From contig OZ024748.1 in assembly GCA_964016885.1 (NCBI GenBank), positions 38,626,001 to 38,690,000 on the forward strand: a stretch of 64,000 nucleotides of DNA. The letters are read 5' to 3'. The DNA comes from Eledone cirrhosa. Taxonomy: Eukaryota. Under the pieces are notes generated by a model. The model made no database searches. It was given only the letters and a program-made list of their open reading frames with translations, and was not told where the DNA came from. The position numbers were made by a program, and so were the translations under genes. Below, in pieces: positions 1 to 64,000 of this stretch. How positions within the stretch are numbered: the first letter of the stretch is position 1; each line of letters begins with the position of its first letter.

Positions 1-109
1 TTCCTATCTGGGTTTATTTTATGCTGTTGTTTGTTCAAGAGATATGCTGGGTAATGTAGTCAGGGATTCACTACACATAAATAATGGGATAGTCAAGGTT
101 GTCCTTGAT

Positions 110-2165
110 CAAGGTCGACCTGAGACAACACCAACACGAGTACATAATGTCTACCAGATGTACCAGAGTTTCCTCTAAAGCTAAACACCTCCAGTACCAG
201 TGGATGACGTTTAACAGAGGTACCCCAACTCGATCTAAAGCTAAACACCACCACTCACGCAAGATGAGATCTATGAGAGGTACCCACCTCGATCTAAAGA
301 CCACCACCAACACAAGATGAGGTCTATGAGAGGGACCCCACCTCGATCTAAACACCACCACCCACACAAGATGAGGTGTATAAGAGGTACCCCACCTCGA
401 TCTAAACACCACCAGCCACACAAGATGAGGTGTATGAGAGGTATCCCACCTCGATCTAAACAGCACCACCAACACTAGATGAGATCTCCAGAGGTACCCC
501 ACCTCGATCTAAACACCATCAACAACACAAGATGAGGTCTACCAGAGGTACCCCACCTCGATCTAAATACCACCAACAACACAAGATGAGGTCTACCAGA
601 GGTACCCCACCTCGATCTAAACACCATCAACAACACAAGATGAGGTCTACCAGAGGTACCCCACCTCGATCTAAATACCACCAACAACACAAGATGAGGT
701 CTACCAGAGGTACCCCACCTCGATCTAAACACCATCAACAACACAAGATGAGGTCTACCAGAGGTACCCCACCTCGATCTAAATACCATCAACAACACAA
801 GATGAGGTCTACCAGAGGTACCCCACCTCGATCTAAACACCATCAACAACACAAGATGAGGTCTACCAGAGGTACCCCACCTCGATCTAAACACCATCAA
901 CAACACAAGATGAGGTCTACCAGAGGTACCCCACCTCGATCTAAACACCATCAACAACACAAGATGAGGTCTACCAGAGGTACCCCACCTCGATCTAAAC
1001 ATCATCAACAACACAAGATGAGGTCTACCAGAGGTACCCACCTCGATCTAAACACCATCAAAAACACAAGATGAGGTCTACTAGAGGTACCCCACCTCGA
1101 TCGAAACACCATCAACAACACAAGATGAGGTCTACCAGAGGTACCCCACCTCGATCTAAACACCATCAACAACACAAGATGAGGTCTACCAGAGGTACCC
1201 CACCTCGATCTAAATACCATCAACAACACAAGATGAGGTCTACCAGAGGTACCCACCTCTATCTAAACACCATCAAAAACACAAGATGAGGTCTACTAGA
1301 GGTACCCCACCTCGATAAACACCATCAACAACACAAGATGAGGTCTCCAGAGGTACCCCACCTCGATCTAAACACCATCAACAACACAAGATGAGGTCTA
1401 CCAGAGGTACCCCACCTCGATCTAAACACCATCAACAACACAAGATGAGGTCTACCAGAGGTACCCCACCTCGATCTAAACATCATCAACAACACAAGAT
1501 GAGGTCTACCAGAGGTACCCCACCTCGATCTAAACACCATCAACAACACAAGATGAGGTCTACCAGAGGTACGCCACCTCGATCTAAACACCATCAACAA
1601 CACAAGATGAGGTCTACCAGAGGTACCCCACCTCGATCTAAACATCATCAACAACACAAGATGAGGTCTACCAGAGGTACCCCACCTCGATCTAAACACC
1701 ATCAACAACACAAGATGAGGTCTACCAGAGGTACCCCACCACGATCTAAACACCATCAACAACACAAGATGAGGTCTACCAGAGGTACCCCACCTCGATC
1801 TAAACACCATCAAAAACACAAGATGAGGTCTACCAGAGGTACCCCACCTCGATCTAAACACCATCAACAACACAAGATGAGGTCTCCAGAGGTACCCCAC
1901 CTCGATCTAAACACCATCAACAACACAAGATGAGGTCTACCAGAGGTACCCCACCACGATCTAAACACCATCAACAACACAAGATGAGGTCTACCAGAGG
2001 TACCCCACCTCGATCTAAACACCATCAAAAACACAAGATGAGGTCTACCAGAGGTACCCCACCTCGATCTAAACACCATCAACAACACAAGATGAGGTCT
2101 CCAGAGGTACCCCACCTCGATCTAAACACCATCAACAACACAAGATGAGGTCTCCAGAGGTACCA
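110..2165. repeat. 54-bp tandem satellite (~38 copies)
   Basis: Unit GATGAGGTCTACCAGAGGTACCCCACCTCGATCTAAACACCATCAACAACACAA. Homogeneous from ~500 to 2160 and degenerate toward the 5' edge. Confidence 0.95.
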
Positions 2166-2824
2166 CACTTCATTCATTATTTTGATGGTGTAGAATAAAA
2201 CTGTTTCCAGCGATATAAAATCGAGAATGATCTGTTGTTTTAAAACGGAGATGATAAAAGGTCAGAGATAAATATCACAAAGTCTATTTCATTGGATGCT
2301 CTACTGATTCTTCCCTTCCATCACCTTAACTTATTAATAACACATCTGACATTACGTAGGTATCTTTCTATTTGCAGAAATCCAGGGAAAGTTACACGCA
2401 ATAATGTCAGCGATGTAAGACGTAATAACATGGAAGTTTTTAGAATTCAGAATATATATATATATATATATGCATACATACACATATATATATACATACA
2501 TACATACATATATATGCATACAGACATATATATATATACACACACACACATATATACATACACACATATATATATATTTTCTATATATATATGTATGTGT
2601 GTGTTTGAATGTATATATATTTGTGTCTAAGCTTGAGCACATATATGTATATATATGTATATGTATGTATGTATGTATGTGAATTTGTATGTATGTATGT
2701 ATGTATATTTGTGTGTCTAAGCTTGGGCATATATATGTTTATGTATGTGAATGTGTGTGGGTACATACGAAAATATATATTTGAACCACACATTTGCTGA
2801 CATTTGCATGAGATCTGCCTTCGA

Positions 2825-2899
<75 letters not shown>

Positions 2900-3336
2900 T
2901 ATACACACTCGTACAAAGAAACGTAATGTGAAAGTGTAAATAAAAAACTTTGGCGTGTGTGTCAGAGAGAGAGAGAGAGGGAGGGGCGGAGAGAGGGAGA
3001 GAAATAAGAGAATGATAGAACGTTAGCTATATGGATGGATGGATGGATATATAGAGAGGTAGACAGACAGATAGATAGATATAGAGATAGATATATATGT
3101 TTCTTTATTAGCCACAGGGGCACAAAAGAAGGGGACAAATACAAAGGGGGAAGTTTACATACAATAAAAACGTGTAAAATGTTATCACAAATGCAATTTA
3201 AAAAATTAGTCGATTTTCTCCAATAGGGGGAGATAGTTCATATGGGTAACACATACCCCCGAAAAAATGTGAAACCCTCATCTCCAGGAGTACGAAGAGT
3301 TTGTACTCCTTTCTTCTCCTCCTCCTTTTCCTCAAC

Positions 3337-6300
3337 CTACAGGCTGATATAGAGAGAAGACCCATTCACTCGAGCCATTCTCGCCACTTTCACCCACCTT
3401 TCATAAAACTTGCTGGGGTAGAGCACCTCTCTCTCCATCCTGATTCTTCTTCCAAAGTGGTATTTGAAAAAAAGAATCAGTTGTTGGCCGGAGAGAAAGG
3501 TGTCTAACCTCAGCCCTTTCAACCTTGTCCACCATACAACCTCCTTCGCCATAGCTATCACACAGAGGAAAACCGCCTCTCCTTCGTTTTTGAAGGAGGG
3601 TGGCGGTTTGATCATGACAATGGACTCGGTGGTCAACCGGATTGGTCCCACCCGCAACAATAATCGTTCTACATAGCCCCACAGGTCAGTGACGCCCGGT
3701 TTCTTCGTCTCGCACGTACCTCGGACAGATCTTTTTTGCAGGGTCCCTGCCGGGGCGTCCATGTCTGTAGAGCTTGTCTCGAACTGGTAGAGCTCCTCGG
3801 TAGCACTGCCAGGCCAGGGACTTTTGGAAGTTGTCCATCGGTCCCGGGCGGAAGGTCCTACCGAACAAACTGGCCAGTTCATCTTCCTCTACGCCTAGAG
3901 TTTCACCGAGCGCGTCGTCGTACTTGCTGCGGATCAACCCTCTATAGAATGACGAAGTGGAGTCTCCACTGATCGCCGGGTCCGCCTGCCAGAGAGCTGT
4001 GAGCGCCTGAGCACATTCGATGTGCCAGTCGCCCATTTTCCTCGGTTTTGCTTGACCCAGGACTGCAGCTCGGTCAGCGAGACGAGTCGTGGGAAGGCTC
4101 GCCTCACGAACGGGGCCCACACCGGTTGTCCGGTGAGGAATACGTAGAGATGCCTCACCCTGATCGCGTGTTTGCGCATCGTCAACCACGGCATCCCCAG
4201 CCCTCCGTTAGAAGGGTGTTGGCAGCAGATGGATCTTCTCACCAAAGGAGCCCGCCTCTTCCAAAGGAATCGGAAGAGCGCGCGCTCCATTTTGGCGAGC
4301 GTTTGGGCTGGACAAGGCACGACGGTCAAGCGGTAGTAGATGGCGGACGCTATAATAGTGTTCGCCACCTCCGCTCGACCTTTCAAGGATAGTTTGCACT
4401 CGTCCCACTTCTGGGTGAGTGCAAACACCTTGGCCGTCACTTCGTTCCAGTTCTTCTCCCCCTGGAGGTCCGGACCAAACCAGACCCCGAGCATCTTTAC
4501 CGGTCCTTCCGTCCAGCGTCCGACGACGCCATCGAAAGGCATCGGTTTGCCTCTCCACGATCCGAGTTGCAAACCGATGGACTTGTCCCGGTTCAGCTTC
4601 GCTCCTGTGAAACTTTCGTATTCCTTCAGTAAGGTGCCGACTTCCTCGATCTGCGAGGCGCTCGACACCATTACTGTCACGTCGTAGGCCGACGTCGCTT
4701 TCCGCAGTCCCGGTTCCAGAGGGATGCCCTGCAATAGCTCCAGCTTCCGCAGTAGTGGCTCGAGAGTCAGTACGTAAGAAGGGAGGAGAGAAGGCATCCC
4801 TGTCGAATGGATCGCGGAATATGGAACGGATCCGAGAGGTAGCCGTTCACCTTGACCCTTGAGCAGATGTTGCTGTTGTGCATTGCAGCAATCCAGCCCC
4901 TGAAAACGGGTCCGAGGCCTGCCGCCTCGAGCACCGCATCCAGGTAACGATGGTTAACCCTATCGAAAGCCTTAGACTGATCCAAGTTGATCAGGGCCCC
5001 ACCGAAGCCGGGTTTACACCCTACCCTCTCTATGATGTATCGCATGAGGTGGAGGTTGTCGTGTATGGACCTGGTCGGGATTGCGCATGTCTGCGCTTCT
5101 CCCACCAGGTTCTCGACGACAGCGCCAGCCTCTTTGCCAACACCTTGGCCAAAATCTGTAACTCTGTGTTTAGCAGAGTTATGGGCCGGAAGATGCCTAT
5201 GTCATGCCCCTTATTCTCGTCCTTCCTGATTAGTGTGACCACGCCTCCGGTTACAGAACTGGGAATTCTCCCGTTCTGTTGCCAGTTGCAGTAGACCGCT
5301 TCCAGGAGACCGGAGAATAAGTCCGGCATTGCTACGTAAAATTCGTAGGGTAGACCGTCGAGACCTGGAGATTTGCGTTGGCCGCATTGGTTCAGCGCGT
5401 CCCCTATCTCAGTGGCTGAAATCGGCTTTTCGCAGAACTTTGCCTCGCTGTCCGAGAGTCGCAGTAGGCCGTCGAGGTATGGACCGAAATCCATAGCCTC
5501 TCCCGGCGCGCCGCCCCTCCCGAACAGTTGAGCAAAGTGCCGCTGAAAAGCCGCACACATCTGCTTCGGCTCACGTATCACGCGTCCGTTTTGGTCCTTC
5601 AAAGACCGAATCGTGGACTTGTTGCCACTTTTTGCCTCCGTCACTCGGGCCCAGCTAATAGCTTTGGCTACCTCGTTTCCCAGAGCACGTATTTTGCTTC
5701 TGACAACGCAGCGCTCGTGCTTTGCGTCGAAGAACTGGTCCAAGGCCGTTCTCGTTGCTAGCACGCTGGCTACGTTGCCACTTCTAATTGCCTCTTCTAC
5801 TTTATCTACCAGTTCCTTCTCGGTTCTATTTCTATCTAACGCTAATTCTTTACTAAAAACTATCGAGTCTAATCTAACTGCCCTCTTGAGAGAGTACCAC
5901 CATCTGTTGTTGACAATGGCCCCTGTCGAATGCTGTTTAACTAAAGTGCTAATCCGTCTACTGTAGGCTTCCAGTAGCCGGGTCCTTGTCTATGGGTTTT
6001 ATCAAGGTTGGCCATGCAGGTCACTAGTTTGTGATCTGAATAGGCAACCATGAACATTTGTGGACAGCTTAACATGTCCCTATCCTTATTTATATCTAGA
6101 ACCCTATCTAGGTACGATCTAGATGTTCCGCTACGATTACTCCACGTCCACAGTGGCGCAGTCGGAAAATCTAGTCGATATCTATCGGCCAGGTCAAATC
6201 GGTCGATTAACTGTTTGAGGCTGTTACACCCCCCCCTTTATCGAGACATGCTCCCACATAGTCCCAACGTGCATCTAGGATTCCATTCCAGTCCCCCACT

Positions 6301-6712
6301 GAAAGCAAGGAGCGGGACGTTCCCAGAAAAGTCTCTAGACGTTTGAAGAAGTCTGGCCGCGGTGTCCCGGATGGGGCATATACAGCCACCAGCCTGAAGG
6401 CTCCACCTTCACTACCCTCAACGTCTAGGACCACCAGTCGACCCTCTGGGTCCAGATATACCGTCTGTGTTACGAGGCCCAGGTGTTTCCGCAGCAAAAC
6501 AGCAACTCCGCCCCCACCCCCAGTTGACAGAGAGATGCGTAGATCTCAAAGTCATCGAAGATGGGGGCCAGCTGTCGCTCGCTTTTGATCCTGGACTCGC
6601 AAATGGCTACCACATCCATACTGTGCGACCTGAGGTCGTTTAAGAGTTTGCCCTGTTTTCAGGGCATCCCCAGGCCGCGTACGTTCACACATCCAACTCT
6701 TATATTGGCCAT
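3337..6712 (-). pseudogene. Tx1 ORF2 (AP endonuclease + reverse transcriptase + zinc finger), disrupted
   Basis: Start MANIRVGCVNVRGL at 6712. Motifs VYAP, GDWN, SPGLDGLP, FRPITLLN, LDQSKAFDRV, IRQGC. YADD is reduced to AYDV by a 6-bp deletion. Several frameshifts. Confidence 0.92.
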
Positions 6713-6743
6713 GTTGGTGCTGAAAAGTTAAAAGAGGAAGAGA

Positions 6744-8644
6744 TCACTCACCCTTCGTCTCCTGGGGACCAGGCCGCACGATTTCCATGGGGGTATTGGA
6801 GGGATTGTCTGGATGGGTGGTGCTTTCCGGCGGGGTGGGGACGGAAATGGTTGGTGGGGTGGGGTCTGGTGGAATGGGGGTGTCTGGGGTGGGGAGACAT
6901 TTGAGAAGGACTCGGTTGAGTGGTTTCACGCAGGAATTCCCCACATCCTTCTCAAATGTTTCTTTTAGGGACCTATAAGTTTGTATAGGGACCCTAATCA
7001 GTTTTAGGTTTAGTTTTTTGCTATTTTTAATAGAGTGGGCGAAAGTTTTCCCTTCGGTGAAAACCGAAGGGTCGTTCGTGATGGTCTCCATTAGTGTTTT
7101 GTTTTCAGTGTTTATGTAAGTGTAAGTGTAATTTTCTTGTGCTGTGTTTGTTTTTGTCTGTAGTTCTTGTGTGTGCTTTCGTTTTGTTGTAGGTATTTTG
7201 TTTTCAGGAGGTGGGGGTTTTGTTTGTGATGTTTTTGTTGTTTGTGTTGGTGGTGGTATGTTTGTGGTAGTGTTTGCTGTTTTTTTGCTTTTGTGATGTC
7301 TTTTCTTTCTTTTCGAGCGATGGGGTTCTCCCTCGTTTTCACTGGGTGATGGCGAGATAGCCTCATCTGTTGTATCGTCTGTGTGATTGGGGAGGGGTAT
7401 GTCTTGGGGAGCTGTTGTGTCTGTATGTGATTTTGCAGTGGTTTTAGGTGGAGTGGGGTTGTGTGGGACTGTGTTTGTTGTGGTTATTTTTGTGTGTTGG
7501 TGTTGTTGTTGTTGTGATGGTGTTGGTGGTTGTGTTGTTTTGATGGGTGTCGGCAGAAGAGCCTTTTTTTATTCATTAATTTAGGACAGGAAGCCCTCAG
7601 GTGACCCCTGCTAAAGCAATGGTAACATGAAGGCCACCTACCCTCAACCGTGAATCCGTCCAGGAGTACACGTTGTGGGATCATAGCTATTCGCTCTGGG
7701 CTCATTTGCACCAGAACTTCAATGCTAGTCCCATTGAATACATCTCTGGGGGACTTTCCTACTGACAGTATTCTATCTTCATCAAAATTGATGAAGCCGC
7801 ACAGCATCCACCATATGTTCACCTTTGGTGTGACACTCGTGATTTTGATCTTTTGTGTCCTTTTTCCCATGTATGTAGGGAAAAAGGTGTACAGGTTGGA
7901 TACAATTGGCGACACAGAGTAATTTTGGGCCGTCAATTGATCCTTCATGAGTACCGAAATACTCCCCAAAAGTTTGCTTCTTTGAATGAATGCAATATCA
8001 TTCATTGAATTTTTGAAAACCAGTTCAATTTCTTTCTGTGACAATTGGACTGGTTTTCGGGTAGAATTGGAAACTGTCCTAAAATTATCGTTTTGAGAGC
8101 AGTTTCCTTGCGAATTTCTACCGGAGAATTGATGCTGAACGCACCATTTTTTTTCGAAAGTGACATATCTCCTAGCGTCCTTTAAAAGTTGTTCAGCATT
8201 TGTTATGTCGAGAATTATCAGTTCCTCCTTTTTTTGAACTGTCTCTGCAAAGGAGAATTTTTGGTTTCTTGGTGGAATTATCCGTGTTGGTGGCGTTGTC
8301 ATTATTGTTGTTATTGTTGTTATTCTTGTTGTCACCGATGTTGATATTATTCGTATTTTCCTTGGTGTTGTTGTTGTCTTTGATGCTGGTGTTATTGGTG
8401 TTGTCTTTATTTTTTCTTTGTTGTTGTTATCATTGTTGTTTTCATCATTATTATTGGTGTTGCTGTTATTTTTGTTGTCATTGAACTGTTTGGTGTCATT
8501 TGTGTTGTTTGGATATGAATTTGTTTTTGTATTTTCATTTCGTCTTTCCATCTCTATAGTATCTAGTGAAGAAGACGATGTTGACTGCGAGCTTTGTAGT
8601 CTTACCGCCTCTCCAACACCATTATCGTTGGACGCAGCGTTCAT
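6744..8644 (-). pseudogene. Tx1 ORF1 (gag-like, CCHC zinc knuckle), frameshifted
   Basis: CYHCFSRGHLRASC knuckle in ORF 7484..8644. Asn/Thr and Pro-rich low-complexity segments. Stop lies ~30 nt before the ORF2 ATG. Confidence 0.8.
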
Positions 8645-8864
8645 AACGTAATCAAACTTTTACAATATTTTTTCCAAGATTCGATGGACAAAAAATTTTT
8701 CAAACGGATATTTCGCCCCATGTAGGGGCGAAAATGAGTTGACCCACCACCTGAAGGTCCAGACGGGGGGTCAAGTTACACAATAATATAAAATTTAACT
8801 GAAAACTCACGTTTTTTTCTTACATAAATTAACGGAAACTTCTCCGCGAAGTGACACACGTTTG

Positions 8865-8876
8865 ATAGAGAGAGAG

Positions 8877-8953
<77 letters not shown>

Positions 8954-8980
8954 TATAGATAGATAGATAGATAGATAGAT
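8865..8980. repeat. (GATA)n microsatellite flanking the Tx1 5' end
   Basis: Direct reading of the sequence. Confidence 0.95.
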
Positions 8981-9286
8981 GAGGAATAAAGAAAGAAAGC
9001 AAGAAAGCCAAGAAAGAGTAAGGGTTGAGAGAAACAGTGAGAGAGAGAGAGAGAGTAAGTGTTGAGTGAGAGAGTGTGTGTGTTGAGTGTGTGAGAGAGT
9101 AAGTGTTGATAGTGTGAGAGAGAGTAAGTGTTAAGAGTGAGAGAGAGAATGTGTGATATTAAACGTTTCTTCAGACTTGAGAGTTAATTTGGAGATATCA
9201 CATTATGATACCGTGTTTATAGTTTATCACAGTTGGGTGAGTTGCTATAGCAACTGCTGCTTTTTGGCAGTTCATTGATCATTAAT

Positions 9287-9470
9287 TTGGCAGTATCGGT
9301 AGAGGGTCGGAAGCCATGCTTTGATGCATAGAGTTACGGCCATTGCCATTCTGAGTTCAAATCCCGCCGAGGTTAACTTTGCCTTTCATCCTTACGGAGT
9401 CGATAAAATAAAGTACCAGTAATGCACTGGGAAGATTGCTGGCCTTGTGCCAAAAGTAGAAACAATTAAT
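9287..9470 (+). mobile_element. tRNA-derived SINE
   Basis: A box TGGCAGTATCGG, B box GAGTTCAAATCC, core GCCTTTCATCCTTACGGGGTCGATAAAATAAAGTACCAG (recalled as MetaSINE-like, unverified), tail AGTAGAAACAATTA. Confidence 0.88.
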
Positions 9471-9478
9471 GTATCTAA

Positions 9479-9665
9479 CGGTGAATTGGCAGTATCGGTA
9501 GAGGGTTGGACGCCATGCTTTCTAGCATAGTTATGTCCCTTTACATTCTGAGTTCAAATCCCGCCGAGGTTAATTTGCCTTTCATCCTTACGGGGCCGAT
9601 AAAATAAAGTACCAGTAATGTACTGAATGATTTCTGGCCTTGTGCCTAAAAGTAGAAATAATTAA
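9479..9665 (+). mobile_element. tRNA-derived SINE inserted in the tail of the previous copy
   Basis: Same family. ATTAATGTATCTAA is duplicated on both sides (probable TSD). Confidence 0.88.
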
Positions 9666-9773
9666 TGTATCTAAGGTTGGTTAAATATACACCCAAGGGT
9701 CTTACCTATATATATATATATATATATCAATGATATTAATAAATGGAAACTATATTTATAAAACCATATATAT

Positions 9774-9829
9774 CCTATTATATATATTTCAAGGGTACCA
9801 AAACTTTGATACGCTCTCATCAGATAAAA
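9774..9829 (-). ncRNA. Hammerhead ribozyme motif, family C
   Basis: ttttat-CTGATGA-gagcgtatcaaagttttggtaccctt-GAAA-tatata-TA-atagg. Confidence 0.7.
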
Positions 9830-9968
9830 TACAAAGTTTGTTTTATAAATATTGACATATCCAGGAAGGAGATCTTAACGGTTCAAGTTTTTCCTGGATA
9901 GGAGTGCTTCGAATCAGTTATAAATATATATATTTGTTGAATTACCAACGAAATAAATATCCCATTTG

Positions 9969-10050
<82 letters not shown>

Positions 10051-10092
10051 CAAAAGGGATATTTAATTCGTTGGTAATTCAACAAATATATA

Positions 10093-10132
<40 letters not shown>

Positions 10133-10573
10133 AAAACATGTATAGATAAACGTGGATATATATATATATATGTGTGTGTGTATGTGTGTGTTTATATCAA
10201 TATATGTATTTATGTATTTATGTTTATAAATTTTTCGTGCGTATACATATAGCTAAATATGATGAATGTCTATAAAATATCAATATGTATCAATCTATTG
10301 ACTTATTAAAAAATATAAATATTCATATACATGTGTATATATATAAGAACACATACACACACACTGATTGAGGTACAAGGCCAACAATTGGTGGGGGGGG
10401 GGGTCGATTGAAGCCACCCCAGTGCATAACTGGTACTTTATCATTATTACCATTTGCTTCTTAAGGATATTAACTATGGTGAAGTACCAAACATAGAATC
10501 CCACCTTGGTTAGACGGGGACCCAAATATTAGTATTGAGTGCTAAAACTGGTGAACCATTGCTAAATAAACAT

Positions 10574-10606
<33 letters not shown>

Positions 10607-10739
10607 GTATTCACACATTTATGCATATATACATATAGATACAAACATTATCTAATTATCTATATAGTATATACTATATAAATATATATATATATAAACA
10701 ATGAGTTATATGGTTTGTTAATTTACACCAATTATTGTA

Positions 10740-10796
10740 TTTTATCTGACGAAAGCGTATTAAAATATTAGAACCCTTGAAATACGCATAATAAAA
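10740..10796 (+). ncRNA. Hammerhead ribozyme motif, family C
   Basis: TTTTAT-CTGACGA-aagcgtattaaaatattagaaccctt-GAAA-tacgca-TA-ATAAAA. Perfect 6-bp stem I. Confidence 0.7.
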
Positions 10797-10854
10797 CAAA
10801 TATGGTTTTATAAAGATATTTTCCATTTATTAATATTATTGATATATATATATA

Positions 10855-11245
10855 TATTGTTATACTTGGGGAGGGTCATATTGTGGTAATAATATTATTG
10901 CCAGAAATAATAACAGAACACACTCACTGTTGGTTGGTTTTCGCTTCTGCATCTTTTATATCTCCACAGTTAATTCATTCGGTCCTCAATGTTTATCATT
11001 GACTGACCAACGGTCAAAAATACAAATATAATATAGATATAAACACATATATATAGTCTAACAAAGTTCTTTCGTTGACCGTTGGTCAGTCAATGGTAAA
11101 CATTGAGGACCGAATGAATTAACTGTGGAGATATAAAAAATATAGAAGCGAAAACCAACCAAACAGTGAGTGTGTTCTGTTATTTCTGGCAATATTATTA
11201 CAACAATATGACCCTCCCCAAGTATAACAATATTTGTTTCGACAC
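10855..11245. mobile_element. Fold-back element, family D (~160-bp inverted arms)
   Basis: Arms ~10855-11017 and ~11075-11233. Spacer holds the 3' half of the HHR seen intact at 52200. Confidence 0.8.
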
Positions 11246-11639
11246 ACGATTTCATATCAAAAACATCGCAAAACAAATATATATATATACGCATAAACGC
11301 TCACATATATTTATATAACATGTATATGTGTATATATGAGTGTGGGCGGCCATGTGTGTACATTTTTGTCTGAGTCAACTAATAATCTCTATAGATCCGT
11401 GTTAATCTAATGTCTGCCCCATGCTGTTTTTTCAAATCCAGTTGACAAAATGACGACATACTATCTTCCTTCTTCCCTAATTATCTTCATCGTTTGCCTG
11501 ACTGCCAGAATTGACGTATTTACCAGCCATAAAACCTAAATACTCCCGCCAATACCACCAGTATCATGATAACCTCAACTCTCATACTCTAACGTTACTC
11601 TAATGTTACTCTAACGTAACTTCACCAATTTCGCAATCC

Positions 11640-11950
11640 AATAACCATTTCTACTTTACGCACAAGGCCAGCAATTTTGGAGGAGGAGAAAGTCGATTAA
11701 ATCGACCCAGTGTATTACTGGTGTTTTATTTTATCGACCCTGAAAGGATGAAAGGCAAAGCTAAACTCGGCGGCATTTGAACTCAGAACATAAACGGCCA
11801 GAACTCTATACTACAAAGCATTATGTCTGACGCTCTACCGACACTACAGTAACAATAATTGTTTCTACTTTTGGTACAAGGCCAGCAATTACCCCAGTGC
11901 ATTACTGGTGCTTTATTTATCGACTCCGTAAGGATGAAAGACAAAGTTAT
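11640..11950 (-). mobile_element. tRNA-SINE plus an adjacent partial copy
   Basis: Reverse complement of the SINE core and B box. Second 3' half at ~11855-11950. Confidence 0.8.
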
Positions 11951-12181
11951 CCTAGAATGTCGCAAATATAGGACTATCCTAACTGCAATGATGTCATAAC
12001 TGTAGTAATATCTTAGATACAGTAATGTCATAACTAGAAGGATGTCGTTGCTACACTTCTAGTAAATAAATAAATAAATGAATAAATAAATAAATATATA
12101 TATAAGAATGTATATATATAGTGTATTTTACAATACACTTCAGAGCGCCAATATATATATATGTGTGCGTGTGTGTATGTG

Positions 12182-12230
<49 letters not shown>

Positions 12231-12469
12231 TGAATGTGTGCGTGTATATATTATATATGTATATACATATACAGATATATACATGTATATATATATATAT
12301 ACGTGTGTGTGTTTAAAAATGTATTAATTCTTTATACACCCACAAACAGCACACACGTATTTATACATACATATCTATGCACGCATGCATGTTTGTACAT
12401 GTGTATTTATATATATATATATATATGGATCCATGTATGTATTTATATATGTATATATATATATATGTG

Positions 12470-12564
<95 letters not shown>

Positions 12565-12571
12565 GAAAAAA

Positions 12572-12635
<64 letters not shown>

Positions 12636-12638
<3 letters not shown>

Positions 12639-12786
12639 GAATTGTGGTAAGGAACCAGATGGACCATGACACACCAGAGTACTCAATACTTGGGGGAGTA
12701 GAGTGGGAAATAGTAAAAGTATGACCCCGACGGCAGAGTTCAGCCGTTTCGACGGCTATTTCTCGACTGAGTCATACTTTTTCCTA
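12636..12786 (-). mobile_element. Half-hammerhead element, family K, in (TA)n
   Basis: Same ~140-bp body as 21672, 38529, 39820 and 51295, with a short inverted terminal piece. Confidence 0.8.
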
Positions 12787-12837
12787 TATACATACATATA
12801 TATATATATATGGATCCATGTATGTATATATATATGT

Positions 12838-12902
<65 letters not shown>

Positions 12903-13120
12903 TATGTATTGGGATACATACATTAGTTAGTTTTAAGTGCAATGATGCGGTAATAATTGCTACATATTTATAATGAGGAAGTTGGTAACAGTTCTAGGAA
13001 TGTTCAGAATTATAAGTATGTGTTAAGCTTGTTGCATAACCTCCTCGCACACACACATATTTAATGACATAAACACATACTTACGCCATCACACACACAC
13101 ATACACATATATATACACAC

Positions 13121-13153
<33 letters not shown>

Positions 13154-13281
13154 GCCGCCAGAGGCTACTAATTCAAAATTCCATTCGCGTTTCTTATTCG
13201 AATTTAATTTGCAACAATTCATATTACTTCCGTTTCGCTATGTATTATTTCTTCCGTCGTATCTGAGATTCTGTCTAGCAC

Positions 13282-13387
<106 letters not shown>

Positions 13388-13397
13388 CACGCACACA

Positions 13398-13453
<56 letters not shown>

Positions 13454-14162
13454 ACTAGGTGGTTCAGTAGATTCGTGGTTTATGGAGGAAGTTAGCAATG
13501 GCACTCTATGGTAGGGCTGTAAGTATATATCGAAAGCAAAGTAAGGTTTCCCATTAAGGTTATTATTAGGGGGGGAGTCTGATAAAGACCTAATTAGTCA
13601 CATTAGGGTCTGATTAAATATAGTTACGGCTATTTCGCAGTTAGGTTGCTCAGGATCTATATTAATGCTATAGACACGACTCCATCCCGTTCTGCTCTTT
13701 CACTAAAGCGGCATTGGTCAAGCAGGGTGGGCGGTTGAAGTCACTGAAACAAAATAATGGCGTGGTCTCGCAGGGTTAAGTTCGAACACCTTTCTTGCTT
13801 CTAATGAAGTTAGAAAACGAACTCCTTCACCTCACACAACCACACCATGTCACATACCGCCACCATTGACCCTAATATTTTGAGTACGAGAAGCCAACTT
13901 TTTACACGTATCAACTCTTTGGCGGCATATTTGAAGATAACAGAGAAAATGTATAAAAAGAACCCCCTCCGAGTCTATAATCCGTATTCTGCTTTCTCAG
14001 CAAGATATGTTCTCCAAATGTTCAATAATTAAATCATACAAGAATTACATTACTGTGACTCATGTATTTATGCAGTTCTGCTTCAAGAGAAATCACTCCG
14101 TCTATACTTACCACAACTCACTGGTGCCAGCCTTTTGTCAACTTCACAGATTAGAGAACAGT

Positions 14163-14312
<150 letters not shown>

Positions 14313-14375
14313 TACACACATTATATATATATATTTATATAATCTTTCACTCGCTATCGGTCTGTCTATCTATCT

Positions 14376-16205
<1,830 letters not shown>

Positions 16206-16278
16206 TCTCTCGAGGACTTTCAGTTCTAATATGAATGTTGCATCTATAATGAACTGACGATTGCTACATCAACATTAT

Positions 16279-16350
<72 letters not shown>

Positions 16351-16356
<6 letters not shown>

Positions 16357-17113
16357 TTAAAAAATGGATGCAACCCATTATGCCGTGTATGTAAAAAACA
16401 ACCAGAGACCATTGAACATATAATTTCAATGTGCAGTCCTATAGCTCCAACCGAATACCTAAACAGGCATGACAGAGCTGCACAATACATACATTGGATA
16501 ATGTGTAAGCATTTTGACCTGCCCCATCAAAAGAATTGGTGGGAGCATCAACCACCTCCCATATTTGAAAAAGATCACATCTCAATCTTATGGAACTTTA
16601 GTATCCAAACAGACCAAAAAAAAACGATGCAAACAGACCTGATATAATACTGAAGGACTTTAAAAAGAGGTTATGCCTGCTAATAGATATGTCCGTTCCA
16701 ATAGACAAGAATGTATCTATAAAAATATTTGAAAAATTGAGCAAGTATAGGGACCTGGAGATACAAATTTGAAAAATGTGGAAATTGAGAACTAAAACAA
16801 TATCAGTGGTTGTAGGCGCTCTAGGAATGATACCTAAGGGGTCTAATGATTACTTATCGCAAATCCCAGGAAACCCGCGTATAGGAGAAATACAAAAGAT
16901 AGTACTAATGGGAACTGCCCATATACTAAGGAAGATTCTGTCAATATAAGTACATCACAAGTCTAAACACCTAAAGATGCATGTGTGTGTATGTATTTTC
17001 TTTCATGAACATGGCGGACCTTGTTGTCTCTTGAGGTCACTTGTTGTGACTTGGTGATAACTCGTATGAACATAGAGCAAGATAAATGCAACTGTAATAA
17101 TAATAATAATAAT
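16351..17113 (+). mobile_element. 3' fragment of an R4/Dong-like LINE (CCHC + restriction-like endonuclease) in (TAA)n
   Basis: Motifs CRVC..ETIEHIISMC, RHD, NRPDII, IDMSVP, KLSKY, VVVGALG. (AAT)n on both sides. Confidence 0.85.
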
Positions 17114-17799
17114 ATATATATATATATATATGTTCCATAATCCAAACTAAATATTTCATAACTGACAATAGACAACAACTCGGCAAGATTTTATGTCTCT
17201 CTGCATTACACCTATGAGGGGAATATAGTGCGACTGAAGCATCTAATGAAACTAATGAATAGTTAGCACATACATACACACAAACGCACATACACATATA
17301 TGTACACATACACACACACATATATATATATACACATATACACAGATATATATGTATATATGTATACATACACATACAGATAGATACATACATATTTACA
17401 AACACAAAAGGGAAAAGTCAGTCTCAGTACATTATCAACCCCAAATATTAGCTATTATTGTTATAAAGTACCAGTAATTCACTGGGATAATTGCTGGCCT
17501 TGTGCTAAAGATAGAAACAATTATTGTTATGGCACCTGAAACATCCTTCACCTCATCTTCCTCATCATCACCATAATCATCATCATCACCGTCATCATCA
17601 CAAATATCAACATCATCATCACCAACACCATCAATATAATCATCAACTACAACAACAATAACAACAACACTCCCAGTAACAGAACTCCACCAAAAGATTG
17701 CTTTAGTCGTGTCATTCTTGTCATATTTATTGTTTATCTTTTAATATCGATTAAACATTGATCTTACTGGAACATTCTACCGTCAGTCTTTACTATTAT

Positions 17800-18845
17800 C
17801 AGAACGACACTGCCAGAACGACTCTACAAAAACGGCTCTCCCAGAACGACTCTACCAGAACGACTCTGCCAGAACGACTCTACCAGAACGTCTCTACCAG
17901 AACAACTCTACCTGAACAACTCTTCCAAAACGACTCTACTAGAACGACTCTAGCAGAACGACTCTACCAGAACGACTCTACCAAAAGGACTCTCCCAGAA
18001 CGACTCTACCAGAACGACTCTGCCAGAACGACTCTACCAGAACGACTCTACCAGAATGACTCTACCAGAACGACTCTACCAGAACAACTCTACCAAAACG
18101 ACTCTACCAGAACGACTCTACCAAAACGACTCTACCAGAATGTCTCTACCAGAACGATTCTTCCAGAACGACTCTACCAGAACGACTCTACCTGAATGAC
18201 TCTACCAAACGACTCTACCAAAACGACTCTACCAGAACCACTCTATCAAAAACGACTCTACCAGAATGACTCTACCAGAACGACTCTACCAGAACGACTC
18301 TACCAGAACGACTTTACTAGAACGACTCAACCAGAATGACTCTATCAGAACGACTCTACCAAAACGACTCTACCAGAACGTCTCTACCAGAACAACTCTA
18401 CCTGAACAACTCTTCCAAAACGACTCTACCAGAACGACTCTAGCAGAACGACTCTACCAGAACGACTCTACCAAAAAGACTCTACCAGAACGACTCTACC
18501 AGAACGACTTTACCAGATCGACTCTACCAGAACGACTCTACCAGAACGACTCTACCAGAACGACTCTACCAGCATGACTCTACTAGAACGACTCTACCAG
18601 AACGACTCTACCAGAACGACTCTACCAGAACGACTCTACCAGAATAACGCTACCAATACGACTCTACCAGAACGACTTTACCAGAATGACTCTACCAGAA
18701 TGACTCTACCAGAACGACTCTACCAAAACGACTCTACCAGAACGACTCTACCAAAACGACTCTACCAGAACGACTCTACCAAAGCAATTCTACCAAAGCG
18801 ATTCTATCAAAATGATTCTACCAGAAAGACTCTACTAGAATGATC
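17800..18845. repeat. 14-bp minisatellite (CTCTACCAGAACGA)n
   Basis: About 70 copies. The 14-aa ORF periodicity equals three units. Confidence 0.95.
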
Positions 18846-19421
18846 TCACCAGTGTGAGTAACTTAGTTATTTGTTCCTGCTGGATATCTGTAGGTGTACT
18901 GCACTACGAGGTTCCTTTACTGTGTAGATGTATTCTATTACGAGGTACCTTTAATATGTAGGTGTATTCCACTAAGAGGTACCTTTACTATGTATCTGTA
19001 CTCCACTAATAGGTACCTTTAATGTCACCAATATCTCTAATAATATTAATGGCACAAGGCTGGCAATTTGAAGGGAAATGGAAGCACAACCACCACCACC
19101 ATCATTCATATCGATTATAATGATTATCTCTATTATCATCATCATCATCAACATCGTAATTACCACCACAACCATTCCACCACAATCATCATCATCATCA
19201 TTACCATCATAATCCTCACCAACACGGCCACCACAATCATCACAATCATCCACACCACCATCATACCCATCAGACTTCATGGGATGGTATAAAATCTGAT
19301 GAGAAACTCCCCGCTATTTCAGCGGTGTGTAATTGTAATTAGTTTAGCTGTGTTCCTCTCATTAACCCATTCCAGTCGGGTGGCTCAGTCGGGTAGCAGA
19401 CTGTTGCTGCATGTGTGTGTG

Positions 19422-19452
<31 letters not shown>

Positions 19453-19551
19453 CTGTGTGTAGAGGATGGCTTTGCCGTTCGTATTGCGCAGCTTAGAAAA
19501 TGGGAGTTACACTGTGGGGGTGTTATATGAATGGAGAGGGAGTGAGAAATG

Positions 19552-19613
<62 letters not shown>

Positions 19614-19675
19614 GTGTATGTGTGTGTGTGTGCGTGTGTGTGTGTGTGCGTGTGTGTATGTGTGATGAGGGTGAT

Positions 19676-19800
19676 CGGGGAGGAGGAAGTCGATTAAATC
19701 GACCTCAGTACATTACTGGTACTTTATTTTATCGATTCCGTAAGGATGAAAGGCAAAGCTAACCTCGATGGGATTTGAACTCAGACTGTAAAAAGACGTA
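19676..19800 (-). mobile_element. tRNA-SINE, partial
   Basis: SINE core and B box on the minus strand. Confidence 0.75.
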
Positions 19801-19991
19801 TATACCACGACTATTTCAACACCTAGAAGAAGAAGAAGAAGAAGAAGAAGAAGAAGAAGAAGAAGAAGAAGAAGAAGAAGAAGAAGAAGAAGAAGACACC
19901 ACCACCAACAACAACAACTATCAAATATTGTCATAAAAAGAAGAATATTTTAAAAACGGGAAATAAGAAGTTATTACATAATAAATATTAA

Positions 19992-20158
19992 ATAATTGTT
20001 TCTACGTTTGGCACAAGGCCAGCAATTATCCCAGTGCATTACTGGTATTTTATTTTATCGACTCCGTAAGGATGAAAGGCAAAGTTAACCTCGGCGGGAT
20101 TTGAACTCAGAATGGCAAGGGCCGTAACTCTTTGCGTCAAAGCATGGCGTCCGACTCT
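19992..20158 (-). mobile_element. tRNA-SINE
   Basis: Near-complete reverse-complement copy. Confidence 0.88.
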
Positions 20159-20209
20159 TTAATAATAAATATTAAATAATATTACTTTAATATTTCTTAA
20201 AACATCATT

Positions 20210-20539
20210 ACTGTTATTGTTGTTGTTGTTGGTGGGGGTGGGGTGGTGTCGGTGGTGTTGAGGTTGTTGTTGTTGGTGGTTGTGGTGGTGGTGGTCGTGT
20301 TGATGTTGTTGTTGTTGTTGGTGGTTGTGTTGGTGGTGGTCGTGTTGATGTTGTTGTTGGTGGTTGTTGTAGTGGTGGTGGTCGTGTTGATGTTGTCGTT
20401 GTTGGTGGTGGTGGTGTCGGTGGTGGTGGTTTTGATGTTGTTGTTGTTGGTGGTGGTGGTGGTCGTCGTCGTCGTGTTGATGTTGTTGTTGTTGTTGTTG
20501 GTGGTGGTGGTGTCGGTGGTGGTGGTGTCGGTGGTGGTG

Positions 20540-20571
<32 letters not shown>

Positions 20572-20633
20572 GGTGTCGGTGGTGTTGATGTTGTTGTTGT
20601 TGTTGTTGGTGGTGTCGGTGGTGGTGGTGTTGA

Positions 20634-20664
<31 letters not shown>

Positions 20665-20722
20665 GGTCGTCGTCGTGTTGATGTTGTTGGTGGTGTCGGT
20701 GGTGGTGGTGTCGGTGGTGGTG

Positions 20723-20754
<32 letters not shown>

Positions 20755-20801
20755 GGTGTCGGTGGTGTTGTTGTTGTTGTTGTTGTTGGTGGTGGTGTTG
20801 A

Positions 20802-20832
<31 letters not shown>

Positions 20833-20893
20833 CGTCGTCGTCGTGTTGATGTTGTTGTTGGTGGTGTCGGTGGTGGTGGTGTCGGTGGTGGTG

Positions 20894-20925
<32 letters not shown>

Positions 20926-21115
20926 GGTGTCGGTGGTGTTGATGATGTTGTTGTTGATGTTGTTGCTGGTGGTGGTGGTGGTGTCGGTAGTGTTGGTTGT
21001 GATGTTGTTGGCGGTGGTGATGTTGAAATTGTTGTTGTTGCTGGTGATGGTAGTGGTGCTGTTGATCGTGTTGTTGTTGTTGTTGGTGTTGGTGGTGGTG
21101 TTGTTGTTGTTGTTT
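20210..21115. repeat. Compound (TGG/TTG/TCG)n trinucleotide array
   Basis: Direct reading. Generates spurious polyQ/H, polyT/N and polyP/T ORFs. Confidence 0.95.
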
Positions 21116-21432
21116 GCCACATAGAGAGACGAGAATGTAAAGGAAGCACATTTTGTCAAGCAATAAGGAATATTTTGTGGATGTTTAAATTTGTGTGCAA
21201 ACATACATATATATATATACATATATTTTTAAGTAAAAAGAAATTCTAACCCCCTTGTTTGAAGAACTTTGTAACGCGAACTGGCGCGAAATTTATTATA
21301 ATTATTGACCAACCAATCAAATTACTTCTCTAAAAACCTGGCATTTCGAGCCACTTTTTTCCATATAAAACAAGTAAGATTCAGAGACCAACCAGATGTG
21401 AGAAAATCCACAGACCCTCCATCTCAACTCTA

Positions 21433-21468
21433 CTTTTGAAAGGCAGAAGAACTGCGAAACCGGTAAAG
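21433..21468 (+). ncRNA. Variant minimal hammerhead candidate
   Basis: CTT-TTGAAAG-GCAG aagaa CTGC-GAAA-CCGG-TA-AAG. U3/A8 is compensatory but A9 is G. Confidence 0.45.
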
Positions 21469-21596
21469 GAACCAAATAAATATATATATTTTTTTATAAA
21501 TAAGACTCCAGTTGCATTTTCGATTTCATCTTTTTTTCTTTATACTTTCACTCGTGTAGGACACCTCGGTTATTTTTCATTTTGTAAAAACAACTC

Positions 21597-21671
<75 letters not shown>

Positions 21672-21675
<4 letters not shown>

Positions 21676-21865
21676 AACCAGTAAGACCCCGACAGCTGAG
21701 CTCAAGCCGTTTCGACGGCTAATTCTGGACTCCAGAATTAGCCGTCGAAACGGCTTGAGCTCAGCTGTCGGGGTCTTACTGGTTCCTATTACCCAGTCTA
21801 CTACCTCAAGTATTGAGTACTTTGGTGCGTTATGGTCCACCTGGTTCCTTACCACAATTCCTTCG

Positions 21866-21868
<3 letters not shown>
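21672..21868 (+). mobile_element. Half-hammerhead element, family K, with a ~58-bp perfect hairpin
   Basis: Palindrome centred on CTGGACTCCAG (~21730). (TA)n on both sides. Confidence 0.85.
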
Positions 21869-21909
<41 letters not shown>

Positions 21910-23040
21910 TCGGATACATAAGTAAGTTCGGATACATAAGGAACGAACTAACACGTATCCGCAACAAATGCACCGATGCAAGAGACCGAGACACACACAC
22001 CACACATTTCCTGGAAGTACTTAAACTGAACGGATACTCGACGTCCACCGCGAACCGAGCCAGAAACAACAGAGGACACCACACCCGAGGCACTAACACC
22101 TGCTTCCTGAAGCTCCCACACTTCAGTGACAAAACAACAACAGCCATCCGAAGACCTATCAGACGAGAGGGACTAGATATCCAACTAGCCCACTCAGGAC
22201 CTTCTCTACGCGGACAGCTAACCAAAAAACACTCCACCAGACATGACAGCCGCTGCAGGTTAGCCAACTGCCCCATCAACGACACAGACCTATGCCACCA
22301 GGCTTACGTAGTATACAGATTAGAGTGCGACAAATGCAGCAATTTCAACATAGGTAGCACCACCAGACAACGTCACATAAGAATAAACGAACACCTCAAT
22401 ACTAACGCTTCCTCATTTAAGAAACACCTGGTGAAATGCAAAAACACCGACAAAAACATAATAGTTAGGATAGAAGCTAAGGAAAGAAACCTCGGAAATC
22501 TTAGAATTAAAGAAGCACTAATTATAGACAAAACGCAACGACCAATCAATAAGAGATTAGAACACAACACTCAATTTTTAACATGAAAGAGCACACTTAC
22601 ACCTCCACGTACCCTCTCTCTCTCACACACACACGCACACGCACACACACACACACGCTTACACCTCCACTTATTCTCTCTCTCACACACACACAAAGAC
22701 CAGTTTTAACATGATAGAACATCTAGCCCCCACATTTACATATAAACATATCCTCTCACACTCACACAAACACACGCACACACACGCATGCTTACACCTT
22801 CACGTATTCTCCCACACACACTTTAACATACATGTCCTTTTAAAGGGAGACAACTCCTTACTCACCTAACCTTCACTCTTTGACATTACAAATAGAATGG
22901 AATTTCTATACCATTTCCTGTCAGCATGACTTGGCAGCTAATTAGAACACTGGATTAACCCCTTTACTTCTCTCCGAAGAAGAGATATTATCTCGAAAAT
23001 TAAGGATATTCAAATAAATTTAAGGTAAAAGACTAATTGT
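21910..23040 (+). mobile_element. Penelope-like element 3' part: RT thumb/linker, GIY-YIG endonuclease, pLTR with HHR
   Basis: LKLNGY, CRLANCP, VVYRLECDKC..NIGSTTR...RINEH, IKEALII. Stop at 22586. Confidence 0.85.
22972..23005 (+). ncRNA. Minimal hammerhead candidate in the PLE 3' region
   Basis: tct-CCGAAGA-a-GAGAT att ATCTC-GAAA-at-TA-agg. Core is variant and stem I is short. Confidence 0.45.
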
Positions 23041-23158
23041 CAGCAATATCTTTTGCACTTGTATTTATATTCTATATCCATACCTGCTTTGTTTTGGCCT
23101 TCTAATTCCAAACGTTTATACCTCATTACGCAATGCTTCAAGTAAACTACAATTTCCT

Positions 23159-23203
<45 letters not shown>

Positions 23204-23347
23204 CATACTCAATGCGTACGAAGTATAAACCGGTATATACTTGTTCATAAATATATATACACATACACACATACATACACATGTATATACATACACACAC
23301 ATGCATGTATATATATATATATGTGTGTGATTTTGTGTGTGTGTGTA

Positions 23348-23418
<71 letters not shown>

Positions 23419-23767
23419 AAATAAATATGTGTATATATATATATATATTCTCAAAGGCCATCAATGTCATCAAAACATTCAGAAAGATAACTTAGACTGA
23501 TGTTTACATCATCTTAAACGACAGGAGACATTTTATTTATTTATTTATTTGTGTTTAGGATTCTTACTGAGTCAGGACAGACATTCAGGTAGTGTTGGAC
23601 AGATTGAAGACTTTCAAAGTTCCATCTTAAAGTCCGCGTTTCATGTAAATATCATCCCTGATTTAGAGGGCCGGGGTTACTATGAACGCCAGCTTGGCAA
23701 CCGATTAAAACGCGGTCCTCAGAAAAGCGTATTACGTACTGGATGTTAAATTATCACAATTTTATAC

Positions 23768-23836
<69 letters not shown>

Positions 23837-24420
23837 AAAATATATATACATATATATATAAACAAACGCATATGTAAACAAAAGAGGACATACATGTATA
23901 AATAACAATACAAACAAAATAATGGCATACTCACACACACACACTCACACAATTTATATGCACATACACACACTATATAAGCACACACACATATACACAC
24001 ATACATACGCAATTTATATACACACATACGCACTTCCTATGCACACACTCACAGATATACAGACATACGTAATTTATAGGTTCACACACACTCACACGTG
24101 TGCAATTTGGACACACGCACACACAAACACACGCACAGGCGCGCGCACACACACACACACACACCTCCATAGATAGCCATTGTATGATATTAGAAATGTA
24201 TTAGCGCTGCAAGCAGAGTAAGGGAGATAACTATTGCAATATAGGCTACAACTGACAATTGCTGTTCAATGCTGTTCAATAGAATTTAAGGTTGACTGAA
24301 AAATTACTGATTGTTTCTGATACTACAGAACATAATAGTGTGTGTGTGTATGTGTATGTATATATGGTCGTGTTTGTGTGAGTGTGTGTTTATGTGTGCG
24401 CGTGTGTGTATGTATGTATG

Positions 24421-26343
24421 GTTGTTATCTCTTTCTCTTAATTTCGAGTATATTTTTTGACCGGTCACCTTCCTGGTGGCAAGGTTGTAAAAGAAAAGAA
24501 ATTGTCATCCCTTGAATCGCAAGAATGGTTTGCAAATTTTGAAGGTGCCAGCTATCGCAGCCATTTGTAGACTATGAATTAGGGAGCTGCGCTTTTTGTC
24601 CGCAAATCCAAGTTCAGTCATACTTTGGTCCAAGCGGGTTGGTATATAACCCGTAGCTCCAATAATGATGGATATGAAGCTAAAGGTGTATCTTGGATAC
24701 TGGATTTGTAAACTCCTCATCAATGGTCCGTAGATGTCCTCCTTCTCATGTATTTTTCTGACAACGTTTACATCAAGTGGGCAGCTGATCCCCACAACAG
24801 AACACGTTTTCAATGTGTGGTCCCAAACAACAATATCAGGCCGGTTGTGCTTTAATTTGGTGGCAGTTTTTATTTTCAGGTTCCACCAGTATTCCTTAGT
24901 GCCATCTGTCGCAATATATTCTTCCTCGTTTGTTGTTAATTTTGTTTTCCGAAGTGCGTTCCAGATGGTTCTAGCTATCCCATCGTGTCTCATGGGGAGG
25001 TAGTAGCGAGATGACATTCTTTCGCAGCTGGCAACAATGTGGCTTACATCCTTGATCTTTGTTTTACATAGCCTACATTTATTGTCAGCTGCTGGCCCTC
25101 CTCTTTTGTGCAGCAGATATTTGGTAGGGAGTTCTTGTTCCTGTATTGCATAGAGATATCCCTCAAGGTGTGATGTCATAAACTTGTCGGAACTCCATGC
25201 CAGGCTTTTTGAGTGGTTTATCCCCTCTATGGCCTGTGTTTGACGCCTCAAGTATCCATGCACAACTGTTCCTGTAAATTGGTCAATTTTTTTTATCTTG
25301 TTTGAACATTGAATAGGATCTTCCGATTTCTCTGGGTGAGAGATTTATATCAGGCTTTATTCCATATCTCTCCTCCAGATCAGTCGCTATTCTAATGATA
25401 TTTTTTTTTCATGCTCATAAACCTGGGCAAGATGGTTGCCAACCTTTTTCCTCTGTTGAAGGTGTTGCTTCAGTGTTACTATCCGGGTCTCATATGTTGT
25501 TAATATTGATTTTAGACCCCGGCCACCTTTCTTGCGTGAGAAGTATAGCCTATCCACATCACCATTGATGTTAAAGTTCCCAGTAACACTGAGAAGTTTT
25601 CGAGTTCTAACATCCATCTCACTTAGTTCTTGCAATGACCAGTTCAGCAGGCCAAATGTTGGCGTTAGAATTGGCACAGCATAAGTATTGTGGGCAATGT
25701 ATTTGTTGTACGCTGACAGTTCTGATGACCATATTTTCTTTACTCTTCTGAGGTATTCAGTTCTGGTTCTCTCCTTATTTATGGGTCCATCATATCTGAC
25801 ATTCTCATCCTATCCAAGATATCTGTAGTTGTCACCTGACTGTAGAGGTTGTATTGTCAGGCCGTTCATCTCTAGATTTCTAGAGGAGGGCACAGCTCTT
25901 CCACGTTTTACTGCCAAATATGCACATTTGGACTCACCAAATTTCATTTTGATGTCGGTTGAAAATTGTGTAATGAGGTCCAATTGTTTCTTGATGTCAT
26001 TGATATTTGGCCCATACAACTTCAGGTCATCAACAAAGAAAAGATGGGAGATACTTCTGGGCCCACTTCTTTGTCCACCTTGTTTCCTGAGTAGGTAAGA
26101 TAGTGGATTCAGTGAGAGAACGAAGAGTAGCACTGACAAGCTATCACCCTTAAAGATGCCCTTCTGGTAATGTATCTTATCAGTCTTAACTTGCTCCTTC
26201 TCACCTCTAAGGATCAAATTGGTGTACCAGTTCTTGGTCAGGCGTTCAACAGCAGCTACCAATGGTTGTGGGACTTTAGCTAACTGTAAAGCCTTAATAA
26301 TCCACCCATGAGGTACACTATCAAATTCTTTTTGATAGTCCAT
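24421..26343 (-). mobile_element. 5'-truncated R4-clade LINE (RT + CCHC + restriction-like endonuclease) in (CATA)n
   Basis: [48 protein letters not shown]. Stops and frameshifts present. Confidence 0.9.
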
Positions 26344-27088
26344 GGTTGTATGTATGCACGCATGTATGTATGTATATATGTATGTATCTATATATGTATG
26401 TGTATGGTCTTATATATGTATATATGCATGTATGTGTGTATGGTTGTATGTATGTATATATGTATGTATGTAAGTGTGGCTGTATGAATAAATGTACGTA
26501 TGAATATATACATGCATGAATATATGTATGTGTATATGTATATATGTATATATGTATGTATATATGTATGTATGTGTATTTACACACTTTACACACTTTT
26601 GGATGGCCGTTGACTCTCATGAGTTCTTCCGCCCTTTGTATATACACATGTACCGCACGGTTAAACCACTGGGAGTGAGGGACCACTAGCCTTTGTCAGG
26701 GCGTTCTTCTAATTATTGATAATGGTATATCATGCGATGGCCATACTCGATAACGAGGGGGCAGCCATCATCATGTATGTGTATATATGCATGTATGTAT
26801 ATGTGTATGTATGTATAACTGTATGTATGTAAGTATGTAAATAGGATATATAATTATATAAACGTTCACCACATGACATTCAAGGTTAAATATATGAATA
26901 AGTCTGGTGAAATAATTATTTCCAGGAACAAATAAAGAGAACAAATAAAGACGCCAGGACCTTGTAACTGGAAAGTGAACTTTTTATTGTAACATGACTG
27001 TGATAGGAAATACACTGTATGTTTGTTTGTATATGTTGGTATGTGTAAAGTTTAAGACGATACCTATATATAAGTGTGTGTGTGTGCA

Positions 27089-27184
<96 letters not shown>

Positions 27185-27187
<3 letters not shown>

Positions 27188-27585
27188 GAGAAGGTGGGGA
27201 AACGGGAAGAGAGGTAGATTAAAATTGACAAAAAGATCTGATAAGGATTTAATCTTAATAATCAACTCTTTCCTCAGTTTTGTTTGTATAATGTCACCTG
27301 ACCTGTGACGTCACAACTATAATTGTTGAGGAGTTTGGGTTGGTTCAAGAATTCAATAGATTATTGACTCCATTAGATTCGAACTCCTTCACAATATTTT
27401 GTGGAAGAAATATTTATAGTTAATAATTAAAGCATTTCCTGTCATATTCAAATGAGGAGTGCTGGGTTCGGTTCTAGTTGAGGCATGTAAAATTATCTTT
27501 TGTTGATTTTAGACCGTGAAAGAAGATGGCCGCGATAACATTGAAATATAATGATGGTGATGATGATGATGATGATGATATGCTT
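27185..27585. repeat. ~370-bp direct repeat, copy 1
   Basis: Near-identical to 28600-28985. Confidence 0.9.
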
Positions 27586-27770
27586 GTACACATATTTGTT
27601 GTACCTCTAGGTGTGGGTTAGTGTATACCAAACTTCCTCTCTATATATGGCACGTTCATGGAAACGCAAATACATACAGATATGAATTGTTGCATTCGTA
27701 TGAAATCATCAGGAATACACACACACACACACACTATTTATATACATACATACATACATACATACATACA

Positions 27771-27835
<65 letters not shown>

Positions 27836-27974
27836 CATACAAAAAATCTTTTCGTTTATCACTAATTTCACTAATAATTATTTTTTATTAAACATTAAAA
27901 GGAAATTATTGGCAAAAGATAAAATAATTTAATTGCACTATTATTATTATTTTTATTATAATTATTTATTATAT

Positions 27975-28165
27975 CATGCTTTGCGGCATAAAGTTGCAAC
28001 CCTTTATGTTCTTAGTTCAAATCCCGCTGAGGAGGTTAGCTTTGCCTTTCATCCTTACCGGGTCGATAAATAAAGCACCAGTAACACACTGGGGTCGATT
28101 TAATTGATGTTCCCTTCTCCCAAAATTGCTGGCCTTGTGCCTAAAGTAGAAACAATTATTATTAT
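27975..28165 (+). mobile_element. tRNA-SINE (5'-truncated)
   Basis: B box, core and tail present. Confidence 0.82.
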
Positions 28166-28558
28166 TATTTTATTTCGCTTTATTCGGTTCAGTTTCTCTT
28201 TTGCTACGTTGAGATGTTGAACCGTGAGCAATAGAAGTTTTCATTGTAGAGAGAGAACTTCTCTGACAATGAGTCCTGTTCCTAGCAGCCTAATCTTCTG
28301 GTCTTGCTGATGTCCACTATCTGTGTTCAGTGACATTATGCGAGAAACAAAAGGTAAATGGCCTATGTGTACCTACGTGAGGATCTGTGCAGGAGTGCCT
28401 GCTTGTGCATGCTTGTCGTTACCTCTAGGTATAGGCGTACATCCGTATTGATAAATTGAGGGAATTGATTATAAACCATGAACTTGTCAAAAATTCTGTT
28501 GATTAAAGCCACACCACACACACTGATACAATAACACATGCATAGGAAGTCACACCAC

Positions 28559-28599
<41 letters not shown>

Positions 28600-28600
<1 letters not shown>

Positions 28601-28985
28601 ATAGAAAGAGGGTGGGGAAACGGGAAGAGAGGGGGGGATTAAAATTGACAAAAAGATCTGATAAGGATTTAATCTTAATAATCAACTCTTTCCTCAGTTT
28701 TGTTTGTATAATGTCACCTGACCTGTGACGTCACAACTATAATTGTTGAGGAGTTTGGGTTGGTTCAAGAATTCAATAGATTATTGACTCCATTAGATTC
28801 GAACTCCTTCACAATATTTTGTGGAAGAAATATTTATAGTTAATAATTAAAGCATTTCCTGTCATATTCAAATGAGGAGTGCTGGGTTCGGTTCTAGTTG
28901 AGGCATGTAAAATTACCTTTTGTTGATTTTAGACCGTGAAACAAGATGGCCGCGATAACATTATGAAGATGATGATATGCTTGTG
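28600..28985. repeat. ~370-bp direct repeat, copy 2
   Basis: Near-identical to 27185-27585. Confidence 0.9.
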
Positions 28986-29267
28986 TGCATTGTATATGTC
29001 AGAATATGACTATTTGCATTAAGGAGCCGGAATATATGATCAAGTTCTCATCTGTATATATACAGATATACGTTTAAAGGGAAATACGTATTTTGGGCAG
29101 GTTTACATGTCTAGATACTAAAAAATAGGTAAAAATACATAAACATTTAGGCAGTCTCCGTTACTGCTGTGGTTTGATTTCCAAAATTCAAATTTCAGAT
29201 TACGGAAGCAGAGTTTTAATATTCATTTATATCAAGGCTATTGTGGAGTAACCAGAATGACATTTGG

Positions 29268-29329
<62 letters not shown>

Positions 29330-29334
<5 letters not shown>

Positions 29335-29465
29335 CACATCCTTATACTTCGCAGCTCGCAGCTGTATTAACATTTTCTTCATTAACGTATTAAAACCGTT
29401 GCACTGACGAGAATCCTGATTTCCTCCAACCTAAGAATATGGTGTTTCACTGTATTGGAAGTTTC

Positions 29466-29471
<6 letters not shown>
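29330..29471. repeat. ~140-bp (TA)n-associated element; second copy at 43313-43453
   Basis: Two near-identical copies, each starting directly after (TA)n. Confidence 0.85.
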
Positions 29472-29524
<53 letters not shown>

Positions 29525-29677
29525 TACATTTTTCCATTACCACTGTAATGGGCCTGACGAGCCGTGGATTACAGAGTCGGGCTAAATCGATACAGATCGA
29601 ACCTGGAGCTGATCAGTGGCAAAACGCGCGTCACCAACCAATAAACATAATGAATGAGTAACCAATCGTCCGTGTTT

Positions 29678-29724
<47 letters not shown>

Positions 29725-29899
29725 TGTATAAATATGTTGGTAAATATACTAATATATATATATATATTTATTCATTAGTTAAGCGAAACAAGACCACAAA
29801 TTTCACAAGGATGACATTATTAAAAGATTGTCAACATATTTTAGTTTGATGTAAGGAAGGTAGAGAATAATAATAATAATATTAATAATAATAATGTCC

Positions 29900-30018
29900 G
29901 TTTACAATTGTTTCGCTACTCCATATAATATTTCTGGATCAAATGATTATATATCATTATTGATCTGGTTCAGTTTAAAATAATTAACATAGATAAAGAG
30001 AGAGCAGCTCATCGGAAC
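29900..30018 (-). ncRNA. Hammerhead motif with long stem II, family H
   Basis: GTT-CCGATGA-GCTGCTC..~80 nt..GAGTAGC-GAAA-CAATTG-TA-AAC. Mirror copy with CTGATGA at 30274-30594 (+) is interrupted by a SINE. Confidence 0.65.
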
Positions 30019-30336
30019 TTCAAAAGGAATATAAATTAAAATAAGGAAAGAATGTTACATAAATGTAATGTTCCATATATTGGTATTTCACTATGGTGTC
30101 CTGGGTATATCAATTGTCTGCCATAGTCGATCAATATTCTTCTGTCGAGGCTGCATTGTGCTCGAATATGGCAGACAATTGATATACCCAGGACACAATA
30201 GTGAAATACCAATATATGGAACATTACATTTATGTAACATTCTTTCCTTATTTTAATTTATATTCCTTTTGAAGTTCTGATGAGCTCCTCTATCTTTACC
30301 TATGTTAATTATTTTCAACTGAACCAGATCAATAAT

Positions 30337-30520
30337 TGTTTCTACTTTTTGGCACAAGGCCAGCAATTACCCAGTACATTACTGGTACTTTATTTTATCG
30401 ACCCCGTAAGGATGAAAGGCAAAGTGAACCTCGGCGGGATTTGAACTCAGACTGTAAAGGGACGTAACTATGCTGGAAAGCATGACGTCCGACTCTCTAC
30501 CGATACTGCCAATCCATCGC
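30337..30520 (-). mobile_element. tRNA-SINE with an 18-bp TSD
   Basis: CTGAACCAGATCAATAAT at 30319-30336 and 30521-30538. Confidence 0.92.
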
Positions 30521-30607
30521 CTGAACCAGATCAATAATGATATATAATCATTTGATCCAGAAACATTATATGGAGTAGCGAAACAATTGTAAACGGACAT
30601 TATGTAG

Positions 30608-30790
30608 ATTGGCAGTATCGGTAGAGGGTCGGACCCATGCTTTCCAGCATAGTTACGTCCCTTTACAATGTGAGTTCAAATCCCGCCGAGGTTGACTTTG
30701 CCTTTCATCCTTACGGGGTCGATAAAATAAAGTACCAGTAATGCACTGGGTAATTGCTGGCCTTGTGCCTAAAGTAGAAACAATTATTAT
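30608..30790 (+). mobile_element. tRNA-SINE
   Basis: Full A box, B box, core and (ATT)n tail. Confidence 0.9.
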
Positions 30791-31562
30791 TAATATTATT
30801 ATTATTATTATTCTCTACATTCCTGACATCAAACTAAAATATGTTGACAATCTTTTAATAATGTCTTCCTTGTGAAATTTGTGGTCTTGTTTTGCTTAAC
30901 TAATGAATATTTCCAGCTCTGTGCACCTAACCTCTGCATGAACCCAGCCACCTAGCTGCTTTCCACTGCATATTGCACATTGAGCACATGCCTTTACGCT
31001 TTGGCTTCTAACTAATTCACCAATCTCTCCTCTCCTATCTCCTCTCTTATCTCCATCTCTCTCTTTAAGATTGGTTACTCTTGAACTGTGTATATATATA
31101 TATATATATATAGTAATAATAATAAATTTGAAGACTAAAATCCAAAGAGGGCTCGATAAGGATAAATATATATCAAATATATAAGAACCGTAGAGCAAAT
31201 ATTTATTAAAATAACAGATTAATATATATATATATATGATGCCAGCCGAACAACAGAGCTGCGATGGAGTTGTTCTGCATGGTTGTCTAATGTGTGTTTT
31301 CTAAATTTAAGACAGTAGGGAGGGGTGTGATATGGGGGAGAGTTAGCTGCTGTTTCTAGCAGGTTTAGTGACCTAATAGACGATATTATTGTGTATAGTA
31401 AATAAACTGATACTTCTTTCTTCCACGTTCGTTGAGAGATGTTTTTAAAATGATTTATCGCTATTTTTTTTTGTTGTTGAATAAATTTATCTGTTGCTTT
31501 TGAATAATTGTTGTTTCGACTCAAAAACAAATGCTCTCTCTCTCTCTCTCTATCTATCTCTA

Positions 31563-31593
<31 letters not shown>

Positions 31594-31876
31594 CTTCATT
31601 TCTTTCTCTCTTTTTCGGCGTTCCTAAAGGAAGTTTGTAAGTTTAAGCGTATATAAGAGAAAGTTGCAGCATGTATGTAGTTTTATCGAATTTTAAGGCG
31701 AGTAGAGAGAGGAAATCAGATTGTATTAGAAGGATAAAGCGTCACGTATTTAATTTTATCGATTATTTCCATAATTGTGGGTGAGTTTGAAATAAATAAA
31801 TAGTCGTTGAGCTAATTGTGCAAATTTATAAACATGGAACATGCACACACACACAACAACAATCTGCCTTTTATAG

Positions 31877-32062
31877 ATAATTGTTTCTACTTTTGGCAAA
31901 AGGCCAGCAATTATCCAGTGCATTACTGGTATTTTATTTTATCGACCCCGTAAGGATGAAAGGCAAAGTTAACCTCGGCGGGATTTGAACTCAGAATGGC
32001 AAGAACCGTAACTTTATGCGTCAAAGCATGGCGTCCGACCCTCTACCGATACTGCCAATCTA
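31877..32062 (-). mobile_element. tRNA-SINE
   Basis: Full reverse-complement copy. Confidence 0.9.
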
Positions 32063-32094
32063 CCACCCAGATAATGATATATATATATATAGGG

Positions 32095-32285
32095 TGAAGA
32101 TCTCCTTCAGCCAGGTATGACAATGTGATTTGCACCTAGAAAGTTACCCCTCCGAGACGCAAGTCCGAGCAAAGTTGTTTGTGGAAGACCAGCAGTCGCC
32201 CATACACACCAGTCTCATCTCACCAAGCATTGGCCGACACAACTTGGCACCAGTGACGTCGCAACTCATTTCTACAGCTGAATAA
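32095..32285 (-). mobile_element. Fragment of a second (CORE-like) SINE family
   Basis: CTCATTTCTACAGCTGA resembles the reverse CORE domain. Recognised from memory only. Confidence 0.4.
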
Positions 32286-32287
32286 CC

Positions 32288-32330
<43 letters not shown>

Positions 32331-32697
32331 TAAGGTTTGTTGGTTCACCAGTGGATAGAACTGGTCATTCCGTATGGTCAATCCTGGTGTAATATTGTGA
32401 AGAGTACTCAATGCAGTGCAGTTCACCCATCTTCGTTTGTGTAGTTGGTGGTGCGAATACACTACACTTCTTCCTCCCTTTCTTTCTTTCACCCCCTTCT
32501 TCTTTGACGGAGTGGTGGTAGTACATGATAGGCCTGCGCCCCCTTACCAGATGTTCACTGGTAGTTTTTCGGTTGCCAACACTTTGAGGGCGGCTGGCTG
32601 TGAAGTTAGTTGGTCAGCCGCCTTCTCTGTCTCTGGTTTCTCGGACCCATGGTTTTTCGGACCCATGGCTTTTTACATATTCCTTTGTTATGTTCCA

Positions 32698-32755
32698 ATA
32701 CCTGATGATATCACCGGATTCATATGGAACCCGGTCATTGAAATTATCATAGTAT
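32698..32755 (+). ncRNA. Hammerhead motif, family G, within a ~475-bp (TA)n-flanked element (32328-32803)
   Basis: ATAC-CTGATGA-tatcACCGG attcatatggaac CCGGTcatt-GAAA-ttatca-TA-GTAT. Confidence 0.65.
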
Positions 32756-32801
32756 AATAAACCTTTCAAGGATTTACACCAGTCCAGCCTCCTGTTACTT
32801 C

Positions 32802-32865
<64 letters not shown>

Positions 32866-32870
32866 ATGTA

Positions 32871-33005
32871 GTTAGTGACCGACGGCTGAGCTCACGTCGA
32901 AACGGTGTGAACTCAGCCGTCGGTCACTATATACTACTTCGAGTAGTCTTACTAACATGGTCTTACAAATCTAAATTGGTAACTCCCAATCTCTCGCTGT
33001 CTCTC
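32871..33005 (+). mobile_element. Half-hammerhead fold-back element related to family K
   Basis: TAGTGACCGACGGCTGAG..gtcGAAACGG..CTCAGCCGTCGGTCACTA hairpin after (TA)n. Confidence 0.65.
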
Positions 33006-33063
33006 TATATACATGTTTATATATATATATATATATATGTATATGTGTGTGTGTGTATATGTG

Positions 33064-33173
<110 letters not shown>

Positions 33174-33684
33174 TGTGTGTGTGTGTGAATATATTTATAT
33201 ATAGTAAAATAAAGAGATGCTTGGATTGATATAGTTATATATAAATATAATCTATATGTAATTATACACGTACACATATATACATACATGCCGACACACA
33301 CACACACAAACATACGTACACACACACACACATGTAGATTTGTGTTTATCTAAATATAGAGAGATACATTCCAACATACACAAAAACATATGTACACACA
33401 CACGCAGAAACATACGTACACACACACACACAAACATACGTACAGACACACACAAACATACGTATACACACGCACACGGACAAACATATTTACACACACA
33501 AACATTACACACACACGCACACAGACAAACATACTTACACAGACACACAAACATACGTACACACACACTGGAAAGAAGAAGCTTTATTTGTCACGATCAT
33601 TGGGAAATGACAGAGAAAACGTGGGTTTTGACATTTGATTGAAATTGAAAGAATCACACAATTGGAGAGAGGGATGTATATACA

Positions 33685-33775
<91 letters not shown>

Positions 33776-33899
33776 ATAATTATATATAATTATATTTGTA
33801 TACATATATACATATTTATATATATAATTATATTTGTATACATATATACATACATATATAATTATATATGTAAACATATATACATACATATATATATAC

Positions 33900-33995
<96 letters not shown>

Positions 33996-34033
33996 ATATA
34001 TATATTATGTATATATATATGTGTAAATATATG

Positions 34034-34108
<75 letters not shown>

Positions 34109-34111
34109 TTA

Positions 34112-34218
<107 letters not shown>

Positions 34219-34287
34219 TATATACATATATGCATGCATATATATATATATACATAAACATAGATACATATATACATATATACATAT

Positions 34288-34326
<39 letters not shown>

Positions 34327-34609
34327 ATTGTTGACAGTAAAAGTATGAGAAAGCGACTGGGTGGTGATGTTGGTGGTGGTGGAGTGGTAGATGGTTAGCT
34401 AACAATGAAGGCAGAGATATATAAGTGTTCTGGTCTGTTGTGAAAAAAACAAGTCATTTGTGTAGGAGAAGTTATGTGTCACTCCCATTTTAGGAAATAT
34501 TACCACATCTACATCTCTGCTTTATTTTTAGTTTCATTCACGTCCTAGATAATCGCTTATTTACATAACTTGCATTGTTGTAGAAAACAACAACAACAAA
34601 ACCAACAAA

Positions 34610-34880
34610 AAAAAACAACATTCATATAAATAAATCGTAAATAAATAAAGATATGGTGGTGCTCCAGTATGGTCTCAGCCTATCGGCTGGAACACGCAAC
34701 AGTGTAATAGAGTAAATAAATTAATAAATAAAAGCAACAAAACAAAAAAAAATCGTTCATATAAATAAATTATAAAAAAATAAATAATAAATGGTGGTGC
34801 TCCAGTATGGTCTCAGCCTATCTGCTGGAACACGCAACAGTGTAATAGAGTAAATAAATTAATAAATAAAAGCAACAACA
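34610..34880. repeat. ~138-bp tandem duplication (probable SINE 3' end)
   Basis: ATGGTGGTGCTCCAGTATGGTCTCAGCC at 34653 and 34791. Related reverse copy at ~41648-41685. Confidence 0.75.
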
Positions 34881-35358
34881 AAAGTCAAACGCCCTCCTAT
34901 GATTGATTCAGTCGCGGAACCTTGTTTTATGTTCAAGGAAGAGATGAGGAACGCCATTTCATTATTTTTGTACATAATCAGTTCAAATCCCACCAAGGTT
35001 AGCGTTACCTTTCATCCTTACGGTGTCAATAAAATATAGTACCAGTGACGTACTGGGGTCGATTTAAACGCCACCGCGCACCTGCCAGCAGTTCACACTC
35101 TTCCTCCCCCCAAATTGTGGCCTTGTTCCTATATAAGAAACCATTATTTTTGTACATAATTGCTTTCATTGATGTTTAGAAACTATAAAGGCGCGTGTCA
35201 AGGAAATTTGGCAGTTGGATTCACAATGGTAATGTTGTGGGTTCGATTCCTACATCAGTAGTATTCGATTGATTAACAAAACCTTGTTCGTCAATAAACA
35301 TAATTACTAACACACAAAAACGTGTTGTCTTATTCAATCTATCTATCTATTTCTCCAC

Positions 35359-35408
<50 letters not shown>

Positions 35409-35412
35409 CTCC

Positions 35413-35757
35413 GGATGGAGAGAGAGGTGCTGTACCCCAGCAAGTTTTATGAAAGTTGGGTGAAAGTGGCGAGAATGGCCCCAGTGAATGGGCCTTCTCT
35501 CTATATCAGCCTGAAGGTTGAGGAAAAAGAGGAAGAGAGGAAAGGGGTACAAACTTTTCGTACTCCTGGAGATGAGGCTTGCACGTTTTTTCGGGGGTAT
35601 GTGTTACCCTTATGTAATGTCTCCCCCTATTGGGGAAAATCGGTTAACTTTTAAATTGTATTTGTGATAATATTTTACACGTTTTTATTGAATGTAAACT
35701 TCCCCCTTTGTATTTGTCCCCTTCTTTTGTGCCCCTCTGGCTAATAAAGAAACATAT
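35413..35757 (+). mobile_element. Tx1 3'-end fragment
   Basis: RMEREVLYPSKFYESWVKVARM matches the ORF2 C-terminus. Preceded by (TATC)n. Ends AATAAAGAAACATAT-CTGTCTGTC. Confidence 0.92.
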
Positions 35758-35901
35758 CTGTCTGTCTGTCATGCTCTCTCTCTATAATATATAATATATA
35801 TATATATTAATATAGAAATGGTTTCTACAGGACTAGAACTGTTTCGTTCGAAGGAAATCATCAGGAATTCGTCAGGTTACGCCCGATTGAACCCCCAGGA
35901 T

Positions 35902-35963
<62 letters not shown>

Positions 35964-36006
35964 TCATCTGACTATCTCTGCCTATATTAATCTTTCTTTT
36001 TCTTCC

Positions 36007-36095
<89 letters not shown>

Positions 36096-36172
36096 AACTT
36101 TTTGCATCTCATAATAGCTAGCAACCAATCTATCGAACAGTTCATCTATCAGTCTACACACACACACACACA

Positions 36173-36213
<41 letters not shown>

Positions 36214-36954
36214 CACCCTCTCTCCTCCAGTTCAATAAGTAAAATCTTTTCTCTGGTCAGTGACTTGTCTCTTTGATTCCTCCTAAATAAAGTGATGGCT
36301 GTCTGCCTTAAAACACAGTAACTACATGTATATATTATTGAATCTCATCGTGTGGCAGGTCATGTGTATGATGGGATCAAGATATTAGTTTGACCTGGTT
36401 TCACCGTTTAACCACTTCACCTTCCATATTGCAAAGTGTGAAGAGCAAGATTAGCTTTGCAATATAAAAAACAAAATGGCTGCCGTATGGATATTTCTCC
36501 GTAGAGTTCAACTTCACCATTTTGCACTAAACGAAATCGATGATGGGATTGGAATTCGCTGACCTGTCAATATACGGGTCGAAATATTTGCTAATACTGT
36601 GTGTCAAGTAGGTGAGCTATATAATAAGATTGAGCAAGGATAATATAGTGATAGAGTTAGTATTGCTGTATTGAATTTAACTGTTGTATTATCTGAAGTA
36701 CGTGATGGGATTACAAGAGGTTGGTGCAGCAGAAAATCTAGCGAGTCACAGATTTTCAGGACGAGAGGATAATTAACATCATCAAAATTTCATTTGATTC
36801 GTATCGTTTCTCAATGGAACTTCCATTTATATTCCACTCAAAAGCTTCAAATTGGATTAGATCCTCTGTTAAAATCTCTGATAATGTATATTTAGTGCTA
36901 CGCCAAAAAGAATAAAAAACTTCCATTTATTTATCTATCTGCCAAACAATCTCT

Positions 36955-37026
<72 letters not shown>

Positions 37027-37115
37027 GCAGTTATGTAACATGTACATACAAACAAACATACATATATATATATAGTTATGTAACACATACATAAATACAT
37101 ACATATACATACATA

Positions 37116-37207
<92 letters not shown>

Positions 37208-37330
37208 TAGAGAGAGAGATGCATACACCGTACGAAAATCGGATACGGGAAGTTTCTGCTTCCAATGAATTGGAAACCATTCTATTTCTCGTGTCAATTA
37301 CTTTCTGTCTCGTGCTGAAACCCACGTATA

Positions 37331-37423
<93 letters not shown>

Positions 37424-37767
37424 CTCTCTCTCTCTTTATATATATATATACAGACATATATATATATATACATATACATACATAGATGCACACATACACA
37501 TATCCAACTATATATATAGGTATATATCTGTATGTATGTTTAAACCTATTTACATACATATATACATATATTTCTGTATGTATGTATATATGTATATATG
37601 TATGTGTATATGTATGTATATATGTATGTATATATGTATGTGTATATGTTGGTATGTAGGTCAGTGAAACAGGAAGTAAACCTTAATATTAATACAGATA
37701 TCTGAAAGACGTTCAAAAGTTACATAAACTATTTAATAATGATGACGAATGCCAATAATATATTTAA

Positions 37768-38185
37768 CTAGCAGTGGTACCCAGCGTTGCACGGGATAAG
37801 GTATTTTGGAACGCGGGCCGCTCAAAAAACTCCTAAAAAGCTGAAAAAATGAAGTTTTTCATCTAATGCAGGCCCTAGGCCATAAAAAAGTTGGATTTTC
37901 TTTGCTCACGGTATGAAGAAGAGACTGACTAATACATAGTTACAATTTCAAGGAAATCAGTATGATGTAACGCCTCAAATAAACCCTTAAAAAGCTGAAA
38001 AAACGCAGTTTTTCACCTAATGCGGGCCCTAGGGATGAAAAAGTAGAATTTTTTATGTGCATAACACTCCCTGAAACATAAGTAATGCACATGTAAAGTT
38101 TGAAAACAGTCGATTGAGTACTACTCGAGTTTTAGGGATTCAAACTCACAGACACACACACACACATACCGACATCCTCAATTAA
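37768..38185 (-). mobile_element. Non-autonomous Helitron
   Basis: Minus strand ends CCCGTGCAACGCTGGG-taccactg-CTAG|T (hairpin plus CTAG). Internal ~155-bp duplication. Confidence 0.7.
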
Positions 38186-38239
38186 TTGGTGAAATATATT
38201 TCTTTAATGGAATATATACGAGGAAAATTAATCAACTTA

Positions 38240-38488
38240 TAAGGTATCTATTTTTGAAGTTCTAGTTAAACTTTATTTAGTTACCTACCTAGCTATGCGT
38301 GCTTACACACTTTTACAAATTATCCCATGTGATAGTTTCATATGTCTATTTATATGTCAATCAATTTCTAGTTGATATAAAATGCTCGGATCTACTCATT
38401 AGAATCTTGGAGCATATTTTACGGGTGATATGGCGCATGTCTATCTGGCATGACACCCTTAATTTAATTTGATTTAATTCAATTAATC

Positions 38489-38497
<9 letters not shown>
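38240..38497. repeat. (TA)n-associated element; related copy forms the 42173-42583 fold-back
   Basis: Shared TCTAGTTAAACTTT..GTTACCTACCTAG..GTCAATCAATTTC..GATATAAAATGCTCGGAT. Confidence 0.8.
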
Positions 38498-38528
<31 letters not shown>

Positions 38529-38531
<3 letters not shown>

Positions 38532-38737
38532 AACGAGTAGGACCCCGACGGCTGAGCTCAAGTCGTTTCGACGGCTAATTCTGGACTAAAAAATTTTAGT
38601 CCAGAATTAGCCATCGAAACGGCTTGAGCTCAGCCGTCGGGGTGCTACTCGTTCCTATTACCCACTCTACTACCCTAAGTATTGAGTACTTTGGTGCGTT
38701 ATGGTCCATCTGGTTCCTTACCACATCTCCTTCGTTA
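38529..38737 (+). mobile_element. Half-hammerhead element, family K, with hairpin
   Basis: Palindrome centred on GGACTAAAAAATTTTAGTCC. Confidence 0.85.
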
Positions 38738-38745
38738 TATATATA

Positions 38746-39819
<1,074 letters not shown>

Positions 39820-39821
<2 letters not shown>

Positions 39822-40020
39822 CAAAGGAATTGTGGTAAGGAACCAAATGGACCATAACGCACCAGAGTACTCAATACTTAGGGTAGTAGAGTGGGAAATA
39901 GGAAAAAGTATGACCCCGACGGCAGAGCTCAAGCCGTTAAGCCGTTTCGACGGCTATTTCTGGACTGAAATAGCCGTCGAAACGGCTTGAGCTCTGCCGT
40001 TGGGGTCATACTTTTTCCTA
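39820..40020 (-). mobile_element. Half-hammerhead element, family K, with hairpin
   Basis: Same body. Inverted piece at 39968-40020. Confidence 0.85.
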
Positions 40021-40898
40021 TATATATATATATAGGCGTTGATCTTTGCCACCCGTCCCGTTATCTATCTATCTATCTGTATACAGGTGTATGTGTGTGA
40101 GTACAGATGTGTGTGACTACAGATGTGTGTGACTACATATGTGTGTGAGTACAGATGTGTGTGAGTACAGATGTATGTTTGCACATGGAAACATCACTTA
40201 AACAAGTGAATATATAGTCACACATACGTATAGACACAAACACACATATGCTTGTAATATACTTGTGGAAGGAGAGGTGAGTGTATGTAGTCGTGTGTGG
40301 ATATAGATACACACACACACATATATATATATACATGTATATATATATATATATATATACATATACATACATATATATATACATACATATGTACATACAT
40401 ATATATATATACATATACATATACATATATATATACACATGCATAGATATATATATACATACATATACATATATACATGCATACATATATATATATATAC
40501 ATACATATATATATACATATACATATATATATACATGCATAGATATATATATACATACATATATATGTATATACAAACGCATACACACACACACACACAT
40601 ACATATATAAATATATACATACATATATATATACATATACATATATATATACATGCATAGATATATATACATACATATATATGTATATACAAACGCATAC
40701 ACACACACACACACATACATATATATATATACATGTACATATATATATACATATACATACATATATATATACATACATATCTACATAGATATGTATATAT
40801 ATATATATATATATACACAGATGCATAAATAGATATATACATATACATATATACATGCATACATATATATATATATATATACATACATATATACATAT

Positions 40899-40968
<70 letters not shown>

Positions 40969-41010
40969 GTGTATGTATGTATGTATGTATATATATGTGT
41001 GTGTGTGTGT

Positions 41011-41047
<37 letters not shown>

Positions 41048-41120
41048 GTGTACGTATGTATATATATATATATATATATATATACGTGTACGTATGTATA
41101 TATATATACGTGTATGTATG

Positions 41121-41159
<39 letters not shown>

Positions 41160-41370
41160 GTGTATGTATGCATGTGTATATATATATATATATATATCTG
41201 TATGTGTGAGGGTGTGGACGTGTGTATGGGGGAGGGATGTAGGATGAGAATGTACTGCCAGCAGTTCCCACCTTTCCCTCGACCGAGAACTCTCGTGCCT
41301 CTCACATAAAATAAACATACATTTAGTTATATGTAATAACCTCCAGCTGTTTGGCTGGAACAATGCTTAC

Positions 41371-41561
41371 TCCTCGCCATCGCTCCACCGTGGTAAAGCT
41401 GTCCTCCTTGCTTTGTTTATTTATGAGGCCACCTGGTCCAGTGGTTAGGGTTTGGGACTGACATTCATAAGTTCCCGTGTCCGATTCCTGGAGCAGTCGG
41501 AACGTTGTGGCCTTCAGCAAGATACTTGATTCACTTTTCTCCTTAAGCCAGAAAGTACAGT
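41371..41561 (-). CDS. Possible host-gene exon encoding the C-terminal half of an Ig-like domain
   Basis: ttatttacag acceptor, open frame with ESDTGTYECQ (D-x-G-x-Y-x-C), GTAAGC donor. Unique, GC-richer sequence. Confidence 0.5.
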
Positions 41562-42004
41562 CTGTAAATAATATCAGTACTGGAAACATCCGGGCAAATA
41601 TTGTTTCTTTTATTTTGTCAGATTTTTATTGTGTGTTCTAGTAAGTCTTCCAGCCGATGGGCTGAGGCCATGCTGGGGCACCACTATTATACTGGAGTAC
41701 AACAATTTATTTTCTTCTGAAATTCTTTCTTCTTTTTCCTGGTTTCAGTCATTATATATGGCGACAAGATTTCACAGCTTTAGCATCACTCCTTGATAGC
41801 CAGCCTATGAACCGTTAAGTCTACCCTCGTATATAGCGGCATTATATATAGAGAGAAGTACTCTAGTATTGTTGTGTTTATATTGGAGTACTTCTGTACG
41901 TACACTGACAACAACCACCCCACGTCCTGATTTATGTGTGTGTGTGTGATCGTATATACACGCACAATCACACACACACACACACACACGCGCGCACACA
42001 CACG

Positions 42005-42092
<88 letters not shown>

Positions 42093-42172
42093 TGTGTGTG
42101 TGTACATACACATGTATATACATACACATGTGCGCCTCTGTGTGTGTATATATGTATGTGTTATATATATAT

Positions 42173-42580
42173 ATATCAACTAGAAATTGATTGACATATA
42201 TATATATTTAAAATAAACTCATGAAACAATCACAGGGGATAATTTGTAAAGTGTGTAATCACTCACAGCTAGGTAGGTAACTAATTAAAGTTTAACTAGA
42301 GCTTCAAATATTACCTTTTAATCATTTTTAAAAAGGTAATATTTGAAGCTCTAGTTAAACTTTAATTAGTTACCTACCTAGTTATGTGTGATTACACACT
42401 TTACAAATTATCCCCTGTGATTGTTTCATGTGTTCGTTTTAAATATATATATATGTCAATCAATTTCTTGTTGATATAAAATGCTCGGATGTATTCATTG
42501 GAATCTTTGAGCTTATTCTACAGTGTATATGCGCATGTCTCAGACATGACTCCTTTAATTTAATTTAATTAAATGTATTT

Positions 42581-42583
<3 letters not shown>
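42173..42583. mobile_element. Fold-back element (~147-bp arms, 11-bp spacer) in (TA)n
   Basis: Arms 42173-42319 and 42331-42477. Confidence 0.85.
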
Positions 42584-42617
<34 letters not shown>

Positions 42618-42902
42618 GTGGGGGGCTTAGTAAAATCGAAGCTTTGGCTGTGGGCAAGCAAAGTCGACCTACAATATGAATGAGTTGGCAAAGCACTCGA
42701 TAAGGGTAGGTCCTTAGAGTTACAACATACGTTTAAATAGCTTGACAAATTGAACATTGTGGTAGGCAGAACCTAACACACAATACCAGAGCAACGAAAA
42801 AACTAACAGGTTAAAAATATATATATATATATTAATTTTTATATATATATATATATATATAAAATAAATAAGTCAAATGTTTAAAATTTAGCTTCCTTTA
42901 TT

Positions 42903-42957
42903 ACTGCTATATATATTTCGGTGATAGCCATCTTTGGCTGTGACCTCTTCAGGGAGT
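42903..42957 (-). ncRNA. Hammerhead motif, family F, inside 34-bp inverted repeats (42862-42895 / 43075-43108)
   Basis: ACTCC-CTGAAGA-GGTcacAGCCA aaga TGGCTatcACC-GAAA-tatata-TA-GCAGT. Confidence 0.7.
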
Positions 42958-43216
42958 CCGAATTAGTGGGGTATAGACAAGTACATATGTTGTTGAGGTG
43001 TATAACCTTGTCAATACTCTGATATGCCCAGTTCCTTGTTGGGTTGTTGTTTCACTGAGGAACTGGAATCAAACGAAGCTAAATTTTAAACATTTGACTT
43101 ATTTATTTTATTTTATTTTATTTTACATTACTCCGAAGTAACTAAACCAACCTGCGCACTTCGTCGAGTGCTCCAATCTGCATATTGAGGTGTTGTTATA
43201 CAACCAACATATACTC

Positions 43217-43316
<100 letters not shown>

Positions 43317-43523
43317 CACATCCTTATACCTCGCAGCTCGCAGCTGTATTAACATTTTCTTCATTAACGTATTAAAACCGTTGCACTGACGAGAATCCTG
43401 ATTTCCTCCAACCTAAGAATATGGTGTTTCACTGTATTGGAGGTTTCTCCAATAAGATAAACTAGCTGTCTAATTTTACATCTCTGTGGATATAGCATGG
43501 CTGAACGGTAAAGAAAGGTGGCC

Positions 43524-43668
43524 AATTGGCAGAGTCGTTAGAACGTCGGATAGAATGCCTTGTGCTATTCGTTCCGGCTCTCTGATCTCTGAGTTCATAT
43601 CCCGTGGAGGTCAACTTTGCTTTTCAGTCATACGAGGTTGAAAAAAAAGTACCAGTCAAGTACTGGGG
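43524..43668 (+). mobile_element. Diverged tRNA-SINE
   Basis: Degenerate A box, B box and core. Confidence 0.7.
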
Positions 43669-44039
43669 TTTGTTCTTCCTCTATATCTCTTTCTTGCTTT
43701 CATTCTCTCCCTTTCTCTCTCACTCTCTCTATCCTTCTCTGGAATAAATCTGCTGTATTCAGACATTGGAGAGGGGGAGATGGGTTCTGCTAGGTTTAAA
43801 AGTTGCCCTAGAAACGCCGTATGTGATTATGACAGGTCCCACCCCACCATTCCTCAGGAGTCAACGGATTAAAGAGAAAGAGAAGGATTACGAAGCTAGC
43901 CATGTGAACATTGAGTGCCGGGTTCGATTCCCCCGTGAAGCATTTGAGGCAAATGTCATTTCCCATGTCTTGGAGTTAACCCATCACCTGTGAGTGACAT
44001 TGGGTGGATTGAAATTGTTTGGAAGCCTCTTGGATAAGC

Positions 44040-44870
44040 TTTTTGTGGTGGTTGTGGTGGTAGTAGTGGTTGTAGTGGTTGAGGTTGTGGTTGCTATTAG
44101 TGGTGGTTGTGGATGTGGTGGTAGTGGTTATGATGTCTGTGGTTGTGATGGTTGTAGCTGTGCTGGTGGTAGTGGTTATGATGGTTGTTGTGATTTTCAT
44201 GGTTGTAGCTGTAGTGTGGGTGATAGTAGTGGTAGTTGTAGCTATGGTAGTAGTGGTAGTTGTAGCTGTGGTAGTAGTGGTAGTTGTAGCTGTGGTAGTA
44301 GTGGTAGTTGTAGCTATGGTAGTAGTGGTAGTTGTAGCTGTGGTAGTAGTGGTAGTTGTAGCTGTGGTAGTAGTTGTAGTTGTAGTTGTGGTAGTAGTGG
44401 TAGTTGTAGCTATGTTAGTAGTGGTAGTTGTAGCTGTGGTAGTAGTGGTTGTTGTAGCTGCAGTAGTAGTGGTAGTTGTAGCCATGGTAGTAGAGGTAGT
44501 TGTAGCTGTGGTAGTAGTGGTAGTTGTAGCTATGATAGTAGTGGTAGTTGTAGCTGTGGTAGTAGTGGTAGTTGTAGCTATGGTAGTAGTGGTAGTTGTA
44601 GCTGTGGTAGTAGTGATAGTTGTAGCTTGGTGGTAGTTGTAGCTGTAGTGGTGGTTAATGTGGCTGTAGTGGTAGTTGTAGCTATGGTAGTAGTGGTAGT
44701 TGTAGCTGTGGTAGTAGTGGTAGTTGTAGCTATGGTAGTAGTGGTAGTTGTAGCTGTAGTGGTGGTTAATGTGGCTGTAGTGGTAGTTGTAGCTGTAGTG
44801 GTGGTTGATGTGGCTGTAGTGTTAGTTGTAGCTGTGGTAGTAGTGGTAGTTGTGATTATATCGGTGGTTA
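44040..44870. repeat. 24-bp minisatellite (GTGGTAGTAGTGGTAGTTGTAGCT)n
   Basis: Direct reading. Confidence 0.93.
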
Positions 44871-45405
44871 TTACAGTTCTTACAGATAACAAATAAAAGA
44901 CCCTCGGCTAAATAATTTATAATTATTCTCTATGGTCACTTTGAATAGAAATATTCCATTGTAGTCTTATCAATGAGAACAGACGACAAACTATTAGTAA
45001 AGTTGTAGGAATAGAAAACATCAGAAGAGATCAATATCAGCAGACGACAATATGGTGAATAGAACTGAAGAGGTTTTACCAGACAGAAAAATCTGGATCT
45101 AAAGATATGAAATAAAAATATACTCAAAATACTGCCTGCACAGAGGATGATAAAGAGACACAGGTGGTGTGAGTATATATATATATATATATATTTCGTT
45201 TCTGAATTTGTTTAGCAAGATTCTTTATCTGAAACGTGTGTTGAAACCGATATTGTTATGCTTTGGGAGGGTCATGTTGCCAATAAGAAACACACGCACC
45301 AGTTGCTTTCATTTCAATTTATTATAAATTAAATTTATAAATTTAGGAATTTATAAATTTTCGGTTGGTTGGTTGGTTCCACAACCAGACGATTGTTCAT
45401 ATATT

Positions 45406-45448
45406 GTCAAAGTTCTTTCGTCACACATTCTGTGACCTCTTCAGTGAC
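45406..45448 (-). ncRNA. Hammerhead motif, family E (related to D), in fold-back 45195-45537
   Basis: GTCA-CTGAAGA-gGTCAC agaatgt GTGAC-GAAA-gaac-TT-TGAC. Inverted repeats at ~45250-45325 and ~45462-45537. Confidence 0.72.
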
Positions 45449-45533
45449 TGGAGATTCTTTTCTATAAATTGAAATGAAAGCAACTGGTGCGTGTGTTTCT
45501 TATTGGCAACATGACCATCCCAAAGCATAACAA

Positions 45534-45584
<51 letters not shown>

Positions 45585-45586
<2 letters not shown>

Positions 45587-46047
45587 GTTCTATTTAAATT
45601 GTTGGGATACAACAAGCAAATATTTTTATAACTGATATAAAGCACTCAACAAATTATTGAAGTAAAAATACGATATATTAACAAATGGAAACTGTATTTA
45701 TAAAACCATATTTATTTCATTATACATATTTCAAGGACACCAAGTCAAATTATGGTGCGCTTTCATCAGATAAAATATAATATAGATCAGTTTTATAAAT
45801 AAATATTGACATGCCCTTAAAGAATGCGACCATTTCTGTTGGAAGCTCCCGGAAGCTCCTGACTATCCGGGAGCTTCCAACAGAAATGGTCGCATTCTTT
45901 AAGGGTATGTGAATATTTATTTATAAAACTGATCTATATTATATTTTATCTGATGAAAGCGCACCATAATTTGACTTGGTGTCCTTGAAATATGTATAAT
46001 GAAATAAATATGCTTTTATAAATATAGTTTCCATTTGTTAATATATC

Positions 46048-46050
<3 letters not shown>
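45585..46050. mobile_element. Fold-back of family C (~185-bp arms) with two mirrored HHRs (45714-45776 minus, 45943-46005 plus)
   Basis: Centre GCTCCCGGA agctcctgacta TCCGGGAGC. HHR ATTTTAT-CTGATGA-aagcgCACCA..TGGTGtcctt-GAAA-tatgta-TA-ATGAAAT. Confidence 0.88.
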
Positions 46051-46102
<52 letters not shown>

Positions 46103-46106
<4 letters not shown>

Positions 46107-46500
46107 CAGAAGGGATATTTAATTTGTTTGTTGGTAATTCAACAAATATAAATGTTTATAACTGATTCAGAGCACTCGACAGTTTTCTGGAGTAAATATT
46201 CAATGATATTAAATAAATGGAAACTATATTTATAAAACCATATTTATTCTATTATATATATTTCAAGGGTACCAGAAACTTTGGTACGCTTTCATCAGAT
46301 AAAATACAAAGTTTTTTTTAATAAATTTTGTCATAGCCAAGGAACATACCTTATCAGTTGAATTTTCCTTGGATAGTGAATTTAAAGAACGGATTTTTCA
46401 AAATTGTTAGGATGAGTATGCAAATGAATATGTAAATGAGGTTGAGGTATATGATTGAAAAACCGTTTTTTAAATGCTATGAAAAATTTAGATAAATGTT
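46103..46500 (-). mobile_element. Family C element with HHR (46246-46305) and octamer (46418-46425)
   Basis: Stem II aagcGTACCA..TGGTACcctt. 3' end runs into (TA)n. Confidence 0.8.
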
Positions 46501-46609
46501 TATATTAGTAGGAAAGAAAGAAAGAAAAAGAAAAAGAAAAAGAAGACCACTTATATACATTAATTCGGGGGGGGGGGGATTTGAATATTTACCTATATTA
46601 TGTATATAC

Positions 46610-49600
46610 CGGTGTGGTTAAGAAAAACAGCATCGAGCTAATGAAACTGAGGAGCAGAGGACAACTAGGTTATCCACATTAGTTGCCTACAACGCAAGAC
46701 TCAATACTTCACATTCATCACATCGATACTCAGTAGAAAACCTTGCGGCCCGTATGACAAAAAAATGCACAAACCACTGCTGCTTCACGATCAAGTGAGT
46801 CTACAGAGGAACGTACTATTCGGTTAGCACTGAATGCTGCCGCGACTGCTGCCTCAAGAGCTGCGGAGACACCTGAACAGCGTGCAACTCGAAGAAAACA
46901 CAATGCTGCTGCGACTGCTGCCTCAAGAGCTGCGGAGACACCTGAACAGCGTGCAACTCGAAGAAAACACAATGCTGCTGCGACTGCTGTCTCGAGAGCT
47001 GCGGAGACACCTGAACAACGCATACGTCGCCAGGCTTCCGATTGTGCTTATCGTACTGCTGCGATAGCTTCTGAAACATTGGTTGAAAGAACTACTCGAC
47101 TACAAACGATTGCGCATCATAAAGCTGTTCTGCTTGGTGCATCCAAGCCTACGAGGAATAGATGGGTGTTTAAAGCCTTTCATTATGACCCCTCTGAAAA
47201 TTATGCTGACCACAAAGATGTTGCCATTGGTCGTATGTCCAAAATCTGTCTACACTGTAAAGCAATAACTTGGCCGAGAGAGCCTGTTGGTCTATGCTGC
47301 TCAAATGGAAAGGTTTGTCTGCCCAACAGCCCTGAAACTCCACAGCCCTTAAAGTCCCTTCTGCTTGGTGAGCATCCATATTCTCAAGATTTCATGAACC
47401 GAATACGGGCATACAATTCACCATTTCAAATGACAAGGTGTGGTCATAAGCCCATATCTTATGGAAACTTTAATCCCACTTTTACCATTCAGGGACAGAC
47501 GTACCATTTAATCGGTTCTCTTCATCATAATTTTCTTCAGATATACTTCATGGGACTAGAGAGAGAGAAAATTGCACGTAGGGCTGCTGTTGCTCCAGGC
47601 ACATACACGGCTGTTCTTGGACCTCTTCAGGAAATGCTTCATGAGCACAACCGGTATATCAACCAATTTAAAACGGCTATTTAACGACGCCGGGCAGACA
47701 ATGGCAACTTTAAGGTTGTTATTAGAAGTGACAGGACTCCTGTTGGGGAACATCACCGCTGTTACAACCGACCCGAAACAGAGGAGGTTGCTGTTTTGCT
47801 TTGCAATCCCAATGTAACTCTTTCCAAAAGAGATATCACCCTAGAGTGGCAGATCTCCCGTGTTAAGAGGATCAATGAATTAAATCCAGCCTATGACGGC
47901 CTTCAATACCCCTTACTCTTTCCCTGTGGAGAGGATGGATACAGTCCTGATATCCCTACCATTGTACCTACAACACACCAAACAGCACAGCCTCCAAAAA
48001 TGGTTTCCCAGATGAACTTCTACAGTTACAGATTGATGGTTAGAACGAACAACTTCAACAGTCTTCGCAGAGCAGGGGCTCTTCTGAATCAGTATTGTGT
48101 GGATATGTATGCTAAAGTAGGATTTACGCCCCTTTCAGTCATGAGTACCTATACTTTTTATTAAAATCTATGCATAACCATCCTATTCCTTACTCTCACA
48201 GATTGACTCAGAACGACTTCTTTGGATTTGCCATAATCAAAAGCAGCTCCATGCAGATGAATATGCCAAGGTTCGAGACGAGGTTAATATCAATGCCATT
48301 GTAGTTGCTTCTGAGGTTGGTATTCGAATCATCCTGCCATCGTCCTATACAGGCGGCCCGAGGTATATGCATGAAAAGATGCAGGACGCTCTCACATACG
48401 TTCGTCTTTACAACCGCCCTGACCTTTTCATAACGTTCACATGACACACCCAAATGGTAGGACATCCAAATGAGCCTACCTCCAGGCCAACGACCAGCAG
48501 ATCGCCATGACATCACTGCTCGCGTTTTTCATGTTAAAGTTCGTAAAATGATTGATTTGTTTAAATTTTGTGAAATTTTCGGGCCGATCAAATGTTTTAT
48601 GTATACAGTTGAATGGCAAAAATGTGGTCTACCTCACGCCCACATCATACTCTGGCTACAAAGCAAACTTCGACCGTCTGACGTGGACACAGTCATAAGT
48701 GCAGAATTTTCAAATCCCAATGAAGACACCCAGTTGTACGAAATCATTCGAAAAAATATGGTTCATGGGCCATGTCGGCACTTTAATTCTACGTCTTCAT
48801 GCATGGCAAACGGAAAATGCACTAATAAATATCCACGAAAGCTTTTGTCTGAGACAATCACAGGTAACGACGGTTACCCAATATATCGCAGAAGAGCTCC
48901 TGGACATGGCGGTTCCACAGCAACAATCAAACATGGATCTAACCGAGAATTTACAATTGACAATCAATGGGTTGTTCCACATAACAAGATGCTATGCAAG
49001 ACATTTAATGCGCATATTAACGTTGAATATTGTAACTCAGTTAAATCTATACGTTACGTTTGCAAATACGTCAATAAGGGATTCGATAGAGCCGTCTTTC
49101 AAGTGGCACAAACAGGAACAGCAGCTGCACCAACAGATGAGGTAGAACTCTTTCAAATAGGGCGTTATATCTCAACTAATGAGGCAGTTTGGAGAACGTT
49201 TGATTTCCCTATACACGAGCGATTCCCCCCTGTTCAACATCTCAGTGTTCCCTTAGAGGACAAGCAGAGAGTTTACTTCACTGAAGAAAACTTACGTCAA
49301 CAGGTTCTTGCCCCACGTAGGACAACTTTAACTGCATTTTTCGAACTCTGTACGGTTGACTCCTACGCAAAAACTCTTCTGTATGTTGATGTTCCTCATT
49401 ATTATTCTTGGAACCACTCAACTTGCTTATGGCAAAGAAGAAAACAGGGCCGACATATCGAATCAGATCCTGCCATTTTTGAAAGTGACACAATAGGACG
49501 CGTCTATACTGTTCATCCTTCGAATGCTTCCATCTTCGACTGCTGCTTCACGTTGTACGTGGAGCAACATCCTTTGCAGCCCTTTGCACAGTGAACGGTC

Positions 49601-50907
49601 AATTATGCAAGACATTCAAGGACGCATGCTTTAAACGGGGGCTTATCGATACGGACAACCATTATGAGAGTACACTTGAGGAAGCGTCTCTCCGTCGATC
49701 TCCATCAAAGCTTCGGCATCTATTCGCCATTATGCTGGTTTTCTGCAACTTTGTTAACTCGCCTTTGTTGTGGAATATATGGCTTCAAACCCATCAAGCT
49801 ACTGAAAATTCCACCACTGCTTTTACCCCCTCTATGTATAACGCTGGTCTAATTACCTTGGAGGACTTAGTTGTGGCAATTGGAGGCCAACGTTTGGAGG
49901 CATACTGCCTCCCTTCTCCGGATAGAAACCAAGAGCAAACTTGTAATCGACTCTTCCTTAGAGAAACCAGCTACGACAAAACCAAGCTTCGACAATACGT
50001 AGCTTTCAACGAGCCTCTCCTTAATCCAGATCAAGAATCTGCATACAAATCCGTTCTAAACAAGGTATACAGCAATACTGGCGGGATTATCTTCATAGAT
50101 GCACCTGGAGGGACCGGTAAAACATTTCTGCTTAATCTTATTGTTGCTAAGGTAAGGCAGAATGACGACAATGCACATGCTGTTGCCTCTTCCGGTATAG
50201 CTGCGACTCTTTCAGAAGGTGGCCGCACAGCACACTCGACCTTCAAGCTGCCGCTGAATGTCGTCCATCAAGAGAATCCCATCTGCAATATCTCACATAG
50301 TTCTGACGAAGCTGCTCTGTTGAAAAGCTGTAAACTAATTGTGTAGGATGAGGCAACCTTGTCCCCTAAAGGCCAATCTCTTAAAGTTGTTGGTCTGGTT
50401 CTTCGAACCCATTGCATTTCACATGGTCAGTTTTACGTTGGCTGTTCTCGAGTTGGTAATCCTGACAACCTATTTATTTATGCTCCTGATGGGAAAACCA
50501 AAAATGTTGTGTATAAATCTGCTCTTCAATAATCCAAAAGACAATGAGTGCTCCCACCCAACATCCATCTCTTTTTATAACGATTTGCTCATCCATCAGT
50601 TCCCCCCTGTTATATATATATATGTATTGTTATTCCAACCTTTGCACATAATAGTGTCTATTATTCACTTCACTTCTCTATTTCATGATACGCTTTTACT
50701 GTTGTCAACAAAATTTATACCTAGACTGGATTTCTGTTGTTACATGGGATAACGGATGACACCGAGCTCACATATTAATTATTTCGCTGGAATAGTGCCT
50801 AAGGTTTTCATGTTTACACAAAGTATGTATTCAAATTTACTTTGTTTAGTTTAATGAGCTACATCGAAAGTTACTTGAACCATCCAAAGGACGGGTAGTT
50901 TAGCTAG
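46610..50907 (+). mobile_element. Helitron, Rep/Hel pseudogene with an internally deleted helicase
   Basis: PDLFITFT, VEWQKCGLPHAH, YVCKYVNKG, DAPGGTGKTF, GGRTAHSTFKLP, HGQFYVGCSRVG. 3' end ACGGGTAGTTTAG-CTAG|T. 5' end not resolved. Confidence 0.92.
48117..48201 (+). other. 85-bp GT-AG intron in Helitron Rep
   Basis: GCTAAA|GTAGGA...CTCACAG|ATTGAC. Removal restores DMYAK-IDSERL in frame. Confidence 0.8.
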
Positions 50908-50940
50908 TATATATATATATATAGGTGTGTGTATATATAG

Positions 50941-51012
<72 letters not shown>

Positions 51013-51049
51013 GTGTATATATATATATGATATATATATGATATATATG

Positions 51050-51093
<44 letters not shown>

Positions 51094-51180
51094 ATATATA
51101 TATATATAAGCATATATATCATATATATATATATATATATATAAGCATATATATCATATATATATATATATATCACACCC

Positions 51181-51212
<32 letters not shown>

Positions 51213-51294
51213 CTATATATATAATGTAATTCCTGACGTCTCAGTCCCCACCCCTATATATATAAGCATATCTATCATACATATATATATATAT

Positions 51295-51477
51295 AGGAAC
51301 AAGTATGACCCCGACGGCAGAGCTCAAGCCGTTTCGACGGCTATTTCTGGACGTCGAAACGGCTTGAGCTCTGCCGTCGGGGTCATACTTGTTCCTATTA
51401 CCCACTCTACTACCCTAAGTATTGAGTACTTTGGTGCGTTATGGTCCATCTGGTTCCTTACCACAATTCCTACGTTA
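51295..51477 (+). mobile_element. Half-hammerhead element, family K, with hairpin
   Basis: Centre TTCTGGAC|GTCGAAAC. Confidence 0.85.
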
Positions 51478-51502
51478 TATATATATATATAATATATATA
51501 TA

Positions 51503-51928
51503 TAAACGGAAAAAATGAAACAAAATTTCATTTCCCACTCTTAGTACGGCTGTTACTTAAATATAAGTATGTACACGTACATACACATATGTATACAGAC
51601 GTACAGTAGTATGTATATATATATACATACATGCACACATATATATATATGTACGTATGGATTCACCGAACATTTATTATAATGCTCGGTGTGTTTGTAA
51701 ACAAACATCCCGTATTAAGCCGTAGTGTCCAGCAACCATCGTTGCTCGTTTGTTCAACACTGACAAAGGAACGCTGTACTAGTTTCAAGCTTATTAGCTA
51801 TCGTCAGCAACGTATACCTTCCTGCCAGATTGTTGAACGTATATACTTACCTTATGCATATTAACGGCTGAGTAGCCCAATTTGCATATCGAGTGGGTTA
51901 ATCGGCCGAGGCGTCAGGAATTACATTT
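51503..51928 (-). mobile_element. Retrozyme-like family B monomer with HHR at 51771-51813
   Basis: ACGTTG-CTGACGA-tagctaataagctt-GAAA-CTAG-TA-CAGCGT. Confidence 0.82.
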
Positions 51929-52197
51929 ACTTACATATACATAGTAGACATTATATAAAACTATATATATCAGTCATTCTTATCTCTCCCTTCCTTATAT
52001 ATGCATATATACATTGATAAATATAAAATTGGTCGTTTTGGAAGCTTCAGCAATGCAGATGGGTAAATCTACAGGTAACAGAATCGGGTGGTGAAGAGAG
52101 AGATGTAAGAGGAAATGTAGAATGAGACATATAGTGGGTAGAGGAACGTAGGAAAGAGTGTAAAAATAAATATATATATACATATGAACTATAGTAC

Positions 52198-52235
52198 CAC
52201 TGATGATGTTGCAGATGTGCAACGAAAGAATTTTG
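52198..52235 (+). ncRNA. Hammerhead motif, family D (element extends to ~52437, then (TA)n)
   Basis: CA-CTGATGA-tGTTGCA gatg TGCAAC-GAAA-gaat-TT-TG. Perfect 6-bp stem II, short stem I. Confidence 0.65.
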
Positions 52236-52430
52236 TTAGACTATATATATGTTTATATCTATATTATATCTGTATTTTTGACCGTTGGTCAGTCAATAGT
52301 AAACATTCAGGACCAAATGAATTAACTGTGGAGATATAAAAGATACAGAAGCGAAAACCAACCAACAGTGAGTGTGTTCTGTTATTATTTCTGGCAATAT
52401 TATTACCACAATATGACCCTCCCCAAGTAT

Positions 52431-52521
<91 letters not shown>

Positions 52522-52862
52522 GTGCATGCATGTATTTATATTATATACACAAAAGCAGTGAAAATGCAGTTCAATAGTCCGGCAATCCGAAGACTTGTTA
52601 ATCTGTGGTAATTCGTGGACGAAGGGTTTTCCAACAACCCGGGTAATTACCCAGGTACGTATGTCAGGTGGGCAGTGTAAACATGGGGGAAGTAGTTGAA
52701 GAATTAACAATATAAATACAGGAATGCAAAACCTCAGATTCTTATTAGCAACACACCCTCCTTAGTGTGGTCCTAATAAGTCTGTGTGTCTTTATATCCC
52801 GTGTTTGTATTGTCAGTCTTTGAATAGATAGATAGATAGCTAAGTAGGTAGTTAGATAGGTA

Positions 52863-52923
<61 letters not shown>

Positions 52924-53084
52924 TAACAATAACAAGATACGGCATCCACTTCAACACTTTCGATATTTCTAGAACGCTGTCACGTGGCAAAAATGTTTAG
53001 CGATTTATTTATGGGCAAAAGACAATTATTTTATATAATTTACTTAATTATAGAAATTTGTATAAAACTGCCCCCTTATCGTCT

Positions 53085-53240
53085 ACAACCCCTAAGGCCT
53101 ACGTCACCTCCCTAAAGTCTACATCACTTCCCTAATATCTACACCACCCTAAGATCTGTGCTACCCTAAGGTCTACGCCACCCTAAGATCTGTGCCACCC
53201 TAAGGTCTACGCTACCCTAAGGTCTACACCACCTTAAGTA
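53085..53240. repeat. ~18-bp degenerate minisatellite (CCCTAAGGTCTACGCCAC-like)
   Basis: About 8 copies. Confidence 0.8.
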
Positions 53241-53804
53241 GCTACCTAGTTGGTCTAATGTTTAGCGCCTGCCCTATCTCTAAACATTACAGCACTTCTC
53301 TTTGGAATACCGATGGTAAAGATACCACATTATTACGACATATACCATTATTGTGACATACATGGAAGATTCTTGAAAATCTTGTTCTGAACTTTATCAT
53401 TGAAAGGAGCAACTGTAAGAGATGGTAAAGATACCACATTATTACGACATATAGAATCTTCATGTTGTTCTGAAGTTTGTCGTATAAGGTATGGGGTCTA
53501 CTGCCATATCCCAACACTCCATTCTTAAACTCGACAATATCAAAAATATTATATATTAAGTTTGGCATTTAAAAGCTCACAATGTTGCTACACCCTCGCA
53601 AAAATATCTGCTACAAAGTTTGACTAAAGATTTCTCCCCTGGGACATTTAAAAGTTATAAAAATGTATTTCTCTATATCTCCTGGGGTCATCTATTTGCA
53701 AAAGGTCACAGCCAAAGCTTAAAAACCGCCTGAAATTCGTTGATACTCCAGCATGAAATGCTACGGAGGATAATATATACAAGAATAAATATAAAGAAGT
53801 CGAT

Positions 53805-53968
<164 letters not shown>

Positions 53969-53995
53969 ATAATAATACTTTAATCTGTTATTTTA

Positions 53996-54033
<38 letters not shown>

Positions 54034-54667
54034 TATAGTTTAACATTAGCACGTATATATTACGTCATTAAATGGTTAATAATTCAGCAAGGACAGCTGG
54101 GCTTTCACAGATACAAATCTACCTGCAAATGGAAGCATAAACAAATATATATATACAGGATATTGTTAAATGTTCGGCATATCACTTCATTAATTTAGCA
54201 CCTGTAATTAGTTGTGCACTAAATTGCCTTAGAGAAGTATTAAGAAAGAAACCGCAGCACCTGGTGTTCTCTGAGAAATATTTAAGGAGAAGTGTAGAAA
54301 CTATACAATATATACCTCCTTCCTAAATGTTCAGCCCAGCTTTTATAGATTCACCGTCAGAATTTCAACAAAACAACTGCTGTTTCTTGATCGCTGTGAT
54401 AGTCGGTGACTGATATTTCATTTTAAACAATTGCATTATGTTTGTCTAAAGTCTGTTATAAGCCAGAAGGTGTCTTAGGCCAGTGCTTATCCCAGTTTCA
54501 TGACGTGAAATGACTGAGAGTACAAGGCATCCCCCTGGACAAGACGCCAGTCCATCGCAGGGTTAAACCCCCAGCTGTTGCAATAACAAGAAGAAGAAGA
54601 TTATGTTAGAGTCAATGCAGTCATGAAGAAACACACGCAAAATTATACTCAGTTTTACGTTTTGTAA

Positions 54668-55130
54668 TAAATGTTTCTACTTTAGGCACAAGGCCAGCAC
54701 AAACCCAGTACATTACTGGTACTTTATTTTATCGACCCCGTAAGGATGAAAGGCAAAGTCAACCTCGGCGGGATTTGAACTCAGATCATAAAGGGACGTA
54801 ACTCTATGCTCCAAAGCATGGTGTCCGACTCTCTACCGATACTGCCAACCTGTAACAATGGTTTCTGATTTAAGCAGAAGACCAACAGTTTTGGCGGGAA
54901 GGGTATATCGATTAAATCGACCCCAGACGATAAAATAAATTGCTGCTTTATTTTATCGACCCCGTAAGGATGAGTGGCAAGGCAAACCTCGGCGGGATTT
55001 GAACTCAGACCGTAAAGGGCCGTAACTCTATGCCGCGAAGCATGGTGTCCGACGCTCTACCAATTACTGCCAATCCACCGCCCTTACAAAATAATAACAA
55101 TTGTTTCTACTTTTGGCATAAGGCCAGAAA
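54668..55130 (-). mobile_element. Two tandem tRNA-SINEs plus a tail fragment
   Basis: Copies at ~54668-54850 and ~54855-55082. Confidence 0.85.
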
Positions 55131-55203
55131 TAACTATTATTATTTCTTTATTCACCACAAGGTTTAACATTAAGAAAACATTAGGACGGCACAGGACGAA
55201 AAA

Positions 55204-55258
<55 letters not shown>

Positions 55259-55500
55259 CGCGCGTGTGCGCGCGTGTGCGTGTTTGTGTGTGTGTGTGTG
55301 TGTGCGTGTGTGTGTGCGTGTGTGTGGGTGGGTGTGTGCGTGTGGGTGGGTGTGTGCGTGCGTGTGTGTGTGTGCGTGCGTGTGTGTGTGTGTGCGTGTG
55401 GGTGTGTGTGGGTGTGTGTGTGTGTGTGTGTGTGCCTGTGTGTGCGTGTGTGTGCGTGTGCGTATGTGTGCGTGTGTGTGTGTGCGTGTGTGTGTGTGTG

Positions 55501-55554
<54 letters not shown>

Positions 55555-55671
55555 GACTGAGCATATAAAAATATGCACATTACTGCTGTTGTGTGCATGC
55601 TGTTTGATTACTCTATACATACATACATACATATATATATATATACATACATACATACATACATACATACA

Positions 55672-55705
<34 letters not shown>

Positions 55706-55884
55706 CATACATACATATATATATACATACATACATATATACATACATACATACATACATATATATATATACAGGCACACACATTCATACACAAACACCT
55801 GCTGGAATACTTTGCTGAAAACAACAGACAATGTGTTTATTTAAGAAGTCTTAATTGACTGTCAATGCAGCTAGTGTAAGGTGG

Positions 55885-56375
55885 GTGTCTGGTGTGGTGT
55901 GGTGTGGTGTGGTGGTGTGGTGTGGTGTTGTGGTGTTGTGGTGTGGTGGTGTCGTGTGGTGTGGTGTGGTGTGGTGTGGTGTGGTGTGGTGGTGTGGTGG
56001 TGTGGTGTGGTGTGGTGTGGTGTGGTGTGGTGTGGTGGTGTGGTGGTGTGGTGTGGTGTGGTGGTGTGGTGGTGTGGTGTGGTGTGGTGTGGTGTGGTGT
56101 GGTGTGGTGTGGTGGTGTGGTGGTGTGGTGTGGTGGTGTGGTGTGGTGGTGTGGTGGTGTGGTGTGGTGTTGTGTGGTGTGGTGTAGTGTTGTGTGGTGT
56201 GGTGTGGTGTGGTGTGGTGGTGTGGTGTTGTGTGGTGGTGTGGTGTAGTGTTGTGTGGTGGTGGTGTGGTGGTGTGGTGTGGTGTGGTGTGGTGGTATGG
56301 TGTGGTGTGGTGGTGTGGTGTTGTGTGGTGTGGTGTGGTGTGGTGGTATGGTGCGGTGTGGTGTGGTGGCGTGTG
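55885..56375. repeat. (GTGTG/TGG)n compound repeat
   Basis: Direct reading. Confidence 0.95.
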
Positions 56376-56935
56376 TGGGGTGCGTACGTAAAGTGGGTTG
56401 TGGTGATGGAAAGATTGTCATCTATATCACTATCATCATCATCATCATCACCACCCCACCACTACCAACACCACAACCACGTTTCTTTATATGTATGTGT
56501 ATATATTCATTATATGTATTTATGTATATATGTATGTACATGTGTAGTTTTGTATTATATAGTTATATGTCTGAATGTCTGAATTTATGTACATTTATAT
56601 ATTATATATATATATAAAAATGTATGTATATATATATATATATATATACATATATACACTGTCTGTAAGTGTGTGTAGATATGTGTGTACATGTATACGA
56701 ATATATTTGTGCCAGTATGTGTGTGTATTTGTGTATTTGTGTAAGTGAGTGAATGTATCTGTGTGTGTGTGATTTTCTGAATGCGAAACATTCTCGTTCA
56801 TTTTAAAACCATTTTCGTTTTAAAAACGAATTTTTCGCTATTGTTAAAATCCACCCCGGGTGGCCAACCCTCTGCTTCCATTGCTGTGTTTCTTTCATCT
56901 CTCCCGTCTACTACTACTACTACTACTACTACTAC

Positions 56936-57009
<74 letters not shown>

Positions 57010-57267
57010 CCACCACGGTGTCTGCTTCATATCCTTTCCAACGACACATCCTCATACTCGTGTTTCTTCAAACTATTTACACTTTCACACATAAATAAAG
57101 AAAATATATTTGTTCATTAATAGATATTACAAAACTAGGATTTAGTTGAAGAACAGAATCGGTGGAGAGCCCGGATCCCTGTCTGTGTGTCCTGGATGCA
57201 AGAATGGCTAAGTTAAAGAGTTTGCTTCAGATTCTTGAGTTCCTGGTGTCAACTCTATTGTGTAATA

Positions 57268-57461
57268 CGAGGGTCGACTGAAAAGTTCACAGGTTGACTA
57301 TGAAGGAGTGATGCTAGAGCTGTGAAATCTTGCATGTATTAATTTCAACTCTTCTTAATAACTGCATTGTTTCTTTCCAGGGACTATGCTGAAAAATAAA
57401 CCTCATTTGGTCATTCCATGAGAGTATCTTGATCAGCCTTTCAATTTTTCAAGCAACCCTC

Positions 57462-57462
<1 letters not shown>
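57268..57462. mobile_element. Mariner-type MITE
   Basis: TA|CGAGGGTCGACTGAAAAG ... TTTTTCAAGCAACCCTCG|TA, imperfect TIRs with a TA TSD. Confidence 0.8.
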
Positions 57463-57497
<35 letters not shown>

Positions 57498-57712
57498 GTT
57501 AAAAGTGTACATCTACATATGTATACTGAAATACTAGTATGCATATAAATACACACATGTATACATATGTACATGTACTGAGTTTTTCACTGGACACTTT
57601 ACTGTGAGTGTCCAGCTAGTCTGTATGTAACCAAACAGACAAACCGGGTTTTAGAGTCATACAGGTTTTCAAGGAAACACATTTCCTCTATTCTCCAGAG
57701 AGCCAGACAGGA

Positions 57713-57755
57713 ATATTGGACTAGTTTCGATGTTATTACATCTCATCAGCAATAT
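57713..57755 (-). ncRNA. Minimal type I hammerhead ribozyme, family A
   Basis: ATATTG-CTGATGA-GATGT aata ACATC-GAAA-CTAG-TC^-CAATAT. All core nucleotides and both stems are perfect. Confidence 0.93.
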
Positions 57756-58183
57756 ATACCCATCTTCCGGCTTCTCTAGAGAATCGTAAAAGCACATATC
57801 GTTATATGCTTTTTCTATGAAAATTAGTAGTGGGCAGACCAATTTGCATAGAACGTGAGTCATTGTACGCACCGGTTCAGCGGAAACGATCAAAACAAAT
57901 AACGAAACGAAATTAAATTTCGTTTCGCTTCTAACTCACTTTTGTATGACTGACGCTTAAACAATTAAGTTAAAAGTGTACATCTACATATGTATACTGA
58001 AATACTAGTATGCATATAAATACACACATGTATACATATGTACATGTACTGAGTTTTTCACTGGACACTTTACTGTGAGTGTCCAGCTAGTCTGTATGTA
58101 ACCAAACAGACAAACCGGGTTTTAGAGTCATACAGGTTTTCAAGGAAACACATTTCCTCTATTCTCCAGAGAGCCAGACAGGA

Positions 58184-58226
58184 ATATTGGACTAGTTTCG
58201 ATGTTATTACATCTCATCAGCAATAT
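58184..58226 (-). ncRNA. Minimal type I hammerhead ribozyme, family A
   Basis: Identical to 57713-57755. Confidence 0.93.
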
Positions 58227-58659
58227 ATACCCATCTTCTGGCTCTCTGGAGAATAGAGGAAATGTGTTTCCTTGAAAACCTGTATGACTCTAAAACCCGG
58301 TTTGTCTGTTTGGTTACATACAGACTAGCTGGACACTCACAGCAAAGTGTCCAGTGAAAAACTCAGTACATGTACATATGTATACATGTGTGTATTTATA
58401 TGCATACTAGTATTTCAGTATACATATGTAGATGTACACTTTTAACTTAATTGTTTAAGCGTCAGTCATACAAAAGTGAGTTAGAAGCGAAACGAAATTT
58501 AATTTCGTTTCTTTATTTGTTTTTATCGTTTCCGCTGAACCGGTGCGTACAATGACTCACGTTCTATGCAAATTGGTCTGCCCACTACTAATTTTCATAG
58601 AAAAAGCATATAACGATATGTGCTTTTACGATTCTCTAGAGAAGCCGGAAGATGGGTAT

Positions 58660-58702
58660 ATATTACTGATGAGATGTAATAACATCGAAACTAGTCCAAT
58701 AT
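58660..58702 (+). ncRNA. Minimal type I hammerhead ribozyme, family A (one stem I mismatch)
   Basis: ATATTA-CTGATGA-GATGT aata ACATC-GAAA-CTAG-TC-CAATAT. Confidence 0.85.
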
Positions 58703-58989
58703 TCCTGTCTGGCTCTCTGGAGAATAGAGGAAATGTGTTTCCTTGAAAACCTGTATGACTCTAAAACCCGGTTTGTCTGTTTGGTTACATACAGACTAGC
58801 TGGACACTCACAGTAAAATGTCCAGTGAAAAACTCAGTACATGTACATATGTATACATGTGTGTATTTATATGCATACTAGTATTTCAGTATACATATGT
58901 AGATGTACACTTTTAACTTAATTGTTTAAGCGTCAGTCATACAAAAGTGAGTTAGAAGCGAAACGAAATTTAATTTCGTTTCGTTATTT

Positions 58990-59043
<54 letters not shown>

Positions 59044-59069
59044 TTTAGTACAGCATAGACGAAGCTTTA

Positions 59070-59102
<33 letters not shown>

Positions 59103-59106
<4 letters not shown>

Positions 59107-59483
59107 AAGGTTATATTTAATTTGTTGAACTTAAAAGTTTTATAACTGATATAAAGCATTCAACAGTTTAGTGGAGTAAATATTCATTATATTAATAAAT
59201 GGAAACTATATTTATAAAACCATAATTATTTTATTATATATATTTCAAGGGCAACCAAGGCAAATTTTGGTGCGCTTTCATCGGATAAAATACAAAATTC
59301 GTTTTATAAATGTTGACATACCCGCAGAAGAACAATCTTGACGGTTGGAGGTTCGCTGGATAGTGGAAACATTTTTTATTGAGGATGATTCAAAGTTATG
59401 TGTGAGTATGCAAATGAATGTCCGAAAAAATTGAAAAACAACGGTTTATTTAAATTATACTGTTGGAAGAAGAGAGAGATAAG

Positions 59484-59485
<2 letters not shown>
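59103..59485 (-). mobile_element. Family C element with HHR (59228-59291, CCGATGA variant) and octamer (59408-59415)
   Basis: Stem I ATTTTAT/ATAAAAT. (TA)n on both sides. Confidence 0.78.
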
Positions 59486-59536
<51 letters not shown>

Positions 59537-60614
59537 ATAAATGTAACGAAGATCGCTGGTATAAAGGCTGCGCGTTGGTATAATATTAATAAGAAATGGA
59601 ATAAATGTTATTATAGTTTATTTTGTTGATAGCACACGAGGAGTTGCTAATTGTTATAGCGAGAAATGTAACGTTTGTTAAGTGAGAGAGGCAATGTTAG
59701 CCATAAAGTGACTGTTTGTTGAAGTAAAAGTATGTTTGTATTAAAGATGGATGTAAGAAGTAGTTGTAGTTCGGTTGTAAGTCCTGTAGCCACGAAAGAA
59801 GTACATCTGTTGCTGTAGTGATAAGAACTCTGGGAAAGGATTTTTTCATATCACATTTAAAGGCTATGGCTAAGGTAAACATATTACAAGACCTTATAAT
59901 ATTTTACATTATTTATTTACAACCGAAACGATTACAAATTAGTTTTGGGTTGACATATCAAACAAAACAACAAACAAAATTAAGAGTTAAGAAATAACGA
60001 AAGGTGCTGTGCCTGGCCGCATGAGGGCCGGTATTTCTTGATTATCGTTACATGTTGGCGAGTTGTTGACACTGGTAAGAAAATGGATGATGGTCTCTCG
60101 GCGTCAAGGCGGCAACTGTATTGTGAAAGCCAAAGAAGCGGGAAAATCTCTGCCTGGACGGAAATTGAAATATACATTCGTGCTCGGCATACGATTGGTC
60201 TGACTTTAGCCAAATCACGCCATGCAAGTAGCTCCGCTACACATATAGTAAAAGTAACGAAGACAGCTGCTATAAATTCAGCATCCTCCGGCCAGCGTCT
60301 AGCTACTTAATCTAGCTAATTGCAGTAAATATGTTGAATAAGATCAGAATTAACTGATCCTCCTGTATTTTACCAAAAGCCAGGAACTGTTCACCACTCT
60401 CTCGTACTTTGTCTTCCTTTGAGCTGTGTTTAAACTTTTAGATTTATTTCTTGGTTATGAGTTCAAGTTTTGTTGATCAGATATGAAATATTTGATCGTT
60501 GATTTGGTGAAATGGACGTTGTTAATATATTGTGTTAAAAGTTATACTTTGTACATGAATATTAGGATTTGTGTGATGAGAGTTGGTTAGTTTACCTTTG
60601 TGGTATTCCTGTGA

Positions 60615-60797
60615 ATTGGCAGTATCGGTAGAGGGTTGGACGCCATGCTTTCTAGCATGGTTACGTCCCTTTACGGTCTGAGTTCAAATCCCACCGAGGT
60701 TAACTTTGCCTTTCATCCTAACGGGTCGATAAAATAAAGTACCAGTAATGTACTGGGTAATTGCTGGCCTTGTGCCTAAAGTAAAAACAATTATTAT
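60615..60797 (+). mobile_element. tRNA-SINE
   Basis: Full copy. Confidence 0.9.
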
Positions 60798-60881
60798 TGT
60801 GTTATTGGGTGGGGTTGCGAGAGAATATATATATAGTGTATGTGTATACTTATGTGTACGTATATATATATTGCCTGTCTA

Positions 60882-60928
<47 letters not shown>

Positions 60929-61033
60929 GGTGTGAAACCGGGGAGACCAATAATCATGGGAGTACTCAATGCTGGAAAAGGTTTCCTGGACAGGCAAGCC
61001 GAAACAACTTGGCGCCGTAGACGGGATTTTACA

Positions 61034-61120
<87 letters not shown>

Positions 61121-61528
61121 TTATATATATATATATATACACAAAGATGTATTCTTGTATGTATATATATATATATATTTATACATACATACAGATCTGT
61201 GTTGTTGCATATGTATATACATACCTCGCTACGTACAGATGTATATATGTTGTTGCACGTCTGTATATAATTTGTAGATAAATGTTTCAGTTCCAATCCA
61301 CTTGGTCCCCGAAAATATGTTGATGGCTGTGATGAGCCAATAATTGTCTGTTATGTGAATACAATGTGAACAATGTAAGAATGTGACCTACATAATACGT
61401 TGCAGCTGTTGACAACATCTCTCACTTCCAATAAGGTATGAACAAACCCCGACAAAACTACTCCGACATTACACATCATTGACAGAACAACACACATGGC
61501 GCGACGACTCTAGTGCTCTTATTAAGTG

Positions 61529-61567
<39 letters not shown>

Positions 61568-61635
61568 GTAGACTATGGACGGTATCCATGCAGTGAACAT
61601 CTTCGAACAACGAAGAGGATTGGCGGAATGTTCCA

Positions 61636-61764
<129 letters not shown>

Positions 61765-61823
61765 TTTGCGTGTTGGTTTACTTGTGTCTATGTATGATTG
61801 TATGTCTGCCTATATATTTGTAA

Positions 61824-61861
<38 letters not shown>

Positions 61862-62979
61862 TCACGCCGTCGAAATAATGCGAGAATTAATAGATTTTAG
61901 CTGAGACAGCAAGTATTTCAGACAAGATAATAAAATCAACCTACATACCACATCTAATTTACCCACCACTGGTTGTTTGTGTATTTGTTTAGGGGTTTCC
62001 AATGATATTGGAGGGGTTGTTTTGTTGTTTTAGGGGTTACCTCTATTGACACTTTCATTTCTACAAACATGTTTGTCTGTTGATATTTCTATTGTTGTTT
62101 AGGTCCCATGTCAACTCTAATTTACCAGAACTATGATCAAAGACTTTCTAGTGAAGACCACCAGGATTTTGTTTGGGGGGAGTGATGGGGGGGGGGGGTG
62201 TAGGATGTATTTAGGACTACATTATCGAATTTCTGTGATTTAAGGGATGCTGGGTTGCTATTTCTAGCATATGGTATGACCATGTAAAATATCCTCATCA
62301 ACTTGTCCAAAATGTTTGTTTCATGCCATTGCCCTACATGACTATTTTATAGAAAGAAATAAGCAGTTATTTTCACTTAAAAAGTGGTCACCATTTAGCA
62401 AGATCTTATATTTCAACATGTTTCTCAGAAAATTAATTCTCAAACTGATAACGTAAATGTTTTTAATTAAACATACGGTATATTGCCAAATATACTATAC
62501 ATACATTCATGTATACATCGCTATTCCTTTAAAACTGATAGCGTATGGTCTTCTAAATGTTTTTAATTACTTCTCAATTATTTTTATATAACGCCAATGG
62601 CTTTTCATGAGATTGTGAGATTTTGTATATTGACTCCGGTTAAAATAGGTTTTCCTCGTTGCCTCCATATTAATTGCTCTGTTGTCCTCAGCCTCCGAGA
62701 AGTTAGTCTTCGTCGCTAGCTGTACCTCATCTACATTATATGTTGTGACAGGATTTAGGAGATGTAGACCAGTGGATAATAATTGTAATTAGAGAGCAAA
62801 GGCCGAAGGTCGGTCAGTTCCTAATTATATTAATTTAGTCGAACGAGGCAGAAACTTTCTATGAGAAGAATTAATTCAAGATTTAACTTATTTTGGAAGT
62901 AGGGTTTGTGATAGTGTCTAACACTTCTCATGAATTAATTAAATTATAAATTTATAAATCACTGTAATTAAATGCTCCA

Positions 62980-63548
62980 GTCAGCTCATGACTTATAGTA
63001 GAGAGAAGTGGAGAAGGTACGATTAAGTTTTAATCAAAAATTAAAAACGAAATTTTTATGGATCCGTTCTAAGTATATTGGGGAAGGCCGTTATCTCTAT
63101 ATAATCTAAAAATAGGATATTTAATTTTTGGTTGAAGAATAAAAATAATCCATTAAGGTCACTAACACCGGTAGATTTGTAAGGATGGGGTTAAATGGAG
63201 GCTATATAAACAATATATGACTTCCTAGATTGTAAGGTTATGTATAATTCCTCGCTAATGTTGGAGATGGTTCTCATACGGTCTAAGACTTTAATAAGAA
63301 ATAGATTGGTAATCGATGTATATAAATAGTCTTTGATATTGAATGACAAGAATCTGGAGTTATGTTTATCAGGAAGTACATTAAACCACCTATTGATCGT
63401 GTATTATACCATAGTCTTTTAAAGGAAGTCTCCTTATATGTAGATAGCGATTTATCTAGAATATATTTGATGAGATTGTTCTATGCTAGATTTCAATTAA
63501 GGTTATTTTTCTGCTCCTAAAAACTGATGTTTAGGGTTGAGTTGTATA
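62980..63548 (-). pseudogene. Highly decayed PLE-type reverse transcriptase relic
   Basis: Colinear remnants INRWFN, LSFNIKDYLYTSIT (cf. FDIKxFYPSI), VSDLNGLFL, LYRDNGL (cf. YRDDGL). Confidence 0.55.
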
Positions 63549-64000
63549 TTTAGAAGGGAGATAATCCTGTATCTGTGGACATTAATGTTGACTATGTCTG
63601 ATCTGTGGTCTACATTTAGAAGGGAGATAATCCTGTATATGTGGTTATTGATGTGGGGTAGGTCTGATCTATGGTCTACATTTAGAAGGGAGATAATCCT
63701 GTATCTGTGGATATTGATGTGGGGTAGGTCTGATCTGTGGTCTACATTTAGAGGGGAGATAATCCTGTATCTGTGGACATTAATGTTGACTATGTCTGAT
63801 CTGTGGTCTACATTTAGAAGGGAGATAATCCTGTATATGTGGTTATTGATGTGGGGTAGGTCTGATCTATGGTCTACATTTAGAAGGGAGATAATCCTGT
63901 ATCTGTGGATATTAATGTTGACTAGGTCTGATCTGTGGTCTACATTTAGAAGGGAGATAATCCTGTATCTGTGGACATTAATGTTGACTATGTCCTATCT
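63549..64000. repeat. 66-bp tandem repeat with a 198-bp higher-order period
   Basis: Units start at 63549, 63615, 63681, 63747, 63813, 63879 and 63945, in variant order A-B-C-A-B-D-A. Confidence 0.93.

What the first reader, a model, noticed from the sequence alone, without database searches (positions are those of the whole stretch)
21672..21868. Family K: five copies that keep only the 3' half of a hammerhead, each closed into a hairpin
Seen at 12636, 21672, 38529, 39820 and 51295. The sense strand starts ..AGTCCAGAA(T/A)TAGCCGTC-GAAA-CGGCT tgagctc AGCCG-TC-GGGG, i.e. a stem II 3' arm, GAAA, a full 6-bp stem III with a palindromic loop, and a GUC site. No copy has CUGANGA; the reverse complement of the element sits in its place. 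In every copy one arm stops at or within a few nt of CTGGAC(T), far too precise for random truncation. Inference: the parent has a long perfect stem II that self-primes, or the half-ribozyme is a substrate for trans cleavage.
Basis: partly seen in the sequence, partly recalled or inferred. Interest (0 to 1): 0.72.

Follow-up and report, generated by a model that had tools for sequence, protein, structure and literature searches.

The report
Penelope copies stop inside their ribozyme
These small hairpins are cut-short copies of a known kind of animal jumping gene, and most stop at one spot inside its predicted self-cutting RNA motif, likely because the element's capped messenger RNA starts there, which would give a direct test of how these poorly understood elements copy themselves.

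Summary
The five copies are real. They are 5'-truncated, head-to-head insertions of an autonomous Penelope-like retrotransposon (RT + GIY-YIG, Hydra-clade motifs; parent L169) in (TA)n. The parent has a complete hammerhead-type motif with the known U3-A8 core (UUGANAA, 4,671 arms), not CUGANGA, and a ~55-nt imperfect stem II. The stop is real but is a cliff, not one base: of 130 arms, 104 end within 16 nt upstream of the stem II 3' arm, 2 in the next 28 nt, and 24 keep the whole core. The mode is the A of T[T/C]AGT. An older subfamily with a different stem II fold stops at the same motif. A non-parental G precedes that A 5,420 times against 890 for A; three bases away G is the minority (22:78). 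Best reading (0.62): the pseudo-LTR promoter starts capped RNA inside loop II, RT primes 60 and 140 nt downstream from both target strands and runs off the cap, and the two cDNAs are joined. No RNA data were available. Fold-back on stem II and trans-cleavage are poorly supported. The scan noted the same stop and reading before on other DNA of this genome (e1-9525717).

The parts
21605..21673 (.). (TA)n target, left flank
   Evidence: sequence
21672..21731 (-). short arm (60 nt): from the A of T[T/C]AGT (inferred RNA +1) to the first copy end; 60 of 60 identical to parent L169 3049-3108
21731..21868 (+). long arm (138 nt) with tail; 136 of 138 identical to parent L169 3051-3188; shares 1 nt with the short arm at the junction
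21739..21774 (+). 3' half of the hammerhead: stem II 3' arm, GAAA (21747-21750), stem III (21750-21768), predicted cut site after 21769, stem I 3' arm
21789..21868 (+). 80-nt tail = sequence that follows the pseudo-LTR in the tandem parent and leads into its ORF
   Evidence: L169 3109-3188; in-frame ATG at 3280
21867..21898 (.). (TA)n target, right flank
   Evidence: sequence
12636..12785 (-). copy: tailed arm reaching position 10, partner arm only ~20 nt
38528..38737 (+). copy: both arms reach 13, centre is an A-run followed by a T-run
39819..40021 (-). copy: arms reach 10 and 4; 7-nt internal duplication in the tailed arm
51294..51477 (+). copy: short arm reaches 9, tailed arm starts inside the stem II 3' arm

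Best explanation
The hairpins are 5'-truncated inverted insertions of an autonomous Penelope-like retrotransposon, and they likely stop where its capped RNA begins, at the A of T[T/C]AGT inside loop II of the predicted hammerhead. Shown: parent with RT and GIY-YIG ORF, full U3-A8 core, tail continuing into the ORF, two fixed 3' ends 80 nt apart, (TA)n targets, the cliff of 5' ends, the G excess. Inferred: the pseudo-LTR promoter starts transcription at that A; the enzyme cuts (TA)n and primes from both target strands at the two internal sites 60 and 140 nt downstream; both cDNAs run off the cap, often adding a C opposite the cap or several A; their 3' ends are joined with little or no microhomology, giving a head-to-head hairpin with the tail on one side. 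Long copies with the whole ribozyme would come from priming at the second pseudo-LTR of read-through RNA. A start inside loop II would also leave the RNA's 5' end without the half needed to cut itself in cis.
For: Parent: L169 and L165; focal copy nearly identical to L169. Cliff: 104 of 106 truncated arms end at 0-16, highest stop rate (0.29) at 10; longer arm ends at 9 or 10 in 32 of the first 50 hairpins, beyond 10 in 6 (by eye) and in 25 of 53 scored by script. Motif rather than fold: in subfamily K2 the lower stem has compensatory changes, the loop differs and TTAGT is predicted unpaired, yet 21 of the first 50 hairpins have an 18-19-nt centre, i.e. both arms at 9-10 (by eye) and 10 of 13 K2 loci scored have the longer arm at 9-11. 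Cap-like base: G 5,420 vs A 890 before position 10, G 22 vs A 78 in the first 100 of 1,607 before position 7; in hairpins with both arms complete and a spacer, 14 G vs 2 A in 100 arms, on both arms in 5 of 9 loci (by eye). A-runs longer than the parent's three T fit additions at a template end. Literature: internal priming at two sites from both target strands (PMC11167929, parts 1-2 of 4 read), start site in the pLTR of Penelope and Chlamys-3 (PMC2377424 passages; PMC8557442 section 10), extra G from the cap at full-length L1 junctions (PMC11702581 passage).
Against: No RNA was seen: start site and cap are inferred from DNA only. Ends are spread: only 33 of 106 truncated arms end at 9-10, 16 end at 4 and 21 at 11-16. 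The G can often be read as the partner arm's own base: 6 of 7 G cases among 19 arms ending at 10 (by eye), and C was commoner there (10). The frequent 10+4 junction has neither G nor microhomology and is unexplained. 99 of the 130 arms come from the first 13 Mb of one contig and were picked by an exact 13-mer; hairpin patterns cap the centre at 30 nt. The initiator likeness is recalled, short, and the same pyrimidine-A step is also a favoured RNA cut site. K2 parents are three decayed copies, none with an intact core. In other Penelope families of this window the short copies keep the whole ribozyme, so this is not a general rule.
Confidence: 0.62

Rival explanations
1. Same parent and same two-cDNA joining, but the 5' boundary is made by a nuclease cut at the pyrimidine-A step, or by a protein or tertiary-contact roadblock to RT, in a longer RNA.
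For: Explains the cliff and A-additions equally well; ends are spread over 15 nt; in family K the site lies in a predicted upper stem; G cases are often partner-derived.
Against: Does not predict a G excess specific to position 10; the site is paired in K and unpaired in K2 yet the boundary is the same.
Confidence: 0.22
2. One reading: the cDNA folds back on the long stem II and primes on itself, making the second arm.
For: Stem II is ~55 nt with an inner hairpin; self-priming was proposed for palindromic Penelope junctions (PMC3846280, passages); 12 of 53 junctions show 1-2 nt overlap.
Against: Natural apical loop kept in 0 of 50; 18 of 53 junctions are blunt, with no room for a loop; the tail-less arm is as often the longer one (13 longer, 8 shorter, 6 equal); it does not explain the fixed end of the second arm 80 nt short of the tail.
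Confidence: 0.07
3. The hairpins are a non-autonomous family that amplifies from a few hairpin master copies, so the shared end is inherited.
For: Most of the 30 best matches to the focal copy share its exact junction.
Against: That set was selected by a query holding the junction base; in unselected lists the junction differs from copy to copy and the focal junction is 0 of 50; the boundary recurs in several subfamilies.
Confidence: 0.05
4. One reading: the half ribozyme is kept as a substrate for cleavage in trans by the missing 5' half.
For: The two halves of L169 co-fold into the hammerhead shape in silico (-29.3 against -18.3 kcal/mol for the parts).
Against: In the hairpin copies the half is locked by a perfect antisense arm; many copies cut into the half itself; nothing shows selection on it.
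Confidence: 0.04

Closest known systems
Hydra clade of C-terminal EN+ Penelope-like elements (Craig et al. 2021, PMC8557442, section 11 read)
   Same: Single RT + GIY-YIG ORF with DKT, CxCX5C linker, CxxC and CxH, RWR for RWK, no GxKF/Y; (TA)n target; hammerhead in the pLTR; inverted 5'-truncated copy with one-sided tail.
   Different: 80-nt tail (30-40 nt is the usual figure), unit about 3.1 kb or more, U3-A8 core with ~55-nt stem II and 5-6-bp stem III; about four in five arms stop at one boundary inside the ribozyme, not described in the passages read.
PLE hammerheads incl. the U3-A8 variant of Schistosoma Cercyon (Cervera and de la Pena 2014, PMC4209133, parts 1-2 of 4 read)
   Same: Type I topology, U3-A8 covariation, G10.1-C11.1, larger helix II, palindromic loop III, mostly solo truncated copies, pairs on opposite strands.
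   Different: Here helix III is full length, helix II far longer with an inner hairpin, and most copies carry only the 3' half, invisible to such descriptors.
Poseidon_Ac in vitro mechanism (Frangieh et al. 2024, PMC11167929)
   Same: Two internal RT start sites that define the tail, both target strands extended, AT-rich target, ribozyme cut not needed.
   Different: That work does not address where cDNAs end or how inverted copies are joined; different clade.
Drosophila virilis Penelope internal promoter (PMC2377424, passages)
   Same: Start site inside the pLTR, TATA-less.
   Different: No intron seen here; start site not mapped here; downstream promoter element not tested.

Membership tests
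EN+ Penelope-like element | One ORF with RT and C-terminal GIY-YIG | tested here: met
   L169 ORF with YRDD and VIY...YIG; Pfam gave no hit at E<=0.1, so this rests on motifs and layout
EN+ Penelope-like element | Partial tandem pLTR, inverted 5'-truncated copy, one-sided tail | tested here: met
   L169, L165 and others of 20 loci
Hydra clade | DKT, CxCX5C, CxxC, CxH, no GxKF/Y, RWK | tested here: met
   RWK appears as RWR
Hydra clade | (TA)n insertion | tested here: met
Hydra clade | Placement in an RT tree with reference elements | not tested
   no reference proteins were brought in
Type I hammerhead | Core YUGANRA (C3-G8 or U3-A8), GAAA, NUH | tested here: met
   UUGANAA with all four bases at N7, GAAA, GUC in parents; absent 5' half in the five window copies
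Type I hammerhead | Three stems with covariation | tested here: met
   MFE of L169 is the three-stem fold; L165 and L166 prefer an alternative hairpin; 88.6% cells paired, 3 pairs of stem II with two-sided change in 10 related rows; no Rfam hammerhead hit on the parents
Type I hammerhead | Self-cleavage | not testable with these tools
   needs an in vitro assay
Non-LTR retrozyme | Tandem non-coding units each with a full hammerhead | tested here: not met
   copies are solo inverted fragments of a coding element

The most novel reading that the evidence does not exclude
This lineage starts its capped mRNA inside its own ribozyme, so the transcript's head carries only half a hammerhead, and because RT primes just downstream on that head, tens of thousands of genomic hairpins are run-off products that record the cap on both arms. 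That would show that both arms of Penelope inverted repeats are first-strand cDNAs of sense, capped RNA, and that start-site position switches the ribozyme off.
Probability: 0.5. Interest if true: 0.62.

Novelty: new variant of a known kind. Interest (0 to 1): 0.45.

Why it matters
How Penelope-like elements make their inverted repeats, which strand is the template and what the ribozyme is for are open questions (antisense self-priming was proposed in PMC3846280; the ribozyme was dispensable in PMC11167929). A family with 67,416 countable arms, a sharp boundary and near-intact parents gives a predicted start site to map and a simple in vitro read-out. It also means that hammerhead surveys that demand CUGANGA and a short stem II miss both the parent and most copies.

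Tried and rejected
CUGANGA parent searches: 37 matches upstream of the body and 63 for the stem I form (control 99), none a parent (30 loci of each viewed). Rfam: no hammerhead hit at the five copies among the 150 rows shown of 298 or on the parents. Pfam: nothing. HDV-like ribozyme at the 5' end: no conserved P1 partner by eye; dropped. Sequencing runs: no RNA holder listed; contigs of four to five coded runs laid cover the region, with summed depth far higher downstream of the boundary, but contigs cannot show starts or copy number, so this is not used as evidence. First extension tallies were inflated by matches across subfamilies and were replaced by subfamily-matched ones. Metagenome relatives L284-L286 (36-37% identity) have a canonical C3-G8 core and short stem II, so they do not test the boundary. 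Paper searches listed nothing on a start site or copy boundary inside a Penelope hammerhead; the family's core 11-mer was not found in the one supplementary file of PMC8557442 held as text (line breaks may hide matches, figures and other files not seen).

Full report
Observation. The five copies exist as described. Each sits in (TA)n and has two opposite arms, one ending 19 nt after the GUC site and one carrying a further 80-nt tail. The family is abundant in the 3.0-Gb genome: 67,416 exact matches to the 13-nt anchor (control 3) and 13,928 hairpins with both anchors exact and a centre of at most 30 nt (control 0).

Finding the parent. A search for CUGANGA within 33 nt upstream gave 37 matches; in the 30 viewed the motif arose at junctions or came from other elements. 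Random 10-kb stretches showed two copies with shared upstream sequence (L093, L118), in which the core reads UUGAGAA or a decayed form. A search for UUGANAA 30-60 nt upstream gave 4,671 matches, control 0, with all four bases at N7. U3-A8 is a reported covariation in Penelope hammerheads (PMC4209133). Twenty loci chosen from that list include long inverted pairs with ORFs. L169 holds pLTR, tail, an unbroken 786-codon frame (first in-frame ATG at codon 68), 3' region and a second pLTR. The motifs match the Hydra clade as described; no tree was built, and the clade name came to me from an earlier scan note before I checked it. The focal copy matches L169 at 60 of 60 and 136 of 138 bases.

The ribozyme. 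L169 folds as a three-stem hammerhead in its minimum-energy structure, though not better than shuffles (z -0.56); L167 is similar (z -2.24); L165 and L166 favour a competing small hairpin. On ten related rows 88.6% of cells pair and three stem II pairs change on both sides (the rows are related, and the structure was drawn from them). Rfam does not detect it. Activity is untested.

The boundary. With subfamily-matched parents I scored 130 arms: 99 from the first 100 listed anchor matches and their loci, 31 from 904 kb of unselected sequence including the window. 24 keep the whole core, 104 end 0-16 nt upstream of the anchor, 2 end at 17-44. The stop rate peaks at 10, the A of T[T/C]AGT. Counting only the longer arm: 9 or 10 in 25 of 53 (six rows scored 0 because they are of another subfamily or cut into the anchor) and in 32 of the first 50 hairpins (by eye). 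Ends at 11-13 are partly an artefact: centres made of an A-run then a T-run (16 of 50, by eye) often exceed the parent's three T, so added A mimic read-through.

What sets it. (a) An older subfamily, K2, has a longer perfect lower stem II, a different loop, and the motif predicted unpaired (three decayed parents). Its hairpins (1,015 matches, a few of them mutated K copies) stop at the same A or the next base. The boundary follows sequence, not predicted fold. (b) The base 5' of that A is T or C in all 61 distinct parents. Of the non-parental bases G outnumbers A 5,420 to 890, whereas before position 7, where the parent base is also T, it is 22 to 78 (Fisher p about 1e-45, though copies and junction contexts are not independent). 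An extra G marks capped full-length L1 ends (PMC11702581). Against this: in my own sample 6 of 7 such G could come from the partner arm. (c) Fold-back on stem II should keep its loop; 0 of 50 do.

Mechanism. In vitro a Penelope-like enzyme extends both target strands and starts at two internal RNA sites that define the tail (PMC11167929). Penelope and Chlamys-3 start transcription in the pLTR. If this family starts at the A in loop II, the priming sites lie only 60 and 140 nt from the cap, so most events yield two short cDNAs that are joined head to head; priming at the far pLTR of a read-through RNA yields the roughly one arm in five that keeps the ribozyme. The start site, the cap and the joining step are inferred. 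That T[T/C]AGT resembles an initiator is recalled knowledge, not a call result.

Verdict. Ordinary Penelope layout and a precedented core variant, plus one real and less ordinary regularity with a testable cause. An earlier scan note on other DNA of this genome reached the same start-site reading; I reached mine before opening it (note) and it is not independent evidence. Papers: PMC11167929 parts 1-2 of 4; PMC4209133 parts 1-2 of 4; PMC8557442 passages, sections 10-11, one supplementary file searched; PMC2377424, PMC3846280, PMC11702581, PMC2881922, PMC6431247 passages; bioRxiv 10.64898/2026.07.22.740005 part 1 of 5 (its supplements are closed and may list related elements).

Noticed in passing
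window 32870-33005: Related but distinct (TA)n hairpin element with the same GAAA / stem III / GUC half and a different tail; also lacks the 5' half.
   Followed up: no
window 57487-58928: Nested long inverted repeats carrying complete minimal hammerheads (57743, 58214, 58666); weak Rfam HH9 match at 58167-58239.
   Followed up: no
window 45663-46056; L257, L259, L280: Another Penelope family whose short inverted copies stop well upstream of the ribozyme and keep it whole.
   Followed up: partly
L093 6250-8500: A second coding Penelope-like family with a U3-A8 core but a short stem II.
   Followed up: partly
L215, L220, L225, L199, L230, L188; window 39820: Recurrent blunt junction with arms of 10 and 4, in K and in K2; the tail-less arm is usually the one reaching 10. 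Unexplained.
   Followed up: partly
L032, L039, L046, L048, L040, L055: Short K arms joined directly to pieces of other Penelope-family ends, consistent with template jumps or joining between different elements.
   Followed up: no
window 48461-50344 and 46758-47682: Open frames that look like Helitron Rep/helicase pieces (by eye).
   Followed up: no
window 14343-15888 and 3936-5989: Frames that look like non-LTR retrotransposon RT pieces (by eye).
   Followed up: no

Follow-up and report, generated by a model that had tools for sequence, protein, structure and literature searches.

A 471-bp non-coding repeat bearing a type I hammerhead motif was found in the 64,000-nt stretch of Eledone cirrhosa contig OZ024748.1 analysed here (the window), where it forms a double insertion whose two multimeric arms, of opposite orientation, meet 5' to 5' within a (TA)n tract. 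The insertion is a real and young copy of a new family within a known class. The anatomy of the family's insertions, the rule governing their ends, the microhomology at their junctions, their target duplications, the haplotypes shared between arms and the covariation of the hammerhead stems together point to a common route: the repeat is probably inserted, with two fixed ends, by a PLE reverse transcriptase-endonuclease that acts in trans on a monomer RNA, itself probably circular.

The features of the locus (window 57463-59040) are collected in Table 1. A repeat search of the window returned direct repeats of period 471 in both halves (57487-57772/57958-58243 and 58237-58526/58708-58997, 99% identity), and the opposed arms constitute an inverted repeat of 692 nt at 99%. 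With monomer position 1 set at window 58237, the outer end of the left arm falls at the short site S (215-222) and that of the right arm at the long site T (286-290), the exact position of the latter being ambiguous where a T-run overlaps the TA flank. The tail carries an 11-13-bp hairpin, and at this locus only the right outer end has one. All of this bears out the sequence-only reading in its description of a non-coding 471-bp unit, present in about 1.6 copies per strand with the 5' ends together in (TA)n; the strand switch, however, lies not at 58240, as that reading had it, but at 58237-58238, where the arms meet on the two complementary sides of the extended stem I. A target-site duplication at this locus is unreadable in the pure TA flanks. 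The monomer has a GC content of 35.9% and a fold much more stable than those of its shuffled versions (z = -10.8), and the hammerhead region, too, folds better than expected by chance (z = -5.5). Among ATG-started frames, the longest within the repeat measures 64 aa. The possibility that a frame of 62-64 aa running through the hammerhead is coding was rejected, its start codon being deleted in subfamily B (see below). Five substitutions are private to single units at this locus, with one more at the junction (~0.3-0.4%); by this measure the insertion appears young, as had been claimed, although other copies of the family are younger.

Table 1. Features of the hammerhead repeat insertion, in window coordinates
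Feature	Position	Strand	Remark
Left (TA)n target tract	57463..57491	.	sequence
Left arm, ~1.6 units: monomer 412-471, 1-471, 1-216	57492..58238	-	
Type I hammerhead core, 6-bp stem I, intact	57713..57755	-	predicted cut after 57719
Predicted 471-nt monomer between two minus-strand cut sites	57719..58189	-	prediction
Type I hammerhead core, 6-bp stem I, intact	58184..58226	-	predicted cut after 58190
5'-to-5' junction	58237..58243	.	2-nt exact overlap; imperfect 6/7 match to 58243
Right arm, 1.6 units: monomer 1-471, 1-286	58237..58993	+	
Type I hammerhead, private G->A at 58665	58660..58702	+	predicted cut after 58696
PLE-type tail, ~70 nt between two fixed ends	58924..58993	+	
Right (TA)n target tract	58994..59040	.	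sequence

Other repeats were noted in the window. The TA tract in which the insertion sits adjoins the right end of a ~200-bp element (57266-57464) with terminal inverted repeats TACGAGGG...CCCTCGTA, which by its motif we take to be a mariner-like MITE. Broken Rep/helicase frames at 46758-50346 (+) are presumably Helitron-like, judged by their motifs, and retrotransposon fragments at 3337-8659 (-), 14343-15890 (+) and 24505-26409 (-) are presumably non-LTR fragments of L1/Tx1-like and restriction-like-endonuclease type, again by motif. A 54-bp tandem array of 36.5 copies with 94% matches occupies 203-2168, and the P1 PLE family is represented at 21759-22586 (+) by a C-terminal GIY-YIG fragment. 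Rfam microRNA matches in the window were dismissed as simple-repeat artefacts.

Three type I hammerheads are present at the locus, with cores at 58220 (-), 57749 (-) and 58666 (+), and Rfam HH9 matches all three (E values of 7e-6, 1e-5 and 1e-3, respectively), each under the gathering score of 52 bits. The motif is made up of stem I (AUAUUG/CAAUAU), CUGAUGA, stem II (GAUGU/ACAUC), GAAA, the palindrome ACUAGU and a GUC site. The proposal that every full unit carries such a hammerhead is upheld in that all three have the described parts, but the plus-arm copy has a mismatch in stem I, the G->A change at 58665 making the innermost pair A-C, where G is present in 91 of 93 family units. Judged by sequence, only the left arm, with two successive hammerheads 471 nt apart, could release a monomer. 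In fold predictions this monomer forms a branched circle (-160 kcal/mol). Stem I is extended, beyond an internal loop, by a helix of >20 bp. As defined in PMC4209133, a canonical hammerhead has a 6-bp helix I, a 2-bp helix III and a palindromic loop, and a minimal one is without helix III and loop 3 and has a helix I of 4-5 bp and a helix II of 7-8 bp. The present motif has an extended helix I of 6 bp, a helix II of 5 bp and a helix III of 2 bp; because helices I and III fit the former definition, its sequence places it with the canonical metazoan hammerheads, its helix III being weak and palindromic, and the term minimal, applied to it earlier, was a mislabel.

The core of the motif is nearly invariant, with 12 changes in 2,480 cells (6/1,036 in subfamily A and 6/1,444 in subfamily B), a figure to which the youth of the copies contributes. 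Stems I and II covary across A, B and the relative C: in 15 variants chosen from the three, whose relatedness inflates measures of pairing, both sides have changed in 6 of 16 pairs and 95% of cells are paired, as against 34-52% in slid controls. A covariation measure based on pair counts did not beat shuffles (239/500). Among 16 full units, 5 of 148 predicted pairs show compensatory changes, some of them beyond the hammerhead. The ACUAGU palindrome is invariant, though it formed part of the search pattern, and the cleavage triplet varies across subfamilies between GUC, GUU and GUA. A good motif is nonetheless no guarantee of cleavage, since only one of nine predicted hammerhead dimers was cleaved in bioRxiv 10.64898/2026.07.22.740005.

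The element itself is one of thousands. Subfamily A, with the 471-bp unit, has at least 1,044 candidate places in its own genome, of which 37 were scored and 36 examined; subfamily B, with a 467-bp unit ~87% identical to that of A, has at least 738, of which 40 were scored and 30 examined, 20 of these having been picked partly for length. Locus L113 was left out as a duplicate of L112, insertion and flanks occurring twice, 78 kb apart (G000:C25:5363302 and 5285104), as a segmental or an assembly duplicate. The older relative C has a 423-bp unit and at least 4,018 candidates. Round the whole unit the 471-, 467- and 423-bp versions align colinearly, with identity falling from ~87% to roughly two-thirds. 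Every one of the 65 A and B insertions has its units joined directly to each other, and no ORF is present. Arrays reach 5.1 units in A and 18.6 in B, with near-identical units; in L151 (12.1 + 6.4 units) the full units differ by one substitution and one 9-nt insertion. The earlier reading of a recently mobile tandem element is supported. The median array is longer in the GUU subfamily B than in the GUC subfamily A (3.7 vs 2.6 units), but the comparison was rejected as evidence, given that 20 of the 30 B loci were picked partly for length. DNA runs labelled as other organisms also contain the unit; a 499-nt contig in one such run, which loops with a 469-nt unit (depth 2.4), was set aside, as a tandem DNA copy looks alike. 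Subfamily A and subfamily B insertions directly adjoin each other at L023 (G000:C1:67842143-67844680), and copies sit in the TA tracts of, or beside, PLE copies at L093, L103, L183, L189 and L190. In L152 (G000:C24:25807906-25813752; 12.5 units) one arm contains a same-strand jump from monomer 104 to 468, which suggests a template switch.

Two opposed arms were found in 50 of the 65 insertions, and in several of the other 15 (L019, L022, L037 and L048) a second arm of 6-22 nt can be seen by eye; the inverted form is the norm of the family. Outer ends fall at two monomer sites, S (215-222) and T (288-290). Both ends are canonical at 44 of the 50 two-armed loci, the remaining 6 having one non-canonical end, and of these 44 loci 43 combine S with T and one (L035) has S twice, whereas none has T twice (P = 3e-12 for S-T pairing against free choice). 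The same two ends recur at 11 further loci, recovered with a short query, wherever an outer end is in view. Since the outer ends are fixed at S and T family-wide, the arm ends are not random permutations; that the arms end at differing monomer positions is accordingly right as regards S against T and wrong as regards circular permutation. Target duplications of 10-14 nt, end overlaps included, were identified at 5 of 63 loci scanned (L006, L022, L154, L160 and L164), whose flanks are other than pure TA. At the junctions, 18 of the 25 two-armed loci of family A show an overlap of at least 2 nt, where chance would give 18%; these overlaps are derived from local alignments that may include a mismatch. 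The inner ends of the two arms lie mostly at unrelated monomer positions, overlap by 1-5 nt and are not palindromes. They cluster loosely over the hammerhead (17/62, in an interval chosen after looking), and those exactly at the cut site are few, with no sharp enrichment.

The published signature of PLE insertion comprises an inverted 5'-truncated copy, a tail of 30-40 bp that is often at one end only (PMC8557442) and target duplications of 8-10 bp (PMC3846280). In vitro, purified PLE protein, a predicted dimer, cuts and extends both strands of AT-rich DNA, with RT starting at two sites inside the RNA that delimit the tail (PMC11167929). The inverted 5' arm, the tail at one end and the AT-rich target of PLE-mobilised sequences are all found in the present family (S with T at 43/44 loci). 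The autonomous RT-GIY-YIG PLEs of this genome, N1-N6, likewise lie in (TA)n and have two ends ~35-65 nt apart; their two-armed copies, where seen, have one end of each kind, and they carry a hammerhead-like motif. In ends, tail and targets the repeat thus matches both the published signature and the autonomous PLEs here, which supports the earlier suggestion that PLEs are likely to mobilise it. The inverted form had been thought undescribed, and is less strange than first claimed because it is ordinary in the family and corresponds to the published PLE signature (PMC8557442, PMC3846280); what survives of the claim is that no report of a two-armed retrozyme, or of a 471-bp family, was found in the openly available papers searched.

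Several autonomous PLE families have many intact, nearly identical frames, of 775-777 aa in N3 and N6 and 900 aa in P1. Six of the PLE families are presumably Neptune-like, a label taken from the CxxCxxC linker. The GIY-YIG family search, in which 150 of 10,595 candidates were scored, and three further protein searches gave seven families (78 loci: these six and one other), in whose termini no homology to the monomer was detected. Matches near PLEs consist only of separate insertions close by in TA tracts and of TA-rich noise; the similarity at L094, considered as a pLTR, is in fact a separate older 423-bp relative beyond the end of the PLE. As none of the seven shares the monomer, the unit is not the pLTR of any examined family, and the view that it is not merely a pLTR is supported as regards the PLEs found. 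In the 3' regions of L081, L088, L099, L184 and L201, the families N1, N2, N4, N5 and N6 have hammerhead-like motifs with UUGA replacing CUGA and, in most, an ACCGGU palindrome; N3 retains CUGAAGA, with AGUACU. The P1 family has many identical intact frames of 900-905 aa in 3,127-bp tandems and inverted pairs. Other hammerhead-bearing repeats were seen at L082 (6692 and 7151), L086 (677) and L199 (8972-9190), among them one with 459-bp spacing, one that recurs near several PLE loci and a relative with an ACAUGU palindrome, whose identity to family C is 72%.

Variants shared between units and arms carry information on the template. Cross-arm calls at recurrent variant sites are concordant in 110 cases and discordant in 15, both arms carrying the same subfamily haplotype, which speaks for a single template in each insertion. 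Of the variants private to one locus, relative to the 65 sampled, 39 fill every unit, 22 of them across both arms, while 246 are confined to single units and 28 are present in some units. For one mutation to be in all units, a monomer bottleneck followed by repeated copying is needed. Sense-strand A>G changes account for 13 of 48 all-unit variants but 30 of 308 single-unit variants (P = 0.002, counting variants found at no more than two loci); among single-unit variants A>G and T>C are about equally frequent (30 and 32), and among all-unit variants they stand at 13 to 6 (P = 0.07). This enrichment among shared variants fits what RNA editing would give. In L048 the period is 924 nt, which corresponds to the spacing of intact hammerheads because every second unit has a C3U change in its core; one deletion is also present in three copies, and the period is underivable from a shorter original by one duplication. 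In L112 a unit-specific variant is in register in the primed unit of both arms, a pattern that fits a multimeric template. Blocks in L153, L154 and L158 look duplicated after insertion, so long arrays alone are no proof of rolling. An intact core appears unneeded in the copied unit, since both arms of L026 have a G12C change in the core.

By sequence, these patterns fit best with a mixture of monomer circles and multimer templates, and it is likely that circular and linear routes are mixed. A more exclusive alternative is twin priming on a donor array's multimer transcript, linear and either uncut or cut only in part, with a circle unneeded in most events. The register of unit-specific variants in both arms of L112 and L153, the copying of L026 despite its mutated core, the finding that hammerhead cleavage is dispensable for insertion in vitro (PMC11167929) and the start of some arms on or close to the cut site (L007 at 462, L177 at 461) all speak for it. 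Donor arrays, however, accumulate unit-private mutations, as the 246 single-unit variants illustrate, yet 39 variants fill every unit; copying by a linear route alone offers no way for a mutation in one unit to reach all the others. The L048 period, as noted, is not obtainable from a shorter original by one duplication. As an account of most events it is therefore considered unlikely. The earlier proposal was of rolling reverse transcription of a circle followed by fold-back, and the indirect genomic signs of a repeatedly copied monomer template favour its first half.

The fold-back half fared less well. A single cDNA or antisense RNA that folds at a palindrome into the second arm, with an endonuclease trimming or resolving the ends, would be in keeping with the position of this locus's junction on the self-complementary extended stem I and with a published self-priming hypothesis on antisense template (PMC3846280). 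Under simple fold-back the S arm has to be at least 74 nt shorter than the T arm, or else the T arm at least 397 nt shorter than the S arm; these limits are unbroken at 30 of 43 loci, but both are broken at the other 13, this locus included (arms of ~750 and 757 nt), and for those 13 simple fold-back fails. Furthermore, both outer ends are fixed, priming-like and joined to the target, with target overlap and target duplication; the inner ends are, as described above, usually unrelated; the sense-strand A>G bias fits a sense template; and the tail ends of PLEs are demonstrated RT start sites (PMC11167929). Some weight, small as it is, is kept for fold-back because the length limits lapse if an endonuclease later cuts both ends, and we regard it as distinctly improbable. 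That the unit is only the pLTR of a further autonomous PLE, or a satellite that DNA recombination has built up from a remnant of that kind (a recombination route to satellites is discussed in bioRxiv 10.64898/2026.07.22.740005), gains something from the small sample inspected of >10,000 GIY-YIG candidates and from the occurrence of some post-insertion duplication. It is very hard to reconcile with the direct joining of unit to unit in 65/65 insertions, with no ORF between, with units of three lengths that are colinear throughout, with the exact S and T ends that multi-unit arms keep, and with the 17 loose ends inspected (of 85), none of which reaches coding-like sequence. An assembly artefact as the source of the inversion at this locus is scarcely credible: read contigs of 60-150 nt from a reduced-representation run, uninformative in this respect, hold no joint at the junction positions, but two-armed insertions make up 50 of the 65 loci, differ in their junctions and follow the same end rule, the arms here differ by private substitutions and the window is without N.

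Insertion by a PLE enzyme in trans on a monomer RNA is thus the preferred reading, in which transcription, cleavage, circularisation, the identity of the enzyme and the order of steps are inferred from the footprint described above. A tandem array would be transcribed and the transcript cut to units by the hammerheads, probably as dimers via the ACUAGU palindrome, and the units would then be closed into circles by ligation. The structured tail region would be bound by a PLE protein, likely a dimer, which would nick both (TA)n strands roughly 10 nt apart. One cDNA would then be primed at site T (~290) and the other at S (~216-221) on the same RNA sequence, helped by the pairing of a few bases, and each may continue beyond the end of the unit, making 0.1 to 12 turns. 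Joining of the cDNA 3' ends at a short microhomology would leave the arms 5' to 5', just one of the outer ends bearing a tail. A broader reading, which we hold tentatively and rate at a little short of an even chance, is that animal retrozymes are self-propagating RNA circles, with a PLE dimer priming both target strands from two fixed sites and rolling round the circle, whose size would be set by the working hammerheads (as in L048) and whose editing marks would be copied into every unit; the lineage would then be a circle-only parasite old enough to have lost its homology to any PLE terminus, and the PLE inverted-plus-tail structure would be explained as well.

Copying of retrozyme circles into genomes by PLEs has been proposed rather than shown (PMC7229834, bioRxiv 10.64898/2026.07.22.740005), and the origin of the tandem and inverted structures of PLEs was named as open in PMC8557442. 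The family-wide footprint ties retrozyme insertion to the PLE machinery and makes the proposed mechanism testable, the family offering a 471-nt substrate on which two start sites are mapped, a rule of one short and one long end, an approximate distance between the nicks, natural variants with a dead core and, in its own genome, several PLE proteins that are young and intact. Both questions, circle copying and the origin of the inverted structure, could therefore be addressed in vitro with this family's substrate and PLE proteins.

At the level of sequence the repeat has all the features of metazoan non-LTR retrozymes as given in PMC7229834 and bioRxiv 10.64898/2026.07.22.740005. Like them, it consists of short, tandem, non-coding monomers (period 471 bp) arranged from dimers to long multimers, with one conserved, covarying type I hammerhead per unit (Rfam HH9, below gathering) and, in the left arm, two consecutive complete hammerheads as far as sequence goes. 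GC is below 45%, the unit is strongly self-paired and there is no LTR organisation; target duplications, when present, exceed 4 bp (10-14 nt), and PLEs co-occur. The unit is above the 150-450 bp of PMC7229834 and within the 51-972 bp of bioRxiv 10.64898/2026.07.22.740005. In the seven PLE families compared here no pLTR homologous to the unit was detected, whereas 24 of 57 Xenopus families match Repbase (bioRxiv 10.64898/2026.07.22.740005). Two-armed 5'-to-5' insertions with fixed ends set the family apart from these retrozymes, the main texts of both papers containing no description of two-armed insertions or tails. Its hammerhead resembles those of newt/axolotl HHR_Amex1/2 (PMC7229834) and the canonical metazoan type I hammerhead (PMC4209133) in its weak palindromic helix III, with dimer action expected, and in an extended helix I with an internal loop; it differs in sequence, in having a helix III of 2 bp with a 2-nt loop and in a triplet that varies between GUC, GUU and GUA.

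With EN+ PLE insertions (PMC8557442, PMC3846280) the family shares the inverted 5'-truncated copy, the tail at one end, the microsatellite target, the junction overlap and target duplications, theirs being of 8-10 bp. Unlike EN+ PLEs, the 471-bp element has no ORF (an RT plus GIY-YIG ORF between repeats is absent from the 65 insertions), its tail is ~70 nt as against 30-40, and its arms are multi-turn repeats of one short unit. The closest experimental parallel is the in vitro system of the Anolis Poseidon PAc (PMC11167929), in which, as here, two internal RT start sites bound the tail, the target is AT-rich, both strands are cut and extended, and a hammerhead lies upstream of the start sites. 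That element is autonomous, unlike the present one, and its start sites are reported to be alike for both strands in vitro, whereas each insertion of the 471-bp family uses one of each kind.
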